A stretch of 64,000 nt of DNA from Bacteroidota bacterium (GTDB lineage: Bacteria; Bacteroidota; Bacteroidia; Flavobacteriales; Flavobacteriaceae), in NCBI GenBank assembly GCA_048498055.1, contig JBEHYS010000014.1, positions 10,624 to 74,623 on the forward strand, written 5' to 3'. Under the pieces are notes generated by a model that did not search any database, was not told where the DNA came from, and was given only the letters and a program-made list of their open reading frames with translations. This document shows positions 1-64,000 of the stretch, piece after piece; positions within the stretch are counted from its first letter, which is position 1, and every line of letters begins with the position of its first letter. Made by a program: the position numbers and the translations under genes.

Positions 1-1
1 G

Positions 2-1009
2 GTTGGCCACGATTCCCACAGCCCAGCCATCGATCCGGGCATATCCGGTAATGATCGTTTGGCCGTAGCCGTCTTTGTAGGCCTCGAACTCGGAATTGTC
101 GACCAGCCGGTTGATGATTTCCATCATATCGTACTGCTCGTTCCGCGCCTTGGGCAAAATGCCGTAAATCTCATCTTCTTTCATTGCCGGTTTTTGCGGC
201 TTTATGCGGCTGAATCCGGCTTTGTCGAAATCGCCGATCTTGTCCACGATGTTTTTGATCTTATCCAGCGCATCTTTGTCGTCTTTTGCTTTGTAATCGG
301 TCACGCCCGAAATCTCGCAATGCGTCGTCGCACCGCCAAGGGTTTCATTGTCGATGGTTTCGCCGATGGCCGCTTTCACCAAATAACTTCCCGCCAGGAA
401 AATACTGCCGGTTTTATCTACGATCAGCGCTTCGTCGCTCATGATCGGCAGGTAAGCGCCGCCCGCGACACAGCTTCCCATGACGGCTGCAATCTGCGTA
501 ATTCCGAGGCTGCTCATCACGGCATTGTTGCGGAAAATCCGGCCGAAGTGCTCTTTGTCGGGAAAAATTTCGTCCTGCATCGGAAGGTAAACTCCGGCGC
601 TGTCAACGAGATAGATGATCGGCAAACGATTTTCGATGGCGATTTCCTGTGCGCGGAGGTTCTTTTTTCCGGTAATCGGGAACCAGGCGCCGGCTTTTAC
701 GGTCGCGTCATTGGCAACGACGATGCACTGTTTTCCTTTGATATAACCGATTTTGACGACAACGCCGCCGCTCGGGCAACCGCCGTGCTCGCTGTACATG
801 CCGTCTCCGGCAAAAGCACCGATCTCGATGCTTCTCGATTTCTCGTCGAGCAGGTAATCGATGCGTTCGCGCGCGGTCATTTTGCCTTCGCCGTGGAGTT
901 TTGCAATGCGTTTTTCGCCGCCGCCGAGCTTGACTTTGGCCAGTTTTTGTTTGAGTTCGGAAAGAAGCAGTTTGTTGTGGTCTTCGTTTTTATTGAAGTT
1001 CAGGTCCAT
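2..1009 (-). CDS. Acyl-CoA carboxylase carboxyltransferase (beta) subunit, methylcrotonyl/propionyl-CoA type; 3' end runs off the window
   Basis: Manual minus-strand translation from ATG at 1009 gives MDLNFNKNEDHNKLLLSELKQKLAKVKLGGGEKRIAKLHGEGKMTARERIDYLLD, and further on ANDATVKAGAWFPIT and YLVDSAG. These are typical carboxyltransferase motifs. Not in the ORF track because there is no stop codon inside the window. Confidence 0.9.
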   Translation of the reverse strand, partial: MDLNFNKNEDHNKLLLSELKQKLAKVKLGGGEKRIAKLHGEGKMTARERIDYLLDEKSRSIEIGAFAGDGMYSEHGGCPSGGVVVKIGYIKGKQCIVVANDATVKAGAWFPITGKKNLRAQEIAIENRLPIIYLVDSAGVYLPMQDEIFPDKEHFGRIFRNNAVMSSLGITQIAAVMGSCVAGGAYLPIMSDEALIVDKTGSIFLAGSYLVKAAIGETIDNETLGGATTHCEISGVTDYKAKDDKDALDKIKNIVDKIGDFDKAGFSRIKPQKPAMKEDEIYGILPKARNEQYDMMEIINRLVDNSEFEAYKDGYGQTIITGYARIDGWAVGIVAN

Positions 1010-1097
1010 AGATAAGTCGCGTCAAAGTTTATTTGCGTGGCTAAAATACGAAAACGGATGAATATTATACCGCTTGCCGCAGCAGGATTCAGGATAT

Positions 1098-1127
1098 AAA
1101 AAAGCCGGTAGTCCAAAAACCACCGGC
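1098..1127 (-). terminator. Intrinsic terminator of the Lys-rich gene
   Basis: Minus strand reads GCCGGTGG-loop-CTACCGGC followed by a T run, just downstream of the stop at 1145. Confidence 0.7.
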
Positions 1128-1144
1128 CGGGGAAGTAATGGCAG

Positions 1145-1660
1145 TTACTTTTTCTTTTTTCCCTTGCCTTTCTTTTTATCTTTCTTGGCTTTCGCCTTTG
1201 CTTTTTCTTTTGCCTTCGCTTTTTTGGCCTTTTCTTTGGCTTTTTTCTTTTTCTCTTTTTCCTTTTCCTTCTGTTTTTTTGCTTTCGCTTTTTCCTTCCT
1301 GTCTTTGTCTTTTATTTTTTTGTCTTTCTTTTTGCCGGATTTGTCCCCGATTTTGAAATCGGCTTTCGGTTTGTTTTCAGAAACGATTTCCGCTTTGGCA
1401 ATCTTGCTTTCGTCGGTTTTTTGGGAAGAAAGGCTTTCCCCAGTATTCATTTTGGGTTTTACCGCCGTTCTTGCGGCAGGTTTTCTCGTCGTTGTGGTTT
1501 TCGCTACAGGTTTCGCCGCTGAAGAAGTGCGCCTTACAACACGCTTTGCCGGCGCTTTCGGCGAAGCTTCAGCATTGTTTTCGGCCGGCAATTCGGATTG
1601 GGCTGCGGGTGCAATTTTTGCCGCCGCCCGCGATGCCGGTTTTCGTACGGGTTGTTTCAT
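1145..1660 (-). CDS. Lys/Ala-rich low-complexity basic protein (histone H1-like composition), 171 aa
   Basis: About 55 of 171 residues are Lys. The N-terminal half is PAK/ATK-rich and the C-terminal KEKAK-type tail has 38 K in 62 aa. It has its own TATCTTTG box (1710-1717, minus) and a terminator. Confidence 0.75.
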   Translation of the reverse strand: MKQPVRKPASRAAAKIAPAAQSELPAENNAEASPKAPAKRVVRRTSSAAKPVAKTTTTRKPAARTAVKPKMNTGESLSSQKTDESKIAKAEIVSENKPKADFKIGDKSGKKKDKKIKDKDRKEKAKAKKQKEKEKEKKKKAKEKAKKAKAKEKAKAKAKKDKKKGKGKKKK

Positions 1661-1906
1661 CGTGAGTTGATTTAGTTTTCTTGTTAATTGGATGTAAAGT
1701 TATTGTTACCAAAGATAAATGTTAAAGGGATACGGCAATGTTAAGTTTTTGAAACGGCAATCCGTAATCTTGATGAATTGCGAATTAAGCCCAATGCCCA
1801 TCGGCATAGCATTTCGGGGTTTCACTAAGTTAACTTTTTAATCGATGCAAATAGCTCCGTTTCATACTATTTCCGATAACTTAATATTGCGTTAACATTG
1901 AAAGAT

Positions 1907-1914
1907 TACTTTTG
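1907..1914 (+). promoter_or_regulatory. Bacteroidota sigma70 -7 box (TACTTTTG) for the DUF47-pit operon
   Basis: Exact match to the TAnnTTTG consensus, 24 nt before the ATG at 1939. Confidence 0.65.
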
Positions 1915-1938
1915 TCCCGAATTTAAAACATACTCACA

Positions 1939-2583
1939 ATGTCTTTGAACAATATTTTTCAATTCCTGGTCCCGAAAGACAAAAAGTTCTATCCGTTGTT
2001 TGAGCAGGCGTCGATGAATCTGATCCTTCTTGCCGAAACACTTCACGAAGGCGTCAATGCCGACCGTTCGTCGCGGGACGAATACTTCAAAAGGATTGAG
2101 GAACTCGAGGCCATCATTGAAGAAATTACGCACAAGACGCACATCGAGCTTTATAAAAACTTCATTACGCCGTTCGACCGCGAAGACATCCATGCGCTGG
2201 TAAAATCGATGGATGACGTAGCCGATTACATGCACGGTGCCGCAAGCCGTATGCGTTTGTACCAGGTCGAGAAAATCACCAAATCAATCCGTAAACTGAC
2301 CGAAATCAATCTGGAAGCCTGCCAGAATATCGGCCTGGCCATAAAGCAACTGAAAGACCTCAAAAACCTCAAGGCCATCAGCGACGCCTGCAAGCGGATC
2401 AACAAACTCGAAAGCAAGGCCGACAATGTTTTCGACAAAGCGGTTGCCGATATTTTCGAGAACGAAACCGATGCGAAAAACATCATCAAATACAAAGAAG
2501 TCCTTTCCGCGCTTGAATCGGCATCCGACAAGTGCAAAAGCGTGGCAAACGTCCTGGAATCGATCGTCGTAAAACACTCCTAA
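1939..2583 (+). CDS. DUF47 / PhoU-like phosphate transport regulator
   Basis: FITPFDREDIHAL and LE...DKC..VANVLE motifs; 214 aa helical protein directly upstream of a PiT transporter, the usual pairing. Confidence 0.9.
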   Translation: MSLNNIFQFLVPKDKKFYPLFEQASMNLILLAETLHEGVNADRSSRDEYFKRIEELEAIIEEITHKTHIELYKNFITPFDREDIHALVKSMDDVADYMHGAASRMRLYQVEKITKSIRKLTEINLEACQNIGLAIKQLKDLKNLKAISDACKRINKLESKADNVFDKAVADIFENETDAKNIIKYKEVLSALESASDKCKSVANVLESIVVKHS

Positions 2584-2603
2584 AAGGCAAACGGTAATCA
2601 ATT

Positions 2604-3881
2604 ATGGATTTTACGCTACTGATAATCATTATTGTACTTGCGCTGATTTTTGATTATATCAACGGTTTCCACGATGCTGCCAACGCGATCGCGACGGTCG
2701 TGGCCACCAAAGTCCTCACGCCTTTCCAGGCGGTCTTGTGGGCGGCTTTCTTCAACTTTCTGGCGTATTGGGTTTTCGGTTTCGGCGTTGCCGATACGGT
2801 CGCCAAAACGGCGAAAACCGAACATATCGACCTAATCGTTATTCTCTCAGGCGTCATTGCGGCCATTTGCTGGAACCTGTTTACCTGGTGGCAGGGAATT
2901 CCGTCGAGCTCGTCGCATACGCTCATCGGCGGATTCGCCGGTGCGGCGATTGCTCATGCCGGTTTTAATGTGGTTTCCTGGTATATGCCCGCGAAAGACG
3001 GCGGTGTGCCTTCCGGCGTACTGATTATCATTGCATTCATCGTGCTCGCGCCGTTGTTGGGCGCGCTGATTTCGTATTTGATCTCGATCTGGCTGCTCAA
3101 CGCCTCGAAGAAAAGCATCTATCCCAAAATATTTACGGCGCTGCTAATGATGCTGACCTATTGGTTCGTTGCCACGCAAGTCAAGACCGATATCGATAAG
3201 CCGCGGTTCGAATCGCATTTCTGGAGCGTCGCGTTCGATTCTCACAATATCAAATGGTTTCTCGTGGCGTTCATCATGACGGCAATCGGGACGTTCTGCC
3301 TGTTGTTCAGCAGCATCAGCCTGAGCAGGTCGGATTACTGGCTGAAAAAGATGCAATTGCTTTCATCGGCTGCATTCAGCCTTGGCCACGGCGGAAACGA
3401 TTCGCAAAAAGTTATGGGCGTGATTGCGGCGGCTGTCGCGGTTTTCATCAACACAAACCATATTTCGACCGGAACCCTGCCCGAATGGCTCAATGTGGTT
3501 TTGCCGAAAGACGGCAGCGAAGGGCATATGCCGGACTGGATTCCGCTGGCTTGCTATACAGTGATTGCCGCCGGTACGTTGAGCGGAGGCTGGAAAATCG
3601 TCAAGACCATGGGTTCGAAAATCACAAAAGTAACCGCTTTTGAAGGCGTTGCAGCCGAAACTGCCGGGGCGTTGACTTTATATTTCACGGAACATTTCAA
3701 GATTCCCGTAAGCACGACACATACCATCACCGGATCGATCATCGGCGTCGGGCTGACCAAGCGCATTTCAGCGGTTCGCTGGGGTGTGACGCGGAATCTG
3801 CTTTATGCCTGGGTGCTGACCATTCCGGTTTCCGCGTGTATTGCCGCTATTGTATATTACATCTTTAAGATTTTCCTATAA
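2604..3881 (+). CDS. pit: Inorganic phosphate transporter, PiT family
   Basis: Signatures NGFHDAANAIAT, GHGGNDSQK, PSSSSH and PVSTTH; many transmembrane segments. Confidence 0.95.
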   Translation: MDFTLLIIIIVLALIFDYINGFHDAANAIATVVATKVLTPFQAVLWAAFFNFLAYWVFGFGVADTVAKTAKTEHIDLIVILSGVIAAICWNLFTWWQGIPSSSSHTLIGGFAGAAIAHAGFNVVSWYMPAKDGGVPSGVLIIIAFIVLAPLLGALISYLISIWLLNASKKSIYPKIFTALLMMLTYWFVATQVKTDIDKPRFESHFWSVAFDSHNIKWFLVAFIMTAIGTFCLLFSSISLSRSDYWLKKMQLLSSAAFSLGHGGNDSQKVMGVIAAAVAVFINTNHISTGTLPEWLNVVLPKDGSEGHMPDWIPLACYTVIAAGTLSGGWKIVKTMGSKITKVTAFEGVAAETAGALTLYFTEHFKIPVSTTHTITGSIIGVGLTKRISAVRWGVTRNLLYAWVLTIPVSACIAAIVYYIFKIFL

Positions 3882-3909
3882 AAAAGCCGTTGGAAAAAGC
3901 GGCATTTTT

Positions 3910-5103
3910 TTATAGGAATTGGTAACGGGCGACCAACGCCATATTGTTGTAGGCGAAACTCACACTCGAATATGCCGTAGGATTTGACTGCGTATTGTAT
4001 CGCAGCTCCAGACTTGCTTTGCGGTAATTGAATCCTGCGCCCAGCCCGAAAGTAATGCTGTTGGATGCAGGATAATAGGCGAACCCGCTGTGGATGCTGA
4101 TCGGATATTTGATCACCGAGCTTTTTGAGATCGCCGCATAGTTCACGCCGCCGTTCACAAAAATTTTCGAATGTTCATTGAGGAAGAAGTAATGCCTGAA
4201 CCCTGCGGCAACCTGGATGTATTTCCACTCCGCCGAAACCGGTACGGTATCCGGATGCGGTTCTTCTTTCTTAAACGAGTTGTAGGTTGGCTCCACGATA
4301 ATGCTCCAACTGTTGTTCCAATAAGGCAGGACATATTCGGCTTCGATTCCGAAACTCATATAGGACTTGCTTCCGAAATCGTGCCCTTCAAGATCTTCGT
4401 CGTCGAAACTAAGGCTATGCCGGCCCAGGAAAACGGATGCTTTAAGGTTAAAACTGCCTTTTTTTGATTCGCGAACTATTTTGTCCGGCTTGTCGCCTTG
4501 GCAAAGATTCGCCGATTCGAAGAATTTTTTCAGGTCTTTTTCAGTATAGGACAGCTTTTCGACTTCCTGCATCGAAGTATTGCCGCATTTGACGTCGGTC
4601 CACAATTGCTGGCGGAACATATTATTCTTTGCAACATCGATCTTATAATGGTCGACGTAATATTTCTTGTAGACCAGCGGCAAGATTTTACCGCCGTTGA
4701 CCTGGTAAAAATAGCGCTCGAGGTTATTCAGCCTGTAATAGTACAGATTGTTGTGCCCTTCGACGATTTCCTTGAGGAATACCCGATTTTTGATGAACTC
4801 CGGATTTTTCTGAGTCGAAATCTGCGCCGGGATTTCACTGGATTGGTCGATATCGACTTCCGCGCTCGCATACGTTAGGCCGCCGACGGAAAATAACTTG
4901 ACGTCCGCTGCTTTTTTCTCTGCAGTGTCGCCATCAATTGCAGTTTTGTATTCAAAAGCTTCCGGCGAACTGCTCCAGTCGGAATTTTTGATCATGCATT
5001 CGGTCTTTGTTCCCGAATTATCGATAAAATAGCCGTTTTCAAATTTCGTTTGTGCCGTAGCGCACCAACTGGTCAGTAAAACCAGTGCATAAAGATATTT
5101 CAT
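3910..5103 (-). CDS. Outer-membrane beta-barrel domain protein (signal peptide, soluble N-terminal domain, C-terminal barrel)
   Basis: Signal peptide ending ATA-Q; amphipathic strands in the C-terminal half; ends ALVARYQFL, resembling a beta-signal. Confidence 0.7.
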   Translation of the reverse strand: MKYLYALVLLTSWCATAQTKFENGYFIDNSGTKTECMIKNSDWSSSPEAFEYKTAIDGDTAEKKAADVKLFSVGGLTYASAEVDIDQSSEIPAQISTQKNPEFIKNRVFLKEIVEGHNNLYYYRLNNLERYFYQVNGGKILPLVYKKYYVDHYKIDVAKNNMFRQQLWTDVKCGNTSMQEVEKLSYTEKDLKKFFESANLCQGDKPDKIVRESKKGSFNLKASVFLGRHSLSFDDEDLEGHDFGSKSYMSFGIEAEYVLPYWNNSWSIIVEPTYNSFKKEEPHPDTVPVSAEWKYIQVAAGFRHYFFLNEHSKIFVNGGVNYAAISKSSVIKYPISIHSGFAYYPASNSITFGLGAGFNYRKASLELRYNTQSNPTAYSSVSFAYNNMALVARYQFL

Positions 5104-5167
5104 TAGGGATTTTTTGCAAGTCTACGACTTTCCTGAAAATTTAAATACAGAAAATCTGCAATTTTTG

Positions 5168-6266
5168 CTATTCGTCATTTTTTTGCCCCATCATCATCAG
5201 GTAAGCTTTGAGGAATTCGTCGATTTCGCCGTTCATCACGCCGTCGACGTCGCTCGTTTCATAGCCGGTGCGGACGTCTTTCACGAGTTTGTACGGATGC
5301 ATGACGTAATTCCGTATTTGCGAACCCCATTCGATTTTCATCTTTCCCGCTTCGATGTCGGCGCGCTGCTCGAGACGTTTTTTGAGCTCGATCTCATACA
5401 ATTGCGATTTGAGCATCTGCATCGCACGCTGGCGGTTGTCGTGCTGCGAACGTGTTTCGGAACATTGGATCTGGATTCCGGTCGGCTTGTGCAAAAGCTG
5501 GACTTTGGTTTCGACCTTGTTGACGTTCTGCCCGCCGGCGCCGCTTGATCGCGCGGTCGTGATCTCAATGTCGGCCGGATTGATCTCGATTTCGATCGTG
5601 TCGTCGACCAGCGGATAAACGTACACTGAAACGAACGAAGTATGTCGCTTTGCGTTGCTGTCAAAAGGCGAGATGCGAACCAGCCGGTGCACGCCGTTTT
5701 CGCCTTTGAGATATCCGAATGCAAAATCGCCCTCGATTTCGAGCGTCACGGTCTTGATCCCGGCCACGTCGCCTTCCTGGAAATTGAGTTCCTTGACTTT
5801 GTAGCCTTGTTTTTCGGCATACATCAGATACATCCGCATCAGCATCGAAGCCCAGTCGCAGCTTTCGGTTCCGCCGGCGCCGGCCGTGATCTGCAGGACT
5901 GCGCTGAGCGTGTCGCCTTCGTCCGAAAGCATGTTGCGGAATTCGAGGTTTTCGACCTGATGGCTTGTAATGGAGTATTGCTCGTCGAGTTCTTCAACCG
6001 ACAAGTCGCCTTCTTTGTAAAAGTCGTAGGCCAACTGGAGTTCTTCAGCCATATCGACCGCTTTTTGGTAGTCGTCGACCCATTTTTTTTTGGTTCTCAG
6101 GTTCTTGACGATCGCTTCGGCTTCCCGGGCGTTGTCCCAAAATCCGGGCGCGAAGGTTTTTTCTTCCTCGTTGGTAATCTCTATCTGCTTGGCATCGATG
6201 TCAAAGATACCTCCTCAGCGCACCAAGGCGCTCTACAATACCTTTGATCTGTTCGGTATTTGTCAT
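5168..6266 (-). CDS. prfB: Peptide chain release factor 2, expressed through a programmed +1 frameshift (about 365 aa)
   Basis: ATG at 6266 gives 21 codons ([21 protein letters not shown]) ending at CTT-TGA-C (6206-6200). The +1 frame continues DIDAKQIE into the 5168-6052 ORF, which contains SPF and GGQ. Confidence 0.97.
6200..6215 (-). promoter_or_regulatory. prfB frameshift cassette: AGGAGG-TAT-CTT-TGA-C
   Basis: An internal SD-like AGGAGG (6215-6210) lies 3 nt before the slippery CTT TGA C, the canonical RF2 autoregulatory site. Confidence 0.95.
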
Positions 6267-6274
6267 AAATAATG

Positions 6275-6296
6275 TACTTTTGTTCGGACAAAAATA
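6275..6296. promoter_or_regulatory. Closely spaced divergent -7 boxes for ltaE (TACTTTTG, + strand, 6275-6282) and prfB (TATTTTTG, - strand, 6289-6296)
   Basis: Two TAnnTTTG matches in the 47-bp gap between the divergent starts. Confidence 0.55.
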
Positions 6297-6313
6297 CCAT
6301 TCATTTTTATTAT

Positions 6314-7336
6314 ATGGAAATTAATTTAGTCAGTGATACGGTCACCAAGCCGACGCCCGCGATGTTGAAGCAGATGTTCCACGCAAAAGTAGGCGACGAC
6401 GTTTTCGGGCAGGATCCGACGGTTAATGCCTTACAGGATCGTGTTGCACAGATGTTCGGGATGGAAGCGGCGATGTTTTTCCCTTCAGGGACAATGGCCA
6501 ACCAGACCGGCATCAAGTTGCTGACCAATCCGGGCGAGCAGCTGATCGCCGACAAATGGGCGCATATCTTCAACTATGAAGCCGGCGGCGTATCGTTCAA
6601 CAGCGGGGTTTCGTGCAGTCTGGTCGACGGGAACCGCGGTATGATCACTGCCGAACAGGTCAAGGCACACATCAATCCGCCCGATTTTTATCATAGCCCG
6701 ATTACCAGTTTGGTTTGTGTCGAAAACACGACCAATAAAGGCGGCGGCGCGTGCTACGAAATCGACGATCTGAAAAAAATACGCAAAGTCTGCGACGCGC
6801 ACAACCTCAAATTCCATCTCGACGGCGCGCGCATCTGGAATGCGATGGTTGCCAAAAATCAGGCACCGGAAGATTTCGGCAGCTTGTTCGATACCATTTC
6901 GGTTTGCCTGTCGAAAGGACTCGGAGCGCCGGTCGGTTCACTTTTGATTTCAGATAAGAAGACAATAGACAGAGCGCTCAGGATCAGGAAAATATTTGGA
7001 GGCGGAATGCGCCAGGCCGGCTATCTCGCGGCGGCCGGAATGTATGCTTTGGACCATCATATCGAGCGGCTGGCGGACGACCACCGCAGGGCGAAGGAAA
7101 TTGGCGCGGTGCTCTCGAAATTGCCATGGATCGCAAAGGTTGAGCCTGTTGAAACGAACATCCTGATTTTTTCGGTGCAGCCCAAAATCGATGAGAATTC
7201 GGTGATGAGCAAGCTCAAGGAAAAAGGCATTTCGATCAGTTCAATGGGGCAGGGCAAGCTCCGGATGGTGACGCACCTCGATTACAAGGAAGTCATGCAC
7301 GATTATGTGCTGGAAACGCTGCGAAAGCTGAAGTAA
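6314..7336 (+). CDS. ltaE: Low-specificity L-threonine aldolase (PLP)
   Basis: Motifs SDTVTKPT, PSGTMANQ, HLDGARIWNA and CLSKGLGAP. Start placed at ATG 6314 (MEINLVSD). Confidence 0.93.
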   Translation: MEINLVSDTVTKPTPAMLKQMFHAKVGDDVFGQDPTVNALQDRVAQMFGMEAAMFFPSGTMANQTGIKLLTNPGEQLIADKWAHIFNYEAGGVSFNSGVSCSLVDGNRGMITAEQVKAHINPPDFYHSPITSLVCVENTTNKGGGACYEIDDLKKIRKVCDAHNLKFHLDGARIWNAMVAKNQAPEDFGSLFDTISVCLSKGLGAPVGSLLISDKKTIDRALRIRKIFGGGMRQAGYLAAAGMYALDHHIERLADDHRRAKEIGAVLSKLPWIAKVEPVETNILIFSVQPKIDENSVMSKLKEKGISISSMGQGKLRMVTHLDYKEVMHDYVLETLRKLK

Positions 7337-7355
7337 CTCCGTAGTATGCTCGAAC

Positions 7356-7687
7356 TTATCTAAATAAATCCAATCCGGGAATATTCGGCATGCCTTCTTT
7401 TGCCACTGCGGCAAGTTCGGCTTCGTTGATCGATGTTGCTTTTTCGATCGCTTTATTCAGTACCAGAATCAGGTAATCTTCAAGTTGTTCTTTGTCCTGA
7501 AGCAGCAAATCATCAACAGTAATGCTCTTGATTTCGCGGTTGGCCGTCAAAGTTATTTTCAGCAAATCATCGCCGCTTTGTCAATAAGTATCGTGTTTAA
7601 ACGTTTTTTGGTTTCTTCGATCTTTTGCTGTCCCGAAGCGTCGGGATCGCGGAGCTTGCCCATCATGTCCATAACATCTCCAAACAT
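7356..7687 (-). pseudogene. ybaB: YbaB/EbfC nucleoid-associated protein, frameshifted (apparent 4-nt loss near 7578) and carrying an in-frame palindromic insertion
   Basis: ATG 7687 gives [36 protein letters not shown], then KAAMIC-stop at 7559. The family C-terminus ([17 protein letters not shown]...GMPNIPG) continues in another frame. The span is 332 nt, not a multiple of 3. Confidence 0.8.
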
Positions 7688-7753
7688 GTTGATAAATTTA
7701 AAATTAACGGAAACGCTAAATTATTATATTGCGGTAACCTGCCCAAACATTTG

Positions 7754-9889
7754 ATGAAAAACGCATCTGCGATATATTGTCTTTGTGTTATTTTTGCGGC
7801 TTCCTGCACTAAAAAAACCGACCAGAACATGGCTCAGAACATTCCCGCGCCGGTGGCGAAAAAAATCCCTAAAATCCTTGAAAAACACGGCGACAAACGC
7901 ATCGATAATTACTACTGGCTCAACGACCGCGACAATCCCGAAGTGATCGATTACCTCAAACAGGAGAACGCCTACTACAAGAAAAAAACGGCCCACACCA
8001 AAAATTTTCAAAAAGAATTATTCGAGGAAATGAAAGGCCGGATCAAGGAAGACGATGCGTCGGTGCCGTATTTCTACAACGGCTATTTTTATATTACGCG
8101 GTACGAAAAAGGTAAGGATTACCCGATTTACAGCCGCAAAAAAGGAAGTTTGTCCGCTCCGGAAGAAATACTTTTCAACTGCAACGAACTCGCGAAAGGA
8201 CATGCGTATTTTCAATTAAGCGGAATGAACATCAGCGAAGACAACAAGTTTGCGAGTTTCGGTACGGACACGGTCGGGCGGCGGATTTTTACGATCAAAA
8301 TCAAGAACCTCGAAACCGGGGAAATCCTGCCCGATGCCATCGAAAACACCAATGCTTACGCAGTTTGGGGCAGCGACAATGAGACATTGTTCTATACGCA
8401 CCAGGACAAGGTGACGCTGCGCTCCGATAAAGTCTACAAGCACAAACGCGGCAGCAACGTCTCGAAAGACGTCCTGGTTTACCACGAAAAAGACGATACG
8501 TTCAACGTTGGCGTCAACAAGAGTAAATCGCACAAATACCTGATGATCGAGTCCGAAAGCACGCTGACTTCCGAAGTCCGGATTCTCGAATCCGACAATC
8601 CGGACGGAAAATTCAGGGTGTTCCAGAAACGCAAACGCGGGCTCGAATACCACGTTTCGCATTTTGAGGACAATTTCTACATCATGACCAACAAGGACAA
8701 GGCGACGAACTTCAAGATCATGAAAACGCCTGAAAATGCAACGTCTGCGGAGAATTGGAAGGATTTGCTCCCGCATCGCGACGACGTGCTTGTGGAAGAT
8801 ATGGAAATTACCCGGAATTATCTTGCCGTGGGCGAACGCTCGAACGGGCTGAACAAGATACGCATCATTCCCTGGAAAGGAAAAGGCGACTATTACCTGC
8901 CGTTCAAAAGCGAAACTTACACGGCCTACATGACGGCCAACATCGAATTCGATACCGACATTTTGCGTTACAGTTATCAATCGCTGACCACGCCGCCGTC
9001 AGTGATCGATTTCAATATGAAAACCAGACAAAAGACGGTCCTGAAGGAGCAGGAAGTGCTCGGCGGCAAATTCGACAAAGACAATTACAAGGAAGAACGG
9101 ATTTGGGCGACGGCAAAAGACGGAACGAAAATCCCGATTTCGCTGGTTTATCGCAAAGGGATGAAAAAAAACGGAAAAAACCCGCTGCTGCAATACGCTT
9201 ACGGCTCGTATGGTTATTCGATGGATCCGGCGTTTTCTTCGACCCGGCTGTCGCTGCTCGATCGCGGTTTTATTTTTGCGATCGCGCACATACGCGGCGG
9301 CGAGGATCTGGGCCGCAACTGGTACGAAGACGGAAAACTGCTCAAAAAGAAAAACACGTTCACTGATTTCATCGATTGCTCGAAATACCTGATCGGACAA
9401 AAATACACTGCGCCGGAACATTTGTATGCCGAAGGCGGTTCGGCCGGCGGATTGCTCATGGGCGCCGTGGTAAATATGGCGCCGGAACTTTACAACGGCG
9501 TAATCGCGCAGGTTCCGTTCGTGGATGTGATCACGACGATGCTCGACGATACAATTCCGCTCACCACAGGCGAATATGACGAATGGGGCAATCCGAACAT
9601 CAAGAAATATTACGATTACATGTTGTCGTATTCGCCATACGATAACGTGGCCGCGCACGATTATCCGAATATGTATGTTTCGACCGGATTGCACGATTCG
9701 CAGGTGCAATATTGGGAACCTGCAAAATGGGTAGCGAAACTGCGTGCAATAAAAACGGGCAACCAACTGTTATTCCTTGATACTAATATGGATGCGGGTC
9801 ACGGAGGCGCATCGGGAAGGTTTGAAGCGCTGAAAGAGCTCGCCAGGGAATTCAGTTTTTTTTTCGATTTAGAAGGAATTAAGAATTGA
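7754..9889 (+). CDS. ptrB: Oligopeptidase B (S9A) with a lipoprotein-type signal peptide
   Basis: GGSAGG nucleophile, DSQVQYWEPAKW and AGHGG motifs. Start at ATG 7754 gives MKNASAIYCLCVIFAASC. Confidence 0.93.
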   Translation: MKNASAIYCLCVIFAASCTKKTDQNMAQNIPAPVAKKIPKILEKHGDKRIDNYYWLNDRDNPEVIDYLKQENAYYKKKTAHTKNFQKELFEEMKGRIKEDDASVPYFYNGYFYITRYEKGKDYPIYSRKKGSLSAPEEILFNCNELAKGHAYFQLSGMNISEDNKFASFGTDTVGRRIFTIKIKNLETGEILPDAIENTNAYAVWGSDNETLFYTHQDKVTLRSDKVYKHKRGSNVSKDVLVYHEKDDTFNVGVNKSKSHKYLMIESESTLTSEVRILESDNPDGKFRVFQKRKRGLEYHVSHFEDNFYIMTNKDKATNFKIMKTPENATSAENWKDLLPHRDDVLVEDMEITRNYLAVGERSNGLNKIRIIPWKGKGDYYLPFKSETYTAYMTANIEFDTDILRYSYQSLTTPPSVIDFNMKTRQKTVLKEQEVLGGKFDKDNYKEERIWATAKDGTKIPISLVYRKGMKKNGKNPLLQYAYGSYGYSMDPAFSSTRLSLLDRGFIFAIAHIRGGEDLGRNWYEDGKLLKKKNTFTDFIDCSKYLIGQKYTAPEHLYAEGGSAGGLLMGAVVNMAPELYNGVIAQVPFVDVITTMLDDTIPLTTGEYDEWGNPNIKKYYDYMLSYSPYDNVAAHDYPNMYVSTGLHDSQVQYWEPAKWVAKLRAIKTGNQLLFLDTNMDAGHGGASGRFEALKELAREFSFFFDLEGIKN

Positions 9890-9970
9890 TTAGAATATTT
9901 TTTTCTTAAATTTGCAAGGATTTGAGGTTTGCCACCAGTTGGTAAGTTCGCCTTGATTAACTATTTTTTT

Positions 9971-11011
9971 ATGAAAGAAGAAATAAAAGCTTACAATAGT
10001 GTCCTGGAGTTAATAGGCAATACGCCACTAATAAAGCTTAATAAGGTTACCGAAAATTTAGACGGTAATTTCTACGCAAAAGTAGAGGCTTTCAATCCCG
10101 GACATTCTACTAAAGACAGGATTGCCCTGTACATAATAGAGGAAGCTGAAAAAAGAGGGATACTTTCACCGGGCGATACCATCATCGAAACCACTTCAGG
10201 AAATACCGGTTTCAGCCTCGCGATGGTCAGCATCATCAAAGGATACAACTGCATCCTTGCCGTAAGCTCAAAATCTTCAGAAGACAAAATAGACATGTTG
10301 CGCAGCATGGGAGCCAAAGTATACGTTTGCCCGGCGCACGTATCGGCCGACGACGAACGATCGTACTACAATGTGGCGAAAAGGCTGCATGAAGACATCA
10401 AGGGTTCGGTTTACATCAACCAATATTTCAACCAGCTCAACATCGACGCGCATTATAAAACGACCGGACCGGAAATCTGGAAGCAGACCAACGGGAAAAT
10501 CACGCATTTGGTTGCCTGCAGCGGAACCGGCGGAACTATTTCGGGTGCGGCGAAATTCCTCAAGGAACAAAATCCGCAAATCAAAATTTTAGGTGTAGAC
10601 GCGTTCGGATCGGTATTGAAAAAATACCACGAAACCAAAGAATTCGATACCGACGAGATTTATCCGTACCGCATCGAAGGCCTTGGCAAAAACCTGATTC
10701 CGTCGGCGACCGATTTCGACCTGATCGACAAATTCATCAAAGTTACCGATGAGGAAAGCGCGCACGCCACACGCGATATCGCCAAACTCGAAGGCCTGTT
10801 CGTAGGCTATACTTCGGGTGCGGTTTTGCAGGCGATCAAGCAATATGCGGAAGAAGGCGAATTCGATGCCAACAGCAACGTCGTCGCAATTTTTCCCGAT
10901 CACGGCTCGCGCTACATGAGCAAGGTATTCAGCGACGAATGGATGAACGAACAGGGCTTTTTCGACAGTAACAAGACGGAGGAAGCGCAGCGTATCGAGT
11001 TCATTAAGTAA
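9971..11011 (+). CDS. PLP-dependent cysteine synthase / cystathionine beta-synthase family protein
   Basis: Motifs [27 protein letters not shown] and PDHGSRY; TAAATTTG box at 9907-9914. Confidence 0.9.
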
Positions 11012-11051
11012 TGAATAATTAATAGTGAAATAATTAATAATTAATAATGAA
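11009..11051 (+). repeat. Degenerate heptamer array (TAATGAA/TAATTAA)x6
   Basis: TAATGAA TAATTAA TAGTGAA A TAATTAA TAATTAA TAATGAA, starting at the stop codon. Confidence 0.85.
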
Positions 11052-11120
11052 GCTTCGGGAAAACCGGAGCTTTTTTGTTTAAATCCAGCAATAAAAAACT
11101 CTGCTATGAAAGCAGAGTCT
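11050..11120. terminator. Two terminators between convergent genes
   Basis: AAGCTTCGG/CCGGAGCTT with a T run on the + strand, and ACTCTGCT/AGCAGAGT with a T run on the - strand. Confidence 0.75.
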
Positions 11121-11145
11121 TAATTCAGCGCCATACCCAATTACT

Positions 11146-11172
11146 AATTATTCATTATTAACTATTAATTGA
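11146..11172 (-). repeat. 27-bp AT-rich motif directly after the yebC stop; near-identical copy at 28921-28947
   Basis: aattattcattattaactattaattga versus aattattcattattaattattaattga (26/27 identical). Confidence 0.9.
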
Positions 11173-11883
11173 TTACTCCTGCATCGTATGATAAACGTTC
11201 TGAACGTCATCGTCTTCCTCGATTTTCTCGAGTAGTTTCTCGACATCGGCAACCTGTTCCTCGGTAAGCTCTTTCGTGACCTGCGGAATCCGCTCGAATC
11301 CCGACGACAGGATTTCGAATTTCCGGCTTTCCAATTCCTTCTGGATCGCGCCGAAGCTCTCGAACGGCGCATAGATCAGAATGCCGTCTTCATCCTCAAA
11401 AACTTCCTCGACACCAAAATCGATCAGTTCCAACTCGAGCTCTTCCAGATCAATCGAACCTTTCGCGATGCGGAAATTGCAAATGTGGTCGAACATGAAT
11501 TCCACCGAGCCCTGCGTGCCCATGCTGCCGTTGCATTTGTTGAAATAGCTGCGAATGTTCGCGACCGTGCGGTTGTTGTTGTCGGTTGCGGTTTCGATCA
11601 GAATCGCGATTCCGTGCGGTGCATAACCTTCAAACAAGACTTCCTTATAATTGGCCGTATCCTTATCGGTCGCTTTTTTGATCGCGCGCTCGACGTTTTC
11701 CTTCGGCATGTTGGCCGATTTCGCGTTCTGGATCACCGCGCGCAGCCTCGAATTCGCTTCCGGGTTCGGTCCGCCTTCCTTGACGGCCATCACGATATCT
11801 TTCCCGATCCGGGTAAATGCCTTGGCCATCGCCGACCAGCGTTTCATTTTTCTTCCTTTCCTGAATTCAAATGCTCTTCCCAT
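11173..11883 (-). CDS. yebC: YebC/PmpR family protein
   Basis: Motifs MGRAFEFRK, GGPNPEANSRLR, EGYAPHG and EDDDVQNVYH. Confidence 0.95.
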   Translation of the reverse strand: MGRAFEFRKGRKMKRWSAMAKAFTRIGKDIVMAVKEGGPNPEANSRLRAVIQNAKSANMPKENVERAIKKATDKDTANYKEVLFEGYAPHGIAILIETATDNNNRTVANIRSYFNKCNGSMGTQGSVEFMFDHICNFRIAKGSIDLEELELELIDFGVEEVFEDEDGILIYAPFESFGAIQKELESRKFEILSSGFERIPQVTKELTEEQVADVEKLLEKIEEDDDVQNVYHTMQE

Positions 11884-11936
11884 TCCAAATTGTATTAATG
11901 CAGCGCAAAATTAGTGTTTTCTGTTGTTTCGTCCAA

Positions 11937-13964
11937 TCAATTTTTCAGGCAATCGCCGATGATGTTTACGGCTTCCTCGAGATACGGATTGCCTTGCACG
12001 TCTTTTATCTGATCTTCATTGATTTCCTTGAGCAATTTGTCTTTCCGTATTCTTTTGGCTTCAAACGAAGTGTTGCTTACCTTACAGCTCGTCGGTTTCG
12101 TATTTTCCTTTTTGATCGCTTTCCACAGGTTATTGATTTTCCTGATTTTGTCGAAGACATCCGTAAAATTAAGGCTCAGCGGCGGCATGTCGCCATTGTA
12201 CAATTCGTTGATCTCGTCATTGAGGCTGTCGATTTCCTTAAAATGGACATTTTCCTTGACTCTTTGCCGGCTTTGGGCAATGACGTTCGAAAAATCGTAG
12301 TCGTATTTCTTGAAATGAGCGGTGGTCTCGATGAAATCATGAGCCAACGCGGTTTTGAAACTCCGTTCGCGCGGCATGATGCTGTCGTATAGGACCGGCA
12401 TGAAGATATCGGGTACGACGCCTTTGATCTGGCTGCTTTCGCCCGTAATCCTGTAAAATTTCTGGATCGTTACCTTGACGAATTCCTGCTGTTTTTCGTC
12501 GAGCGGCTGGATGACCTGAATCGATGCCTTTCCTAACGATGTCGCCCCGACAACCAAAGCCCGGTTGTAATCCTGGAGCGCCGCCGTAAAGAATTCGCTT
12601 GCCGAAGCCGACGCGCCGTTGATCAGCACCACGACCGGACCGCTGTAGACCATTCCGCGCTCTGTGTCTCGCATGACGATTTTCTTATTGTCCTTATCGA
12701 CGGAAATCGAGATCGGCCCGTTGTCTATGAACATTCCGGCCAGCTTGATCGCTTCCTCCATCGATCCGCCGCCGTTGTCCTGTAGGTCTATGACAATGCC
12801 TTCGACGCCGTCTTTCCTGAGTTTGGCGATTTCCTTCGCCACATCATCTGCGCAGCCATTATTGCTGAATCCGTCGAAATCCGAATAAAAACTCGGGATC
12901 CGGATATAACCCACGCGCGCGTTTTTTTCTACGATGAAGCTCGTTACGCTGTTCTCGCTGGCGCGCATGACGCGTTTGCGGAGCAGTACGTCGAGCAGCG
13001 AGCCGTCTTTTTTTCGTACGGTAATCTTGATTTCGCGGTTCGCATCCGAAAAGATGATGTCGCCGATGGTTTCCAGCGGTGTGCACGACACGAGATATTC
13101 CGCGCCGTTCTTATCGGTTACCTTGACGATGATATCCTCTTTCTCGAATTTATGGCTTTCGTCGGCCGGTCCGCCGGGAATAATTTCCTCCACGACGATT
13201 TCCTCGTTTTCGTTCATCCCGAGTTCGAGTCCCAGCGACGGATTGTTGGTTGAGAGCGCCGACATGAAGCTCATTTTCGCGTCGAGAAAAAAGTATTCCG
13301 AATGCGGGTCGAAATACGTACAGAAGATGTTGAGGAAATTATTTTGCATCTCGTTTTCAAACCCGTCGGTGCTGTGCAGGATGTTGTCTATTTTGCAGAG
13401 GTTGTTCTGAAAAATCTTGGCCGATGCCGTTTTTTCAAGTTCGGCGAAATGCATTTTGAGCGAATCGGCCTTGCCGCCGGTTTTCGAGATTTCCTCGAGG
13501 ATTTCAAATCGGATGCGTTTTTTCCAGACGCGCTCGAAATCGGATTCCACAAGGTCGAACGGGAAATTGTCGCGGCTGAACCGGATGCTGTCCTTTCCCG
13601 AATAATCGAGCGTTTCGGATTGGATTTTAAGTATCGTGTTTTTCTTCCGCTCCAGCGCCTTTCGGTACAACCCGATGAAATCGTCCATAAACGAGCAGTC
13701 GTTTTTCAGGATGTCGTCGTCTAAAGTCAGCCGATGTTTGCAGAGGTTTTGATATTCGTCTTTTGTAAACAGGTTGCGGTTTTCGTCGAGCAGATCAACG
13801 TAGGAATCAAAAACAAAAACCGACAGGCTGTCGTCTATCGGTTTGGGCTTGAAATGTTCGCGACGCATCAAGTTGTCAATTTTCCCGAGCAACTCGCAGG
13901 TCTTGTCATTGGTCTGGCCGAAAGAAAGCAAAGGAAGTACGCAAATTAAAAAAAGCAATTTCAT
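11937..13964 (-). CDS. prc: Carboxy-terminal processing (tail-specific) protease, S41A, with PDZ domain
   Basis: Motifs DPHSEY, DLQDNGGGS, SASASE and GKASIQ; signal peptide. Confidence 0.9.
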   Translation of the reverse strand: MKLLFLICVLPLLSFGQTNDKTCELLGKIDNLMRREHFKPKPIDDSLSVFVFDSYVDLLDENRNLFTKDEYQNLCKHRLTLDDDILKNDCSFMDDFIGLYRKALERKKNTILKIQSETLDYSGKDSIRFSRDNFPFDLVESDFERVWKKRIRFEILEEISKTGGKADSLKMHFAELEKTASAKIFQNNLCKIDNILHSTDGFENEMQNNFLNIFCTYFDPHSEYFFLDAKMSFMSALSTNNPSLGLELGMNENEEIVVEEIIPGGPADESHKFEKEDIIVKVTDKNGAEYLVSCTPLETIGDIIFSDANREIKITVRKKDGSLLDVLLRKRVMRASENSVTSFIVEKNARVGYIRIPSFYSDFDGFSNNGCADDVAKEIAKLRKDGVEGIVIDLQDNGGGSMEEAIKLAGMFIDNGPISISVDKDNKKIVMRDTERGMVYSGPVVVLINGASASASEFFTAALQDYNRALVVGATSLGKASIQVIQPLDEKQQEFVKVTIQKFYRITGESSQIKGVVPDIFMPVLYDSIMPRERSFKTALAHDFIETTAHFKKYDYDFSNVIAQSRQRVKENVHFKEIDSLNDEINELYNGDMPPLSLNFTDVFDKIRKINNLWKAIKKENTKPTSCKVSNTSFEAKRIRKDKLLKEINEDQIKDVQGNPYLEEAVNIIGDCLKN

Positions 13965-13982
13965 AACCCTGGGTATTGGCGT

Positions 13983-14192
13983 TTATTTTTTCCGGGAAAA
14001 CAGTCTTTTCCAGAAATGCCTGTCGCTGTAATAGGCGGCAAGGCAAAAAACGATGAAGAGGACAATCCGGCCGGTAATGACGCCGTAATTGTATTCAAGC
14101 TGATTTTGCGTGATGAAAAGAAAATTCCTCATCAGCATGATGAGGTAATAACCCGCAAGAAGCGAAAAGAGTATAAGGGCAATTTTTTTCAA
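13983..14192 (-). CDS. Small hypothetical membrane protein (69 aa, two hydrophobic segments)
   Basis: TTG start, MKKIALILF, two TM-like stretches and a basic C-terminus; fills the gap between prc and the Bor-like gene. Confidence 0.55.
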   Translation of the reverse strand: MKKIALILFSLLAGYYLIMLMRNFLFITQNQLEYNYGVITGRIVLFIVFCLAAYYSDRHFWKRLFSRKK

Positions 14193-14239
14193 TGTGACAA
14201 AAAATTAAATCCGGGATTTTAGCCCCGGATTCTGATGAT

Positions 14240-14533
14240 TTACTTGGTGACAATTGTTGTTGTCGGGCTGTAAATGCCAAAAGTAATGACCGAAAGCAAT
14301 CCGTTTACAAACGAGTGTTTTACAGTCACGTTGTAATCGCTTGCACCGCCGGCCATAGCTTTCGAGTCGGAAACTCCTACAGGAATCAGGCCGTCAATCA
14401 GGTAGTGATTCCATTTTTTTACCTCGGTGTTTCCTTTTGCGCCGTTTCCTACGACACTGGTGTAAGTGTAGCATGAGGTCAGCATCATTGCAGCCGAAAA
14501 AGCAACGACTGTCATTTTGATAATTCTGTTCAT
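14240..14533 (-). CDS. Bor/Iss-family small lipoprotein
   Basis: Lipobox MLTSC; C-terminal SFVNGLLSVITFGIYSPTT resembles the Bor family; terminator hairpin AATCCGGG/CCCGGATT at about 14206-14231. Confidence 0.7.
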   Translation of the reverse strand: MNRIIKMTVVAFSAAMMLTSCYTYTSVVGNGAKGNTEVKKWNHYLIDGLIPVGVSDSKAMAGGASDYNVTVKHSFVNGLLSVITFGIYSPTTTIVTK

Positions 14534-14596
14534 AAAAATTAAATTGGTTATCCGCCAAAAATAACATAATATACGGATTGTGAAAGCCCCACGCGA

Positions 14597-15679
14597 TTAT
14601 TTTTTGTAAAAAGGCAACTTGACGACTTTTGCAGGCACGTCGTTCTTGCGGATACGGATGTAAATGTCGCTGTCCAAAGCGCTGTTCGCAGCACTAACGT
14701 AACCCAATCCGATCCCTTTGTTCATCGACGGCGACATCGTTCCCGAAGTTACGATTCCGATATTGTTTCCGTTTGCGTCGACAATTTCGTAATCGTGGCG
14801 CGGCACGGCGCGTTCCTGCATTTCGAAAGCGACGAGTTTCCGTTTAACGCCTTCTTCTTTTTGTTTTTTCAGATTTTCGCAGTTTGTAAAATCTTTCGTG
14901 AATTTCGTGATCCAGCCCAATCCGGCTTCCAATGGCGAAGTCGTGTCGTTGATGTCGTTTCCGTAAAGGCAGAAGCCCATTTCCAAACGCAGCGTATCGC
15001 GCGCGGCCAGTCCGATGGGTTTGATTCCAAATGATTTTCCCGCTTCGAATACTTTGTTCCAGATTTGTTCGACCTGGTCGTTCTTGCAATAAATCTCGAA
15101 TCCGCCCGAACCCGTATAACCTGTAGCCGAGATGATGATATCATCAAACCCGGCAAAATCGCCAATAGCAAAATGGTAGTACGGAATCGCGGCCAGATCA
15201 AGAGAAGACAACGGTTGCATCGCCTCTACGGCTTTCGGCCCTTGGATTGCCAATAATGAATATTCGTCCGACCTGTTTTCCATCGTCACGCCCAGATTGT
15301 TGTGCTTCGAAATCCAGTCCCAATCCTTGTCGATGTTGGAAGCGTTCACAACGAGCATGTATTTTTCCTCATCCATTTTATACACGATCAGATCATCGAC
15401 GATTCCGCCTTCGTTGTTCGGCAAACACGAATACTGCGCTTTTCCGACGGTTAAAACCGATGCGTCGTTCGAGGTCACTTTCTGGATCAGATTTAGCGCT
15501 TTCGGCCCGCTCAAAAAGAATTCGCCCATATGCGACACATCGAAAACACCGACGCCGTTGCGGACGGTTTCGTGTTCGGCATTTACGCCTTCGTATTGGA
15601 TCGGCATATTATAGCCTGCAAACGGCAGCATTTTCGCGCCCAGGCTTTCGTGGATGTGTTTCAGTTGTACGTCTTTCAT
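14597..15679 (-). CDS. gcvT: Glycine cleavage system aminomethyltransferase T
   Basis: Motifs [25 protein letters not shown] and [11 protein letters not shown]. Confidence 0.97.
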
Positions 15680-16152
15680 ATTGTTTTTTTAACGGCCTAA
15701 TGCTGTCGCTAGATTAGTTTAATGTTAGTTTATAAGATCGAGTGCAATCGCTGCTCTCGTTCCCTCGGGTTGCTTTTTGTGGCGCTAATTTATTGCTTTT
15801 TTGTGGAGTGGCAAAGAGAAAACGACTGAGAAGCTGCTTGCCTGAGTGCTTTGGATTTTGGCGCTGTTAGCGTTTACCGGCTCGCAAAAAGCTAATCGCA
15901 TTTTGCTCGCCCCGTCCGCTGGCTCCGGTTACTTGCCGCTGCAACTTTGGTTGCACGTGACAGCTTGTTGCAGGTTTTCTAATAATAAATGCGGTTTTCC
16001 CGCATTGGCATTTGCTTCTTTTTTTGTTGGGAAATCATCGGCCCTTTCCCCAAAGGGAACTTACGAAACCAAAAACTACCGGCCGTGCGGAAATCCCATC
16101 CCATTTGTTAATTTGCCCAACTGTATTTTTAAAATGCCTAACTTTAATCGAT

Positions 16153-16992
16153 ATGAAAATCACCAAAGCACAAATCTTCAAACGGCTCAAGCCCGTCGAT
16201 GAAAAATCGCATAAAGGAACGCTCGGGCATGCGCTCATCATCGGCGGCAGTCACGGAAAAATCGGCGCGGTCTGCTTGTCGGCCAAAGCTGCGCTCAAAA
16301 CCGGATGCGGATTGGTTACGGCATTTCTCCCCGAATGCGGTTATCCGATTATCCAGACTTTCATTCCCGAAGTTATGGCCATCACCGACGACAACGAACG
16401 GCACATTTCCCAAATAGTCTTTGATATCGAACCGCAAGCCATTGCAATCGGGCCGGGAATGGGGCAGGAGCCGGCCACGCAAAAGGCTTTTCACGAATTT
16501 CTCAAGCATAACCAATTGCCGCTTGTGCTTGATGCCGATGCGCTGAACATTCTGTCAAAGAACAAAACCTGGCTGAAACTGGTTCCGGGAAATTCGATAT
16601 TTACGCCGCATCCGAAAGAGTTTGAACGGTTGATCGGCAAATCGAAATCGGAAGCGCAAAAAATTGAATCGGCACAAAAATTCTCAAAAGAATACAAAGC
16701 CATTGTTGTTCTCAAAGGCGCGCCGACGCTCGTCGTAGATGGGGAAAAAGTTTACGAAAACACTACCGGAAATGCCGCGCTTGCGACAGCCGGAAGCGGC
16801 GATGTCCTGACGGGAATGATCGCAAGTTTAATGGCGCAATCGTACACCGCTGCTGACGCGGCTGTAATTGCGGTTTACCTGCACGGTGTGACTGCCGACA
16901 TCGCGTTGCCGAACATCGGGATGCAATCGTTTATCGCGTCGGACATCATTGAAAATATCGGGAAAGCATATCTGGAGTTGCAAAAAAAATAA
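16153..16992 (+). CDS. nnrD: ADP-dependent NAD(P)H-hydrate dehydratase (stand-alone YjeF-C domain)
   Basis: Motifs SHKGTLG, IGPGMG, LDADAL, TPHPKEF and ATAGSGDVL; start at ATG 16153; no epimerase domain. Confidence 0.9.
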
Positions 16993-17095
16993 TTCGTTGC
17001 TTGGTCCGATACTAAAATTTTTCTGATTAAAAACTTCGTCGTTTTGTTGCTTATTCGTCCGTATTTGCGGAATTTTGGGGCACAAATCAAAAGAC

Positions 17096-18604
17096 ATGGA
17101 TAATACCCATTATATAAGTACCGATGTCCTTTCTCTGGAAACGCTGAAGGAAATCATCGACCACCAGAAAAAAATCGGGCTTTCGGAAGAAGCCAAGATC
17201 AACATCCAGAAATGTCGCGAATACCTCGACCTGAAAATGGCTTCGCAGGACGATGCGATTTACGGGATCAATACCGGTTTCGGATCTTTATACAACATCA
17301 AAATATCTTCAGAAAATCTTTCAAAACTTCAGGAAAACCTTGTGATGTCGCACGCGTGCGGTACCGGCGACGAAGTTCCTTCCGAAATCGTAAAAATCAT
17401 GCTCCTGCTCAAAATCCAGTCGTTGAGCTATGGCAACTCGGGCGTGCAGCTGGCAACGGTCGAAAGGCTTATCGATTTTTACAACAACGATATTCTTCCG
17501 GTCGTTTATACCCAGGGTTCGCTGGGCGCTTCGGGCGATCTTGCGCCGTTGGCCCATTTGTCTTTACCGCTGCTCGGTATGGGCGAAGTCAATTTTGAGG
17601 GAAAAAAGACTGAAGCCTCTAAAATCCTGTCGAGATTCGGTTGGCAGCCAATAATATTGCAATCGAAAGAAGGTCTGGCGTTGCTCAACGGCACACAGTT
17701 CATGAGCGCTTACGGGATTTTCATTCTGATTAAAGCAGCCAAATATTCGTATCTGGCCGATCTGATCGGAACGATTTCGCTGGAAGGTTTCGATGGCAGG
17801 AAAGAACCGTTCAATGAACTCATTCATTTGATCCGTCCGCACAAAGGCCAGATCGTGACCTCGAGGCGCGTGCTCGACTTCCTAGACGATAGCCAGATAA
17901 TTTCGCAGCCGAAAAAACACGTCCAGGATCCGTATTCGTTCCGTTGCATCCCGCAGGTTCACGGCGCGTCGAAGGATGCGATCGATTATGTAAAGAAAGT
18001 ATTCAAGACCGAAGTCAATTCGGTGACCGATAATCCGAATATTTTTATCGATGCCGACCAAATCATTTCAGGCGGCAATTTTCACGGACAACCGCTGGCG
18101 CTGGCGCTGGATTTCATCGCAATAGCCCTGGCTGAACTGGGGAGTATTTCCGAAAGGCGTACTTATCAGCTGATTTCGGGATTGCGCGGATTACCTGCGT
18201 TTTTAGTCGAGAATCCGGGCCTGAATTCCGGATTCATGATTCCGCAGTATACGGCTGCTAGCATTGCCAGCCAGAACAAGCAACTCGCAACGCCAGCCAG
18301 CGCCGACAGCATCGTTTCGAGCAACGGGCAGGAAGACCACGTGAGCATGGGCGCAAATGCCGCGACCAAAGCGCTACAGGTCGTGAACAATCTGGAGCGC
18401 ATCCTGGCCATTGAGATGATGAACGCTTCACAGGCAATCGAATTCCGCAGGCCGCTAAAATCGGGCCCGTTTATCGAAGCGTTCCTCAAATCCTACCGCG
18501 AGGAAGTTCCGCCGGTGAAAGAAGACCGGATATTGCATTACGATATCGAGAAGACGATCCGTTTTCTCGGCAATCTGCAGATTGACGAAGAACTGCTCGG
18601 GTAA
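17096..18604 (+). CDS. hutH: Histidine ammonia-lyase
   Basis: YGINTGFG, the MIO-forming GASGDLAPLAH, QDPYSFRC and GGNFHG. Confidence 0.96.
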   Translation: MDNTHYISTDVLSLETLKEIIDHQKKIGLSEEAKINIQKCREYLDLKMASQDDAIYGINTGFGSLYNIKISSENLSKLQENLVMSHACGTGDEVPSEIVKIMLLLKIQSLSYGNSGVQLATVERLIDFYNNDILPVVYTQGSLGASGDLAPLAHLSLPLLGMGEVNFEGKKTEASKILSRFGWQPIILQSKEGLALLNGTQFMSAYGIFILIKAAKYSYLADLIGTISLEGFDGRKEPFNELIHLIRPHKGQIVTSRRVLDFLDDSQIISQPKKHVQDPYSFRCIPQVHGASKDAIDYVKKVFKTEVNSVTDNPNIFIDADQIISGGNFHGQPLALALDFIAIALAELGSISERRTYQLISGLRGLPAFLVENPGLNSGFMIPQYTAASIASQNKQLATPASADSIVSSNGQEDHVSMGANAATKALQVVNNLERILAIEMMNASQAIEFRRPLKSGPFIEAFLKSYREEVPPVKEDRILHYDIEKTIRFLGNLQIDEELLG

Positions 18605-18714
18605 ATCCAGATAAACTGGACAGGATCACAAACCAGTCAGGGTAAACATCAAAAAAATAAATCGGCGTGCCTATCTTTTAACGTGATAAAGTTGACTTCG
18701 TACGAATAGTTTTG

Positions 18715-18722
18715 TAAATTTG
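18715..18722 (+). promoter_or_regulatory. -7 box TAAATTTG upstream of small protein A (related TAAATTTA at 19047-19054 upstream of protein B)
   Basis: Consensus match 32 nt before the ATG at 18755; both small genes have GTAAATTT upstream. Confidence 0.55.
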
Positions 18723-18754
18723 ATAGCTGAACATCAATCATTTAGCAAATATTT

Positions 18755-18988
18755 ATGGAAACACACTTTAACGGGCTGCCGGACCAGGAAGGTTTGGGCA
18801 ACCTGCCGGATGCCAATCACATCCTGGCGCAGGAAAACAATCCGCTTGAATCGGTGCCGCAGCAGGAAGACGTAGCGCCCAGGGAAAGACACCGTCATCA
18901 CGAAGATCATCACGTGAACCGTAAATACCGGATGTTTTCCAATCATTCCTCAGCCGGCGACCAGCCACATACCAGTACAAGTTTTTAG
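18755..18988 (+). CDS. Small hydrophilic protein A (77 aa), paralog of 19072-19332
   Basis: ATG start, own promoter box, and a C-terminal motif NRKYRMFSNHSSAGDQPHTST shared with the next ORF. Confidence 0.7.
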   Translation: METHFNGLPDQEGLGNLPDANHILAQENNPLESVPQQEDVAPRERHRHHEDHHVNRKYRMFSNHSSAGDQPHTSTSF

Positions 18989-19071
18989 GAATTTAACAGT
19001 ATGCCAATCTTTCGCCAAAACGATTTTATTCTGTTGTCATTTTCCGTAAATTTAGGAGAACTTAAAAACAG

Positions 19072-19332
19072 ATGATCATGGAAAAAGATAAAAATGACCT
19101 GCGGAATCGGGAAGATTCGCAGCGTTGGCCCGACAGTGATGCGGCCGAACGGCATGCCGCCTCAGAAGCGGAAGAAGCACACGGAATCAATAAGGATGTT
19201 TCCGGAAATGACCTGACCGAGGAAAACCGCGACGAGACGCGTCATCATCAGGCATTCGGGAATCGGCACTACGAAGGTTTTAAAAACCATTCTTCCGCCG
19301 ACGACCAGCCGACGACCGATACCGGCGCGTAA
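19072..19332 (+). CDS. Small hydrophilic protein B (84-86 aa), paralog of 18755-18988
   Basis: A-rich initiation region; C-terminal NRHYEGFKNHSSADDQPTTDT. Confidence 0.7.
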   Translation: MIMEKDKNDLRNREDSQRWPDSDAAERHAASEAEEAHGINKDVSGNDLTEENRDETRHHQAFGNRHYEGFKNHSSADDQPTTDTGA

Positions 19333-19390
19333 CAAAAACGTTTCGAACAATAATCCAAATTCAGTCGACAAGGCAGGATTTGGATTTTTT

Positions 19391-19992
19391 TTATTGGATA
19401 ATGGTGCGGAAAGTCAGGTTGATTCTTGGTGTTTTGACTTTGGTGGATTTTGGGATAGCGTGCAGCCAATGCGCTTGTGTCGCGCCTTTCATGACCAAAA
19501 GACTGCCGTGTTCCAATAAAACGGAAACCGTTTCCTTCGTGATTTTATGCTTGAATGAAAATTTCCGCGGGGCGCCAAAACTCAATGAGGCGATGATGGG
19601 ATTTTCTCCCAATTCAGGTTCGTCGTCGCTGTGCCAGGACATTCCTTCGTTGCCGTTGTGGTAGAAATTGAGAAGGCACGAATTGAACGAATGTCCGGTA
19701 AGTTTTTCAACACTATTCTTGATTTCGAGCAATTCCGGTGTCCAGGGCAGTGCGGTTTTGGTCGTGTTCGAATAGCTGTACTCGAAAGCCGCGTCGCCGT
19801 ACCAGGCAGTTTTCCGTTTCGTGATGTAGCGTTTGCCGTACACGACTATTTCATCGGATTTCCAAAGAACCCGGTTCGCCAATTTTTCAAAGTAATCGTC
19901 TGCTTCCGCGTGGCTGAAAACCGGCCCGAAATAATTGGCGATGCCGTCTTGCAGTAATATATTTCTAAAGAATTGGCTGGAAAAAGGCTCAT
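19391..19992 (-). pseudogene. alkB: AlkB-like 2OG-Fe(II) dioxygenase with a 1-nt frameshift in a homopolymer right after the start
   Basis: HSD, H and RINLTFR motifs. ATG 19992, 3 nt after the upstream stop, is out of frame. One extra T in the T5 run (A5 at 19981-19985 on the + strand) gives MSLFSSQFFRNILLQDG and a 200-aa protein. Confidence 0.75.
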
Positions 19993-19995
19993 GAC

Positions 19996-21189
19996 TTATT
20001 CGGATTTTTTCGGCATCAAAAGGAAAATATTGCCCCGAACCTTGACAAGGTCATATCTGGTTTCGGAATATTTATATCCGGAATCCTCATCGTGGCTGTG
20101 ATAGGTTTCCCCGCTGTAAAAATCTCCTTTTTCGTCGCGTTGCAACCCGAAAAACTTCCACGGTTCCAGCGTATCAGGAGCTTTCGAATAGCTTTCAATT
20201 TGGTTGACTCTATAGGCATGCAGGTTTTTCAGGTCGATCGAGTAGAGGTAGCCTTGCGAATGTCCGTAAGTGTGATCGGAGTTTATATAAACGAAATCGC
20301 CGCCGTTTTTGCTGAAGGCAACCGCGTCCGAAACATACATGTCTGCAATTTGGATAGTCGCCAAATCGGTTCTCTTTCCGTTTTTTTTCGCGAAAATCCG
20401 GACATCTTCCGACATCGTGCTGCTGCAATTCAGGCAGTCATAAAATAGTTCGACGCCTTTCAAAATCCCTATCGGATTGTTGAGACTGTTGACCTGTTGA
20501 GCGCCATCGTCGGGATCGGGAGTCTTTTTTATCATTTTATCCGGTTTTGCGCCAACAGCAAATCCGGCGCTGGTTTTATTGATCAGCATCGGGGTTTCGA
20601 CGATGTAATTGATCGCGCCATTCAGCGAATCTTTGCTGACGGTGTAAATGAGCTTGATAACCGGCTGGGCTTTTGTCCGATTGACGGTAAACCGCAGCGG
20701 CAATTCCTTTAAACCGGTCGTGTCGACGCGTTTTTTTATATAGTTCCTGAAAATATCCATATCGAGTTCCGCGACATTTTTTTCGATGGATTTTGTCGCA
20801 GGATTGATATGAAGCAAGTGTTGGCTGTTGAAATACTCGGGTCGTTCGGAAAAGTTACCGCCCCAATACAGGAAATAATCATTTCCGTACCGGAAAGGAA
20901 CCATCATCCTGATTTGATAGGCATCATTGAAATAAGTGAGTAGCGTATCGCCGGTCTTGGCTGTCACGACAAGCAGTCCGTGATCGATCGTCTTTCTTTC
21001 TTTCTGCCGCCATATTCTGGCGTTACAGTCAAAAGCATATAACGTATCGGCTTGATCGAGCCCATAAGCAGACCTGATGGCGCTGACATTGAAAAGTTCG
21101 CGCTCGTCGGTTTGTTTCGAAGGTACCTGTTTGCATGAAACGTAAATTAAAGCCAATGCAAATAAGGCAAGGAAAGATTTTCTGGACAT
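19996..21189 (-). CDS. Hypothetical lipoprotein (397 aa)
   Basis: Signal peptide with lipobox YVSC; no family recognised. Confidence 0.75.
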   Translation of the reverse strand: MSRKSFLALFALALIYVSCKQVPSKQTDERELFNVSAIRSAYGLDQADTLYAFDCNARIWRQKERKTIDHGLLVVTAKTGDTLLTYFNDAYQIRMMVPFRYGNDYFLYWGGNFSERPEYFNSQHLLHINPATKSIEKNVAELDMDIFRNYIKKRVDTTGLKELPLRFTVNRTKAQPVIKLIYTVSKDSLNGAINYIVETPMLINKTSAGFAVGAKPDKMIKKTPDPDDGAQQVNSLNNPIGILKGVELFYDCLNCSSTMSEDVRIFAKKNGKRTDLATIQIADMYVSDAVAFSKNGGDFVYINSDHTYGHSQGYLYSIDLKNLHAYRVNQIESYSKAPDTLEPWKFFGLQRDEKGDFYSGETYHSHDEDSGYKYSETRYDLVKVRGNIFLLMPKKSE

Positions 21190-21271
21190 TGCATATTTGT
21201 GTTTCCCAAATGTCAGTAAATATTCGGCTCGAAATTTACTTGCCGAAAAAGAATTCTAAAAAAAAGCCTAC

Positions 21272-23818
21272 TTAAGTAGTAGGCTCTTCTGATTTCTGTA
21301 CGGTAACCGTCAGTTCCTGCGACGTATCGTCGGGAAGGTCCATGTAGATTTCGTCCCCGACATTGATTTTCGAGATGATGATTTCCTCCGCCAACGCGTC
21401 TTCGACATATTTCTGGATCGCCCGTTTGAGCGGTCTTGCCCCGAATTGCTTGTCAAAGCCTTTGTCGGCGATGAATGCTTTGGCTTTGTCTGACAGGGAA
21501 AGCTTGTAACCCAGTTCGGCAACGCGGGCATAAAGTTTTTTCAATTCGATATCGATAATCAGGTCGATGTGTTCTTTCTCGAGCGGATTGAAGACGATAA
21601 CGTCGTCAATTCGGTTCAGGAATTCCGGCGCAAATGCTTTCTTGAGCGCATTTTCGATGATGCTTTTCGCATTCTCATCGGCATTGGCAGTCCTTGCGGA
21701 TGTCCCGAAACCGACGCCTTGTCCGAAATCTTTCAACTGACGCGCACCGACGTTTGACGTCATGATGATGATCGTATTCTTGAAATCGATTTTACGGCCG
21801 AGGCTATCGGTCAGGAAGCCGTCGTCGAGAACCTGAAGCATCATGTTGAAGACGTCCGGATGCGCTTTCTCGATTTCATCGAGCAGTACGACGGCGTAAG
21901 GTTTCCTCCGGACTTTTTCGGTGAGCTGTCCGCCTTCTTCATAGCCGACGTATCCCGGAGGCGCGCCGACCAATCTCGAAATCGCGAATTTCTCCATGTA
22001 TTCGCTCATGTCGATACGGATCAAGGCATCTTCAGAATCGAATAATTCCTTTGCAAGCACTTTGGCCAATTGCGTTTTCCCTACACCGGTCTGTCCGAGG
22101 AAAATGAACGAGCCGATCGGGCGGTTCGGATCTTTCAATCCGGCGCGGTTCCGTTGGATCGAACGTGCGATTTTCATTACCGCTTCGTTTTGTCCGATGA
22201 CTTTATTTTCAATAAGTTCCGGAAGTTTAGCTAATTTATTGCTTTCGGTTTGCGCAACTCGGTTCACCGGTATTCCGGACATCATCGAAACAACGTCTGC
22301 AACATTGTCTTCGGTCACTAAAATCCGGTTGCTTTTGGAATCTTCTTCCCATTGTTCCTGGGCCAGCGCCAAGTCTTTTTCGATACGTTTTTCATCGTCG
22401 CGCAATTTGGCCGCTTCTTCGTATTTCTGTTTTTTGACCACCGTATTTTTTAGCTCGCGAACTTCTTCGAGCTGGCGTTCCAGATCGAGGATTTGTTTCG
22501 GAACGTCAATATTGGTGATGTGCACGCGGGAGCCGGCTTCATCCAAAGCATCGATTGCCTTGTCCGGAAGGAAACGGTCGCTCATGTAACGATTGGTGAG
22601 TTTTACGCAGGCTTCGATCGCTTCCGGCGAATAGGTCACGTTATGATGGTCTTCGTATTTGTTTTTGATGTTGTTCAGGATCGTGATGGTTTCCTCGACC
22701 GAGGTCGGCTCAACGATCACTTTCTGGAAACGCCTTTCGAGCGCGCCGTCCTTTTCGATGTATTGGCGGTATTCGTCGAGCGTGGTCGCACCGATACATT
22801 GGATTTCGCCACGCGCCAACGCCGGCTTGAACATATTGGAAGCGTCAAGCGAACCGGTTGCGCCGCCCGCGCCTACAATCGTATGGATTTCGTCAATGAA
22901 CAAAATGATGTCGTCGTTTTTCTCAAGCTCGTTCATTACGGCTTTCATCCGCTCTTCGAATTGCCCGCGGTATTTGGTTCCGGCGACCAAGCTGGCAAGG
23001 TCCAAAGTGACGACGCGTTTGTTGAACAGGATGCGGGATACTTTCTTCTGGATGATTCGCAACGCCAAACCTTCGGCGATGGCTGATTTTCCGACGCCTG
23101 GTTCGCCAATCAAAAGCGGATTGTTTTTCTTGCGTCGGCTCAAAATCTGGGAAACCCTTTCGATTTCCTTTTCACGGCCGACTACCGGATCGAGTTTGCC
23201 TTCTTCGGCCATTTCGGTCAGGTCGCGACCGAAATTGTCGAGTACCGGAGTTTTCGATTTTTTGTTTGACTTATTGGCGGGATTGTTGAAGCTGCTTTCC
23301 TTAAGACTGTCATCTTGTCCTGAATCTTCGTTGAATGATTCGTTTTTCGGCAGGTTTTCCATGAATTCTTCTTCGTTCGGGCTCATATTTAAATATTGTT
23401 CTTTGGCTGTGTCGTAATCGATTTTGAGTTTATTCAACAGCTTGGTTGTGGGATCGTTTTCGTTTCGCAGGATGCACAGCAGCAAATGGGCCGTGCTGAT
23501 GGAATTGCTCTGGAAAACCTTTGCTTCCAGAAAAGTGGTTTTCAGCGCCCGCTCGGCCTGACGCGTCAGGTGCAGGTTTTTCTTTTCGTTGCTGATATCG
23601 ATGTTGGGATTGGCCGGGCTTAAGATCTCGACTTTCCTGCGCAAATGGTCAAGATCGACCGACAGGTTGTTGAGTATGTTGATGGCCTTGCCGTTCCCGT
23701 CTCTTAATATACCTAACATGAGATGCTCAGTACCGATGAAGTCGTGGCCAAGGCGCAGGGCTTCCTCTTTACTGTAGGTAATCACATCTTTGACTCTGGG
23801 GGAAAAATTATCGTCCAT
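21272..23818 (-). CDS. clpC: ATP-dependent Clp protease ATP-binding subunit ClpC
   Basis: Clp-N repeats, two Walker A motifs (GEPGVGKS, GQTGVGKT), a UVR-like segment and FGARPL; start at ATG 23818 (MDDNFS). Confidence 0.96.
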   Translation of the reverse strand: MDDNFSPRVKDVITYSKEEALRLGHDFIGTEHLMLGILRDGNGKAINILNNLSVDLDHLRRKVEILSPANPNIDISNEKKNLHLTRQAERALKTTFLEAKVFQSNSISTAHLLLCILRNENDPTTKLLNKLKIDYDTAKEQYLNMSPNEEEFMENLPKNESFNEDSGQDDSLKESSFNNPANKSNKKSKTPVLDNFGRDLTEMAEEGKLDPVVGREKEIERVSQILSRRKKNNPLLIGEPGVGKSAIAEGLALRIIQKKVSRILFNKRVVTLDLASLVAGTKYRGQFEERMKAVMNELEKNDDIILFIDEIHTIVGAGGATGSLDASNMFKPALARGEIQCIGATTLDEYRQYIEKDGALERRFQKVIVEPTSVEETITILNNIKNKYEDHHNVTYSPEAIEACVKLTNRYMSDRFLPDKAIDALDEAGSRVHITNIDVPKQILDLERQLEEVRELKNTVVKKQKYEEAAKLRDDEKRIEKDLALAQEQWEEDSKSNRILVTEDNVADVVSMMSGIPVNRVAQTESNKLAKLPELIENKVIGQNEAVMKIARSIQRNRAGLKDPNRPIGSFIFLGQTGVGKTQLAKVLAKELFDSEDALIRIDMSEYMEKFAISRLVGAPPGYVGYEEGGQLTEKVRRKPYAVVLLDEIEKAHPDVFNMMLQVLDDGFLTDSLGRKIDFKNTIIIMTSNVGARQLKDFGQGVGFGTSARTANADENAKSIIENALKKAFAPEFLNRIDDVIVFNPLEKEHIDLIIDIELKKLYARVAELGYKLSLSDKAKAFIADKGFDKQFGARPLKRAIQKYVEDALAEEIIISKINVGDEIYMDLPDDTSQELTVTVQKSEEPTT

Positions 23819-24086
23819 AACTTGAGTAGGATTGTATTGTAAATTTAGTAATTTTTTTCGCGGGTTTGGCAAAAACCATACCCTAAGAACTACTGTCAGC
23901 TAAGTGACAAAAAAATACCATCGATTCACATCGGCCCGGAATTAATTTATCAACCGAAATTTGCCGCTATTTTGTTAATAAATACTGGCAAATTTCCATA
24001 TCCTTATATACGAAAAACAACGCGGAAAGGTTATATTAGCAGGATTTTTTTAACCAGTATAATTTTTTAAAAACTGACTATTACTT

Positions 24087-26663
24087 ATGGCTGACGGAGA
24101 CAAGTTAATTCCGATTAATATTGAGGATGAAATGAAATCAGCTTACATCGATTATTCGATGTCGGTTATTGTATCAAGGGCGCTGCCGGATGTGCGCGAC
24201 GGGCTCAAACCCGTTCACCGCCGGGTGCTTTTCGGAATGTATGAATTGGGCGTCCTTTCCAACAGGGCGCATAAAAAGTCGGCGAGGATTGTCGGTGAGG
24301 TTTTGGGAAAATACCACCCGCACGGCGATTCGTCCGTATACGACGCCATGGTGCGTATGGCCCAGGACTGGAGTTTGCGTTATCTTTTGGTCGACGGTCA
24401 GGGTAACTTCGGGTCGGTTGACGGCGACAGCCCTGCAGCGATGCGTTATACCGAGGCCCGGATGCGCAAAATCTCCGAAGAAATCATGGCCGACATCGAC
24501 AAGGAAACGGTCGATTTCCAGCTGAACTTCGACGACACGCTCGAAGAGCCGAAAGTCATGCCTACCAAAGTGCCGAATCTTTTGATCAACGGCGCTTCCG
24601 GAATTGCCGTCGGTATGGCGACCAATATGCCGCCGCACAACCTCACCGAAGTTGTTGAGGGAACGCTCGCTTACATCGACAACAACGATATCGAAATCGA
24701 CGAACTGATGAACCACATCAAGGCGCCGGATTTCCCGACGGGCGGTGTGATTTACGGTTATGAAGGCGTCCGGGAAGCGTTCAAGACCGGGCGCGGCCGC
24801 ATCGTGATGCGCGCGAAAGTCAATTTTGAGGAAGTGGAAGGCCGCGAAGCCATTGTCGTGACCGAAATCCCATATCAGGTCAACAAGGCTGAAATGATCA
24901 AAAAGACCGCTGACCTGGTCAACGAAAAGAAAATCGACGGCATTGCCAACATCCGCGACGAATCGGACCGTTCGGGCATGCGCATCGTCTATATCCTGAA
25001 AAGGGAAGCGGTACCGAATGTCGTGCTCAACACCTTATATAAATTCACGCAGCTTCAGTCTTCTTTCAGTGTCAACAACATCGCGCTCGTAAACGGCCGT
25101 CCGCAATTGCTGAACCTCAAAGACATGATTCATCATTTCGTCGAGCACAGGCACGACGTCGTGGTCCGCCGGACGCAGTTCGAACTGCGCAAAGCCGAAG
25201 AACGGGCGCACATCCTCGAAGGTCTGATCATCGCTTCGGACAACATCGACGAAGTCATCAAGATTATCCGCGGCTCGAAAGACGGCGACGAGGCACGGGC
25301 CAAATTGAGTGAAAGATTTTCGTTGTCGGACATCCAGTCTCGTGCGATTGTCGAAATGCGCCTGCGTCAACTGACAGGTCTCGAGCAGGATAAGCTTCGC
25401 GCCGAATACGAAGAAATCATGAAACTCATCCAGCGCTTGAAGGATTTGCTCGCGAGCAAAGACCTGAGAATGGAGCTCATCAAAGAAGAATTGACCGAAA
25501 TCCGTGAAAAATACGGCGATGCCCGACGTTCGACCATCGAATACTCTGGCGGTGACGTAAGCATTGAAGACCTGATTGCCGACGAAAGCGTCGTAATCAC
25601 GATTTCGCATGCCGGTTATATCAAGCGTACGCCGCTGACCGAATACAAAACCCAGAACCGCGGCGGAGTGGGCCAGAAAGGCGTGGCCACACGCGACCAG
25701 GATTTCCTCGAACACTTGTTCGTGGCGACCAATCACCAATACATGATGTTTTTCACCGGAAAAGGAAAATGTTTCTGGATGCGGGTTTACGAAGTGCCGG
25801 AAGGAAGCAAGACCAGCAAAGGCCGCGCGATCCAGAACCTGATCAACATCGAGAGCGACGACAAGGTAAAAGCTTTCATCTGTACGCAGGATCTGAAAGA
25901 CCAGCAATACATCAACAGCCATTACGTTATTATGGCGACCAAACAAGGCCAAGTCAAAAAAACGCTGCTCGAACAGTATTCGCGTCCGAGACAGAATGGT
26001 ATCGCCGCTATTACGATCCGTGAAGACGACGAGTTGCTCGAAGCCAAGCTGACGACCGGCGAAAGCCAGGTCCTGATTGCCGTGAAATCCGGGAAACTCG
26101 TCCGTTTCGAGGAAGGAAAAACCCGTCCGATGGGCCGGAGCGCTTCGGGTGTCCGCGGAATCACGCTTGCCGACGAAAAGGACGAAGTGATCGGCATGGT
26201 TTCGGTAAACGACATGAACAGCGAAATTTTGGTGGTTTCCGAAAAAGGTTATGGAAAACGCTCGTCGCTTGACGATTACCGGATCACCAACCGCGGCGGA
26301 AAAGGAGTGAAGACACTTAACATCACCGAAAAGACCGGGAAACTGATTTCCATTAACAGCGTGACTGATGCCGACGATTTAATGATCATCAACAAATCCG
26401 GGCTCACGATCCGCATGGAAGTTTCCGATTTGCGCGTTATGGGCAGGGCAACGCAGGGCGTCCGATTGATCAACATCAAGGAAAACGACTCGATTGCCGC
26501 CGTTACCAAAGTCATTCGCGAGGAAGAAGTCATCGAGGTCATCGACGGCGAGGAAGTACTGCATGTCAATGCGATCTCAAACCCTGAAATCACAGACGAC
26601 CGGATTGAAATGGAAGAAAACGGGCCGGAAGAGGAAGATGAAAACCCCGAAAACGAAGCATAA
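24087..26663 (+). CDS. gyrA: DNA gyrase subunit A
   Basis: YHPHGDS, the catalytic AAMRYTE and the GyrA box QNRGGVG. Confidence 0.98.
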
Positions 26664-26680
26664 ATTTAAATAACCCGAAT

Positions 26681-28033
26681 ATGAAAAACAGATTGATCAT
26701 AGTTGCAGCGGCATTGCTGATTTCGTCAGGCGCTTTTGCACAAAAGGATGAACTGAAAACCCTGAAACGGATTTACGACAAGGACGAACATTCAGACAAA
26801 GATGTGACCGAATACAAAGCCGCGGTCGCCAAAGCGGAAACTTATCTCGCGACTGCCACGGATCAGGACAAGGTTTACATTAATTATTATAAGGCCGAAA
26901 TTCCGGTTTTGGAATTGAATGTCCTGATGTCGAAGCCGGAAAATCAATCCAACCCGATGCTGGCCATGAAACTTTTTAATCCGCAGAACATCCACGAACT
27001 GGCAACGGCCTATTCGGATGTCAAGGCCTATGAGGAAAAGTCTGGCAAAAAGGTGTTTTCGGATGATATTGATGAAAGCGTGGCATTTTTCGGTCCGACG
27101 CTGCTTAACCTGGGTGTCGAAATGGGCAAACAGAAACAATATGCCGTTGCGACACAGATGTTCCACGATCTGTACCTGATGAACAAGAAAAACGCTGACT
27201 ATCTCTATTATGCGGCGAGCTATGCCGTCAACGGCGAGGATTACGATACGGCGCTGAAATATTACGATGAGCTCAAAGCCCTTAACTATTCCGGGGAAAG
27301 CACGGTTTACATGGCTACAAGCGTTTCCACAGGCAAAGTCGATACGTTCAACAATAAAGCCGACCGTGATAAAATGGTCGGCTTGAAAATGTATACGAAC
27401 CCGAAACAAGAAACTTTGCCTTCAAAACGCGGCGAGATTTATAAGAACATCGCATTGATTCTGGTACAGAAAGGTAAAACCGAAGAAGCCAAAGCCGCTT
27501 TCGCGGACGCTATCAAGGAAAATCCGAACGACACTTCGCTGTTGTCAAACGAAGCGACATTATACCTGCAACTCAAGGATTATGATACGTATAAAGCAAA
27601 GATTGCGGCCATTTTGGCCAAAAACCCGAATGATGCGACAATGATTTATAATCTTGGCGTCGTAGCGCTCGAGAGCAATCAGCTTACCGAAGCCGAAACG
27701 TATTTCAAAAGAGCGATTGAAATCAAGCCCGATTACTCCAACGCTTATATGAACCTGGCCGCGATCAAGCTCAAAGGCGATGAAAAAATTGTCGACGAGA
27801 TGAACAAGCTCGGCAATACCGAAAAGGACAACAAGCGTTATGCAGTTCTTAAAGCCCAGCGCGATACGTCTTTCAATGCCGCGTTGCCATACCTTGAAAA
27901 AGCGTTGCAGCTCGATCCGAAAAACGAGGCCGTCATAGACAACCTGCTCACGGTTTACAACTTCCTCGAGCAAACCGATAAATACAAGGCGCTCAAAGCG
28001 AAAAAGAAAGCGCTTGAAGAAAGCGGAAACTAA
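26681..28033 (+). CDS. Exported tetratricopeptide-repeat protein
   Basis: Signal peptide AFA-Q; repeated TPR patterns such as YNLGVV and AIEIKPDYSNAYMNLA. Confidence 0.88.
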   Translation: MKNRLIIVAAALLISSGAFAQKDELKTLKRIYDKDEHSDKDVTEYKAAVAKAETYLATATDQDKVYINYYKAEIPVLELNVLMSKPENQSNPMLAMKLFNPQNIHELATAYSDVKAYEEKSGKKVFSDDIDESVAFFGPTLLNLGVEMGKQKQYAVATQMFHDLYLMNKKNADYLYYAASYAVNGEDYDTALKYYDELKALNYSGESTVYMATSVSTGKVDTFNNKADRDKMVGLKMYTNPKQETLPSKRGEIYKNIALILVQKGKTEEAKAAFADAIKENPNDTSLLSNEATLYLQLKDYDTYKAKIAAILAKNPNDATMIYNLGVVALESNQLTEAETYFKRAIEIKPDYSNAYMNLAAIKLKGDEKIVDEMNKLGNTEKDNKRYAVLKAQRDTSFNAALPYLEKALQLDPKNEAVIDNLLTVYNFLEQTDKYKALKAKKKALEESGN

Positions 28034-28048
28034 TTTTATCTGAATAAT

Positions 28049-28080
28049 AAAAAACCGGAGCGAGCGTTCCGGTTTTTTTA
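28049..28080. terminator. Bidirectional intrinsic terminator
   Basis: AAAAAACCGGA-loop-TCCGGTTTTTT between convergent genes. Confidence 0.85.
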
Positions 28081-28842
28081 TTAAATATATTTTTTGATGA
28101 CTCTGAGTTTGTGTGTATGCCGGTTGGTCTCCGCATTGTAAATCCCCAAATGGTCAAGCCGGTCGATCCGTACCTTGCCGCTTGCGTGGATGATGTAGTT
28201 GTTCTCCATGATGATTCCGACATGCGTGATCCGGCCTTCCTCGTTGTCAAAAAAAGCAAGATCGCCCGGTTCGCTTTCCTCGATGAAGCTCAGCGCATCG
28301 CCCTGTGTGGCCTGTTGCGAAGCGTCGCGGAGCAATTTATAGCCGTTGAGCTTGTAAGCCATTTGTGTAAACCCTGAACAATCCAGCCCGAACGGCGTTT
28401 TCCCGCCCCATAAATAAGGTGCGTTCATATACATAAAAGCCGTGCTGATGATGTTCGATTTCGGTTTGATGCCATTGGTCTTCAGTCCCTCAAAATCGAA
28501 ATTCTGGACATTGATGCTTTCATGATTCAAAAAAGACAACGATGCGCCCAAAGGAATCGGAAGCAGGAAATTATTCTGCGCCGTAACGTATTCGATCAAA
28601 TCGCCGTTCAGGACAATCGGGTCAGCCGACAATTGATCATAATCTGCCTGCGAGATCGGCTGAAACTGCTTGGTATCGATCCAGCCTTCATAATCGTCGT
28701 ACTGCAATCTGATCCGCGTCCATTGCGCTTTTTGCTCGGTCACTTCGAAATGTTCGCCAAACAATACCTGCGATACGATTTCGCTTTTGTCGCTGGGTTC
28801 AGCGCGCATGGGTACGATGGCAAGGTTACAAATTCCGAACAT
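28081..28842 (-). CDS. SH3b plus NlpC/P60 (C40) peptidase
   Basis: YLWGGKTPFGLDCSGF and HVGI; N-terminal SH3-like domain. Confidence 0.92.
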   Translation of the reverse strand: MFGICNLAIVPMRAEPSDKSEIVSQVLFGEHFEVTEQKAQWTRIRLQYDDYEGWIDTKQFQPISQADYDQLSADPIVLNGDLIEYVTAQNNFLLPIPLGASLSFLNHESINVQNFDFEGLKTNGIKPKSNIISTAFMYMNAPYLWGGKTPFGLDCSGFTQMAYKLNGYKLLRDASQQATQGDALSFIEESEPGDLAFFDNEEGRITHVGIIMENNYIIHASGKVRIDRLDHLGIYNAETNRHTHKLRVIKKYI

Positions 28843-28847
28843 TTTTA

Positions 28848-28947
28848 TAATGAATAATTTATAATTAAAAATTAATAATGACTATGGTTTCAGGTAACGA
28901 ATATTTACCGATTTCAAGACAATTATTCATTATTAATTATTAATTGA
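28848..28947. repeat. Inverted pair of AT-rich heptamer arrays
   Basis: TAATGAATAATT (28848-28859) and AATTATTCATTA (28921-28932) are exact reverse complements; both arms have 7-bp periodicity. Confidence 0.85.
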
Positions 28948-30126
28948 TCAAGCTCTTTCAACAACAATTGCCGAAGCGCCGCCGCCGCCGTTGCAGATCG
29001 CTGCCGCACCGATTTTGGCATTGTTCTGTTCCAGGACGTTGATCAGCGTAATAATGATTCTCACGCCCGATGCACCCAGTGGATGTCCTAACGAAACAGC
29101 GCCGCCGTTGACATTTACTTTTTTATCGTCCAGCCCGAGAATTTGGCAGTTAGCAATCCCCACGACCGAAAACGCTTCGTTGAACTCGAAGAAATCCACG
29201 TCATCGATCGAGATTCCCGCTTTGTCCAAAGCTTTCGGCAACGCTTTCGCCGGCGAGGTCGTGAACCATTTCGGTTCCTGTTCGGCGTCGGCATAACTTT
29301 TAATATAAGCCAAAGGTTTCAATCCGAGTGATTGCGCTTTTTCCTCGCTCATCAAAACCACAGCGCCCGCGCCGTCGTTGATTGTCGAGGCATTTGCCGC
29401 CGTAACGGTTCCTTCTTTGGTAAAGGCCGGGTTCAGTGTCGGGATTTTGTCGAGTTTGACATTGCTGTATTCTTCGTCTTTGGTAACCATAACCGGTTCA
29501 CCGCGGCGTTGCGGAACGGCCACCGGTATGACTTCGTTATCGAATTTCCCCGCTTCCCAGGCTTTGGCGGAACGCTCGTAGGATTGTATCGCAAATTTAT
29601 CCTGGTCTTCGCGCGAGATTTTATATTCCGTGGCACAGGCATCGGCATGTACGCCCATTGCGTTGTTGTCGTAAGCGTCAGCCAAACCGTCTTTCTGCAT
29701 GGCATCAACCAAAGACGTAGGGCCAAATTTGACGCCGTTGCGCATGTGTACCAGGTGCGGGATCAGGCTCATGTTTTCCATACCGCCGGCCACGACGATT
29801 TCAGCGTCGCCGCACATAATAGCTTGTGCGCCCTGCGTTACGGCTTTCATTCCGGAAGCGCAGACTTTATTTACGGTCGTTGCGATTACGCTGTCAGGCA
29901 ATCCGGCCAATCTTGAAGCCTGCCGCGCCGGCGCTTGTCCGTTTCCGGCCTGGACGACGTTGCCCATGATGACTTCGTCTACGAGGTTGTAGTCTAATTT
30001 TATCTTGTCGAGCGCACCCTTGATGGCCACGGCGCCCAATTGCGGCGCGGTAACGGTTGATAAGGCGCCCATGAAACTTCCGATCGGCGTTCTTGCAGCA
30101 GAAACGATAACAACTTTTTTGCTCAT
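28948..30126 (-). CDS. Acetyl-CoA C-acyltransferase (thiolase)
   Basis: Motifs [22 protein letters not shown] and CNGGGG; start at ATG 30126 (MSKKVVIVS). Confidence 0.95.
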
Positions 30127-30308
30127 TGTAGTTTGTAATTTAAGGTGCGAATTTAAGGATTTTAAAATAAATAGTAAATTACATGAGCAGATTATTAAAT
30201 GGATGCGAATGCGAAGCCTATGCATTTGATTGTTAGCGATTTTAACTTGCCCTAAGAAAAATTCTTCAAAAAATATAGTAATTACTTGTAAAATATATAT
30301 TAGAAACA

Positions 30309-30316
30309 TACATTTG
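30309..30316 (+). promoter_or_regulatory. -7 box TACATTTG for the tRNA-Ser/tRNA-Pro pair
   Basis: Consensus match 37 nt before tRNA-Ser. Confidence 0.6.
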
Positions 30317-30353
30317 CAACCGCTTAATTTAATTGAGCGTTCTTAGAAAAACA

Positions 30354-30437
30354 GGAGAGGTGCCGGAGTGGTAACGGAGCAGATTGCTAATCTGTCGGCG
30401 TGCAAACGTCGCCAGGGTTCGAGTCCCTGTCTCTCCG
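30354..30437 (+). tRNA. tRNA-Ser(GCT)
   Basis: GGAGAGG acceptor, anticodon arm GCAGA-TTGCTAA-TCTGT, long variable arm, GGTTCGAGTCC T arm. Confidence 0.96.
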
Positions 30438-30449
30438 CTGTTTTTTTTT

Positions 30450-30524
30450 CGGGGTGTAGCGTAGCCCGGTCATCGCGCCTGGTTTGGGACCAGGAGGTCG
30501 CAGGTTCGAATCCTGCCACCCCGA
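30450..30524 (+). tRNA. tRNA-Pro(TGG)
   Basis: CGGGGTG/CACCCCG acceptor, anticodon arm CCTGG-TTTGGGA-CCAGG, GGTTCGAATCC. Confidence 0.97.
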
Positions 30525-30530
30525 CAGACG

Positions 30531-30561
30531 AATCCCGACTGCATTGCAGTCGGGATTTTTT
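30531..30561 (+). terminator. Terminator after tRNA-Pro
   Basis: Perfect 13-bp inverted repeat AATCCCGACTGCA-T-TGCAGTCGGGATT followed by a T run. Confidence 0.8.
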
Positions 30562-30780
30562 ATTTGAGAAAAAATGCCAAGCTCGCTTGAGCATTTTTGA
30601 CGAAAATAAAAAATCCGTCAACGCTGCGAAGCAGCGTTGGATTTGCCTGAATCAATCCCAAACTCAGGATCACGCGCTTGCGCGTAATCCTGAAAATCTT
30701 CAATGTTTACTTGAATTTCTCGAGATAGTTCAAATTAAAACGACAGGGGAAATCTAAAGACAATCCTTCCGGTAAGATCC

Positions 30781-30865
30781 GCCCGCGTTAGGGATTGTAG
30801 CGGAAAGCCCGGAGCGCAGCGAGGACTTGCAGCGAAAAGCCCGGCCCGCAGGGCAACGCCCAAAA
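30781..30865 (-). repeat. Dispersed structured repeat, copy 1 (same ends as 44108-44223; central module shared with 63184-63277)
   Basis: GCCCGCGTTAGGGAT...AAAGCCCGGCC...GGCAACGCCCAAAA; strand assigned by match to the 63.2-kb copy. Confidence 0.85.
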
Positions 30866-30906
30866 GCAAAAAATCCAAGACAATAAAGATTATCTTGGAT
30901 TTGGAA

Positions 30907-30923
30907 GTGATCGCACTAGGATT
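30907..30923 (-). repeat. 17-bp duplicate of the tRNA-Arg 3' end (att-like direct repeat)
   Basis: GTGATCGCACTAGGATT at 30907-30923 and at 31022-31038. Confidence 0.9.
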
Positions 30924-31022
30924 TGCTACGATATCCTTACAGCGCTCCGCGCTGAAAAACAAAAAACCGAAAATAAATCCGAAAGCGAGCTTTCATTTAT
31001 TTTCCGGTTTTTGTTTTATTCG

Positions 31023-31096
<74 letters not shown>

Positions 31097-31185
31097 ATTT
31101 TTCGAGGTGCAAATATAATCGTATAAATTGGATTTGGCAACAGAATAAAACCAATCGTCAAATTTTTATTACTTTTAAAACAAAA

Positions 31186-31797
31186 ATGCGTTTTCTCAAA
31201 TTTCTGCTTTTCTTTTTTCCTGTAGCGTTTTTCGGCCAGCCCAAGATCCCCGATACTACTTTTGTCAACCTCAAAGACTACAGCGCCGATTTCGTCTATG
31301 ACATGAAATACGCCACGACCGATAATTTCCTCAAGGCAAAAGTTTACGATTGTGCGCAGTGCTATCTTCGGTATAAAACCATCAAAGCGCTGATGGCGGC
31401 AAATAATGAATTTGAAAAGAAAGGATATCGGATTAAATTGTTCGATTGTTACCGGCCGCTTTCAATCCAGAAAAGGATGTGGACGATCGTTTCCGATCCG
31501 AAATACGTCGCCGACCCTGCGAAAGGTTCGATCCACAACCGCGGCGGCGCAGTCGATATGACCATCGTTGACGGAAGCGGCAAAGCAGTCGATATGGGAA
31601 CGCCGTTCGATTTTTTCGGCCCCGAGGCAGCGCACGATTTCAAGGGTTTGCCCGGGAAAGTAAAGAAAAACCGAAAATATCTGCGAAAAGTCATGGAACG
31701 CAACGGCTTCAAAACCTTCGAATCGGAATGGTGGCACTATAACCTGGACAATTCCGGGAAAGATGCGTTGTCCGATTTCCGCTGGCCCTGTGATTAA
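31186..31797 (+). CDS. M15 family D-Ala-D-Ala dipeptidase (VanX/DdpX-like), exported
   Basis: Motifs DCYRP, SIHNRGGAVD and EWWHY; signal peptide from ATG 31186. Confidence 0.92.
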   Translation: MRFLKFLLFFFPVAFFGQPKIPDTTFVNLKDYSADFVYDMKYATTDNFLKAKVYDCAQCYLRYKTIKALMAANNEFEKKGYRIKLFDCYRPLSIQKRMWTIVSDPKYVADPAKGSIHNRGGAVDMTIVDGSGKAVDMGTPFDFFGPEAAHDFKGLPGKVKKNRKYLRKVMERNGFKTFESEWWHYNLDNSGKDALSDFRWPCD

Positions 31798-32360
31798 TCT
31801 TCGAGGCAGTGCAGCGTATCGATGAAATAGTTTCCGGGCCGATAGGTTTGCCCGTCCAGTTCCGATTTCAGCTCTTCTTTAAAAATATAATCGACGGTTT
31901 CGGTCGTGTATTTTATCCGCATCAGCGAAACCGGTGAACTCTTCAACTCCGAAAAAGCATCTTTTGGAAAGAGGAAAAAACCCGTGAGTATGCCGTTATT
32001 GGCTTCGTCAATCCGAACGCCGGTGCCGCATTGCTGCTGGTCGATATGGAGCAGCGTAACGATTTTCCCATCATCGAGCTGCAGGTAAATCCTTGAATTT
32101 TTGTCGAGGCAGTTGGCCTTGATGAAATCCTTGCTCTTTTGCAGGAATTGCACGTTGAGTGTCGGCAATCCGTCGGTAAGGGCCAGCGAAAAATAGATAT
32201 AGGATTGGTTCCCGGCAAAATTCCGTTCGTAAACCGGATAGTTTTTCGTTGCCTTGTAATCGCCGATCGAATCCGTGACGTTGGTGCTGAAGTCGCAAGG
32301 GTTCTGCGCTTTGAGTGAAACGGCAAACAGAGCGATGGTAAAAGTGAGGAAGAATTTCAT
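31794..32360 (-). CDS. Hypothetical exported protein
   Basis: Signal peptide MKFFLTFTIALFAVSLKA-Q; protein-like composition; in an operon with the upstream genes. Confidence 0.75.
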   Translation of the reverse strand: MKFFLTFTIALFAVSLKAQNPCDFSTNVTDSIGDYKATKNYPVYERNFAGNQSYIYFSLALTDGLPTLNVQFLQKSKDFIKANCLDKNSRIYLQLDDGKIVTLLHIDQQQCGTGVRIDEANNGILTGFFLFPKDAFSELKSSPVSLMRIKYTTETVDYIFKEELKSELDGQTYRPGNYFIDTLHCLED

Positions 32361-32362
32361 GT

Positions 32363-33538
32363 TCAGATTTTGGTGCAAATTAAAACTATTTTATCGTTAT
32401 TGAGGTCGGTCGTAAAAAAACAGAAGGTTTGGCCGCCATCGGCAATTTTCCATTTTTTCCGGATCGTTTCGACCGTATCGGGGAAATTCCGCACCGTGAT
32501 GTTGGCTTGTGTTTTTTCCAACGGCTTCATTGTTGTTTTGCCGTAAGGCACTGTTTGATTGATCTTAAACACGCGTCCGGGAAAATCCGGAACGAATTCA
32601 TCGGAAGTATAAAGGTGCGAATGCCGATGCAGTTTCGGAATTCCGTACGCCGCGCCGATCTGCTCAAAACCGCCCGATTTCATTATCGCTGCATTGGGCT
32701 CATATAAATATTTCCCGGGCAGGGCGTAGGTTGCCGTTTCTTGTCGGCCCGCAAAAAAGCCGAAAACCATTTCTCCGTCTTTTGAAAAATCGACCGCCTC
32801 GATCCGGATTTCGCCTGAAAATCCTTTTTCCAATTCCCAAAGCAGTTCCTTGACTTCACTGCGGACTGAAACGATGTGGATGCTTTTTACCTGCGAAAGT
32901 TCTGATAATCCGGCTGAAATATCCAGCAGTGGCGCGGTTTTGATCAGAATGCGGTCCGAAAATGAAAAATACGATTCGAGATTTTCGGGAACATTCGGCA
33001 GGCAATCCGCGAGTAGGAAAACTTTGCCTTTTGCATCGCTGCGTCGCGACGGATCGATGTAGATCCAATCCCAAATGCAGTTAGATTTTTTGAGGATTTC
33101 GATACTGTCGCCGACTATACAGTTTATGTTTTCGGCGCCAAAAACCTTGAAATTGTGCGCGACGATTTCCGACAATTCGGGATTGATTTCACAATGTGCG
33201 ACACACTCAAAACGCTTGGAAAAATAAAAATCGTCCACGCCGAAACCGCCCGAAAGATCGATCAGCGTTTTTCCCGAAACGAGCCGTGATTTGTACTGAG
33301 CAGTGATTTCCGAGGAAGTTTGTTCAACCGAAACCTTGGAAGGATAAAGGATGTTCTTCGTATTGAACCATGTCGGGAGTTTGTCCTTGGCTTTGGTTTT
33401 CGCCGAAATCTGAGCGATAACCGCAATCCAGTCCGTTCCCGGAAACGGATTTTTGGACAGCGCGAGTTTCACGACATCGCTTCCGATATGGTCGTTTACG
33501 AATCGTTGGATGTCAGGATTTAACAACTCGCGGTTCAC
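32363..33538 (-). CDS. Class I SAM-dependent methyltransferase with a THUMP-like C-terminal domain
   Basis: IDLSGGFGVDD (SAM motif I), IYIDPSRR and YEPNAAIMKSG. Confidence 0.8.
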   Translation of the reverse strand: MNRELLNPDIQRFVNDHIGSDVVKLALSKNPFPGTDWIAVIAQISAKTKAKDKLPTWFNTKNILYPSKVSVEQTSSEITAQYKSRLVSGKTLIDLSGGFGVDDFYFSKRFECVAHCEINPELSEIVAHNFKVFGAENINCIVGDSIEILKKSNCIWDWIYIDPSRRSDAKGKVFLLADCLPNVPENLESYFSFSDRILIKTAPLLDISAGLSELSQVKSIHIVSVRSEVKELLWELEKGFSGEIRIEAVDFSKDGEMVFGFFAGRQETATYALPGKYLYEPNAAIMKSGGFEQIGAAYGIPKLHRHSHLYTSDEFVPDFPGRVFKINQTVPYGKTTMKPLEKTQANITVRNFPDTVETIRKKWKIADGGQTFCFFTTDLNNDKIVLICTKI

Positions 33539-34177
33539 CTAATTCCTGAAAATGTAATTGATGATGTTGGCGCCCATTTTCAGCGCCTTTTCGCGGACGT
33601 CGGCCGGATCGTTGTGTACTTCCGGATCTTCCCAGCCGTCGCCGAGGTCGGTTTCATACGTATAGAGCAGTACCAGCCGGTTATCGACGAAAATGCCGAA
33701 AGCCTGCGGCCGTTTTCCGTCGTGCTCGTGGATTTTCGGGCAACCGGCCGGAAACGGAAAGGGTTTTTGAAAAATCGGATGGCTTGCCGGAAGCTCGACC
33801 AAGTCTTTATCGGGAAAGATCCGCTTGATTTCGCGCCGGATGTATTGATCCATCCCGTAATTGTCGTCGGCATGCAAAAAGCCGCCGGAAGTCAGGTAAT
33901 TCCTGAGATTGATGATTTCGGCGTCGCTGAAAACCACGTTGCCGTGCCCGGTCATGTGCACGAACGGGTAAGAGAACAAATCCGGACTTCCGGGTTCGAC
34001 CGTCGGGATTTTGGTTTTCAGGTTTGTCCCGATTGTGCGATTGCAGTATTTGGCGAGGTTCGGCAAAGACGTCGGATTGGCATACCAGTCGCCGCCGCCG
34101 TTGTATTTCAACAGCGCGATTTCCTGCGAGAAACCACAGGCGGAAACAAATAACAATGCGAGGATAAATTTTTTCAT
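33539..34177 (-). CDS. DUF4159 domain protein
   Basis: Motifs GGGDWY, YLTSGGFLHADDNYG and DLGDGWED; start at ATG 34177. Confidence 0.85.
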   Translation of the reverse strand: MKKFILALLFVSACGFSQEIALLKYNGGGDWYANPTSLPNLAKYCNRTIGTNLKTKIPTVEPGSPDLFSYPFVHMTGHGNVVFSDAEIINLRNYLTSGGFLHADDNYGMDQYIRREIKRIFPDKDLVELPASHPIFQKPFPFPAGCPKIHEHDGKRPQAFGIFVDNRLVLLYTYETDLGDGWEDPEVHNDPADVREKALKMGANIINYIFRN

Positions 34178-35340
34178 GATTTGATTTGCTGCAGGATTTC
34201 GTCGGCCTTGTCGGTATTCCATTTGTAATTGACAGCCATGGCCCTGGCTTTTTCGCCCCATTCCCGAGCATTTTTCGTATCGCCGGCCTTGAGATAGAGC
34301 CGTGCGATGACGATGAGCGTGTCATACGATTCTTTCAGCTCAAGCGAACGTTTGCTCCATTCGATGGCATCGGCCAGTTCCTGTTTGCCGGAAAGGTCGT
34401 TCATGTAAACCATCGCGATTTCCTTGAGTTGCTGGGCGTTGTCCCAGGAAAATCTTTTGACGCCGACGGCAGTTGCTTTGCGGTAACTCTTCCAGTTTTT
34501 AGTGTTTTCGAGGATTTTCAGGTCGTAATTGTAAACCAGCGAATCGGTTTTGCGCAGCCCGATCATCGCCGCTGCGCCGCGTTTTTTGAAGTAATTCACC
34601 GTATCCGAAACTTCCACGTACGGATTGAGCCATTCCTGGACCATGTTGATAATTTTCTTTTCAACGCGCTTTTTCGAGGAAACGGTTGCGAATTGGTCCT
34701 GATTTTTGAGCACATACTGGAATTCCCGCGAATTGATGTCGCGGATGCCGTTGGCGATGATTCTCCAGTTTACCGCGCTGACGAGCTGCGGATCAGTTTG
34801 CGTGGACAGGTATTTTTTTGCCGCCGGTTCCGTATCCATATTGCTTCTTCGCAGCGCCGAAACGTACGAAAGGCATTTTTCGGCATTGGTGACGTCCTTT
34901 TCGAATTCCGATTTCAGGTAAGGGAATTGTTTTTTCTCATCGAGCGCGTTTTTGGCTTCCTGTATAATCTGATCCGCGGTGTATTCGGCCGAACTGCTGT
35001 AAAGGAATTCACCTTCTGGGCTAAAAAAGACGAATGCCGGATAAGATTTGATGTGCAATTCCTTCCGCAGCGCCGGACCTTCGCCCAATTCCATGTCCTG
35101 CCAAGCACAGACGAAATTCCTGTTGAAGAAATCGGCAACGACCGTATCGGTAAACACTTCTTTTTTCATTTTGTTGCAATGTGGGCACCAAGTGGCGTAA
35201 CCCATAAAAAACAAGGGTTTGTGCTGTGCTTTGGCTTCTTTCAGGTGATCGGCGAGCTTGCCTTCTCGAAAATTGACTTTGGGCTGCGCATGGGCTGCGA
35301 AGCAAAAAAGCGCCAGTAAAAAAACAATATTCCTTTTCAT
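34174..35340 (-). CDS. Exported thioredoxin-family protein with a helical/TPR-like C-terminal region
   Basis: Signal peptide AHA-Q; WCPHC motif and SYP cis-Pro loop. Confidence 0.85.
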   Translation of the reverse strand: MKRNIVFLLALFCFAAHAQPKVNFREGKLADHLKEAKAQHKPLFFMGYATWCPHCNKMKKEVFTDTVVADFFNRNFVCAWQDMELGEGPALRKELHIKSYPAFVFFSPEGEFLYSSSAEYTADQIIQEAKNALDEKKQFPYLKSEFEKDVTNAEKCLSYVSALRRSNMDTEPAAKKYLSTQTDPQLVSAVNWRIIANGIRDINSREFQYVLKNQDQFATVSSKKRVEKKIINMVQEWLNPYVEVSDTVNYFKKRGAAAMIGLRKTDSLVYNYDLKILENTKNWKSYRKATAVGVKRFSWDNAQQLKEIAMVYMNDLSGKQELADAIEWSKRSLELKESYDTLIVIARLYLKAGDTKNAREWGEKARAMAVNYKWNTDKADEILQQIKS

Positions 35341-35341
35341 A

Positions 35342-36046
35342 TTATTCATTGATGAAAACCACGGTATGACAGGCCGCGATGGCAGCGGTTTCGGTGCGCA
35401 GCCGCGTATTGCCCAAAGATACCGGATTGTAGCCGTTTTCCAATGCAAGTTTGATTTCGGCTGCCGAAAAATCGCCTTCCGGCCCGATCAGGATTGTCGC
35501 GTCCTGCCCGGCTATAACGGAATCTTTCAGCGATTTCTTATCGGTTTCCTCACAATGGGCGATGAAAAGCTGTCCGTTTTTTTTCGATTTCATGAAATCC
35601 TTGAATGAAACCGGCTCGTTCAGTTTCGGCAGATAATATTGAAGCGACTGCTTCATCGCCGACTGGATGATCTTGTCGAACCGTTCGGTCTTGATAATTT
35701 TCCGCTCCGAATGGTCGCAGATCAGCGGCGTGATTTCGCCGACGCCCATTTCGGTGGCCTTTTCGAGAAACCATTCGTAGCGATCGTTCATCTTGGTCGG
35801 CGCGACGGCGAGGTGCAGACGGTATTCCGGTTTTTCTTTTTGCTGGAAACCGACGATTTTCACGGTGCATTTGTTATCCGAAGCCAACGTGATTTCCGCT
35901 TGAAACAAAAAACCCAAACCGTTGGTTACATGCAAAATATCACTTTCTTTTTTGCGAAGGACTTTAACGATGTGACGGCTTTCTTCGCGGTCAAACGAAA
36001 AGCCTTCGGTGGTCTGGTCGATATCCGGATTGTAGAACAATTGCAT
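35342..36046 (-). CDS. rsmE: 16S rRNA m3U1498 methyltransferase
   Basis: Motifs HIVKVLR, EKATEMG, IGPEGDFS and RLRTETA. Confidence 0.95.
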   Translation of the reverse strand: MQLFYNPDIDQTTEGFSFDREESRHIVKVLRKKESDILHVTNGLGFLFQAEITLASDNKCTVKIVGFQQKEKPEYRLHLAVAPTKMNDRYEWFLEKATEMGVGEITPLICDHSERKIIKTERFDKIIQSAMKQSLQYYLPKLNEPVSFKDFMKSKKNGQLFIAHCEETDKKSLKDSVIAGQDATILIGPEGDFSAAEIKLALENGYNPVSLGNTRLRTETAAIAACHTVVFINE

Positions 36047-36047
36047 G

Positions 36048-37064
36048 TCAGAAGCGGGCTTTTGAAACGACCGAAGCCGTCTCGAAATCGCCGTTTAAAA
36101 ATTTATAATAGCCGGCAATCCCGATCATTCCGGCGTTGTCGGTCGTGTACTCGAATTTAGGAATGAAGGTTTTCCATCCGTATTTTTCCTCGGCCTCCTT
36201 CAGCGTTTTGCGGATGCCCGAATTGGCCGATACGCCGCCGCCGATCGCGATTTGCGTGATTCCGGTTTCGCCGGCTGCAAGTTTGAGTTTGTCCATCAGG
36301 ATTTCGATGATCGTATGTTGTACCGAAGCGCAGATGTCGTCAAGGTTTTCTTCGATGAACTTCGGATTTTCATCCACGTTTTTCCGGATGAAATATAAAA
36401 TTGCGGTTTTCAGTCCCGAAAAGCTGAAATCGAGCCCCGGAACTTTCGGTTTTGTAAAAGTGAACGCTTTCGGGTTTCCGGATTGCGCGTGCTTGTCGAC
36501 CAATGGCCCGCCGGGATAGGGCAGACCAATAATTTTGGCTGTTTTGTCAAACGCTTCGCCGACCGCGTCGTCAGTGGTTTCGCCGATGACTTCCATATCG
36601 AAATAATCATTGACCTTAACGATTTGTGTATGCCCGCCGCTGATGGTCAGGGCCAGGAACGGGAAATCGGGCTTTTGCTGCGTCGGCTCATCGATAAAAT
36701 GCGCCAAAATGTGCGCCTGCATGTGGTCGATCGCAATCAGCGGAATATCGAGCGCCAACGCAAACGACTTTGCAAAAGAACTGCCCACGAGCAGCGAACC
36801 CATAAGGCCCGGGCCTTGCGTAAAGGCAATCGCAGACAATTGCTCTTTTTTTATACCGGCTTTTTGCAACGCCGCATCAACCACAGGGACGATATTTTGC
36901 TGGTGCGCGCGCGAAGCCAGTTCGGGCACCACGCCGCCGTATTGCTGGTGGATTAACTGATTGGCCACAACATTCGACAGCATTTTGTCGTTCTCTAAAA
37001 CGGCTGCGGCCGTGTCGTCGCACGAGCTTTCCAGGGCAAGAATGAATACAGGGCTTTGAGGCAT
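36048..37064 (-). CDS. tsaD: tRNA N6-adenosine threonylcarbamoyltransferase
   Basis: Motifs ESSCDDT, GGVVPELASR, HMQAH, SFSGLKT and DNAGMIG; start could be 37064 or further upstream. Confidence 0.96.
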   Translation of the reverse strand: MPQSPVFILALESSCDDTAAAVLENDKMLSNVVANQLIHQQYGGVVPELASRAHQQNIVPVVDAALQKAGIKKEQLSAIAFTQGPGLMGSLLVGSSFAKSFALALDIPLIAIDHMQAHILAHFIDEPTQQKPDFPFLALTISGGHTQIVKVNDYFDMEVIGETTDDAVGEAFDKTAKIIGLPYPGGPLVDKHAQSGNPKAFTFTKPKVPGLDFSFSGLKTAILYFIRKNVDENPKFIEENLDDICASVQHTIIEILMDKLKLAAGETGITQIAIGGGVSANSGIRKTLKEAEEKYGWKTFIPKFEYTTDNAGMIGIAGYYKFLNGDFETASVVSKARF

Positions 37065-37236
37065 TGCAATTACTCGATATTTTTGGAGTTTTATTAACAA
37101 TCAGCTGTAAAAAAATCTTATTTTTACGGCGAAGCCAAAATTGTAGGTTTTGCAAAGCCGAAACGATACAATTTTGCGAAGCCAAAATTAAAGATTTTTT
37201 GCCTTGCCCAGCGATTCCGCAGGCAAAATAATTATC

Positions 37237-40200
37237 GTGGAGAAAAAGGTCAAAAGTACGCGTTCCAGAAGATTCCTGAAAATCACGCTCCGTATTATTC
37301 TCGGACTGCTGCTGCTTTTGTTGCTGTCGGGCATCGCGCTTACTTTGCCGATCGTGCAAACCCAGCTCGGGACATACGCCACCGACAAAATCAACCAGCA
37401 ATACCATACCGACATCAAAATCGACCAGATTGCGGTTTCGGTTTTCGGCGGGGTGAAGTTCAAGAAGGTCATGATCCGCGACCATCACAAAGATACTTTG
37501 ATTTATGCCAACCGGCTCCAGACCAACATCCTGAGTTTCCGGCAACTTTACAACGGCGATCTGCTTTTCGGTTCGATCCGCGGCGACAGGCTGATGCTGA
37601 ACATGAAAATCTACAAAGGCGAAAAAGACTCGAACCTCGACCGCTTCATCAAGTCTTTCGACAACGGAAAACCGTCCTCGGGAAAATTCCTGCTCAAATC
37701 CGACGACGTCTATCTTACCGACAGCCGGTTCGTCCTCGTCGACGAAAATTTGGCAAAACCCAAAACGCTCGACCTGACGCGGCTCAATGCAACAATCGGC
37801 GACCTCAAGGTACACGGTCCGGTGGTGACGATGAACATCAAGAAAATGGCGTTCCAGGACCATCGCGGGTTATATGTCCAAAACCTGACGACCGATTTCA
37901 AATACGACAAGACCAACATCAACCTGAAAAAACTTGATCTCAGGACCGAGCATTCGTTCTTTAATGGCGATGTGATTCTTTCTTACGACAAGACGTTCCA
38001 CGATTTCAACAACAAAGTCAAATTCGATGTCAGCGTAAAAAAAGCTTCGGTGGCCACCAACGACATCAACTATTTCTACGGTGAGCTTGGTCGCGACCGG
38101 CATTTCGATTTTACGGCAAATCTTTCCGGAACGCTCAACAACTTTACGGCGAAAAAGCTGAAACTCATCGATGACCGCAAATCGGAAATCGCCGGAAACG
38201 TGACGTTCAAAAACCTGCTCGGCAACGAAAAACAGGATTTTTACATGAGCGGCACGTTCAATAAAGTGATTTCGGATTACGACAACCTGACCGGATTGTT
38301 GCCGAATATTCTTGGTAAAAAACTGCCAACCGACCTGAAAAAACTGGGGCGTTTCAACCTGCGCGGCGTTGCCGAAGTCACGGCCAAAAAGGTCGATGCC
38401 GATTTTTACATGACCACAGCGCTCGGCAACATCCAGTCGCAACTTTTGATGACCGACATCGACAATATCGATCAGGCGTCGTATAACGGTTATGTGATCC
38501 TGGAAAACTTCCAGCTTGGGAATTTCCTCGGCCGCAAAGACCTCGGCAACGTGTCGCTGAATCTCGATATCAAAGGCAAAGGTTTTAAGGAGAAATACCT
38601 AAACACATCGTTTTCGGGCGATATCTACAAGGTCAATTACAACGGCTATACGTATTCGAACATCGACGTGAACGGCAAATTCAAAGAACCGGTTTTTACG
38701 GGGAAAGTTTTCATCAACGATCCGAATTTGTTCATGGATTTCGACGGAACGGCGACACTCGGCAAAAAAGACATCCTGTATGATTTTCATACGAAAATCG
38801 ATTACGCCGATCTGGTCAAGCTTCATCTGGTCAAAAAAGACACGATCTCGATCTTCAAGGGCGACGTCCGGATGAAGGTCAAAGGCAATTCGCTCGACAA
38901 TATGCAGGGCGACGTTTACATCACCCAGACTTCGTTCCAGAACCAGAAAGACACGTATTTCTTTGACGATTTCGCAATAAAATCGGAATTCGACGAAAAC
39001 CGTGTCCGGACGATTTCGATCAACTCGCCCGATATCATCCAGGGCAAAATCGTCGGGAAGTTCGAATTCGCGCAACTGCAGAAAATGGTCGAGAATTCCC
39101 TCGGCAGCCTGTATGCGAACTATTCGCCGAACAAGGTCAAGAAAGGCCAGTTCCTGCGGTTCGATTTCGCGATCTACAACAAAATCATCGAAATCTTTTA
39201 TCCCGGGATTTCGGTCGGCGCCAATACGGTTGTAAACGGCAACATCAATTCGGACAACAACGAGTTCAAGATGAATTTCACCTCGCCGCAGATCAATGCG
39301 TTCGAGAATTATTTCGACAAGGTCAGCATCAAGCTCGACAACAAAAATCCGTTGTACAACGCGTATGTCGAGATGGACAGCATCCGGACGAAATACTACA
39401 AAGTCTCCGATTTCAGCCTGATCAACGTCACGAAAAACGATACGCTCTACGTGCGCTCGGAGTTCAAGGGCGGCAATCAGGCGCAGGATTTCTACAATCT
39501 GAATTTTTACCATACCATTGACAAGAACCGGAACAGTATCGTCGGGATCAGCAAATCGGAGCTGAAATTCAAGGATTATCTCTGGTACCTGAACGAAAAG
39601 GACGAGGCCGACAATAAGATCGTCTTTGACAAACAGCTCAAAAACTTTACGATAGACAACATCATCCTGTCTCACGAAGGCCAGATGGCGCAGCTCAACG
39701 GCTCATTAAAAGGTAAGGATTTCAAGGATTTGCAGCTGACGTTCCACGATATCGACCTGGCCAAAATTACGCCGACGCTCGACAAGTTCACGATCAAAGG
39801 CCAGCTCAACGGTGTCGTGAACTTCAAGCAGGATAAAAGCATTTACCAGCCGACGTCGTCGCTCGTGGTGGAAAAACTCAACGTGAACAACGTCGATCTC
39901 GGAAGGCTCAACATCGATGTGCGCGGCGACGATACGTTCCGGAAATTCTACGTGAATTCGGAGCTGACCAACCGGGATCTCGAATCGTTCAACGCTGCCG
40001 GGTCGTTTACGATCCAGGACAAAGTGACCAACGCCGATCTCGATCTGCGGTTCGACCGGTTCAATCTTGGTGCGCTGGCTTCGCTCGGCGGCGACGTAAT
40101 TACCAATATCAAAGGTTTTGCCTCGGGAAGCGCACGAATCGAAGGCGATCTGAGCGACCCGGAAATCAATGGAAGGCTTTTCCTCGACGACGCAGGACTG

Positions 40201-41760
40201 ACCATTCCGTATCTGAATGTCAACTATGAACTGGAGCACAAATCGGTGGTCGACGTGACCGAATCGGCGTTCATCGTCCGGAACTCGCAAATCCGGGATA
40301 CGGCTTTCAACACCGTGGGCTATCTCAACGGCAGGATCCGGCACAACAAATTCTCGGACTGGCAGCTCGATCTCGATATTTCCTCGGACCGGCTGCTCGC
40401 GCTCAATACGCAGGACAGCGAAGACGCGGCCTATTACGGCACGGCTTTCATCAACGGCACGGCCCGGATTACCGGCCCGACCGATGGCTTGTTCATCAAG
40501 GTCGACGCCGAATCGGAAACCGGAACCAACATCAAGATCCCGATCAACGACGCGCAGGAAGTCGGCAGCAACAGCTACATCCATTTCCTGACACCGAAGG
40601 AAAAGCTCAACGAGAAAAAAGGCGTTGCGGAACAAGTAAAGAATTATAACGGCGTCGAGCTGAAGTTCAATTTCGACATCAACGAGAAAGCCAACATCGA
40701 GGTAATCCTCGACCGCAACACCGGCCACCGGATGGAAGGCAACGGCCGCGGAACATTGCTTTTCGACATCAATACGCTTGGGAAATTCAATATGTACGGC
40801 GATTTCCAGATCTATAAAGGAACCTATTATTTCAAATACGGCGGATTGATCGACAAGAAGTTCGACGTTAAAAAATTCAGCTCGATCACCTGGGAAGGCG
40901 ATCCGATGCGTGCCGTGCTGAATCTCGAAGCGACGTATAAAACGACCGCAAACCCGGCCATTCTGGTTGAAAACCCGTCGTTCAACAAAAAAGTCCCGGT
41001 CGATGTCGTCATCGGGATCAAGGGCAGCCTTTCGAGCCCCGAGCCGGATTTCAATATCAATTTCCCGACGGTAAGTTCGGTATTGAAATCCGAAATTCAA
41101 TATAAACTCGACGATAAGGACGTTCGCCAGACACAGGCGCTGTACCTGCTTTCTTCGGGCGCTTTCCTGAGCCCGGAAGGTGTGAGCCAGTCGGATTTTG
41201 CCGGAAATTTATTTGAGCGGGCGAGCGGCCTGTTCAACGACATTTTCCAGGACGAGGACGGAAAATTCGTCGTCGGGCTCGATTACGTATCGGCCGACAA
41301 AAGGCCCGGCATCGAAACCGATGGGCGCGTCGGCGTGAGCGTTTCGACGAAAGTCAACGACCGGATTACCATCAACGGCAAGGTAGGCGTGCCGGTAGGC
41401 GGCATCAACGAATCGGCGATCGTGGGCGATGTCGAAGTGCAATACCGCGTCAATGAAGACGGAACGCTGAACCTGAAGGTATTCAACCGCGAGAACGACA
41501 TCAATTACATCGGGCAGGGCATCGGTTATACGCAGGGCATCGGGATTTCGTATGAGGTCGATTTCGACACGTTCAAGGAATTCGCCAACAAGATTTTCAA
41601 GAACATCAAGATCGAGAAGGTATCTTCGGGCGACGACGATGTGATTCCCGATTCGCAGCCGCTGCCGGAGTACATCAGGATGGAAGACAAAAAACCGAAA
41701 AAGAAGGAGCCTGAAAAGCCGAAACCGGTGCAGGAGGCCGTTCCTCCGACGGACGATTAA
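37237..41760 (+). CDS. tamB: Translocation and assembly module protein TamB (AsmA-like)
   Basis: N-terminal TM anchor, long beta-rich body and a C-terminal TamB/DUF490-like region (WEGDP...LNLEATY); start codon uncertain. Confidence 0.88.
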   Translation: MEKKVKSTRSRRFLKITLRIILGLLLLLLLSGIALTLPIVQTQLGTYATDKINQQYHTDIKIDQIAVSVFGGVKFKKVMIRDHHKDTLIYANRLQTNILSFRQLYNGDLLFGSIRGDRLMLNMKIYKGEKDSNLDRFIKSFDNGKPSSGKFLLKSDDVYLTDSRFVLVDENLAKPKTLDLTRLNATIGDLKVHGPVVTMNIKKMAFQDHRGLYVQNLTTDFKYDKTNINLKKLDLRTEHSFFNGDVILSYDKTFHDFNNKVKFDVSVKKASVATNDINYFYGELGRDRHFDFTANLSGTLNNFTAKKLKLIDDRKSEIAGNVTFKNLLGNEKQDFYMSGTFNKVISDYDNLTGLLPNILGKKLPTDLKKLGRFNLRGVAEVTAKKVDADFYMTTALGNIQSQLLMTDIDNIDQASYNGYVILENFQLGNFLGRKDLGNVSLNLDIKGKGFKEKYLNTSFSGDIYKVNYNGYTYSNIDVNGKFKEPVFTGKVFINDPNLFMDFDGTATLGKKDILYDFHTKIDYADLVKLHLVKKDTISIFKGDVRMKVKGNSLDNMQGDVYITQTSFQNQKDTYFFDDFAIKSEFDENRVRTISINSPDIIQGKIVGKFEFAQLQKMVENSLGSLYANYSPNKVKKGQFLRFDFAIYNKIIEIFYPGISVGANTVVNGNINSDNNEFKMNFTSPQINAFENYFDKVSIKLDNKNPLYNAYVEMDSIRTKYYKVSDFSLINVTKNDTLYVRSEFKGGNQAQDFYNLNFYHTIDKNRNSIVGISKSELKFKDYLWYLNEKDEADNKIVFDKQLKNFTIDNIILSHEGQMAQLNGSLKGKDFKDLQLTFHDIDLAKITPTLDKFTIKGQLNGVVNFKQDKSIYQPTSSLVVEKLNVNNVDLGRLNIDVRGDDTFRKFYVNSELTNRDLESFNAAGSFTIQDKVTNADLDLRFDRFNLGALASLGGDVITNIKGFASGSARIEGDLSDPEINGRLFLDDAGLTIPYLNVNYELEHKSVVDVTESAFIVRNSQIRDTAFNTVGYLNGRIRHNKFSDWQLDLDISSDRLLALNTQDSEDAAYYGTAFINGTARITGPTDGLFIKVDAESETGTNIKIPINDAQEVGSNSYIHFLTPKEKLNEKKGVAEQVKNYNGVELKFNFDINEKANIEVILDRNTGHRMEGNGRGTLLFDINTLGKFNMYGDFQIYKGTYYFKYGGLIDKKFDVKKFSSITWEGDPMRAVLNLEATYKTTANPAILVENPSFNKKVPVDVVIGIKGSLSSPEPDFNINFPTVSSVLKSEIQYKLDDKDVRQTQALYLLSSGAFLSPEGVSQSDFAGNLFERASGLFNDIFQDEDGKFVVGLDYVSADKRPGIETDGRVGVSVSTKVNDRITINGKVGVPVGGINESAIVGDVEVQYRVNEDGTLNLKVFNRENDINYIGQGIGYTQGIGISYEVDFDTFKEFANKIFKNIKIEKVSSGDDDVIPDSQPLPEYIRMEDKKPKKKEPEKPKPVQEAVPPTDD

Positions 41761-41900
41761 TTCGATTATGTCGCATGTAACCGTTATCCCGAAAACTTAT
41801 CAACGAAAACGTTTGAATTTCTAAATCTTTATTAAATTAATAATAAGGCAAGACCGATAGTCTGTCATGTTTGCTAATTTTACACTTCAATACTTAATAA

Positions 41901-42887
41901 ATGCCAAAAACAATAAAGAAAATAGGTGTGCTGACTTCCGGTGGCGATTCGCCGGGAATGAATGCCGCCATTCGTTCGGTCGTCCGGACTTGTGCGTACC
42001 ATGGCATTGAATGCGTCGGGATTTACCGCGGTTATCAAGGGATGATCGAGGGCGATTTCAAGGAAATGGGCCCGAGAAGCGTCAACAACATCGTCAACAA
42101 AGGCGGAACGATCTTAAAATCGGCGCGCTCCAAGGAATTCATGACGCCCGAAGGCCGCAAAAAAGCGCATGAAAAACTCACGAAAGCGGGTGTCGATTCG
42201 CTGGTCGTAATCGGTGGCGACGGAAGCTTTACCGGCGCAGAGATTTTCAACAACGAATTCGGTTTCCCGGTCATGGGAATTCCCGGAACCATCGATAACG
42301 ACATTTTCGGCACGAGCCACACTTTGGGATACGATACGGCTTTGAATACTGTTGTCGAGGCAATCGATAAAATCCGCGATACGGCAAGCTCGCACAACCG
42401 GCTTTTCTTTGTGGAAGTCATGGGCCGCGATGCCGGACACATCGCACTCAATGCGGGAATCGGCGCCGGCGCCGAAGAAATCCTGATTCCTGAAGAAAAC
42501 CTCGGGCTCGACCGTCTGGTCGAATCGCTCCAGCGCAGCAAGGCTTCCGGAAAATCGTCGAGCATCGTCGTGATTGCCGAAGGCGACAAGATCGGGAAAA
42601 GCGTTTTCGGTCTCAAGGATTATTTTGAGGAGCATTTTCCGGAATACGACATCCGGGTTTCGGTGCTCGGGCACATGCAGCGCGGGGGCTCGCCAAGCTG
42701 TTTCGACCGCGTACTGGCCAGTAGATTGGGTGTAAAAGCAGTAGAATCGCTGCTTGAAGGCAAGTCGAATTTCATGGTTGGGCTCGGCGATGATAAAGTA
42801 ATCCTGACGCCGCTTGAGAAAGCCATCAAAGGAAAATCGCAGATTGACCGGGAATTGATCCGTGTGTCGGATATTATGACGACTTAA
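41901..42887 (+). CDS. pfkA: ATP-dependent 6-phosphofructokinase
   Basis: Motifs TSGGDSPGMNA, IGGDGS, TIDND, EVMGR and GHMQRGG. Confidence 0.97.
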   Translation: MPKTIKKIGVLTSGGDSPGMNAAIRSVVRTCAYHGIECVGIYRGYQGMIEGDFKEMGPRSVNNIVNKGGTILKSARSKEFMTPEGRKKAHEKLTKAGVDSLVVIGGDGSFTGAEIFNNEFGFPVMGIPGTIDNDIFGTSHTLGYDTALNTVVEAIDKIRDTASSHNRLFFVEVMGRDAGHIALNAGIGAGAEEILIPEENLGLDRLVESLQRSKASGKSSSIVVIAEGDKIGKSVFGLKDYFEEHFPEYDIRVSVLGHMQRGGSPSCFDRVLASRLGVKAVESLLEGKSNFMVGLGDDKVILTPLEKAIKGKSQIDRELIRVSDIMTT

Positions 42888-42890
42888 ATC

Positions 42891-42970
42891 TTAGTCGATG
42901 GTCGTTAGTCTATGGTCGTTGGAAGGAATCCAAAGACCAAAGACCAAAGACCAAAGACCAAAGACTAAAA
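42891..42970. repeat. Facing heptamer arrays: (TTAGTCG/ATGGTCG)x4 then (CCAAAGA)x5
   Basis: Five perfect CCAAAGA units at 42930-42964; the upstream array is partly complementary (TGGTC/GACCA, TTAGTC/GACTAA). Confidence 0.9.
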
Positions 42971-43011
42971 CAAATATTAATCGAAATCAGGATTTGATGT
43001 GAGGAAATTGA

Positions 43012-44043
<1,032 letters not shown>

Positions 44044-44055
44044 AATTTTAGATTT

Positions 44056-44094
44056 GGGAAATCCCGTTATCGTTAGCTGCAGCGGGATTTTTAT
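44056..44094 (+). terminator. Terminator after gap
   Basis: AAATCCCG...CGGGATTT followed by a T run. Confidence 0.7.
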
Positions 44095-44107
44095 TTTATA
44101 ACGGAAT

Positions 44108-44223
44108 GCCCGCGTTAGGGATAGAGGCATTGTAGGAGCTTTTGCGAGACCTGCAAGGTTTTTAAAACCTTGCAGGTCTGCAAAGCGACTGCCGAAAGCC
44201 CGGCCGTAAGGCAACGCCCAAAA
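44108..44223 (-). repeat. Dispersed structured repeat, copy 2, with a nested 33-bp REP-like palindrome
   Basis: Same ends as 30781-30865. AGACCTGCAAGGTTTT-T-AAAACCTTGCAGGTCT at 44147-44179 has perfect 16-bp arms. Confidence 0.88.
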
Positions 44224-44238
44224 ATAACAGCAATTAAT

Positions 44239-44273
44239 CTAGCCGCTAGCCACTAGCCGCTATCAACTAACCA
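44239..44273 (+). repeat. Heptamer array CTAGCCG-type x5 immediately upstream of a start codon
   Basis: CTAGCCG CTAGCCA CTAGCCG CTATCAA CTAACCA. Confidence 0.8.
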
Positions 44274-44275
44274 AA

Positions 44276-45127
44276 ATGAAATTACTCGTAGACAGCGGTT
44301 CGACCAAAGCAGACTGGATTTCGATCGACGACAGCGGCAAGGTATTGTTTACCACGCAAACCCTCGGGCTGAATCCCGAAGTGCTCGGCAAGGACCAGAT
44401 CATTGCGCGGCTCGACGACAAGTTCGACATCTCGCACAACAAGAAAAGCGTGACGCACCTGTACTTTTACGGCGCGGGCTGCGGCACCGACCGGATGAAA
44501 AATTTCCTCGCGGGCGTTTTTAAGGAATATTTCCCGACGGCGGTCGTTTCGGTACAGGAAGATACGTATGCCGCCGTGTATGCGACCACGCCGAAAGGCG
44601 AGCAGGCGATCGTCTCGATTTTGGGAACGGGCTCGAACTGTAGTTTTTTTGACGGTATCGTGCTCCACCAGAAAGTTCAGTCTTTGGGCTACATCGCGAT
44701 GGACGATTGCAGCGGCAACCAGTTTGGGCGGCAATTGATCCGCGGCTATTATTTCAACAAAATGCCGAAGGATTTGGCCGAAAAGTTTGAAAAAGCCTAC
44801 GACCTCGACGCGGATACGATCAAGCATCATTTGTACAAAGAACCGAACCCGAACGCGTATCTCGCAACATTCGCGAAATTCCTGATCGAGTACAAGGACG
44901 AAAAATTTTGTCACGACATCATTATTGCGGGCATGGAAGATTTTGTCGAGAACTACATCAAGCAATACGACAATTACGGGGACGTTCTGGTGCATTTCAT
45001 CGGGTCGATCGCTTTCTATCTGAAAGACGAGCTGAAAACCGTCCTCGACAAGCATGATATTTTGCTCGGAAACGTATTGCGCCGGCCGATCGACGGTCTG
45101 ATTGCGTATCATTCAATCAACAAATAA
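44276..45127 (+). CDS. BadF/BadG/BcrA/BcrD-type ATPase (N-acetylglucosamine kinase-like)
   Basis: Motifs DSGSTK, YGAGCG, ILGTGSN and GSIAF. Confidence 0.88.
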   Translation: MKLLVDSGSTKADWISIDDSGKVLFTTQTLGLNPEVLGKDQIIARLDDKFDISHNKKSVTHLYFYGAGCGTDRMKNFLAGVFKEYFPTAVVSVQEDTYAAVYATTPKGEQAIVSILGTGSNCSFFDGIVLHQKVQSLGYIAMDDCSGNQFGRQLIRGYYFNKMPKDLAEKFEKAYDLDADTIKHHLYKEPNPNAYLATFAKFLIEYKDEKFCHDIIIAGMEDFVENYIKQYDNYGDVLVHFIGSIAFYLKDELKTVLDKHDILLGNVLRRPIDGLIAYHSINK

Positions 45128-45495
45128 TGGAAATCGCGATCATTGCCCACGACCGGATGAAAGCCGACATGGTACAGTTCCTGAACAAGAACAAGCAAAT
45201 CCTGCAATCGGAAAACATCAAGCTCATCGCGACCGGAACCACCGGCGGCAAAGCGGAAGCCGTGGGTTTCAAAGTCAAAAAAATGCTTTCGGGCCCGATG
45301 GGCGGCGATGCCCAGATTGCGGCGCGCGTAGCCGAAGGGAAAACCAAAATGGTGCTCTTTTTCAAAGACCCGAATTCGAGCCATGCGCACGAGCCGGATA
45401 TTTCAATGCTGATAAGGGTTTGCGATGTGCATAATATTCCGCTCGCCACTAATGAGGCGACGGCGCAGTTGTTGTTGAATGCTTTGGAAAAATAA
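45127..45495 (+). CDS. mgsA: Methylglyoxal synthase
   Basis: Motifs IAHD, ATGTTG, SGPMGGDAQI and HEPDI. Confidence 0.95.
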   Translation: MEIAIIAHDRMKADMVQFLNKNKQILQSENIKLIATGTTGGKAEAVGFKVKKMLSGPMGGDAQIAARVAEGKTKMVLFFKDPNSSHAHEPDISMLIRVCDVHNIPLATNEATAQLLLNALEK

Positions 45496-45519
45496 ATGTC
45501 GGCGAAAAGCCGACATTTT
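45493..45519 (+). terminator. Hairpin after mgsA
   Basis: AAATGTCGGC-GAAAA-GCCGACATTT followed by T. Confidence 0.7.
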
Positions 45520-46040
45520 GTACTTATCTTCTTTTGTCTGCTAACAAAAGAAGCAAAAATAGCTGAGCGCTAAAATTTCAAACTGAAAAACTACCTCGAA
45601 TTTCCGTTCCGCGTACCAAGCCGCTCGCCTTACAGGCTCGATTCCAGGTACGCTGCCGCTTCAATTCTTCGTTGTTTTTTGAAGTTTGAAATTTCTATGC
45701 GCACTATTTGGAAGGTGTTACTTTATTTTCAGCTCGCTCCGCAGTGCTGAAAATCAAAACCGGAAGTTTTAGTTATGGATAAGCTGATTCTGAGAATTAA
45801 CTTCCGGCGACACGCAGAAGCTCACGCGGCGTTTTTTATTTGCGTAAGATTTTCAAGCTTTATTGCTTGGAAACAAGTCTTGCATGAGCGAAGCGAAAGA
45901 ATAAAGCTGGAGTAACGCCGGAGCGAGCCTGCAAAGGTAAGCGGCTTGCGTTGCGATTAAAGCAATAAACTTAGAAAATCAAACAAATTAAAATGCCGCT
46001 ACCGCCTTTTGCTACTTTGCGGCGAAGCAAAGTAGAAAGA
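45520..46040. other. Unassigned ~520-bp highly base-paired non-coding element with inverted hairpin ends (MITE/REPIN-like or structured ncRNA)
   Basis: At least six helices readable by eye (see findings); no credible ORF. Confidence 0.6.
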
Positions 46041-46043
46041 AAA

Positions 46044-46427
46044 TCACTTCACAGCAATCATCGAAATCTCAACATTAACGTTTTTCGGCAACACCGAAAC
46101 CTGAACCGTTTCCCGGGCCGGAGCGTTTTTTTCATCGAAATAGCTACCGTAAACCGAATTGATTTTTGCAAAATCGTTCATGTCGGTAATGAAAATCGTG
46201 GTTTTCACGACGTGCGCGAAATCCATATCGGCGGCGTTTAGGACCGCTTTGAGATTTTTCATGACCTGGGTCGTTTCGGCCTCGATGTTGTCAAGCACGA
46301 GTTCGCCGTTATTTTCGGGATCGATCGCAACTTGTCCCGAAGTGAACAGCATATTTTCCGAAAGAACCGCCTGGCTGTACGGCCCGATTGGTGCGGGCGC
46401 TTTGTCGGTGTAAATAATTTTCTTCAT
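46044..46427 (-). CDS. ridA: RidA family reactive-intermediate deaminase
   Basis: Motifs APAPIGPYSQA, PARETVQV and VEISMIA. Confidence 0.93.
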   Translation of the reverse strand: MKKIIYTDKAPAPIGPYSQAVLSENMLFTSGQVAIDPENNGELVLDNIEAETTQVMKNLKAVLNAADMDFAHVVKTTIFITDMNDFAKINSVYGSYFDEKNAPARETVQVSVLPKNVNVEISMIAVK

Positions 46428-46439
46428 AAATGATAAATT

Positions 46440-49184
46440 TTACCTGATTGTCCGGTCAGGCTGGTTCCGTTTTTCCCATTTCACGTCGCTGAGCACGCCG
46501 GCCTTGATGCCGATGAAGAAATTCCAATACGGATTGTCGCCAAACGGCGTCCAGTTGAAATCCATCCGCCAGCTCAGCAAATCTCTTTCGAAACGGAATT
46601 GCGTAAAGGTAACGCCTTTCTGGACGAAATCGTAGCCGGTCGAAACCCCGACTTTCCATTTGGACGTCACGTCGGCGTTGGCCGAAATCATCAGCGAGTT
46701 TCCGGTGATTTTCTTATCTCGACGTTCGTTGGAATAGGTGAGTGAGTAGGCAAGTGTCATGCTCCAGGGTAATTTGGCATTGAAAAACCCTGCAAATTCT
46801 TCTTGTTTGTCGTCGTCTTCGTCGTTGAACTGGCTTTCGCGCCGGTCGCTGAAATCGGTATTGCTCCCGAAAAGATCGTCTTCGCGGCCGCCGTTGCGCA
46901 AGCCCTGATTGTTGTCTTTTTTCTTGTTTTTCTCATCGCCGCCGCTTGCAAGCGAATAGCCCAAAGTCATGTTTCCGCTCGTCATCCGGAAAAGACTTCC
47001 TCCGTTATTGACATTGAACGTGTTGATCCTGCGCCCGCCATTGTCTATCGCATAAGGGTCGAGCGTTGCCGCAAAGTTCACGTTCATCTTTTCCTTGAAC
47101 AAAAGCGTTCCGCCGCTCACGCGCAACGGCGCCCATTTCAGGGAATCGGCAGCGACGTTATAACTTGTGGAAAAATTCAGGTTGTTGAGCAGCATGATTT
47201 TCTTGGGTTCGGTTTTCGTGCTGTCGCGGTCGGTGACTTTTGCCTCGAGCGTATTATTAAGGGAAAACCCGACGACATTGGAATATGTCCGGCCCGGCAC
47301 GCCGAAAATCCCGCCCTCAAAACGCGTATAATCCTTGAGCATCGTGCCGCTTCCGTCCGGATCGTACGTGTCATAATATTTGTCGAAACTCGGTACATAG
47401 CTCATTGAAACCGACGGACGCATGACGTGCCGGATCGATTTGATTTTCTTGTCCTCGCCGAAGTTGAACATCCCGTAAATCGTGGTTCCGATGCTCGATG
47501 AAAATGAATAGGTCCGGAACGCGTCGAATCCGTTGACGTTGCTGGTTACGAGCGAATCCAGGACCTGATCGTAAGCTTTACGTATGGTTTTGAGATACCA
47601 GACTTCCTGGTAATTTGCCGTCGCGGTCGCGCTGAAATACTTGAAAATCTTGAAGTTCGTACTGATCGGTATCTGATGCTGGAAACCAACTCTCGCATCG
47701 TCGAACATCTTTTTCGTAAAGAATTCGCTGTCAGTGGTTTGTATGTCGTTCTTGGCCAGCAGACTGTATTGCAGGTTGATGTTCTTGAAAATGCCTTTTT
47801 TGATGCCTTCCTTCGGCGCAAAAGGAAAAATGCGATCAACACTTACCTGAAGCGTCGGAAGCGTCATGTTGATGGTTTCAGTCTGGGTGTTTTGCGAATG
47901 CGTCGCCGTTACCGACATATTGACCTGCGGCACCGAATTGAATGTCTTTGAATAAGAAATCGACGAACTCAGCGTGTTGTTGAGCTGCGAGCCCACATTG
48001 ACCTGATTGATCGATTGCTGGTAATACTTGCTGCTCCCGAGGTTGACCGAGGCCGAAAACCGCGAATTGGGGTTCGATTTCGGGTCTTTCGAGTGCGACC
48101 ACTGGATGTTGTAGATGTTGGTTTTCGAATAATCGGGAAAACCGCGCTCGCTGTTGATCAGGTTCTCGAACCGCACGTTAATATTGCCGCGAAATTTGTA
48201 TCGTTTTGCATAATTCGATTCGAAACGCATTCCGTAACTGCCGTTCGTGTAATAATCGCCGAGTATCGCGAGGTCGTAATTGTCGCTCAGGGCGAAGTAA
48301 TATCCGCCGTTCTGGAGCGAATAGCCGCGCTGGGCCGAATCGCCGTAGGTCGGGACGAGAATTCCCGAAGTCGCTTTCTGGGTCATCGGAAAAAATGCGA
48401 ACGGCAACCCGAGCGGCGTCGGAACGTCTGCAATCACAAGATAGGTCAGCCCGACGACGACTTTCTTCTGCGGGACGAGCTTCACTTTTTGCGCCTGGAA
48501 ATAATACTCCGGGTGCTCGATGTCTTTGGCAGTCGTAAAGCGCGCATTTTTCATGAAATAGACCGAATCGTTTTCCTTTTTCGAGATTTCGGCCTTGACG
48601 TTGAACTCACCCTGATTGGTACGCGAATTCCAGACGAGCGCTTTTTTGGTCTTGAAGTTGAACCGGATCGAATCGGGTTCGACAACGTTCGTTCCCTGCT
48701 TGAAAACAGGCAGTTGCGTATAGTTTCCGGTGGAATCCTTTATGCGCCCGGCGTAGACTTCGTTCTTTTCGTAATCCATGATGATGACGCCCGATTTGAG
48801 CTCGATATCCTGGTAATACAATTCGGCCTGGTCATATAGCGTTATAAGCTTGTGCTTCTGGTCGATCTTGGCGTATTTTTCGGCTTTGTACTTGATTTTG
48901 TCGGAAAGCAGCGGCTTTTTGGCTTTGGTTGTGTCCTGCGGCTTGAGCGCTGCGGCGAGTCCGGGAACGTCGATGGTTTGCAGTTTGGTGCTATCGGGCT
49001 GTTTTTCAGCGGCTGCCGGAACGGTCTTCAGGACAGGTTCCTGGGCATGGACTTTCGCAGCGCAAATTGTTAGGAAAATTGCTGATAAAACGATATTAAA
49101 TAAGTTTGTCTGCAAAGGTTTAAATACTACTTTTGTAAAAATATGGTGTAATTTTGACGCAAACTTACTGCTTATTTTTGTCAA
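46440..49184 (-). CDS. lptD: Putative LPS assembly protein, Bacteroidota LptD-like
   Basis: OstA-like N-terminal region and a large C-terminal beta-barrel; divergent from an amidase and mlaD. Start is uncertain (TTG 49184 or slightly downstream). Confidence 0.78.
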   Translation of the reverse strand: MTKISSKFASKLHHIFTKVVFKPLQTNLFNIVLSAIFLTICAAKVHAQEPVLKTVPAAAEKQPDSTKLQTIDVPGLAAALKPQDTTKAKKPLLSDKIKYKAEKYAKIDQKHKLITLYDQAELYYQDIELKSGVIIMDYEKNEVYAGRIKDSTGNYTQLPVFKQGTNVVEPDSIRFNFKTKKALVWNSRTNQGEFNVKAEISKKENDSVYFMKNARFTTAKDIEHPEYYFQAQKVKLVPQKKVVVGLTYLVIADVPTPLGLPFAFFPMTQKATSGILVPTYGDSAQRGYSLQNGGYYFALSDNYDLAILGDYYTNGSYGMRFESNYAKRYKFRGNINVRFENLINSERGFPDYSKTNIYNIQWSHSKDPKSNPNSRFSASVNLGSSKYYQQSINQVNVGSQLNNTLSSSISYSKTFNSVPQVNMSVTATHSQNTQTETINMTLPTLQVSVDRIFPFAPKEGIKKGIFKNINLQYSLLAKNDIQTTDSEFFTKKMFDDARVGFQHQIPISTNFKIFKYFSATATANYQEVWYLKTIRKAYDQVLDSLVTSNVNGFDAFRTYSFSSSIGTTIYGMFNFGEDKKIKSIRHVMRPSVSMSYVPSFDKYYDTYDPDGSGTMLKDYTRFEGGIFGVPGRTYSNVVGFSLNNTLEAKVTDRDSTKTEPKKIMLLNNLNFSTSYNVAADSLKWAPLRVSGGTLLFKEKMNVNFAATLDPYAIDNGGRRINTFNVNNGGSLFRMTSGNMTLGYSLASGGDEKNKKKDNNQGLRNGGREDDLFGSNTDFSDRRESQFNDEDDDKQEEFAGFFNAKLPWSMTLAYSLTYSNERRDKKITGNSLMISANADVTSKWKVGVSTGYDFVQKGVTFTQFRFERDLLSWRMDFNWTPFGDNPYWNFFIGIKAGVLSDVKWEKRNQPDRTIR

Positions 49185-49243
49185 AAATAAACAAATAATG
49201 CAATTAGAGTCGGGCGTTTAAATTAAATTAACTTTTACTTCCA

Positions 49244-50443
49244 ATGGGTATATCAAATAAATTCTCCGCCGGTTTTTTTCTTTTTTTCGTTGCTTTTTCC
49301 CTTTCATCATACAGTCAGTCCAACAAATTCAAAGTGACGCTCGATGCCGGTCACGGCGGTAAGGATTTTGGCGCCTGCTACAACGGCCATATCGAAAAGA
49401 ACGTCGCGTTGGCCGTGACGCTGAAAGTGGGTAAAATCCTTGAAAATACCCCGGGCTTTGAAGTCAATTACACGCGCAAGACCGATGTTTTTATCGACCT
49501 GATCGAACGGGCGAACATCGCCAACCGCGTCGACGCCAACATTTTCGTCTCGATGCACTGTAACGCAAACAAGAATACCGCGGCCGCAGGAACCGAAAGT
49601 TATGTAATGGGTACGACCAAAAACGCGTCGAACCTCGAGGTTGCGAAAACGGAAAACGCCGTGATCACGCTCGAAAAGGACTACAAGCAAAAATATTCCG
49701 GATACGACCCAAAAGATCCGGCTTCCCTAGTCAGCACGTCCATCGTACAGGAAGAATTCATAGAAAACAGCATCACACTGGCCAGCAAGGTGCAGGATCA
49801 GTTCACCGACAAACTGGGGAAGAAAAGCCGAGGCGTAAAACAAGCGCCGTATATGGTTTTGCACAAAGCGTATATGCCGCGAATCCTGATCGAAATGGGT
49901 TTCATCTCAAATCCTGAAGACGGCGCCGACCTCGATTCGGATTCGGGACAGGACCGATTGGCCCGCGCGATTGCCGATGCGATCATCAGCTACAAAAAAG
50001 AATATTACGGCAACGGCGGCGAAATCGACAACGATGCGATAAAGCCTTCGCAAAGGGTAGAACCGGCTGTTGTTTCCAAGGAAGAACCCGCCGATCCGGA
50101 TTCGATTCCGGTTAAAGCGCCCGTCAAGGCTCCGGTAAAAACACCGCAAACAAAACCGGAAACACCGGTTGCGACAATACCGGAAAGCAATATCGTCTTT
50201 AAGGTCCAACTCGCGGTCAGCAGCAACAAGCTCGAACTGACGCCTGCCAATTTCAACGGGCTTGGCGCGCTTTCGGTGATTCAGGCCAATAACCTTTACA
50301 AATACATGTACGGCCAGACCGGCGATTACAACGAAGCGCGCAGATTGATGCAGGAAGCCAAATCCAAAGGCTACAATGAAGCGTTCGTCATCGCATTTAA
50401 GGACGGAAAGAAAATCAGCATACAGGAAGCCATAAAACATTAA
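49244..50443 (+). CDS. N-acetylmuramoyl-L-alanine amidase (Amidase_3) with a C-terminal SPOR-like domain
   Basis: LDAGHGGKD, E, SMHCN and IEMGFISN; Pro-rich linker; TAATTTTG box at 49149-49156. Confidence 0.92.
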   Translation: MGISNKFSAGFFLFFVAFSLSSYSQSNKFKVTLDAGHGGKDFGACYNGHIEKNVALAVTLKVGKILENTPGFEVNYTRKTDVFIDLIERANIANRVDANIFVSMHCNANKNTAAAGTESYVMGTTKNASNLEVAKTENAVITLEKDYKQKYSGYDPKDPASLVSTSIVQEEFIENSITLASKVQDQFTDKLGKKSRGVKQAPYMVLHKAYMPRILIEMGFISNPEDGADLDSDSGQDRLARAIADAIISYKKEYYGNGGEIDNDAIKPSQRVEPAVVSKEEPADPDSIPVKAPVKAPVKTPQTKPETPVATIPESNIVFKVQLAVSSNKLELTPANFNGLGALSVIQANNLYKYMYGQTGDYNEARRLMQEAKSKGYNEAFVIAFKDGKKISIQEAIKH

Positions 50444-50470
50444 CAACGAACCAATCTAAAATCCAAGCCA

Positions 50471-51442
50471 TTGAAAATCTCCAGAGAAATAAAAACCGCC
50501 ATCCTGGTCATCGCTTCCATCCTTTTGTTTATTTGGGGCTACAGCTTCCTCAAAGGACGCGATTTGCTGACCAGCTATAAAGAATTGTACGTGCGTTACG
50601 ACAACGTGGAAGGATTGGCGATGTCGGCGCCGGTAACCCTGAACGGGTTCGTGATCGGCAAGGTCAATAAGATCGAGCTTCAGAACAAAACCGGACATTT
50701 CATCGTACAAATGCAGATCAAAAGCGATTTTCCGATTGCCAAATCGAGCGAGGCCAACATCTACGAACCGGGATTCATCGGTGGCAAGCAGATCCAGATC
50801 GTACCGAATTTCACCGACCCGACGATTGCCGAATCGGGGGATTTCCTTCCGGGACATATCATTCCGGGCGCCATTTCCTCATTGGCCGAAAAACTGACGC
50901 CGCTACAGGAAAAAGTCGAGAAAATGGTTGTCAGCGCCGATGCCGTGCTCAAAAACGTAAATTCCGTGCTCGATGAAAAGACCAAGGCCAACCTCCGCAG
51001 CAGTATCGCAAACCTCGACGCTACGCTGGCCGAGTTCAAGACCGCTTCGCATAATGTCAACGATATGCTGGCCGACAACAAATCCAAAATCAATAATACG
51101 CTGACGAATTTCGATAAGGCGTCTGCGAATTTCTCGAAAATCTCCGATTCGATCGCGAAAGCGGATTTGGGAAAGACAATCAAAAAACTGGAAACCACGC
51201 TCGACAACACCAACAAGATCGTCGCCGACCTCAATGCCGGAAAAGGCTCGATGGGCAAGCTGCTCAAAGACGATGCGCTGTATACGAATTTTACGAAAAC
51301 ATCGAAAGAACTTGAGCTTTTGCTTCAGGATTTGCGGCTGAATCCGACGCGGTACATCAACGTGTCGCTGTTCGGAAAAAAGAACAAGCCGTATGTTGCA
51401 CCCAAAGTAACCGATACGGTTTCGACTGCGCTAAAAAAATAG
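50471..51442 (+). CDS. mlaD: MlaD/MCE family protein
   Basis: N-terminal TM, GL...APVTLNGFVIGKV MCE motif, helical C-terminus. Confidence 0.88.
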   Translation: MKISREIKTAILVIASILLFIWGYSFLKGRDLLTSYKELYVRYDNVEGLAMSAPVTLNGFVIGKVNKIELQNKTGHFIVQMQIKSDFPIAKSSEANIYEPGFIGGKQIQIVPNFTDPTIAESGDFLPGHIIPGAISSLAEKLTPLQEKVEKMVVSADAVLKNVNSVLDEKTKANLRSSIANLDATLAEFKTASHNVNDMLADNKSKINNTLTNFDKASANFSKISDSIAKADLGKTIKKLETTLDNTNKIVADLNAGKGSMGKLLKDDALYTNFTKTSKELELLLQDLRLNPTRYINVSLFGKKNKPYVAPKVTDTVSTALKK

Positions 51443-51445
51443 ATT

Positions 51446-52777
51446 ATGGCATATCTCGACAATATCTTATTTGCGGTTATATTGGCGATCGGCGTCGGTT
51501 ATTTTACGATAAACGTCAAAAAGCTGATCCGGAACATCAGGCTCGGACAGGATATCGACCGCTGGGATAATCCTGCGGCGCGCTGGGGCAATATGGCGCT
51601 CATCGCGCTCGGACAGTCCAAAATGGTCCGCCGGCCGATCGCGGGAGTTTTGCATATCATCGTTTATGCAGGATTTGTCATCATCAACCTCGAAGTGCTC
51701 GAAATCATCATCGACGGGCTTTTCGGGACGCATCGGATATTCTCGTTCCTTGGCGGTTTTTACAGCTTTTTGATCGGGTCGTTCGAGGTCTTGGCGCTGT
51801 TGGTTCTGGTTGCCGTCATTGTGTTTTTGATCCGGAGAAACATCATCAGGCTCAGGCGTTTTATCCATTCCGATCTTAAAGGCTGGCCGAAAAGCGACGC
51901 CAATTACATCCTGTATTTCGAAGTCGTATTGATGACTTTATTCCTTTTGATGAACGCCGCCGATTATCATTTGCAACATATCGATGGCGGATTCGGGCAT
52001 TATACGCAGGCCGGCGCGTTTCCCGTCTCGCAATACGTTTCGGCTATTTTCGACGGAATGAATCCGAGCGTCGTCGGATTGCTCGAACGTGGATTTTGGT
52101 GGTTGCATATTTGCGGAATTCTGGTATTTCTAAATTATCTGTATTTCTCGAAACACCTTCATATTTTGCTGGCTTTTCCGAACACTTATTTTGCCGATTT
52201 GAATCCGAAAGGCAAATTCGACAACCTCGAATCGGTGACCAATGAGGTCAAGCTGATGATGGACCCGAATGCCGATCCATTCGCAGCACCTGCAAATCCG
52301 GATGCAACCCCGGCAAAATTCGGGGCGAGCGATGTACAGGATCTGAATTGGGTGCAATTGCTCAACGCTTACACGTGTACCGAATGCGGCCGGTGCACTT
52401 CGTCCTGTCCGGCAAATCTGACGGGCAAGAAGCTTTCGCCGCGGAAAATAATGATGGATACGCGCGACCGGCTGGAAGAGGTCGGCAGAAATATCGATGC
52501 GAATAAGGGAGTTTTCGTGCCCGATAACAAGATGCTGCTCAACGATTACATTACGCCTGAAGAAATCTGGGCCTGTACCTCGTGCAATGCTTGCGTGGAA
52601 GAATGCCCGGTCAACATCAGCCCGCTGTCGATCATCATGGACATGAGGCGTTACCTGGTCATGGAGCAAAGCGCGGCACCGATGTCGCTGAACGCGATGA
52701 TGGCCAATGTGGAAAACAACGGTGCGCCCTGGCCGTACAACCAACAGGACCGGCTGAATTGGAAAAATGAAAATTAA
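51446..52777 (+). CDS. Membrane Fe-S oxidoreductase subunit (TM region plus 4Fe-4S dicluster)
   Basis: CTECGRCTSSCP and CTSCNACVEECP; SKHLH; multiple TM segments. Confidence 0.9.
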   Translation: MAYLDNILFAVILAIGVGYFTINVKKLIRNIRLGQDIDRWDNPAARWGNMALIALGQSKMVRRPIAGVLHIIVYAGFVIINLEVLEIIIDGLFGTHRIFSFLGGFYSFLIGSFEVLALLVLVAVIVFLIRRNIIRLRRFIHSDLKGWPKSDANYILYFEVVLMTLFLLMNAADYHLQHIDGGFGHYTQAGAFPVSQYVSAIFDGMNPSVVGLLERGFWWLHICGILVFLNYLYFSKHLHILLAFPNTYFADLNPKGKFDNLESVTNEVKLMMDPNADPFAAPANPDATPAKFGASDVQDLNWVQLLNAYTCTECGRCTSSCPANLTGKKLSPRKIMMDTRDRLEEVGRNIDANKGVFVPDNKMLLNDYITPEEIWACTSCNACVEECPVNISPLSIIMDMRRYLVMEQSAAPMSLNAMMANVENNGAPWPYNQQDRLNWKNEN

Positions 52778-52839
52778 TAAGCGAAAATTCTCTTATAAAG
52801 TGAGGTTAAGGGTGTTTTTAATGCAACATTAGAAACAAA

Positions 52840-53286
52840 ATGAAAACGAAAGACATTGACAAAAACCTCGTGGCGGCAACTGAAAACGGCAAGCACATCA
52901 GCCCGATTTTGCCCGAGGGAATCAAGAATTACCTGATCGATATCGACGGAACGATCTGCGACGATATCCCGAACGAGGAACCGGAGCGGATGCTGACTGC
53001 GGGAGTCTATCCGGACGCCCTGATTACGCTGAATAAATGGTATGATGAAGGTCACGTCATCTTTTTCTTTACCTCGCGAACCGAAGCGCACCGCGAATAT
53101 ACCGAAAGCTGGCTTAAAAAGCACGGGTTCAAATATCACGGGATGGTGATGGGAAAACCGCGAGGCGGCAATTATCACTGGATCGACAATCATTTGGTGA
53201 AGGCGACGCGGTATCGCGGGAAGTTTACCGATCTGGTCGAAAAAGAAGTCACGATCCAGGTTTTCGACGACGAAAAGCAAGAATAG
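52840..53286 (+). CDS. Small HAD-superfamily phosphatase-like protein
   Basis: DIDGTIC (DxD motif), FFTSR and MGKP. Confidence 0.75.
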   Translation: MKTKDIDKNLVAATENGKHISPILPEGIKNYLIDIDGTICDDIPNEEPERMLTAGVYPDALITLNKWYDEGHVIFFFTSRTEAHREYTESWLKKHGFKYHGMVMGKPRGGNYHWIDNHLVKATRYRGKFTDLVEKEVTIQVFDDEKQE

Positions 53287-53341
53287 TTATTGTGGATGTG
53301 GATTCGAAGGCTTCGGATTCCACAAAACCAAAATCATAAAA

Positions 53342-54130
53342 ATGGAAGAACTCAAAGTACCGACCATGGCCGAAATGCTGGCCGAAGGCAAACAGCCCGA
53401 AGTTTTGTTCTGGGTTGGCTGTGCCGGAAGTTTTGACGACCGGGCAAAAAAAATCACGAAAGCGTTCGTTAAGATACTGAACCGCGCAAATGTTTCGTTC
53501 GCGGTCCTCGGGACGGAAGAAAGCTGCAACGGCGATCCGGCGAAAAGGGCAGGGAACGAGTTTTTGTTCCAGATGCAGGCGCTGATGAATATCGAGGTGC
53601 TGAATGCCTATGAAGCGAAGAAAATCGTTACGGCCTGCCCGCATTGCTTCAATACTTTGAAAAACGAATACCCCGAACTCGGAGGTCATTACGAGGTCAT
53701 CCATCATACGCAATTCCTGAAATCGCTTTTGGATGCAGGGCGTTTGACGATCGAGGGCGGGCAATTCAAAGGTAAAAAAATTACGTTCCACGATCCGTGT
53801 TATCTCGGACGCGCAAACGGCGTTTATGAAGCGCCGCGCGAGTTGATCCGGAAACTCGACGCCGAACTAGTCGAAATGAAGCGCTCGCGTTCCAACGGGC
53901 TTTGCTGTGGTGCCGGCGGCGCCCAGATGTTCAAGGATGCCGAGCCGGGCGATAAGGAAATCAACATCGAGCGCACCGAGGAAGCGCTCGAAACCCAGTC
54001 GTCGATCATTGCTGCGGGCTGTCCGTTCTGCAATACGATGCTGACCGACGGCGTCAAAAGCAAAGAAAGGGAACAGAACGTGAAAGTGATGGACGTCGCC
54101 GAACTCATCGCAAACGCGCAGGACTTGTAA
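53342..54130 (+). CDS. CCG-domain (Fe-S)-binding protein, GlpC/HdrB-like
   Basis: Motifs WVGC, CNGD, TACPHC, HDPCYLGR, CCGAGG and GCPFC. Confidence 0.9.
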   Translation: MEELKVPTMAEMLAEGKQPEVLFWVGCAGSFDDRAKKITKAFVKILNRANVSFAVLGTEESCNGDPAKRAGNEFLFQMQALMNIEVLNAYEAKKIVTACPHCFNTLKNEYPELGGHYEVIHHTQFLKSLLDAGRLTIEGGQFKGKKITFHDPCYLGRANGVYEAPRELIRKLDAELVEMKRSRSNGLCCGAGGAQMFKDAEPGDKEINIERTEEALETQSSIIAAGCPFCNTMLTDGVKSKEREQNVKVMDVAELIANAQDL

Positions 54131-54153
54131 GTGCGGACATTAAGCAATCGACT

Positions 54154-54765
54154 GTGGATAAAAAGATAATATTACTCTGCCTTTTGGCTTTAACCGGAAC
54201 GATGTCTTATGCGCAGGACATTATCGAGACGCTGGCCAATGAAACCTGCAGCTGCCTGCAGGCCAGGAAACTCGATTTGGACAAGCTTTCGGGCGACCAG
54301 ATTGAAAACGAGTTCGTTACGTGTTTTTTTGCCAATTACGGCAAGCATACCGACGAAGTCCAGAAAGTCGAAAAGCTCGATTTCGGAAATGAAGAGCAGA
54401 TGACCAAATTCGGGGAAAAGGTCGCTTTGAAGATGATTACCGTCTGCCCGGATATAATCATGGCGATGGGACGCGCCGATGACGGCAATAATGTGGCAGC
54501 TATCGAACCGCAATTCCTGAGTGTTGACGGTGAAATCACCGAAATAAAGACCGACGGGTTTGTTACCATCGTCGTAAAGGACAAGAACGCGCGGCTGTAT
54601 AATTTTGCCCTGCTGAATTATTTCGAAACCGCGTCGTTATACACTAACGGCAAGCTGAAAAAAAACGACAAAGTGAAAGTGAGCTATTCCGAAATGGAAT
54701 TATATGATACGAAAGCCAAAGAGTTCCGGTACTACAAAGTAATCACCGGCCTCGAAAAAAAGTAA
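54154..54765 (+). CDS. Hypothetical exported protein
   Basis: Signal peptide SYA-Q; Cys pairs in a helical N-terminal part; beta-rich C-terminus. Confidence 0.7.
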   Translation: MDKKIILLCLLALTGTMSYAQDIIETLANETCSCLQARKLDLDKLSGDQIENEFVTCFFANYGKHTDEVQKVEKLDFGNEEQMTKFGEKVALKMITVCPDIIMAMGRADDGNNVAAIEPQFLSVDGEITEIKTDGFVTIVVKDKNARLYNFALLNYFETASLYTNGKLKKNDKVKVSYSEMELYDTKAKEFRYYKVITGLEKK

Positions 54766-54806
54766 TAACCTAAACACGATTAAACTGTATAGTTTATCTC
54801 CATACG

Positions 54807-55289
54807 ATGTATATCCCGTTTGAAAACCTGCCCGAAGAATCCCGGATCTGGATTTACCAGTCCAATCGAAAATTTACCGATGCCGAATTCGCCGAAATCG
54901 ATACCGCGACGCGCCGTTTCGTCGAAGGCTGGGCCGCGCACGGCGCCGGACTTGAAGCGTCATATCAGTTAAAATACAACCGATTCATTATCCTGGCCGT
55001 CAATCAGGAGCATCACGGGGCAAGCGGCTGCTCGATCGATGATTCAGTCCGATTTATCCAAAGTCTTGAAAAGCAATACGATGTAGATCTGCTCGACAAG
55101 ATGAACGTCACTTTCAGGCTCGGCGAGCACATCGCACACAAATCTTTGATGGATTTCAAGAAAATGGCCAAGGAAAAAGCCGTCTCCGGGAACACCATCG
55201 TCTTTAATAATCTCGTAAATACAGTAGGCGAGTGGAACGAATTCTGGGAAGTTCCGGCCCTGGAGAGCTGGCACAGCCGGTTTTTTTAA
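54807..55289 (+). CDS. Conserved Bacteroidota hypothetical protein
   Basis: Motifs SRIWIYQS, WAAHG and ASGCSID; no Walker motifs visible. Confidence 0.8.
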   Translation: MYIPFENLPEESRIWIYQSNRKFTDAEFAEIDTATRRFVEGWAAHGAGLEASYQLKYNRFIILAVNQEHHGASGCSIDDSVRFIQSLEKQYDVDLLDKMNVTFRLGEHIAHKSLMDFKKMAKEKAVSGNTIVFNNLVNTVGEWNEFWEVPALESWHSRFF

Positions 55290-55298
55290 AATTATCCG

Positions 55299-58211
55299 AT
55301 GAAATACTGCATTGCCATATTACTTCTGATCAGCCAGTTTGCCGCCGCGCAATTCCGGAAAATCGACGCGCCCTACGACCGGATGAAAGAATCGGTGTGG
55401 GTCGATAGCATCTACAACCACATGAGCTTCGACGAGCGCGTCGGGCAGCTTTTCATGATTTCGGCATTTTCCAACAAGGATTCGCTGCATGTCAAGCAGG
55501 TCCAGGAACTCATCAAATGCTATCATGTCGGCGGATTGCTGTTCCTTCAGGGCGGCCCGGGTCGTCAGGCGGTACTGACAAATCGGTACCAACAAATGTC
55601 GAAAGTGCCTTTGTTCATCGGTATCGATGCTGAATGGGGTTTGGCAATGCGGCTCGATTCGGTGAACCGTTTTCCGTGGAATATGACTTTGGGCGCGATC
55701 CAGGATTTGAGCCTGATCCGGAAAGTCGGCGTCGAATATGGGAAACAGGCCAGCCGGATGGGCGTCCAGTTCGATTTTGCACCGGTGCTCGACATCAATA
55801 CCAATCCGAAAAACCCGATTATCGGGAACCGTTCGTTCGGCGAAGACAAAGTCAACGTCACCGATCGCGCGATGGAACTCATGAAAGGCATCCAGAGCCA
55901 GGGCGTTTTTGCGACCGGAAAGCATTTTCCGGGGCACGGCGATACGGCCGTTGATTCGCATGTGACTTTGCCGATCGTGACTTTTTCGAAAGAACGGCTC
56001 GAAAGCACCGAATTCTACCCATACCGCAGGCTGTTCAACGAAGGACTGGCTTCGGTTATGGTCGCGCACCTCAATGTGCCGAGCCTTGAGCCGCGGCAGG
56101 GTTATCCCTCATCGATTTCGTACAATGTCGTGACGAACGTATTGCAGAAAGAACTCGGCTTTACCGGGCTGATTTTCACCGATGCACTCAACATGAAAGG
56201 CGCGAGCAATTTCAAACAGCCCGGCGAAATCGATCTCGAAGCTTTTCTGGCCGGTAACGATATTTTGCTGTTTCCCGAAAATGTTCCGGTGGCGCTGGAG
56301 AAATTCTGCGTCGCCTATCAGGATTCCATCATTTCGGAAGAAAGACTGGCACAGTCGGTCAAGAAAATCCTGAAATACAAGTACCGGGCAGGGCTTGACA
56401 TGTACCGTCCGATCAAGATGGAAAATCTCAACAGCGATCTCAATACCGTAGCCAACGACGCGTTCCAGTATGAATTGTACGAAAATGCGATTACTGTCAT
56501 CAAGAACGAAGATGAAATCCTGCCGGTCCAAAATCTCGAAAAGGAAAAAATCGCTTACGTCAAGCTTGGCGACGACAAGCACACGCCGTTTCTGACGACA
56601 TTGCAGAAATATACCGAAGTCACCGAAATCAACGAAGAAAACCTCGACAGCCTGCAGGTCAGGCTCAAACCGTATACGACGGTCATCGTCGGGTTTCACA
56701 AAGCCGACGGCGCCTGGAAAAACCACAATTTCAAACCCGAGGAAATCGCAAAGCTCGATTCGATCTCGAAATACAACAAAGTCATTCTCGACGTCTTCGC
56801 CAAGCCATATTCGCTGCTGCAGGTCGATAATTTCGTCAACATCAAAGGCATCGTCATTTCCTATCAGAATACCGACGTGTCGCAGGTGGTTTCAGCCGAA
56901 ATGATTTTCGGTGCGGTCGAATCGAAAGGCAAACTGCCGGTGACGATCAATGCGATGTTTCCGGTCAATTTCGGGCTGCAGACCAAGAAAATCAACCGGC
57001 TCGGATTTACCGCGCCTGAAAACGTCGGGATGGATTCGAAAATCCTCAACCGCATCGACGATTATGCGAAAAAGGCCATCGACCGGAAAATGACGCCGGG
57101 AATGCAGATTCTCGTGGCACGGAAAGGAAAAGTGATTTACCAGAAATCGTTCGGGACGCATTCGTATGACAACACGATGAAAGTTTCCAATTCCGATATC
57201 TACGACGTGGCTTCGATCACGAAAATGGTTTCGACCCTGCCGAATGTGATGCAGCTTTACGACCAGGGCAAAGTCACTATGGAAACCCGGCTCGGCGATA
57301 TGCTCCCGGTTTTTGCCGACAGCGACAAGAAAAACATCCATTTCAGGGATTTGCTTTCGCATTATGCGCGGCTGCAGGCCTGGATTCCGTTTTACAAATC
57401 GACCCTCGACAGCGCCGGACTGCCAAGCGAAAAGTATTACAGCAAAGTGCTCGATGCGCAGCATTCCAGGCAGGTTGCCGAAAATCTTTTCATCCGCAAT
57501 GATTACCACGATACGATTATGAAAGCCATTGCCGACAGCAAGCTTTTACCGAAAAAAGAGTACAAGTACAGCGATTTCACGTTCATCATCTTAAAGGATT
57601 ATCTCGAAAAGACGACCGGAAAAACCCTTGACAGCCTGAGCTACGACAACTTTTACAAATCGCTGGGGATGAACAACACGCTTTACAATCCGCTCATGAA
57701 ATACGACGCGAGCTCGATTCCGCCGACCGAAAACGACAATTATTTCCGCCATCAGACCATTCAGGGTTATGTTCACGATATGGAAGCGGCGATGGAAGGC
57801 GGAGTTGGCGGCCATGCGGGGATTTTTTCCAATACCATGGACATCGCCAAGATGATGCAGATGTACCTGCAAAAGGGAAATTACGGCAACCGCCAATATT
57901 TTTCGGCGCAAACCTTCGACGATTTCAATACGTGCTGGTTCTGCAAGGAAGGCAACCGGCGCGGGCTCGGTTTTGACAAGCCGCAATTGCCCGGACAGCC
58001 CGGCCCGACCTGCGGCTGCGTTTCGGCTTCGAGTTTCGGGCATACCGGATTCACGGGCGGAATCGCCTGGGCTGATCCCGAAACGGAAATCGTTTACGTA
58101 TTTTTATCCAACCGCACCTATCCGGACAGCAATGCGCCCAATACGCTTTCGAAGGAAAACATCCGCGAAGACATCCAGAAGGTCATCCAACAGGCCATCA
58201 TTAAGCCATGA
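55299..58211 (+). CDS. GH3 beta-N-acetylglucosaminidase fused to a C-terminal beta-lactamase-like serine hydrolase
   Basis: GH3 motifs KHFPGHG and FTDALNM; SxxK (ASITK), YSD and GHTGFTG in the C-terminal domain. Confidence 0.92.
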   Translation: MKYCIAILLLISQFAAAQFRKIDAPYDRMKESVWVDSIYNHMSFDERVGQLFMISAFSNKDSLHVKQVQELIKCYHVGGLLFLQGGPGRQAVLTNRYQQMSKVPLFIGIDAEWGLAMRLDSVNRFPWNMTLGAIQDLSLIRKVGVEYGKQASRMGVQFDFAPVLDINTNPKNPIIGNRSFGEDKVNVTDRAMELMKGIQSQGVFATGKHFPGHGDTAVDSHVTLPIVTFSKERLESTEFYPYRRLFNEGLASVMVAHLNVPSLEPRQGYPSSISYNVVTNVLQKELGFTGLIFTDALNMKGASNFKQPGEIDLEAFLAGNDILLFPENVPVALEKFCVAYQDSIISEERLAQSVKKILKYKYRAGLDMYRPIKMENLNSDLNTVANDAFQYELYENAITVIKNEDEILPVQNLEKEKIAYVKLGDDKHTPFLTTLQKYTEVTEINEENLDSLQVRLKPYTTVIVGFHKADGAWKNHNFKPEEIAKLDSISKYNKVILDVFAKPYSLLQVDNFVNIKGIVISYQNTDVSQVVSAEMIFGAVESKGKLPVTINAMFPVNFGLQTKKINRLGFTAPENVGMDSKILNRIDDYAKKAIDRKMTPGMQILVARKGKVIYQKSFGTHSYDNTMKVSNSDIYDVASITKMVSTLPNVMQLYDQGKVTMETRLGDMLPVFADSDKKNIHFRDLLSHYARLQAWIPFYKSTLDSAGLPSEKYYSKVLDAQHSRQVAENLFIRNDYHDTIMKAIADSKLLPKKEYKYSDFTFIILKDYLEKTTGKTLDSLSYDNFYKSLGMNNTLYNPLMKYDASSIPPTENDNYFRHQTIQGYVHDMEAAMEGGVGGHAGIFSNTMDIAKMMQMYLQKGNYGNRQYFSAQTFDDFNTCWFCKEGNRRGLGFDKPQLPGQPGPTCGCVSASSFGHTGFTGGIAWADPETEIVYVFLSNRTYPDSNAPNTLSKENIREDIQKVIQQAIIKP

Positions 58212-58729
58212 GAAAAATTATCCTGCTTTTTATTGTTTCGAATTTTGCCATCGGCTGCTCGGCCGACCAGGACAATCCGAATGGATTGCTTTATGATTCG
58301 CACCTGAAAGTTGACGACGCGCCGTTCGTCCCGACGAAATATACCGATGAAAACCCGACATGGAACATCACGACGACATTTCAGGGTGAGGACAATTTCG
58401 ATCCGGGATATGTAATCCGGACTTTCAGTCTTGTTTCGCGACACGACGAGCAAATGTATACCGATGAGATTTTTTTGGAAATCAAATATTCCTCGTCACA
58501 GGGAAAAATCAACGGCACGTATGATATTGCAGGAAATGAGGAAGTGGATGCGTATTATCGGAGCAGCACGGCCTTTTTTCATTTTATTTCGGGCTCGGTG
58601 ACAGTAGCCGACCTCGGCCACAACCGGTATTCGCTGAAATTCAACGATGTGCTTGCGCTGGATAATTATGACGGCGCGACCAAAACGGTCAGCGGCAACT
58701 TCAAAGGGACATTTTATCCGCTGAATTGA
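58208..58729 (+). CDS. Hypothetical lipoprotein
   Basis: Lipobox FAIGC followed by acidic residues; ATGA overlap with the upstream gene. Confidence 0.75.
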   Translation: MRKIILLFIVSNFAIGCSADQDNPNGLLYDSHLKVDDAPFVPTKYTDENPTWNITTTFQGEDNFDPGYVIRTFSLVSRHDEQMYTDEIFLEIKYSSSQGKINGTYDIAGNEEVDAYYRSSTAFFHFISGSVTVADLGHNRYSLKFNDVLALDNYDGATKTVSGNFKGTFYPLN

Positions 58730-58777
58730 TTTCAAATCCGGCAATTTTCGTTAAATTCGTAAGCCTAAACAATATCC

Positions 58778-58837
58778 GTGACACGAGCGAAGCGACTGCA
58801 TGAGACTTTTGAAAAACAAATATTAAATTTCGAATGA
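58778..58837 (+). CDS. Putative leader peptide 1 (MTRAKRLHETFEKQILNFE)
   Basis: GTG start; its TGA overlaps the ATG of the next small ORF (ATGA). Translation not demonstrated. Confidence 0.3.
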   Translation: MTRAKRLHETFEKQILNFE

Positions 58838-58871
58838 CACGAGCGCAGCGACTGCATGAGACCTTTGAAAA
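58779..58871 (+). repeat. Two 37-bp direct repeats (35/37 identical), period 56 bp
   Basis: TGACACGAGCG(A/C)AGCGACTGCATGAGAC(T/C)TTTGAAAA at 58779-58815 and 58835-58871. Confidence 0.95.
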
Positions 58872-58890
58872 CAATAACCAAAACGAATGA
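58834..58890 (+). CDS. Putative leader peptide 2 (MTRAQRLHETFENNNQNE)
   Basis: ATG start; its TGA overlaps the bshA ATG (ATGA at 58887-58890). Translation not demonstrated. Confidence 0.35.
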   Translation: MTRAQRLHETFENNNQNE

Positions 58891-60017
58891 AAATTGCCAT
58901 AGTCTGTTATCCGACCTTCGGCGGAAGCGGCGTCGTCGCGACCGAACTCGGTCTTGAACTCGCGCACCGCGGCCACGAAATCCACTTCATCACTTACAGC
59001 CAGCCCGTTCGCCTGGCGCTTTTGAACCCGAATGTACATTACCACGAGGTCAACGTGCCCGAATATCCGCTGTTCCATTATCAGCCTTACGAATTGGCGC
59101 TGTCGAGCAAACTCGTCGACATGGTCAAGCTGCACAACATCGAATTATTGCATGTACATTACGCCATCCCGCATGCCTATGCCGGTTACATGGCCAAGCA
59201 GATGCTCAAGACCGAAGGCATCGACCTGCCGATGGTAACCACGCTTCACGGTACCGATATTACGCTCGTCGGGAATCATCCGGTGTATAAACCCGCGGTA
59301 ACGTTCAGTATCAATGAGTCGGACATCGTCACCTCGGTATCGCAAAGCCTGAAGGACGAAACCTACCGGTTTTTCAACATTACCAAAGACATCCACGTGA
59401 TCCCGAATTTCATCGAACTCGATAAAAATTTCAAGGATCCCAATATTCCGTGCCGCCGTTCCGTTATAGCAAAGGAAAACGAACGGATTGTGACGCACAT
59501 CAGTAATTTCAGGAAAGTCAAGCGCATTCCCGATGTGATCAAGACGTTCCACAAAATCCAGCAGGAAATCCCGGCGCGGCTCATGATGGTTGGCGACGGA
59601 CCGGAAAAGGAAAAAGCCGAAAGCCTGTGCCGCGAACTGGGAATCCAGAATAAGGTTATCTTTTTCGGCAACAGCAATGAAATCGACATGATTTTGAGCT
59701 ATACCGATTTGTTCATGCTGCCTTCGGAAACCGAAAGCTTCGGATTGGCCGCCCTTGAGGCGATGGCTTGGGGCGTTCCGGTGATTTCGACCAACGGCGG
59801 CGGTTTGCCCGAGGTAAATTTTGACGGCGTTTCGGGATATCTCAGCAATGTTGGTGATGTCGATGATATGGCGCAGAACGCTCTGAAAATCCTCAGTGAC
59901 GAAGTCGTTCTTGCCAAGTTTAAGCAAAACGCGCTGGGTGTAGCCAGGCAATTCGACATTATGAACATTCTGCCGTTGTATGAAGCTTTATATCAACAAG
60001 CGATAGATAAAAAATGA
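58887..60017 (+). CDS. bshA: N-acetyl-alpha-D-glucosaminyl L-malate synthase (GT4)
   Basis: Motifs CYPTFGGSGVVATELG, HYAIPHA, TTLHGTDITLVG and ESFGLAALEAM. Confidence 0.93.
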   Translation: MKIAIVCYPTFGGSGVVATELGLELAHRGHEIHFITYSQPVRLALLNPNVHYHEVNVPEYPLFHYQPYELALSSKLVDMVKLHNIELLHVHYAIPHAYAGYMAKQMLKTEGIDLPMVTTLHGTDITLVGNHPVYKPAVTFSINESDIVTSVSQSLKDETYRFFNITKDIHVIPNFIELDKNFKDPNIPCRRSVIAKENERIVTHISNFRKVKRIPDVIKTFHKIQQEIPARLMMVGDGPEKEKAESLCRELGIQNKVIFFGNSNEIDMILSYTDLFMLPSETESFGLAALEAMAWGVPVISTNGGGLPEVNFDGVSGYLSNVGDVDDMAQNALKILSDEVVLAKFKQNALGVARQFDIMNILPLYEALYQQAIDKK

Positions 60018-60442
60018 GAAAAATTGTAGTCTGTTTCTTCACAATTCTGATTGTGGTTTCGTGTGCGCCGAAGCAAACCGCGACCGGAAAAAAACCTTTA
60101 TACGAAGTATTGACACATCAGGAAAACGGCGGCGGGAACATCCATTTTTTCGAGATTGTTTCGGAGCAGAAAGAGCTTCCGATGCTCCAGGGCGATGAAA
60201 ATCTCCGGAAAAAAATCAAGCCTTCCGATATCGACACGTCCAATTTTATCATCCTGAACATGGGCGAAAAAATGACAGGAGGTTATTCAATCGACGTCGT
60301 CAATGTCGAGGAAACAGCCGACAAAATCATCATCACCGTCCGGGAAAACGAACCGGCGCCCGGCGCTATGGTCACGCAGGCCATTACGTACCCGTATACG
60401 GTGGTCAAGATCAATTCAAAGAAACCGATCGAAGTAAAATAA
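60014..60442 (+). CDS. Lipoprotein with a PrcB C-terminal-like domain
   Basis: Lipobox VVSC; MGEKMTGGYSI and TQAITYPY motifs. Confidence 0.8.
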   Translation: MRKIVVCFFTILIVVSCAPKQTATGKKPLYEVLTHQENGGGNIHFFEIVSEQKELPMLQGDENLRKKIKPSDIDTSNFIILNMGEKMTGGYSIDVVNVEETADKIIITVRENEPAPGAMVTQAITYPYTVVKINSKKPIEVK

Positions 60443-60475
60443 AAAAATCCCGTCTTTTCAGGCGGGATTTGTTTT
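60442..60475. terminator. Bidirectional terminator
   Basis: AAATCCCGTC-TTTTCA-GGCGGGATTT flanked by A and T runs between convergent genes. Confidence 0.8.
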
Positions 60476-60485
60476 ATGGATTTGC

Positions 60486-60989
60486 TTAAAACGTAAAGCG
60501 GATTCCCAGTGCGATGTCCGGACCAAAACTGTGGTAATCGTCAAAATCGTCGCGGTCGTCGCCGAAATACAATTCCGGACGGAAATCGAGCGAGAGTTGG
60601 ATCGGTGCGCCGTCAAACAGGTATTCGATACCGAGGTCGCCCGCAGCCAGCAAAAACGTTCCGCTGTCCGGATCGGGATCGCCCGGGCCGTTATAACTCC
60701 AGCGTCCGATACCTGCACCAACTCCTGCATACCAGTTGAAATTCCCGTCAAGGTTCCAGACCCATTGGTACAAACCGACGAGTTTGGTTGCGTCGATGTG
60801 CTTGCTGTCCCGCCAGCCGAGGTCGAACTCGAGGCGGTTGTTGTCCGACAATCCGCGCTGGTAGGAAATCTCACCGCCGAAACCGTCGTTGTCGCCCAAT
60901 CGGAGCCCGAGTGCATTCTTCCTGATTTCCTGCGAATGTGCGCTGAATCCTAATCCGATTAGCATTGCAGCCAGAATGATTCTTTTCAT
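60486..60989 (-). CDS. Small outer-membrane beta-barrel protein
   Basis: Signal peptide AHS-Q; about eight amphipathic strands; C-terminal GIRFTF. Confidence 0.82.
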   Translation of the reverse strand: MKRIILAAMLIGLGFSAHSQEIRKNALGLRLGDNDGFGGEISYQRGLSDNNRLEFDLGWRDSKHIDATKLVGLYQWVWNLDGNFNWYAGVGAGIGRWSYNGPGDPDPDSGTFLLAAGDLGIEYLFDGAPIQLSLDFRPELYFGDDRDDFDDYHSFGPDIALGIRFTF

Positions 60990-61076
60990 ATTTTTATCTT
61001 TAGTTAGTGAAACAAATGTAACGATAAGCCACTATCTAAAAGTGCTGTTTCGTTAAAATTTAACAAATTTTAAAGG

Positions 61077-61910
61077 TCAATTTAGCTGTTTTGAAAAGAG
61101 CAAAGAAGCCAATGCCTGACGGTCGAGCAGCACTTCCATATCGAAAAGATCTTCCTCTTCCGTTTCGGTATTTTCGGAATGGCGGTAGAGTTTCCAGCGC
61201 TTCTTGGTATATTCCAACGCGGTGAGGTTTTCGACCCAGTCGCCCGAATTCAGGTAAAGCGTATCGCCGCTGCGGTTTTCCTTCCGGATGATTTTCGGCT
61301 CGTGGATGTGGCCGCAGATCACGAAATCGTATTTCTTCTCGATCGCCAGATCGGTTGCCGTGGTCTCGAAATCCGAAATGTACCGCACGGCTTTCTTGAA
61401 GCTCGACTTGATTTTTTTCGAAAAGGAGTAAGGCGATTTCCCGATCTTGGTCAACCACCAGTTGACAAAGCGGTTCATCAGGATCAGGTAATCGTAGCCA
61501 AGCCCGCCGAGCTTGGCGATCCATTTGGAATGCTGTACCGAAACGTCGAACACGTCGCCGTGGAAAATCCAGGCCTGCCGCCCGTCGAGCTCGAGTACGA
61601 GCTTGTCGAGGATCGAAATGTTGCCGATCGCTGTATCGCTGAATTTCCGCAGCATTTCGTCGTGGTTGCCCGTAATGTAATAGACCTTCGTGCCTTTGGC
61701 CGCAAAATCGACAATTTTCCTGATGACTTTCAGATGCGCCTTCGGGAAATACGATTTCCGGAATTGCCAGATGTCGATGATGTCGCCGTTGAGTACAAGC
61801 GTTTTTGGCTTAACAGACGACAGATATTGGAAGAGTTCTTTGGCATGGCAGCCGTAAGTTCCCAGATGGACGTCGGAAATCACGACGAGCTCGACTTTTC
61901 TTTTTTTCAT
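61077..61910 (-). CDS. Metallophosphoesterase of the LpxH/PlcP family (PlcP-like)
   Basis: Motifs SDVHLG, GDIID, GNHDE, HGDVFD and GHIH. Confidence 0.85.
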   Translation of the reverse strand: MKKRKVELVVISDVHLGTYGCHAKELFQYLSSVKPKTLVLNGDIIDIWQFRKSYFPKAHLKVIRKIVDFAAKGTKVYYITGNHDEMLRKFSDTAIGNISILDKLVLELDGRQAWIFHGDVFDVSVQHSKWIAKLGGLGYDYLILMNRFVNWWLTKIGKSPYSFSKKIKSSFKKAVRYISDFETTATDLAIEKKYDFVICGHIHEPKIIRKENRSGDTLYLNSGDWVENLTALEYTKKRWKLYRHSENTETEEEDLFDMEVLLDRQALASLLFSKQLN

Positions 61911-62120
61911 AAGAACGAGTTTTTATTCCGCTGCGCTCCATACAGTTCGGCTGGAGCCTCGGGTGAGGTTTAGCAAATTAACCTTCACAATGTGAATTGA
62001 ATCCAAAGGGAAGATTAAGAAAAAGGAAATTTCAAATTCCAATTTGTCAAACTTGGCATTTCGAGTTTCAGATTTGGGAATTTTAACCTTACATTTGTTC
62101 ACCGACGAAATAAAGACACT

Positions 62121-63182
62121 ATGGCCGGAAACAGTTTCGGAACGCTTTTTAAAATCACGACTTTCGGCGAATCGCACGGCGAGGCGCTCGGCGGAATCAT
62201 CGAAGGCTGCCCACCGGGAATCACGATCGATACCGACGCGGTCCAATACGAAATGTCGCGCCGCAAACCCGGCCAGTCCGCCATCGTTTCCCAGCGAAAG
62301 GAAGCCGACAAAGTTCAATTTCTCTCGGGGATTTTCGAAGGGAAAACCACCGGAACGCCAATCGGGTTCCTAATTTCCAACGCCGACCAGAAACCCGCTG
62401 ATTATTCGCACATCAAAAACACGTATCGTCCCGGCCACGCCGATTACGTTTACGAAAAGAAATACGGCCTGCGCGATTACCGTGGCGGCGGAAGAAGCTC
62501 TGCCCGCGAAACCGCAAGTCGCGTCGCAGCCGGAGCGGTCGCAAGGCAAATCCTGCCCGATGTAAAAATCAATGCATTTGTGTCTTCGGTCGGTGACATT
62601 TTTATCGACAAGCCGTATCAGGAACTGGATTTTTCGAAAACCGAAACCAATCCCGTGCGTTGTCCCGACGAACAGACCGCCGAAAAAATGGAAACGCTGA
62701 TCCGGGAAATCCGCAGCCAGGGCGATACAATAGGCGGAACGGTTACCTGCGTTTTGCAGAATGTTCCTATCGGATTGGGTGAGCCGGTTTTCGACAAGCT
62801 CCATGCCGAGCTCGGCAAGGCGATGCTTTCGATCAATGCGGTAAAAGGCTTCGAATACGGAAGCGGATTTTGCGGTTCCCGGATGAAAGGCAGCGAACAT
62901 AACGATCAGTACAACGCAGACGGCACGACAAAAACAAACCTGGCCGGCGGCATACAAGGCGGTATTTCAAACGGGATGGATATTTATTTTCGCGTCGCGT
63001 TCAAACCTGTATCGACTATAATGCAATCCCAGCAAACGCTCGACAATCAAGGAAATATCATTGATTTGCAGGGCAAAGGCCGTCACGATCCGTGCGTCGT
63101 GCCTCGCGCCGTACCCATTGTGGAAGCGATGGCGGCAATCGTGCTCGCCGATTTTTACCTGATCAATAAAATGTATAAATAG
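62121..63182 (+). CDS. aroC: Chorismate synthase
   Basis: Motifs [20 protein letters not shown] and GRHDPC. Confidence 0.97.
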
Positions 63183-63183
63183 T

Positions 63184-63277
63184 TTCAGGAGCCGTTTCCC
63201 GCTCTTCGCTGCAAGTCCTCGCTCGCTTACTCGCTGTGGGCTTTCCGCTTCTCCCGACGCTTCGGGACCGGGCTAGG
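63184..63277 (+). ncRNA. Dispersed structured element resembling the Flavo-1 RNA motif, interrupted by a 17-bp palindrome
   Basis: TCAGGAGCC...CCCGCT...CGCTGCAAGTCC-hairpin-GGGCTTTCCGCT...GGGCTAG. Family assignment is from memory, not a search. Shares 19-bp and 12-bp exact matches with 30781-30865. Confidence 0.55.
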
Positions 63278-63296
63278 GCTTTCCAATTCACGACAT

Positions 63297-64000
63297 ATGA
63301 CAAACGCAAACGAAACAAAAAAATCTTTCCTGTCCAATTTAACGGTCCAGATCCTGATCGCGATGGTTTTGGGCGGTATACTTGGAATCTGCATCCACAA
63401 CAATATGGCCGAAGACGCCGCGAAAAATTTCAGCGATTACATCAAGATGCTCGCGACGATTTTCATCCGGTTGGTCCAGATGATCATTTCGCCGCTGGTC
63501 TTTACGACATTAGTTGTAGGAATCGCGAAACTCGGCGACATCAAGGCCGTCGGCAGGATCGGAGGCAAGGCGCTCGGGTGGTTTTTTACCGCGTCGTTCA
63601 TCTCGCTTCTGATCGGGATGTTCTGGGTCAACGTCCTGCATCCGGGAACCGGACTCAATCTTTCAGGCCTCGACGTTTCGACGGCAGCCGAAGTCACCGA
63701 AAAAACGCAGGGATTTTCAGCCCAGAATTTCATAGAACACATCATCCCGAAAAGCATCGTCGAGGCGATGGCCGGAAATGAGATCCTGCAGATCGTCATT
63801 TTCTCGATTTTCTTCGGACTGGCCGCGGCATCGATTGGCGACACCGCAAAGCCGGTCATCCGTGCCCTCGATAAGACTTCGCACGTGATTCTGAAAATGG
63901 TAAACTATGTGATGAAATTCGCGCCGCTTGGCGTTTTCGGGGCGATTGCCGCAGTTTTTGCGATCCGCGACCTCAATGATCTGTTGCTGACCTACGTCAA
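63297..64000 (+). CDS. gltP: Dicarboxylate/amino acid:cation symporter (DAACS), runs off the window
   Basis: Manual translation from ATG 63297: LTVQILIAMVLG...FIRLVQMIISPLVF...NEILQIVIFSIFFG...MKFAPLGVF. Confidence 0.9.
   Translation, partial: MTNANETKKSFLSNLTVQILIAMVLGGILGICIHNNMAEDAAKNFSDYIKMLATIFIRLVQMIISPLVFTTLVVGIAKLGDIKAVGRIGGKALGWFFTASFISLLIGMFWVNVLHPGTGLNLSGLDVSTAAEVTEKTQGFSAQNFIEHIIPKSIVEAMAGNEILQIVIFSIFFGLAAASIGDTAKPVIRALDKTSHVILKMVNYVMKFAPLGVFGAIAAVFAIRDLNDLLLTYV

What the first reader, a model, noticed from the sequence alone, without database searches (positions are those of the whole stretch)
58778..58890. Two tandem paralogous leader ORFs chained by ATGA overlaps into bshA
Seen: the 37-bp direct repeats encode MTRAKRLHETFE-KQILNFE* (GTG 58778) and MTRAQRLHETFE-NNNQNE* (ATG 58834). 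ORF1's TGA overlaps ORF2's ATG, and ORF2's TGA overlaps the bshA ATG. The spacers have diverged in sequence but differ by exactly 3 nt, and both end in CGAA-TGA, so frame and coupling are kept twice. Both are too short for the ORF track. Known: ATGA overlaps mediate translational coupling, and BshA starts bacillithiol-type thiol synthesis. Inference: a translational relay or leader-peptide control of bshA (the His/Arg-containing MTRAxRLHETFE might sense stress or stall ribosomes), or a small coding repeat element that inserts at starts.
Basis: partly seen in the sequence, partly recalled or inferred. Interest (0 to 1): 0.7.

Follow-up and report, generated by a model that had tools for sequence, protein, structure and literature searches.

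The report
Start-codon leader repeat family in Flavobacterium
The two "leader ORFs" before bshA are real, but they are two copies of a roughly 55-base repeat that sits directly in front of the start codons of several unrelated housekeeping genes in some Flavobacterium lineages; its 30-base core is conserved as nucleotides rather than as a peptide, much like the MIRU repeats of mycobacteria.

Summary
There are two direct repeats, two short ORFs (GTG 58778, ATG 58834), two ATGA overlaps, and a genuine bshA at 58887.

The bshA-specific leader-peptide or relay reading does not hold.
- The repeats are a 56-nt and a 53-nt unit of a dispersed family. Each unit is an NTG, a near-invariant GC-rich core (ATGACACGAGCG-N-AGCGACTGCATGAGACC) and a variable A-rich tail ending in CGA.
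- A unit always lies on the gene's strand, between the gene's own promoter and short leader and its ATG.
- In metagenomes the same core precedes purK, rpiB, cinA, wecB, an ABC-transporter gene and others, singly or in tandem arrays.
- Close BshA relatives (89-91% identity) carry 0 or 3 units; 80 other Flavobacterium species carry none.
- The ATGA overlap, the frame and the peptide are not conserved. Codon 5 is K, Q, E or stop; one lineage is frameshifted; stop positions vary.
- The conserved block ends sharply at the NTG and at +29.
- There is no Rfam match, no significant RNA structure and no terminal inverted repeats.

Best reading: a MIRU-like, variable-copy leader repeat. It is probably transcribed and its short ORFs probably translated, which would make it tolerated. 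Its core is most likely recognised as nucleic acid by an unknown factor. The mechanism is inferred, not shown.

The parts
58752..58759 (+). Predicted Bacteroidetes sigma-A -7 box (TAAATTCG) of the native bshA promoter. If the box occupies -12..-5, the inferred transcription start is near 58764.
   Evidence: The block TAAATTCG/TAATTTCG is conserved about 16-25 nt before the bshA ATG in most of 80 orthologs and in L112 and L115. Box position and consensus are from PMC6847099 and PMC9723704. The transcription start was not measured.
58760..58777 (+). Native bshA leader (TAAGCCTAAACAATATCC). It is collinear with the leader that runs straight into the bshA ATG in relatives without the repeat.
   Evidence: L112-L114 read TAAATTCG-TAACCAAATAACAACT-ATGAAAATC. 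The conserved block of the repeat begins exactly at 58778.
58778..58833 (+). Repeat unit 1 (56 nt): GTG start, core and A-rich tail ending in CGA.
   Evidence: The tail type AACAAATATTAAAYTWCGA recurs at an ABC-transporter gene (L093) and in soil-metagenome contigs.
58778..58807 (+). Core 1, GTGACACGAGCG-A-AGCGACTGCATGAGACT. The variable position N is at 58790.
   Evidence: In the position profile over 18 unique units, positions 0 to +29 are 88-100% conserved except N (72%), while the flanks are at most 66%.
58778..58837 (+). Short ORF 1 (19 codons, GTG start). Its TGA overlaps the ATG of unit 2.
58834..58886 (+). Repeat unit 2 (53 nt): ATG, core and tail AAAACAATAACCAAAACGA.
58834..58863 (+). 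Core 2, ATGACACGAGCG-C-AGCGACTGCATGAGACC. N is at 58846.
58834..58890 (+). Short ORF 2 (18 codons). Its TGA overlaps the bshA ATG.
58800..58826 (+). Second, out-of-frame short ORF that starts at the internal ATG of core 1 (MRLLKNKY). The equivalent ATG of core 2 is at 58856.
   Evidence: In four other loci this frame, not the first, ends in the ATGA overlap with the gene.
58887..60017 (+). bshA (N-acetyl-alpha-D-glucosaminyl L-malate synthase), the host gene of the insertion.
   Evidence: TIGR03999, 566.5 bits.

Best explanation
The two repeats are tandem units of a dispersed, orientation-specific repeat family. It is found in a subset of mostly uncultured soil and freshwater Flavobacterium lineages.

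Each unit of about 53-57 nt is a start codon (NTG), then a near-invariant unstructured GC-rich core, then a variable A-rich tail ending in CGA. Units lie exactly between a gene's own short leader and its ATG. The unit's NTG therefore takes over the gene's original initiation site.

Shown:
- The family exists and has sharp boundaries.
- It has several host genes.
- Its copy number varies: 0, 2 or 3 units at bshA, and at least 4 in another array.
- Copies can decay.
- The peptide, the frame and the ATGA overlap are not conserved.

Inferred:
- The units are transcribed as the 5' leader.
- Ribosomes that load at the native site translate one of two very short ORFs. They end in the tail, at an ATGA overlap, or a few codons into the next ORF.
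- The gene's ATG is then reached by termination-reinitiation or by fresh initiation on the A-rich tail. The insertion is thus tolerated, as proposed for mycobacterial MIRUs, and copy number could tune expression.
- The core's nucleotide-level invariance across species and GC contents points to recognition of the RNA or DNA sequence by an unknown factor. That factor could be regulatory or could be needed for the repeat's propagation.

The repeat is not a bshA-specific sensor.
For: Family and host genes
- A scan of metagenome contigs for the core gave 17 loci and 24 copies. Wherever the downstream sequence is held (L082 ends inside its array), the copy lies on the strand of a gene and 23-29 nt before its ATG.
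- Host genes: purK (10 loci, PurK only 73-80% identical between species), rpiB (2), cinA (2), wecB and an ABC-transporter gene.
- Two loci come from one 366-kb contig.

Tandem arrays and copy number
- L082 has at least 4 units and L090 has 2.
- At bshA, L109-L111 (BshA 91%) have 3 units. L112-L115 and L001 (89-90%) have none, and the window has 2.

Insertion point
- The native leader in L112 is collinear with the window up to GTG 58778.
- None of 80 bshA orthologs has CGA before the ATG, whereas every unit ends in CGA or CGAA.

Nucleotide, not peptide, conservation
- The conserved block is sharp, at 0..+29.
- N is A, C, G or T, giving K, Q, E or stop.
- L104 and L107 carry a 2-nt deletion that gives MTSEAIAGA....
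- L099 has lost the ATG and decayed.
- Genome GC ranges from 36 to 48% with the core unchanged.
- Tails cluster by host gene while the cores stay identical.

Start-like behaviour
- The first codon is ATG, GTG or TTG in every intact unit.
- In 14 of the 15 loci where a -7 box is recognisable, the first unit starts 18-36 nt after it; in L089 the gap is 59 nt.

RNA presence
- Metatranscriptome contigs contain units contiguous with the purK start. This is weak evidence.

Analogue
- MIRUs 'insert themselves at start codons' with a coupled ORF (PMC12548453).
Against: - No direct evidence of transcription start, translation or any effect on expression. The RNA evidence comes from assembled metatranscriptome contigs that may contain DNA.
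- The intact copies were found with an exact-match pattern, so core invariance is partly built in. Only positions 0-4 and 29 and the unbiased purK and bshA look-ups are free of this bias.
- No trans factor, no mobility mechanism, no terminal inverted repeats and no clear target duplication were found.
- The host-gene set is small and has no obvious common theme.
- No complete genome could be surveyed.
- My scan of representative genomes used a wrongly constrained pattern, so the distribution in cultured species is unknown.
Confidence: 0.6

Rival explanations
1. A purely selfish or neutral mini-repeat. The units spread to gene starts and amplify or shrink by slippage, and they have no host function. 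The identical cores reflect recent spread or transfer rather than selection.
For: - Presence or absence differs between close relatives at both bshA and purK.
- There are identical tandem units (L082; L109 units 2-3).
- Copies decay (L099; L104 and L107; L109 unit 1).
- The same tail type occurs at different genes (window unit 1 and L093).
- The closest known analogue, the MIRU, is viewed this way.
Against: - Copies at orthologous genes in species with 73-85% protein identity keep an identical core while the adjoining tail and leader have diverged.
- Uniform neutral decay would not spare the core in at least 14 resident copies.
- Genome GC of 36-48% does not affect the core.
- No mobility features were found: no terminal inverted repeats and no hairpins.
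Confidence: 0.2
2. A DNA operator. The 30-bp core would be the binding site of a transcription factor that sits just downstream of the promoter and represses a regulon (purK, rpiB, cinA, wecB, bshA and others). Extra units would give stronger repression.
For: - Conservation is at the nucleotide level and there is no RNA structure.
- In most loci the core lies about +15 to +45 from the predicted transcription start.
- The core contains two ATGA(C/G)AC half-repeats 22 bp apart (read directly from the sequence).
- The same genes carry it in several species.
Against: - Strict co-orientation with the gene, retention of an NTG at the native start position, the A-rich initiation-like tail and exact abutment on the gene's ATG are not expected of an operator.
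- The host genes have no clear common pathway.
- Close relatives lack it entirely at the same genes.
Confidence: 0.12
3. The short ORFs encode a functional or ribosome-stalling leader peptide (MTRAxRLHETFE) that relays or senses translation specifically for bshA under thiol, oxidative or metal stress.
For: - Both window ORFs are intact, overlap the next start by ATGA, and keep an NTG start.
- After the frameshift in L104 and L107, a T-to-G change removes the TGA that would otherwise close the ORF. This hints that an open uORF matters.
- From memory, untested: the frame contains CGA-GCG and CGA-CUG codon pairs, which are slow in yeast.
Against: - The repeat is not bshA-specific and is absent from 80 bshA orthologs.
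- Substitutions are not mainly synonymous. There is a TAG at codon 5 in L083, and the L104/L107 peptide is entirely different.
- The peptide after residue 10 varies in sequence and length.
- The ATGA overlap holds in 5 of 17 units for this frame and in none of the three bshA units of L109.
- There is no attenuator structure or terminator.
Confidence: 0.06

Closest known systems
Mycobacterial interspersed repetitive units (MIRUs; Supply et al. 1997, as summarised in PMC12548453)
   Same: - Units of about 50-100 bp, dispersed and in variable-number tandem arrays.
- Co-oriented with the flanking gene and placed at start codons.
- Each carries a small ORF that can end in a 4-nt overlap with the gene's start, which is thought to make the insertion harmless through translational coupling.
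- The mobility mechanism is unknown.
   Different: - A different phylum (Bacteroidota, which does not use Shine-Dalgarno pairing). No sequence relationship is expected and none was tested.
- The units sit behind the promoter of first or only genes rather than mainly between genes of an operon.
- The -4 overlap is kept in only a minority of units.
- The 30-nt core is far more uniform than the rest of the unit.
Bacterial upstream ORFs / leader-peptide control (attenuation, arrest peptides, coupling uORFs)
   Same: A short ORF lies in the 5' leader immediately upstream of, or overlapping, the main start. The first NTG sits where the gene's own start was.
   Different: - No conserved peptide and no run of regulatory codons.
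- No terminator or antiterminator.
- Variable stop position and frame.
- The same cassette occurs on unrelated genes.
REP/BIME, MITE and Correia-type small intergenic repeats
   Same: Small, multicopy, non-autonomous intergenic repeats that can alter expression of neighbouring genes.
   Different: - No palindrome, hairpin or terminal inverted repeats.
- Strict orientation and strict position at the start codon.
- Low copy density: one locus in this 64-kb window, and two loci found on a 366-kb contig.
Structured cis-regulatory RNAs of Flavobacteria (riboswitches, Flavo-1 and similar)
   Same: A conserved sequence in the 5' leaders of metabolic genes, sometimes in tandem.
   Different: No Rfam match even at E<=10. 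Folding energy is no better than shuffles (z = -0.9 to +1.5). The invariance gives no covariation to test.

Membership tests
MIRU-like start-codon interspersed repeats | Short unit (about 40-100 bp) in tandem arrays whose copy number varies between strains or lineages | tested here: met
   Units are 52-58 nt. At bshA there are 0 units (L001, L112-L115), 2 (window, L081) or 3 (L109-L111). L082 has at least 4 and L090 has 2.
MIRU-like start-codon interspersed repeats | Dispersed at several loci of one genome, co-oriented with the adjacent gene | tested here: met
   L083 (rpiB) and L094 (wecB) lie on one 366-kb contig. Every copy whose downstream gene is held lies on that gene's strand.
MIRU-like start-codon interspersed repeats | Inserted at the start codon, with an internal ORF coupled to the gene by a 4-nt overlap | tested here: inconclusive
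   Position at the start codon is met. The overlap is kept by 5 of 17 units in the first frame and by 4 more in the second frame. The others stop 7-19 nt upstream or run on past the next start codon, 26 nt out of frame in most and, in L086, in frame with cinA.
MIRU-like start-codon interspersed repeats | Sequence homology to mycobacterial MIRU classes | not tested
   No MIRU sequences were compared. None is expected across phyla, so the resemblance is organisational only.
Leader-peptide attenuation / arrest-peptide uORF | Peptide sequence under purifying selection (synonymous changes exceed non-synonymous) | tested here: not met
   Variation falls on first and second codon positions (K/Q/E/stop, L to M, T to I). 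No third-position change was seen in intact cores. The L104/L107 lineage is frameshifted. Caveat: intact copies were ascertained by exact pattern.
Leader-peptide attenuation / arrest-peptide uORF | Alternative RNA structures or a terminator between leader ORF and gene | tested here: not met
   No terminator-like sites. Folds are not better than shuffles.
Translational coupling by ATGA overlap (as a conserved design) | Stop/start overlap preserved in homologous copies | tested here: not met
   Unit spacing modulo 3 takes all three values. The overlap is absent in the L109 bshA array.
MITE / REP | Terminal inverted repeats or a palindromic stem-loop | tested here: not met
   No inverted repeat within a unit and no stable hairpin.
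Known RNA families (Rfam 15) | Covariance-model match | tested here: not met
   No relevant hit at E<=10 in 58300-59300. Only tRNAs were found in the whole window.
BshA (host gene) | Equivalog-level match to TIGR03999 | tested here: met
   566.5 bits against a cutoff of 273.7, full length.

The most novel reading that the evidence does not exclude
The invariant, unstructured 30-nt core is the recognition sequence of an as yet unknown trans-acting factor in Flavobacterium. One possibility is an RNA-level regulator that controls a set of housekeeping genes at the initiation step, in a phylum that lacks Shine-Dalgarno recognition. The other is a machinery that copies the cassette precisely onto start codons. 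Either would be a new system, not merely a tolerated repeat.
Probability: 0.3. Interest if true: 0.8.

Novelty: new variant of a known kind. Interest (0 to 1): 0.6.

Why it matters
- **Wider occurrence of start-codon repeats.** Repeat units that settle exactly on start codons, so far described for mycobacteria, would also exist in Bacteroidota. Translation initiation works differently there: there is no Shine-Dalgarno use and leaders are A-rich.
- **A test bed for reinitiation.** The family offers a natural system for studying termination-reinitiation without Shine-Dalgarno help.
- **An open question.** A 30-nt core that stays identical across species with 36-48% GC, while everything around it drifts, calls for a binding partner.
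- **Practical uses.** Copy number differs between close lineages, so the units could serve as strain-typing markers. They also mislead gene callers and readers into proposing gene-specific leader peptides.

Tried and rejected
1. **Wrongly constrained genome scan.** I scanned representative genomes with a codon-degenerate pattern that required a TTYGAR tail and got 0 hits. The tail later proved not to be conserved.
2. **Viral contigs.** 0 hits for the core.
3. **Structured RNA or riboswitch.** No Rfam hit and no significant fold on either strand.
4. **Pairing of the core with rRNA.** The best complementarity to E. coli 16S (helix 34 region) scored no better than 16% of shuffles; for 23S the figure was 80%. 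Rejected. A first attempt timed out.
5. **Long-range pairing of 58740-58752 with the bshA start.** The upstream arm lies in the promoter, ahead of the predicted transcription start. It cannot be in the mRNA.
6. **Promoter inside unit 1's tail (TAAATTTC).** The spacing and consensus are poor, and other tails lack it.
7. **F. longum (L011).** It has a single 17-codon uORF with an ATGA overlap at bshA. Similarity to unit 2 is marginal (p about 0.03, and other A-rich leaders score almost as high). I did not count it as a family member.
9. **Literature.** No paper contains the sequence or the peptide. Keyword searches found nothing on such a Flavobacterium repeat.
10. **Isolates or RNA-seq of a carrier.** The PurK proteins of carriers are at most 85% identical to any named isolate in the hit list. 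Only metatranscriptome contigs were available.

Full report
**1. What is in the window**

- GTG 58778 opens a 19-codon ORF, MTRAKRLHETFEKQILNFE. Its TGA (58835-58837) overlaps ATG 58834.
- That ATG opens an 18-codon ORF, MTRAQRLHETFENNNQNE. Its TGA overlaps the ATG of the next gene at 58887.
- The repeat finder reports one 37-nt family, 58779-58815 and 58835-58871, 95% identical and 56 nt apart.
- A mismatch-tolerant search finds only these two copies in 64 kb, and none in shuffles.
- The downstream gene is BshA at equivalog level (TIGR03999, 566 bits).
- The same sequence occurs in a MAG contig (L081) and in a soil-metagenome contig (X1).

**2. It is an insertion between the promoter and the start codon**

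I fetched 80 Flavobacterium bshA loci, with BshA 82-90% identical.
- Nearly all have a conserved block, TAAATTCG or TAATTTCG, about 16-25 nt before the ATG. This is a near-match to the Bacteroidetes sigma-A -7 box TAnnTTTG.
- That box occupies -12..-5 relative to the transcription start, in organisms whose median 5' UTR is 24 nt (PMC6847099, PMC9723704).
- In the window the box is at 58752-58759. The roughly 110 nt holding both repeats lie between it and bshA.
- None of the 80 loci contains the repeat (nhmmer profile). None has CGA before its ATG.
- In L112-L114 (BshA 90%) the leader TAAATTCG-TAACCAAATAACAACT runs straight into the ATG. It is collinear with the window's TAAATTCG-TAAGCCTAAACAATATCC up to GTG 58778.
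- So the first unit's start codon sits where the gene's own start used to be.

**3. The repeat is a dispersed family**

Laying Logan contigs of soil and rhizosphere metagenomes on the region showed the core in many other contexts. It was preceded by other -7 boxes and followed by other gene starts.

An exact scan of JGI metagenome contigs with ACGAGCGNAGCGACTGCATGAGAC returned 17 loci and 24 copies.
- Every copy with held downstream sequence is on the strand of, and 23-29 nt before, a gene's ATG.
- Host genes: purK in ten loci, rpiB in two, cinA in two, wecB in one (two units) and an ABC-transporter gene in one. Identities were confirmed with NCBIfam.
- L083 (rpiB) and L094 (wecB) come from the same 366-kb contig, so one genome carries several loci.
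- L082 ends in at least four units of 55 nt. L090, from the same sample, begins with two units and then purK.
- Carrier genomes range from 36 to 48% GC.

**4. Anatomy and what is conserved**

I aligned 18 unique units on the NTG.
- Positions 0 to +29 are 88-100% identical, except position 12 (72%; A, C, G or T).
- Position -1 and upstream are at most 66% identical. Position +30 is 44%.
- Positions 0-4 and 29 were not part of the search pattern. They are still 88-100% conserved, so the sharp boundaries are not an artefact.
- The first codon is ATG in most units, GTG in window unit 1 and TTG in L089.
- After GAGACC comes an A-rich variable tail that always ends in CGA or CGAA. This puts C or G, never the favoured A, at -3 of the following start: C in 12 of 14 and G in 2.
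- In 14 of the 15 loci where a -7 box is visible, the first unit begins 18-36 nt after it. That predicts a 14-32 nt leader. In L089 the gap is 59 nt.

**5. Not a peptide, not a fixed relay**

- Position 12 is the first base of codon 5 and yields K, Q, E or a TAG stop (L083 encodes MTRA*).
- Other changes are L to M (L082) and T to I (L089).
- No third codon position varies in intact cores. The caveat is that these copies were found by exact match.
- Unit length modulo 3 takes all three values.
- The first-frame ORF ends in the ATGA overlap in 5 of 17 unique units: both window units, L085, L093 and L097.
- Elsewhere it ends 7-41 nt before the next ATG, or 26 nt past it.
- A second ORF starts at the internal ATG of the core (MRPLK...). 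It ends in the overlap in four further loci and is in frame with cinA in L086.
- With two start-capable frames, two of the three length classes allow an overlap by chance. The observed 13 of 17 in those classes is unremarkable.

**6. Unbiased look-ups**

PurK homologs were traced to their contigs.
- L103, L106 and L108 have no unit and a short native leader.
- L101 has a different insert.
- L099 has a decayed copy: ATG changed to ACG, several substitutions and an indel.
- L104 and L107 have a diverged copy with a 2-nt deletion, which changes the peptide to MTSEAIAGA.... In this lineage a T-to-G change removes the TGA that the new frame would otherwise hit.
- On a PurK tree, intact carriers (73-80% identical to each other) are scattered among non-carriers.

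BshA homologs were traced in the same way.
- L109-L111 (91%) have three units. The first is diverged (ATGGCACTAGCGCAGCGACTGCACGAGTCC). The next two are identical 54-nt units whose ORFs stop 9 nt before the next ATG.
- L112-L115 (89-90%) have none.
- Copy number at this one gene is therefore 0, 2 or 3 among close lineages.

**7. Selection or recency**

- Tails cluster by host gene: purK tails are 76-92% alike, the rpiB pair 85% and the cinA pair 75%. Between genes the figures are mostly lower, 58-84%.
- This suggests that copies at a given gene are orthologous across species. Their tails and leaders have drifted while the core has not.
- Because intact copies were ascertained by pattern, this is suggestive rather than proven.
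- The unbiased sample shows that decay does occur.
- I conclude that the core is constrained as a nucleotide sequence in many lineages. I keep a neutral or selfish repeat as a serious rival.

**8. What it is not**

- It has no Rfam family.
- Folding is no better than shuffles on either strand.
- It has no terminator and no inverted repeats inside a unit.
- It has no significant complementarity to rRNA.
- It has no hits in viral contigs.
- No paper contains the sequence.

**9. How it probably works (inferred)**

- The unit's NTG inherits the gene's native initiation region, so ribosomes should start there.
- Both other frames of the core hit a TGA that overlaps an ATG (ATGAC at the start, GCATGAG at +22).
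- The tail carries stops and is A-rich, as Flavobacterium initiation regions are (PMC6847099).
- Ribosomes can thus be handed on, or load afresh, at the next ATG. This would explain why insertion at a housekeeping gene's start is tolerated.
- It is the explanation given for mycobacterial MIRUs, which 'insert themselves at start codons' with a coupled ORF (PMC12548453).
- Metatranscriptome contigs that contain units joined to the purK start fit transcription but are weak evidence.
- Why the 30-nt core is held constant is unexplained. The leading idea is a sequence-specific RNA or DNA partner.

**10. Verdict**

The bshA-specific leader-peptide or relay reading is not supported. The family appears undescribed. 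I file it as a new variant of the MIRU kind in a different phylum.

Noticed in passing
L062:2883-3000 and L019:1530-1621: Two other Flavobacterium species carry a different insert of about 80 nt before bshA. It is hairpin-rich and contains a perfect Shine-Dalgarno-like AGAGGAGGAAG. In L062 it is flanked by a 35-nt duplication of the bshA 5' end, which creates an upstream ORF that stops 1 nt before the real ATG. This is a second, unrelated element using the same site. It has no Rfam match.
   Followed up: partly
L011:2930-3003 (F. longum): A single 17-codon uORF (MTSTHLSVMRLNTENNQ) overlaps the bshA ATG by ATGA. Its similarity to window unit 2 is only marginal. It may be a decayed relative or an independent event.
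   Followed up: partly
L001:520-600: The closest GTDB relative (BshA 90%) has no repeat. It does have a 10-nt inverted repeat, TTGACTGCGT-N21-ACGCAGTCAA, bracketing the bshA -7 box, which looks like an operator.
   Followed up: no
L086:9100-9148; L093 (minus strand) about 245-290; X4 contigs: The leaders upstream of the repeat at cinA and at the ABC-transporter gene contain runs of 8-nt periodic short repeats (CCTCAAGC CTCGGAAC CTTAGTGC CTCAGCAC...; ACTCAGCT ACTCAGGC...; AAAGCCTA AAGCCTAT...).
   Followed up: no
window 58740-58752 and 58886-58898: A 13-nt inverted repeat (12/13) links the bshA promoter block (GGCAATTTTCGTT) and the bshA start (AATGAAAATTGCC). The upstream arm precedes the predicted transcription start, so it cannot pair in the mRNA. 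Similar A/T-rich complementarity is seen in orthologs.
   Followed up: partly
window 58208-58211 and 60014-60017: The flanking genes also overlap by ATGA: the GH3/beta-lactamase-like gene with the 173-aa lipoprotein gene, and bshA with the PrcB-like gene. The 173-aa gene between the GH3 gene and bshA is absent in L001 and in L109-L115.
   Followed up: partly
L101:3866-3943 (minus strand): A strong Flavo-1 RNA match (76.5 bits) lies downstream of purE in a purK locus that lacks the repeat.
   Followed up: no
L101:1940-2000 / L102: The purK leader of this species has a different 46-nt leader with a GGCCATAAGGCC hairpin instead of the repeat.
   Followed up: no
window 30354-31096: Three tRNA genes lie in a cluster. 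These are the only Rfam gathering-level hits in the window.
   Followed up: no
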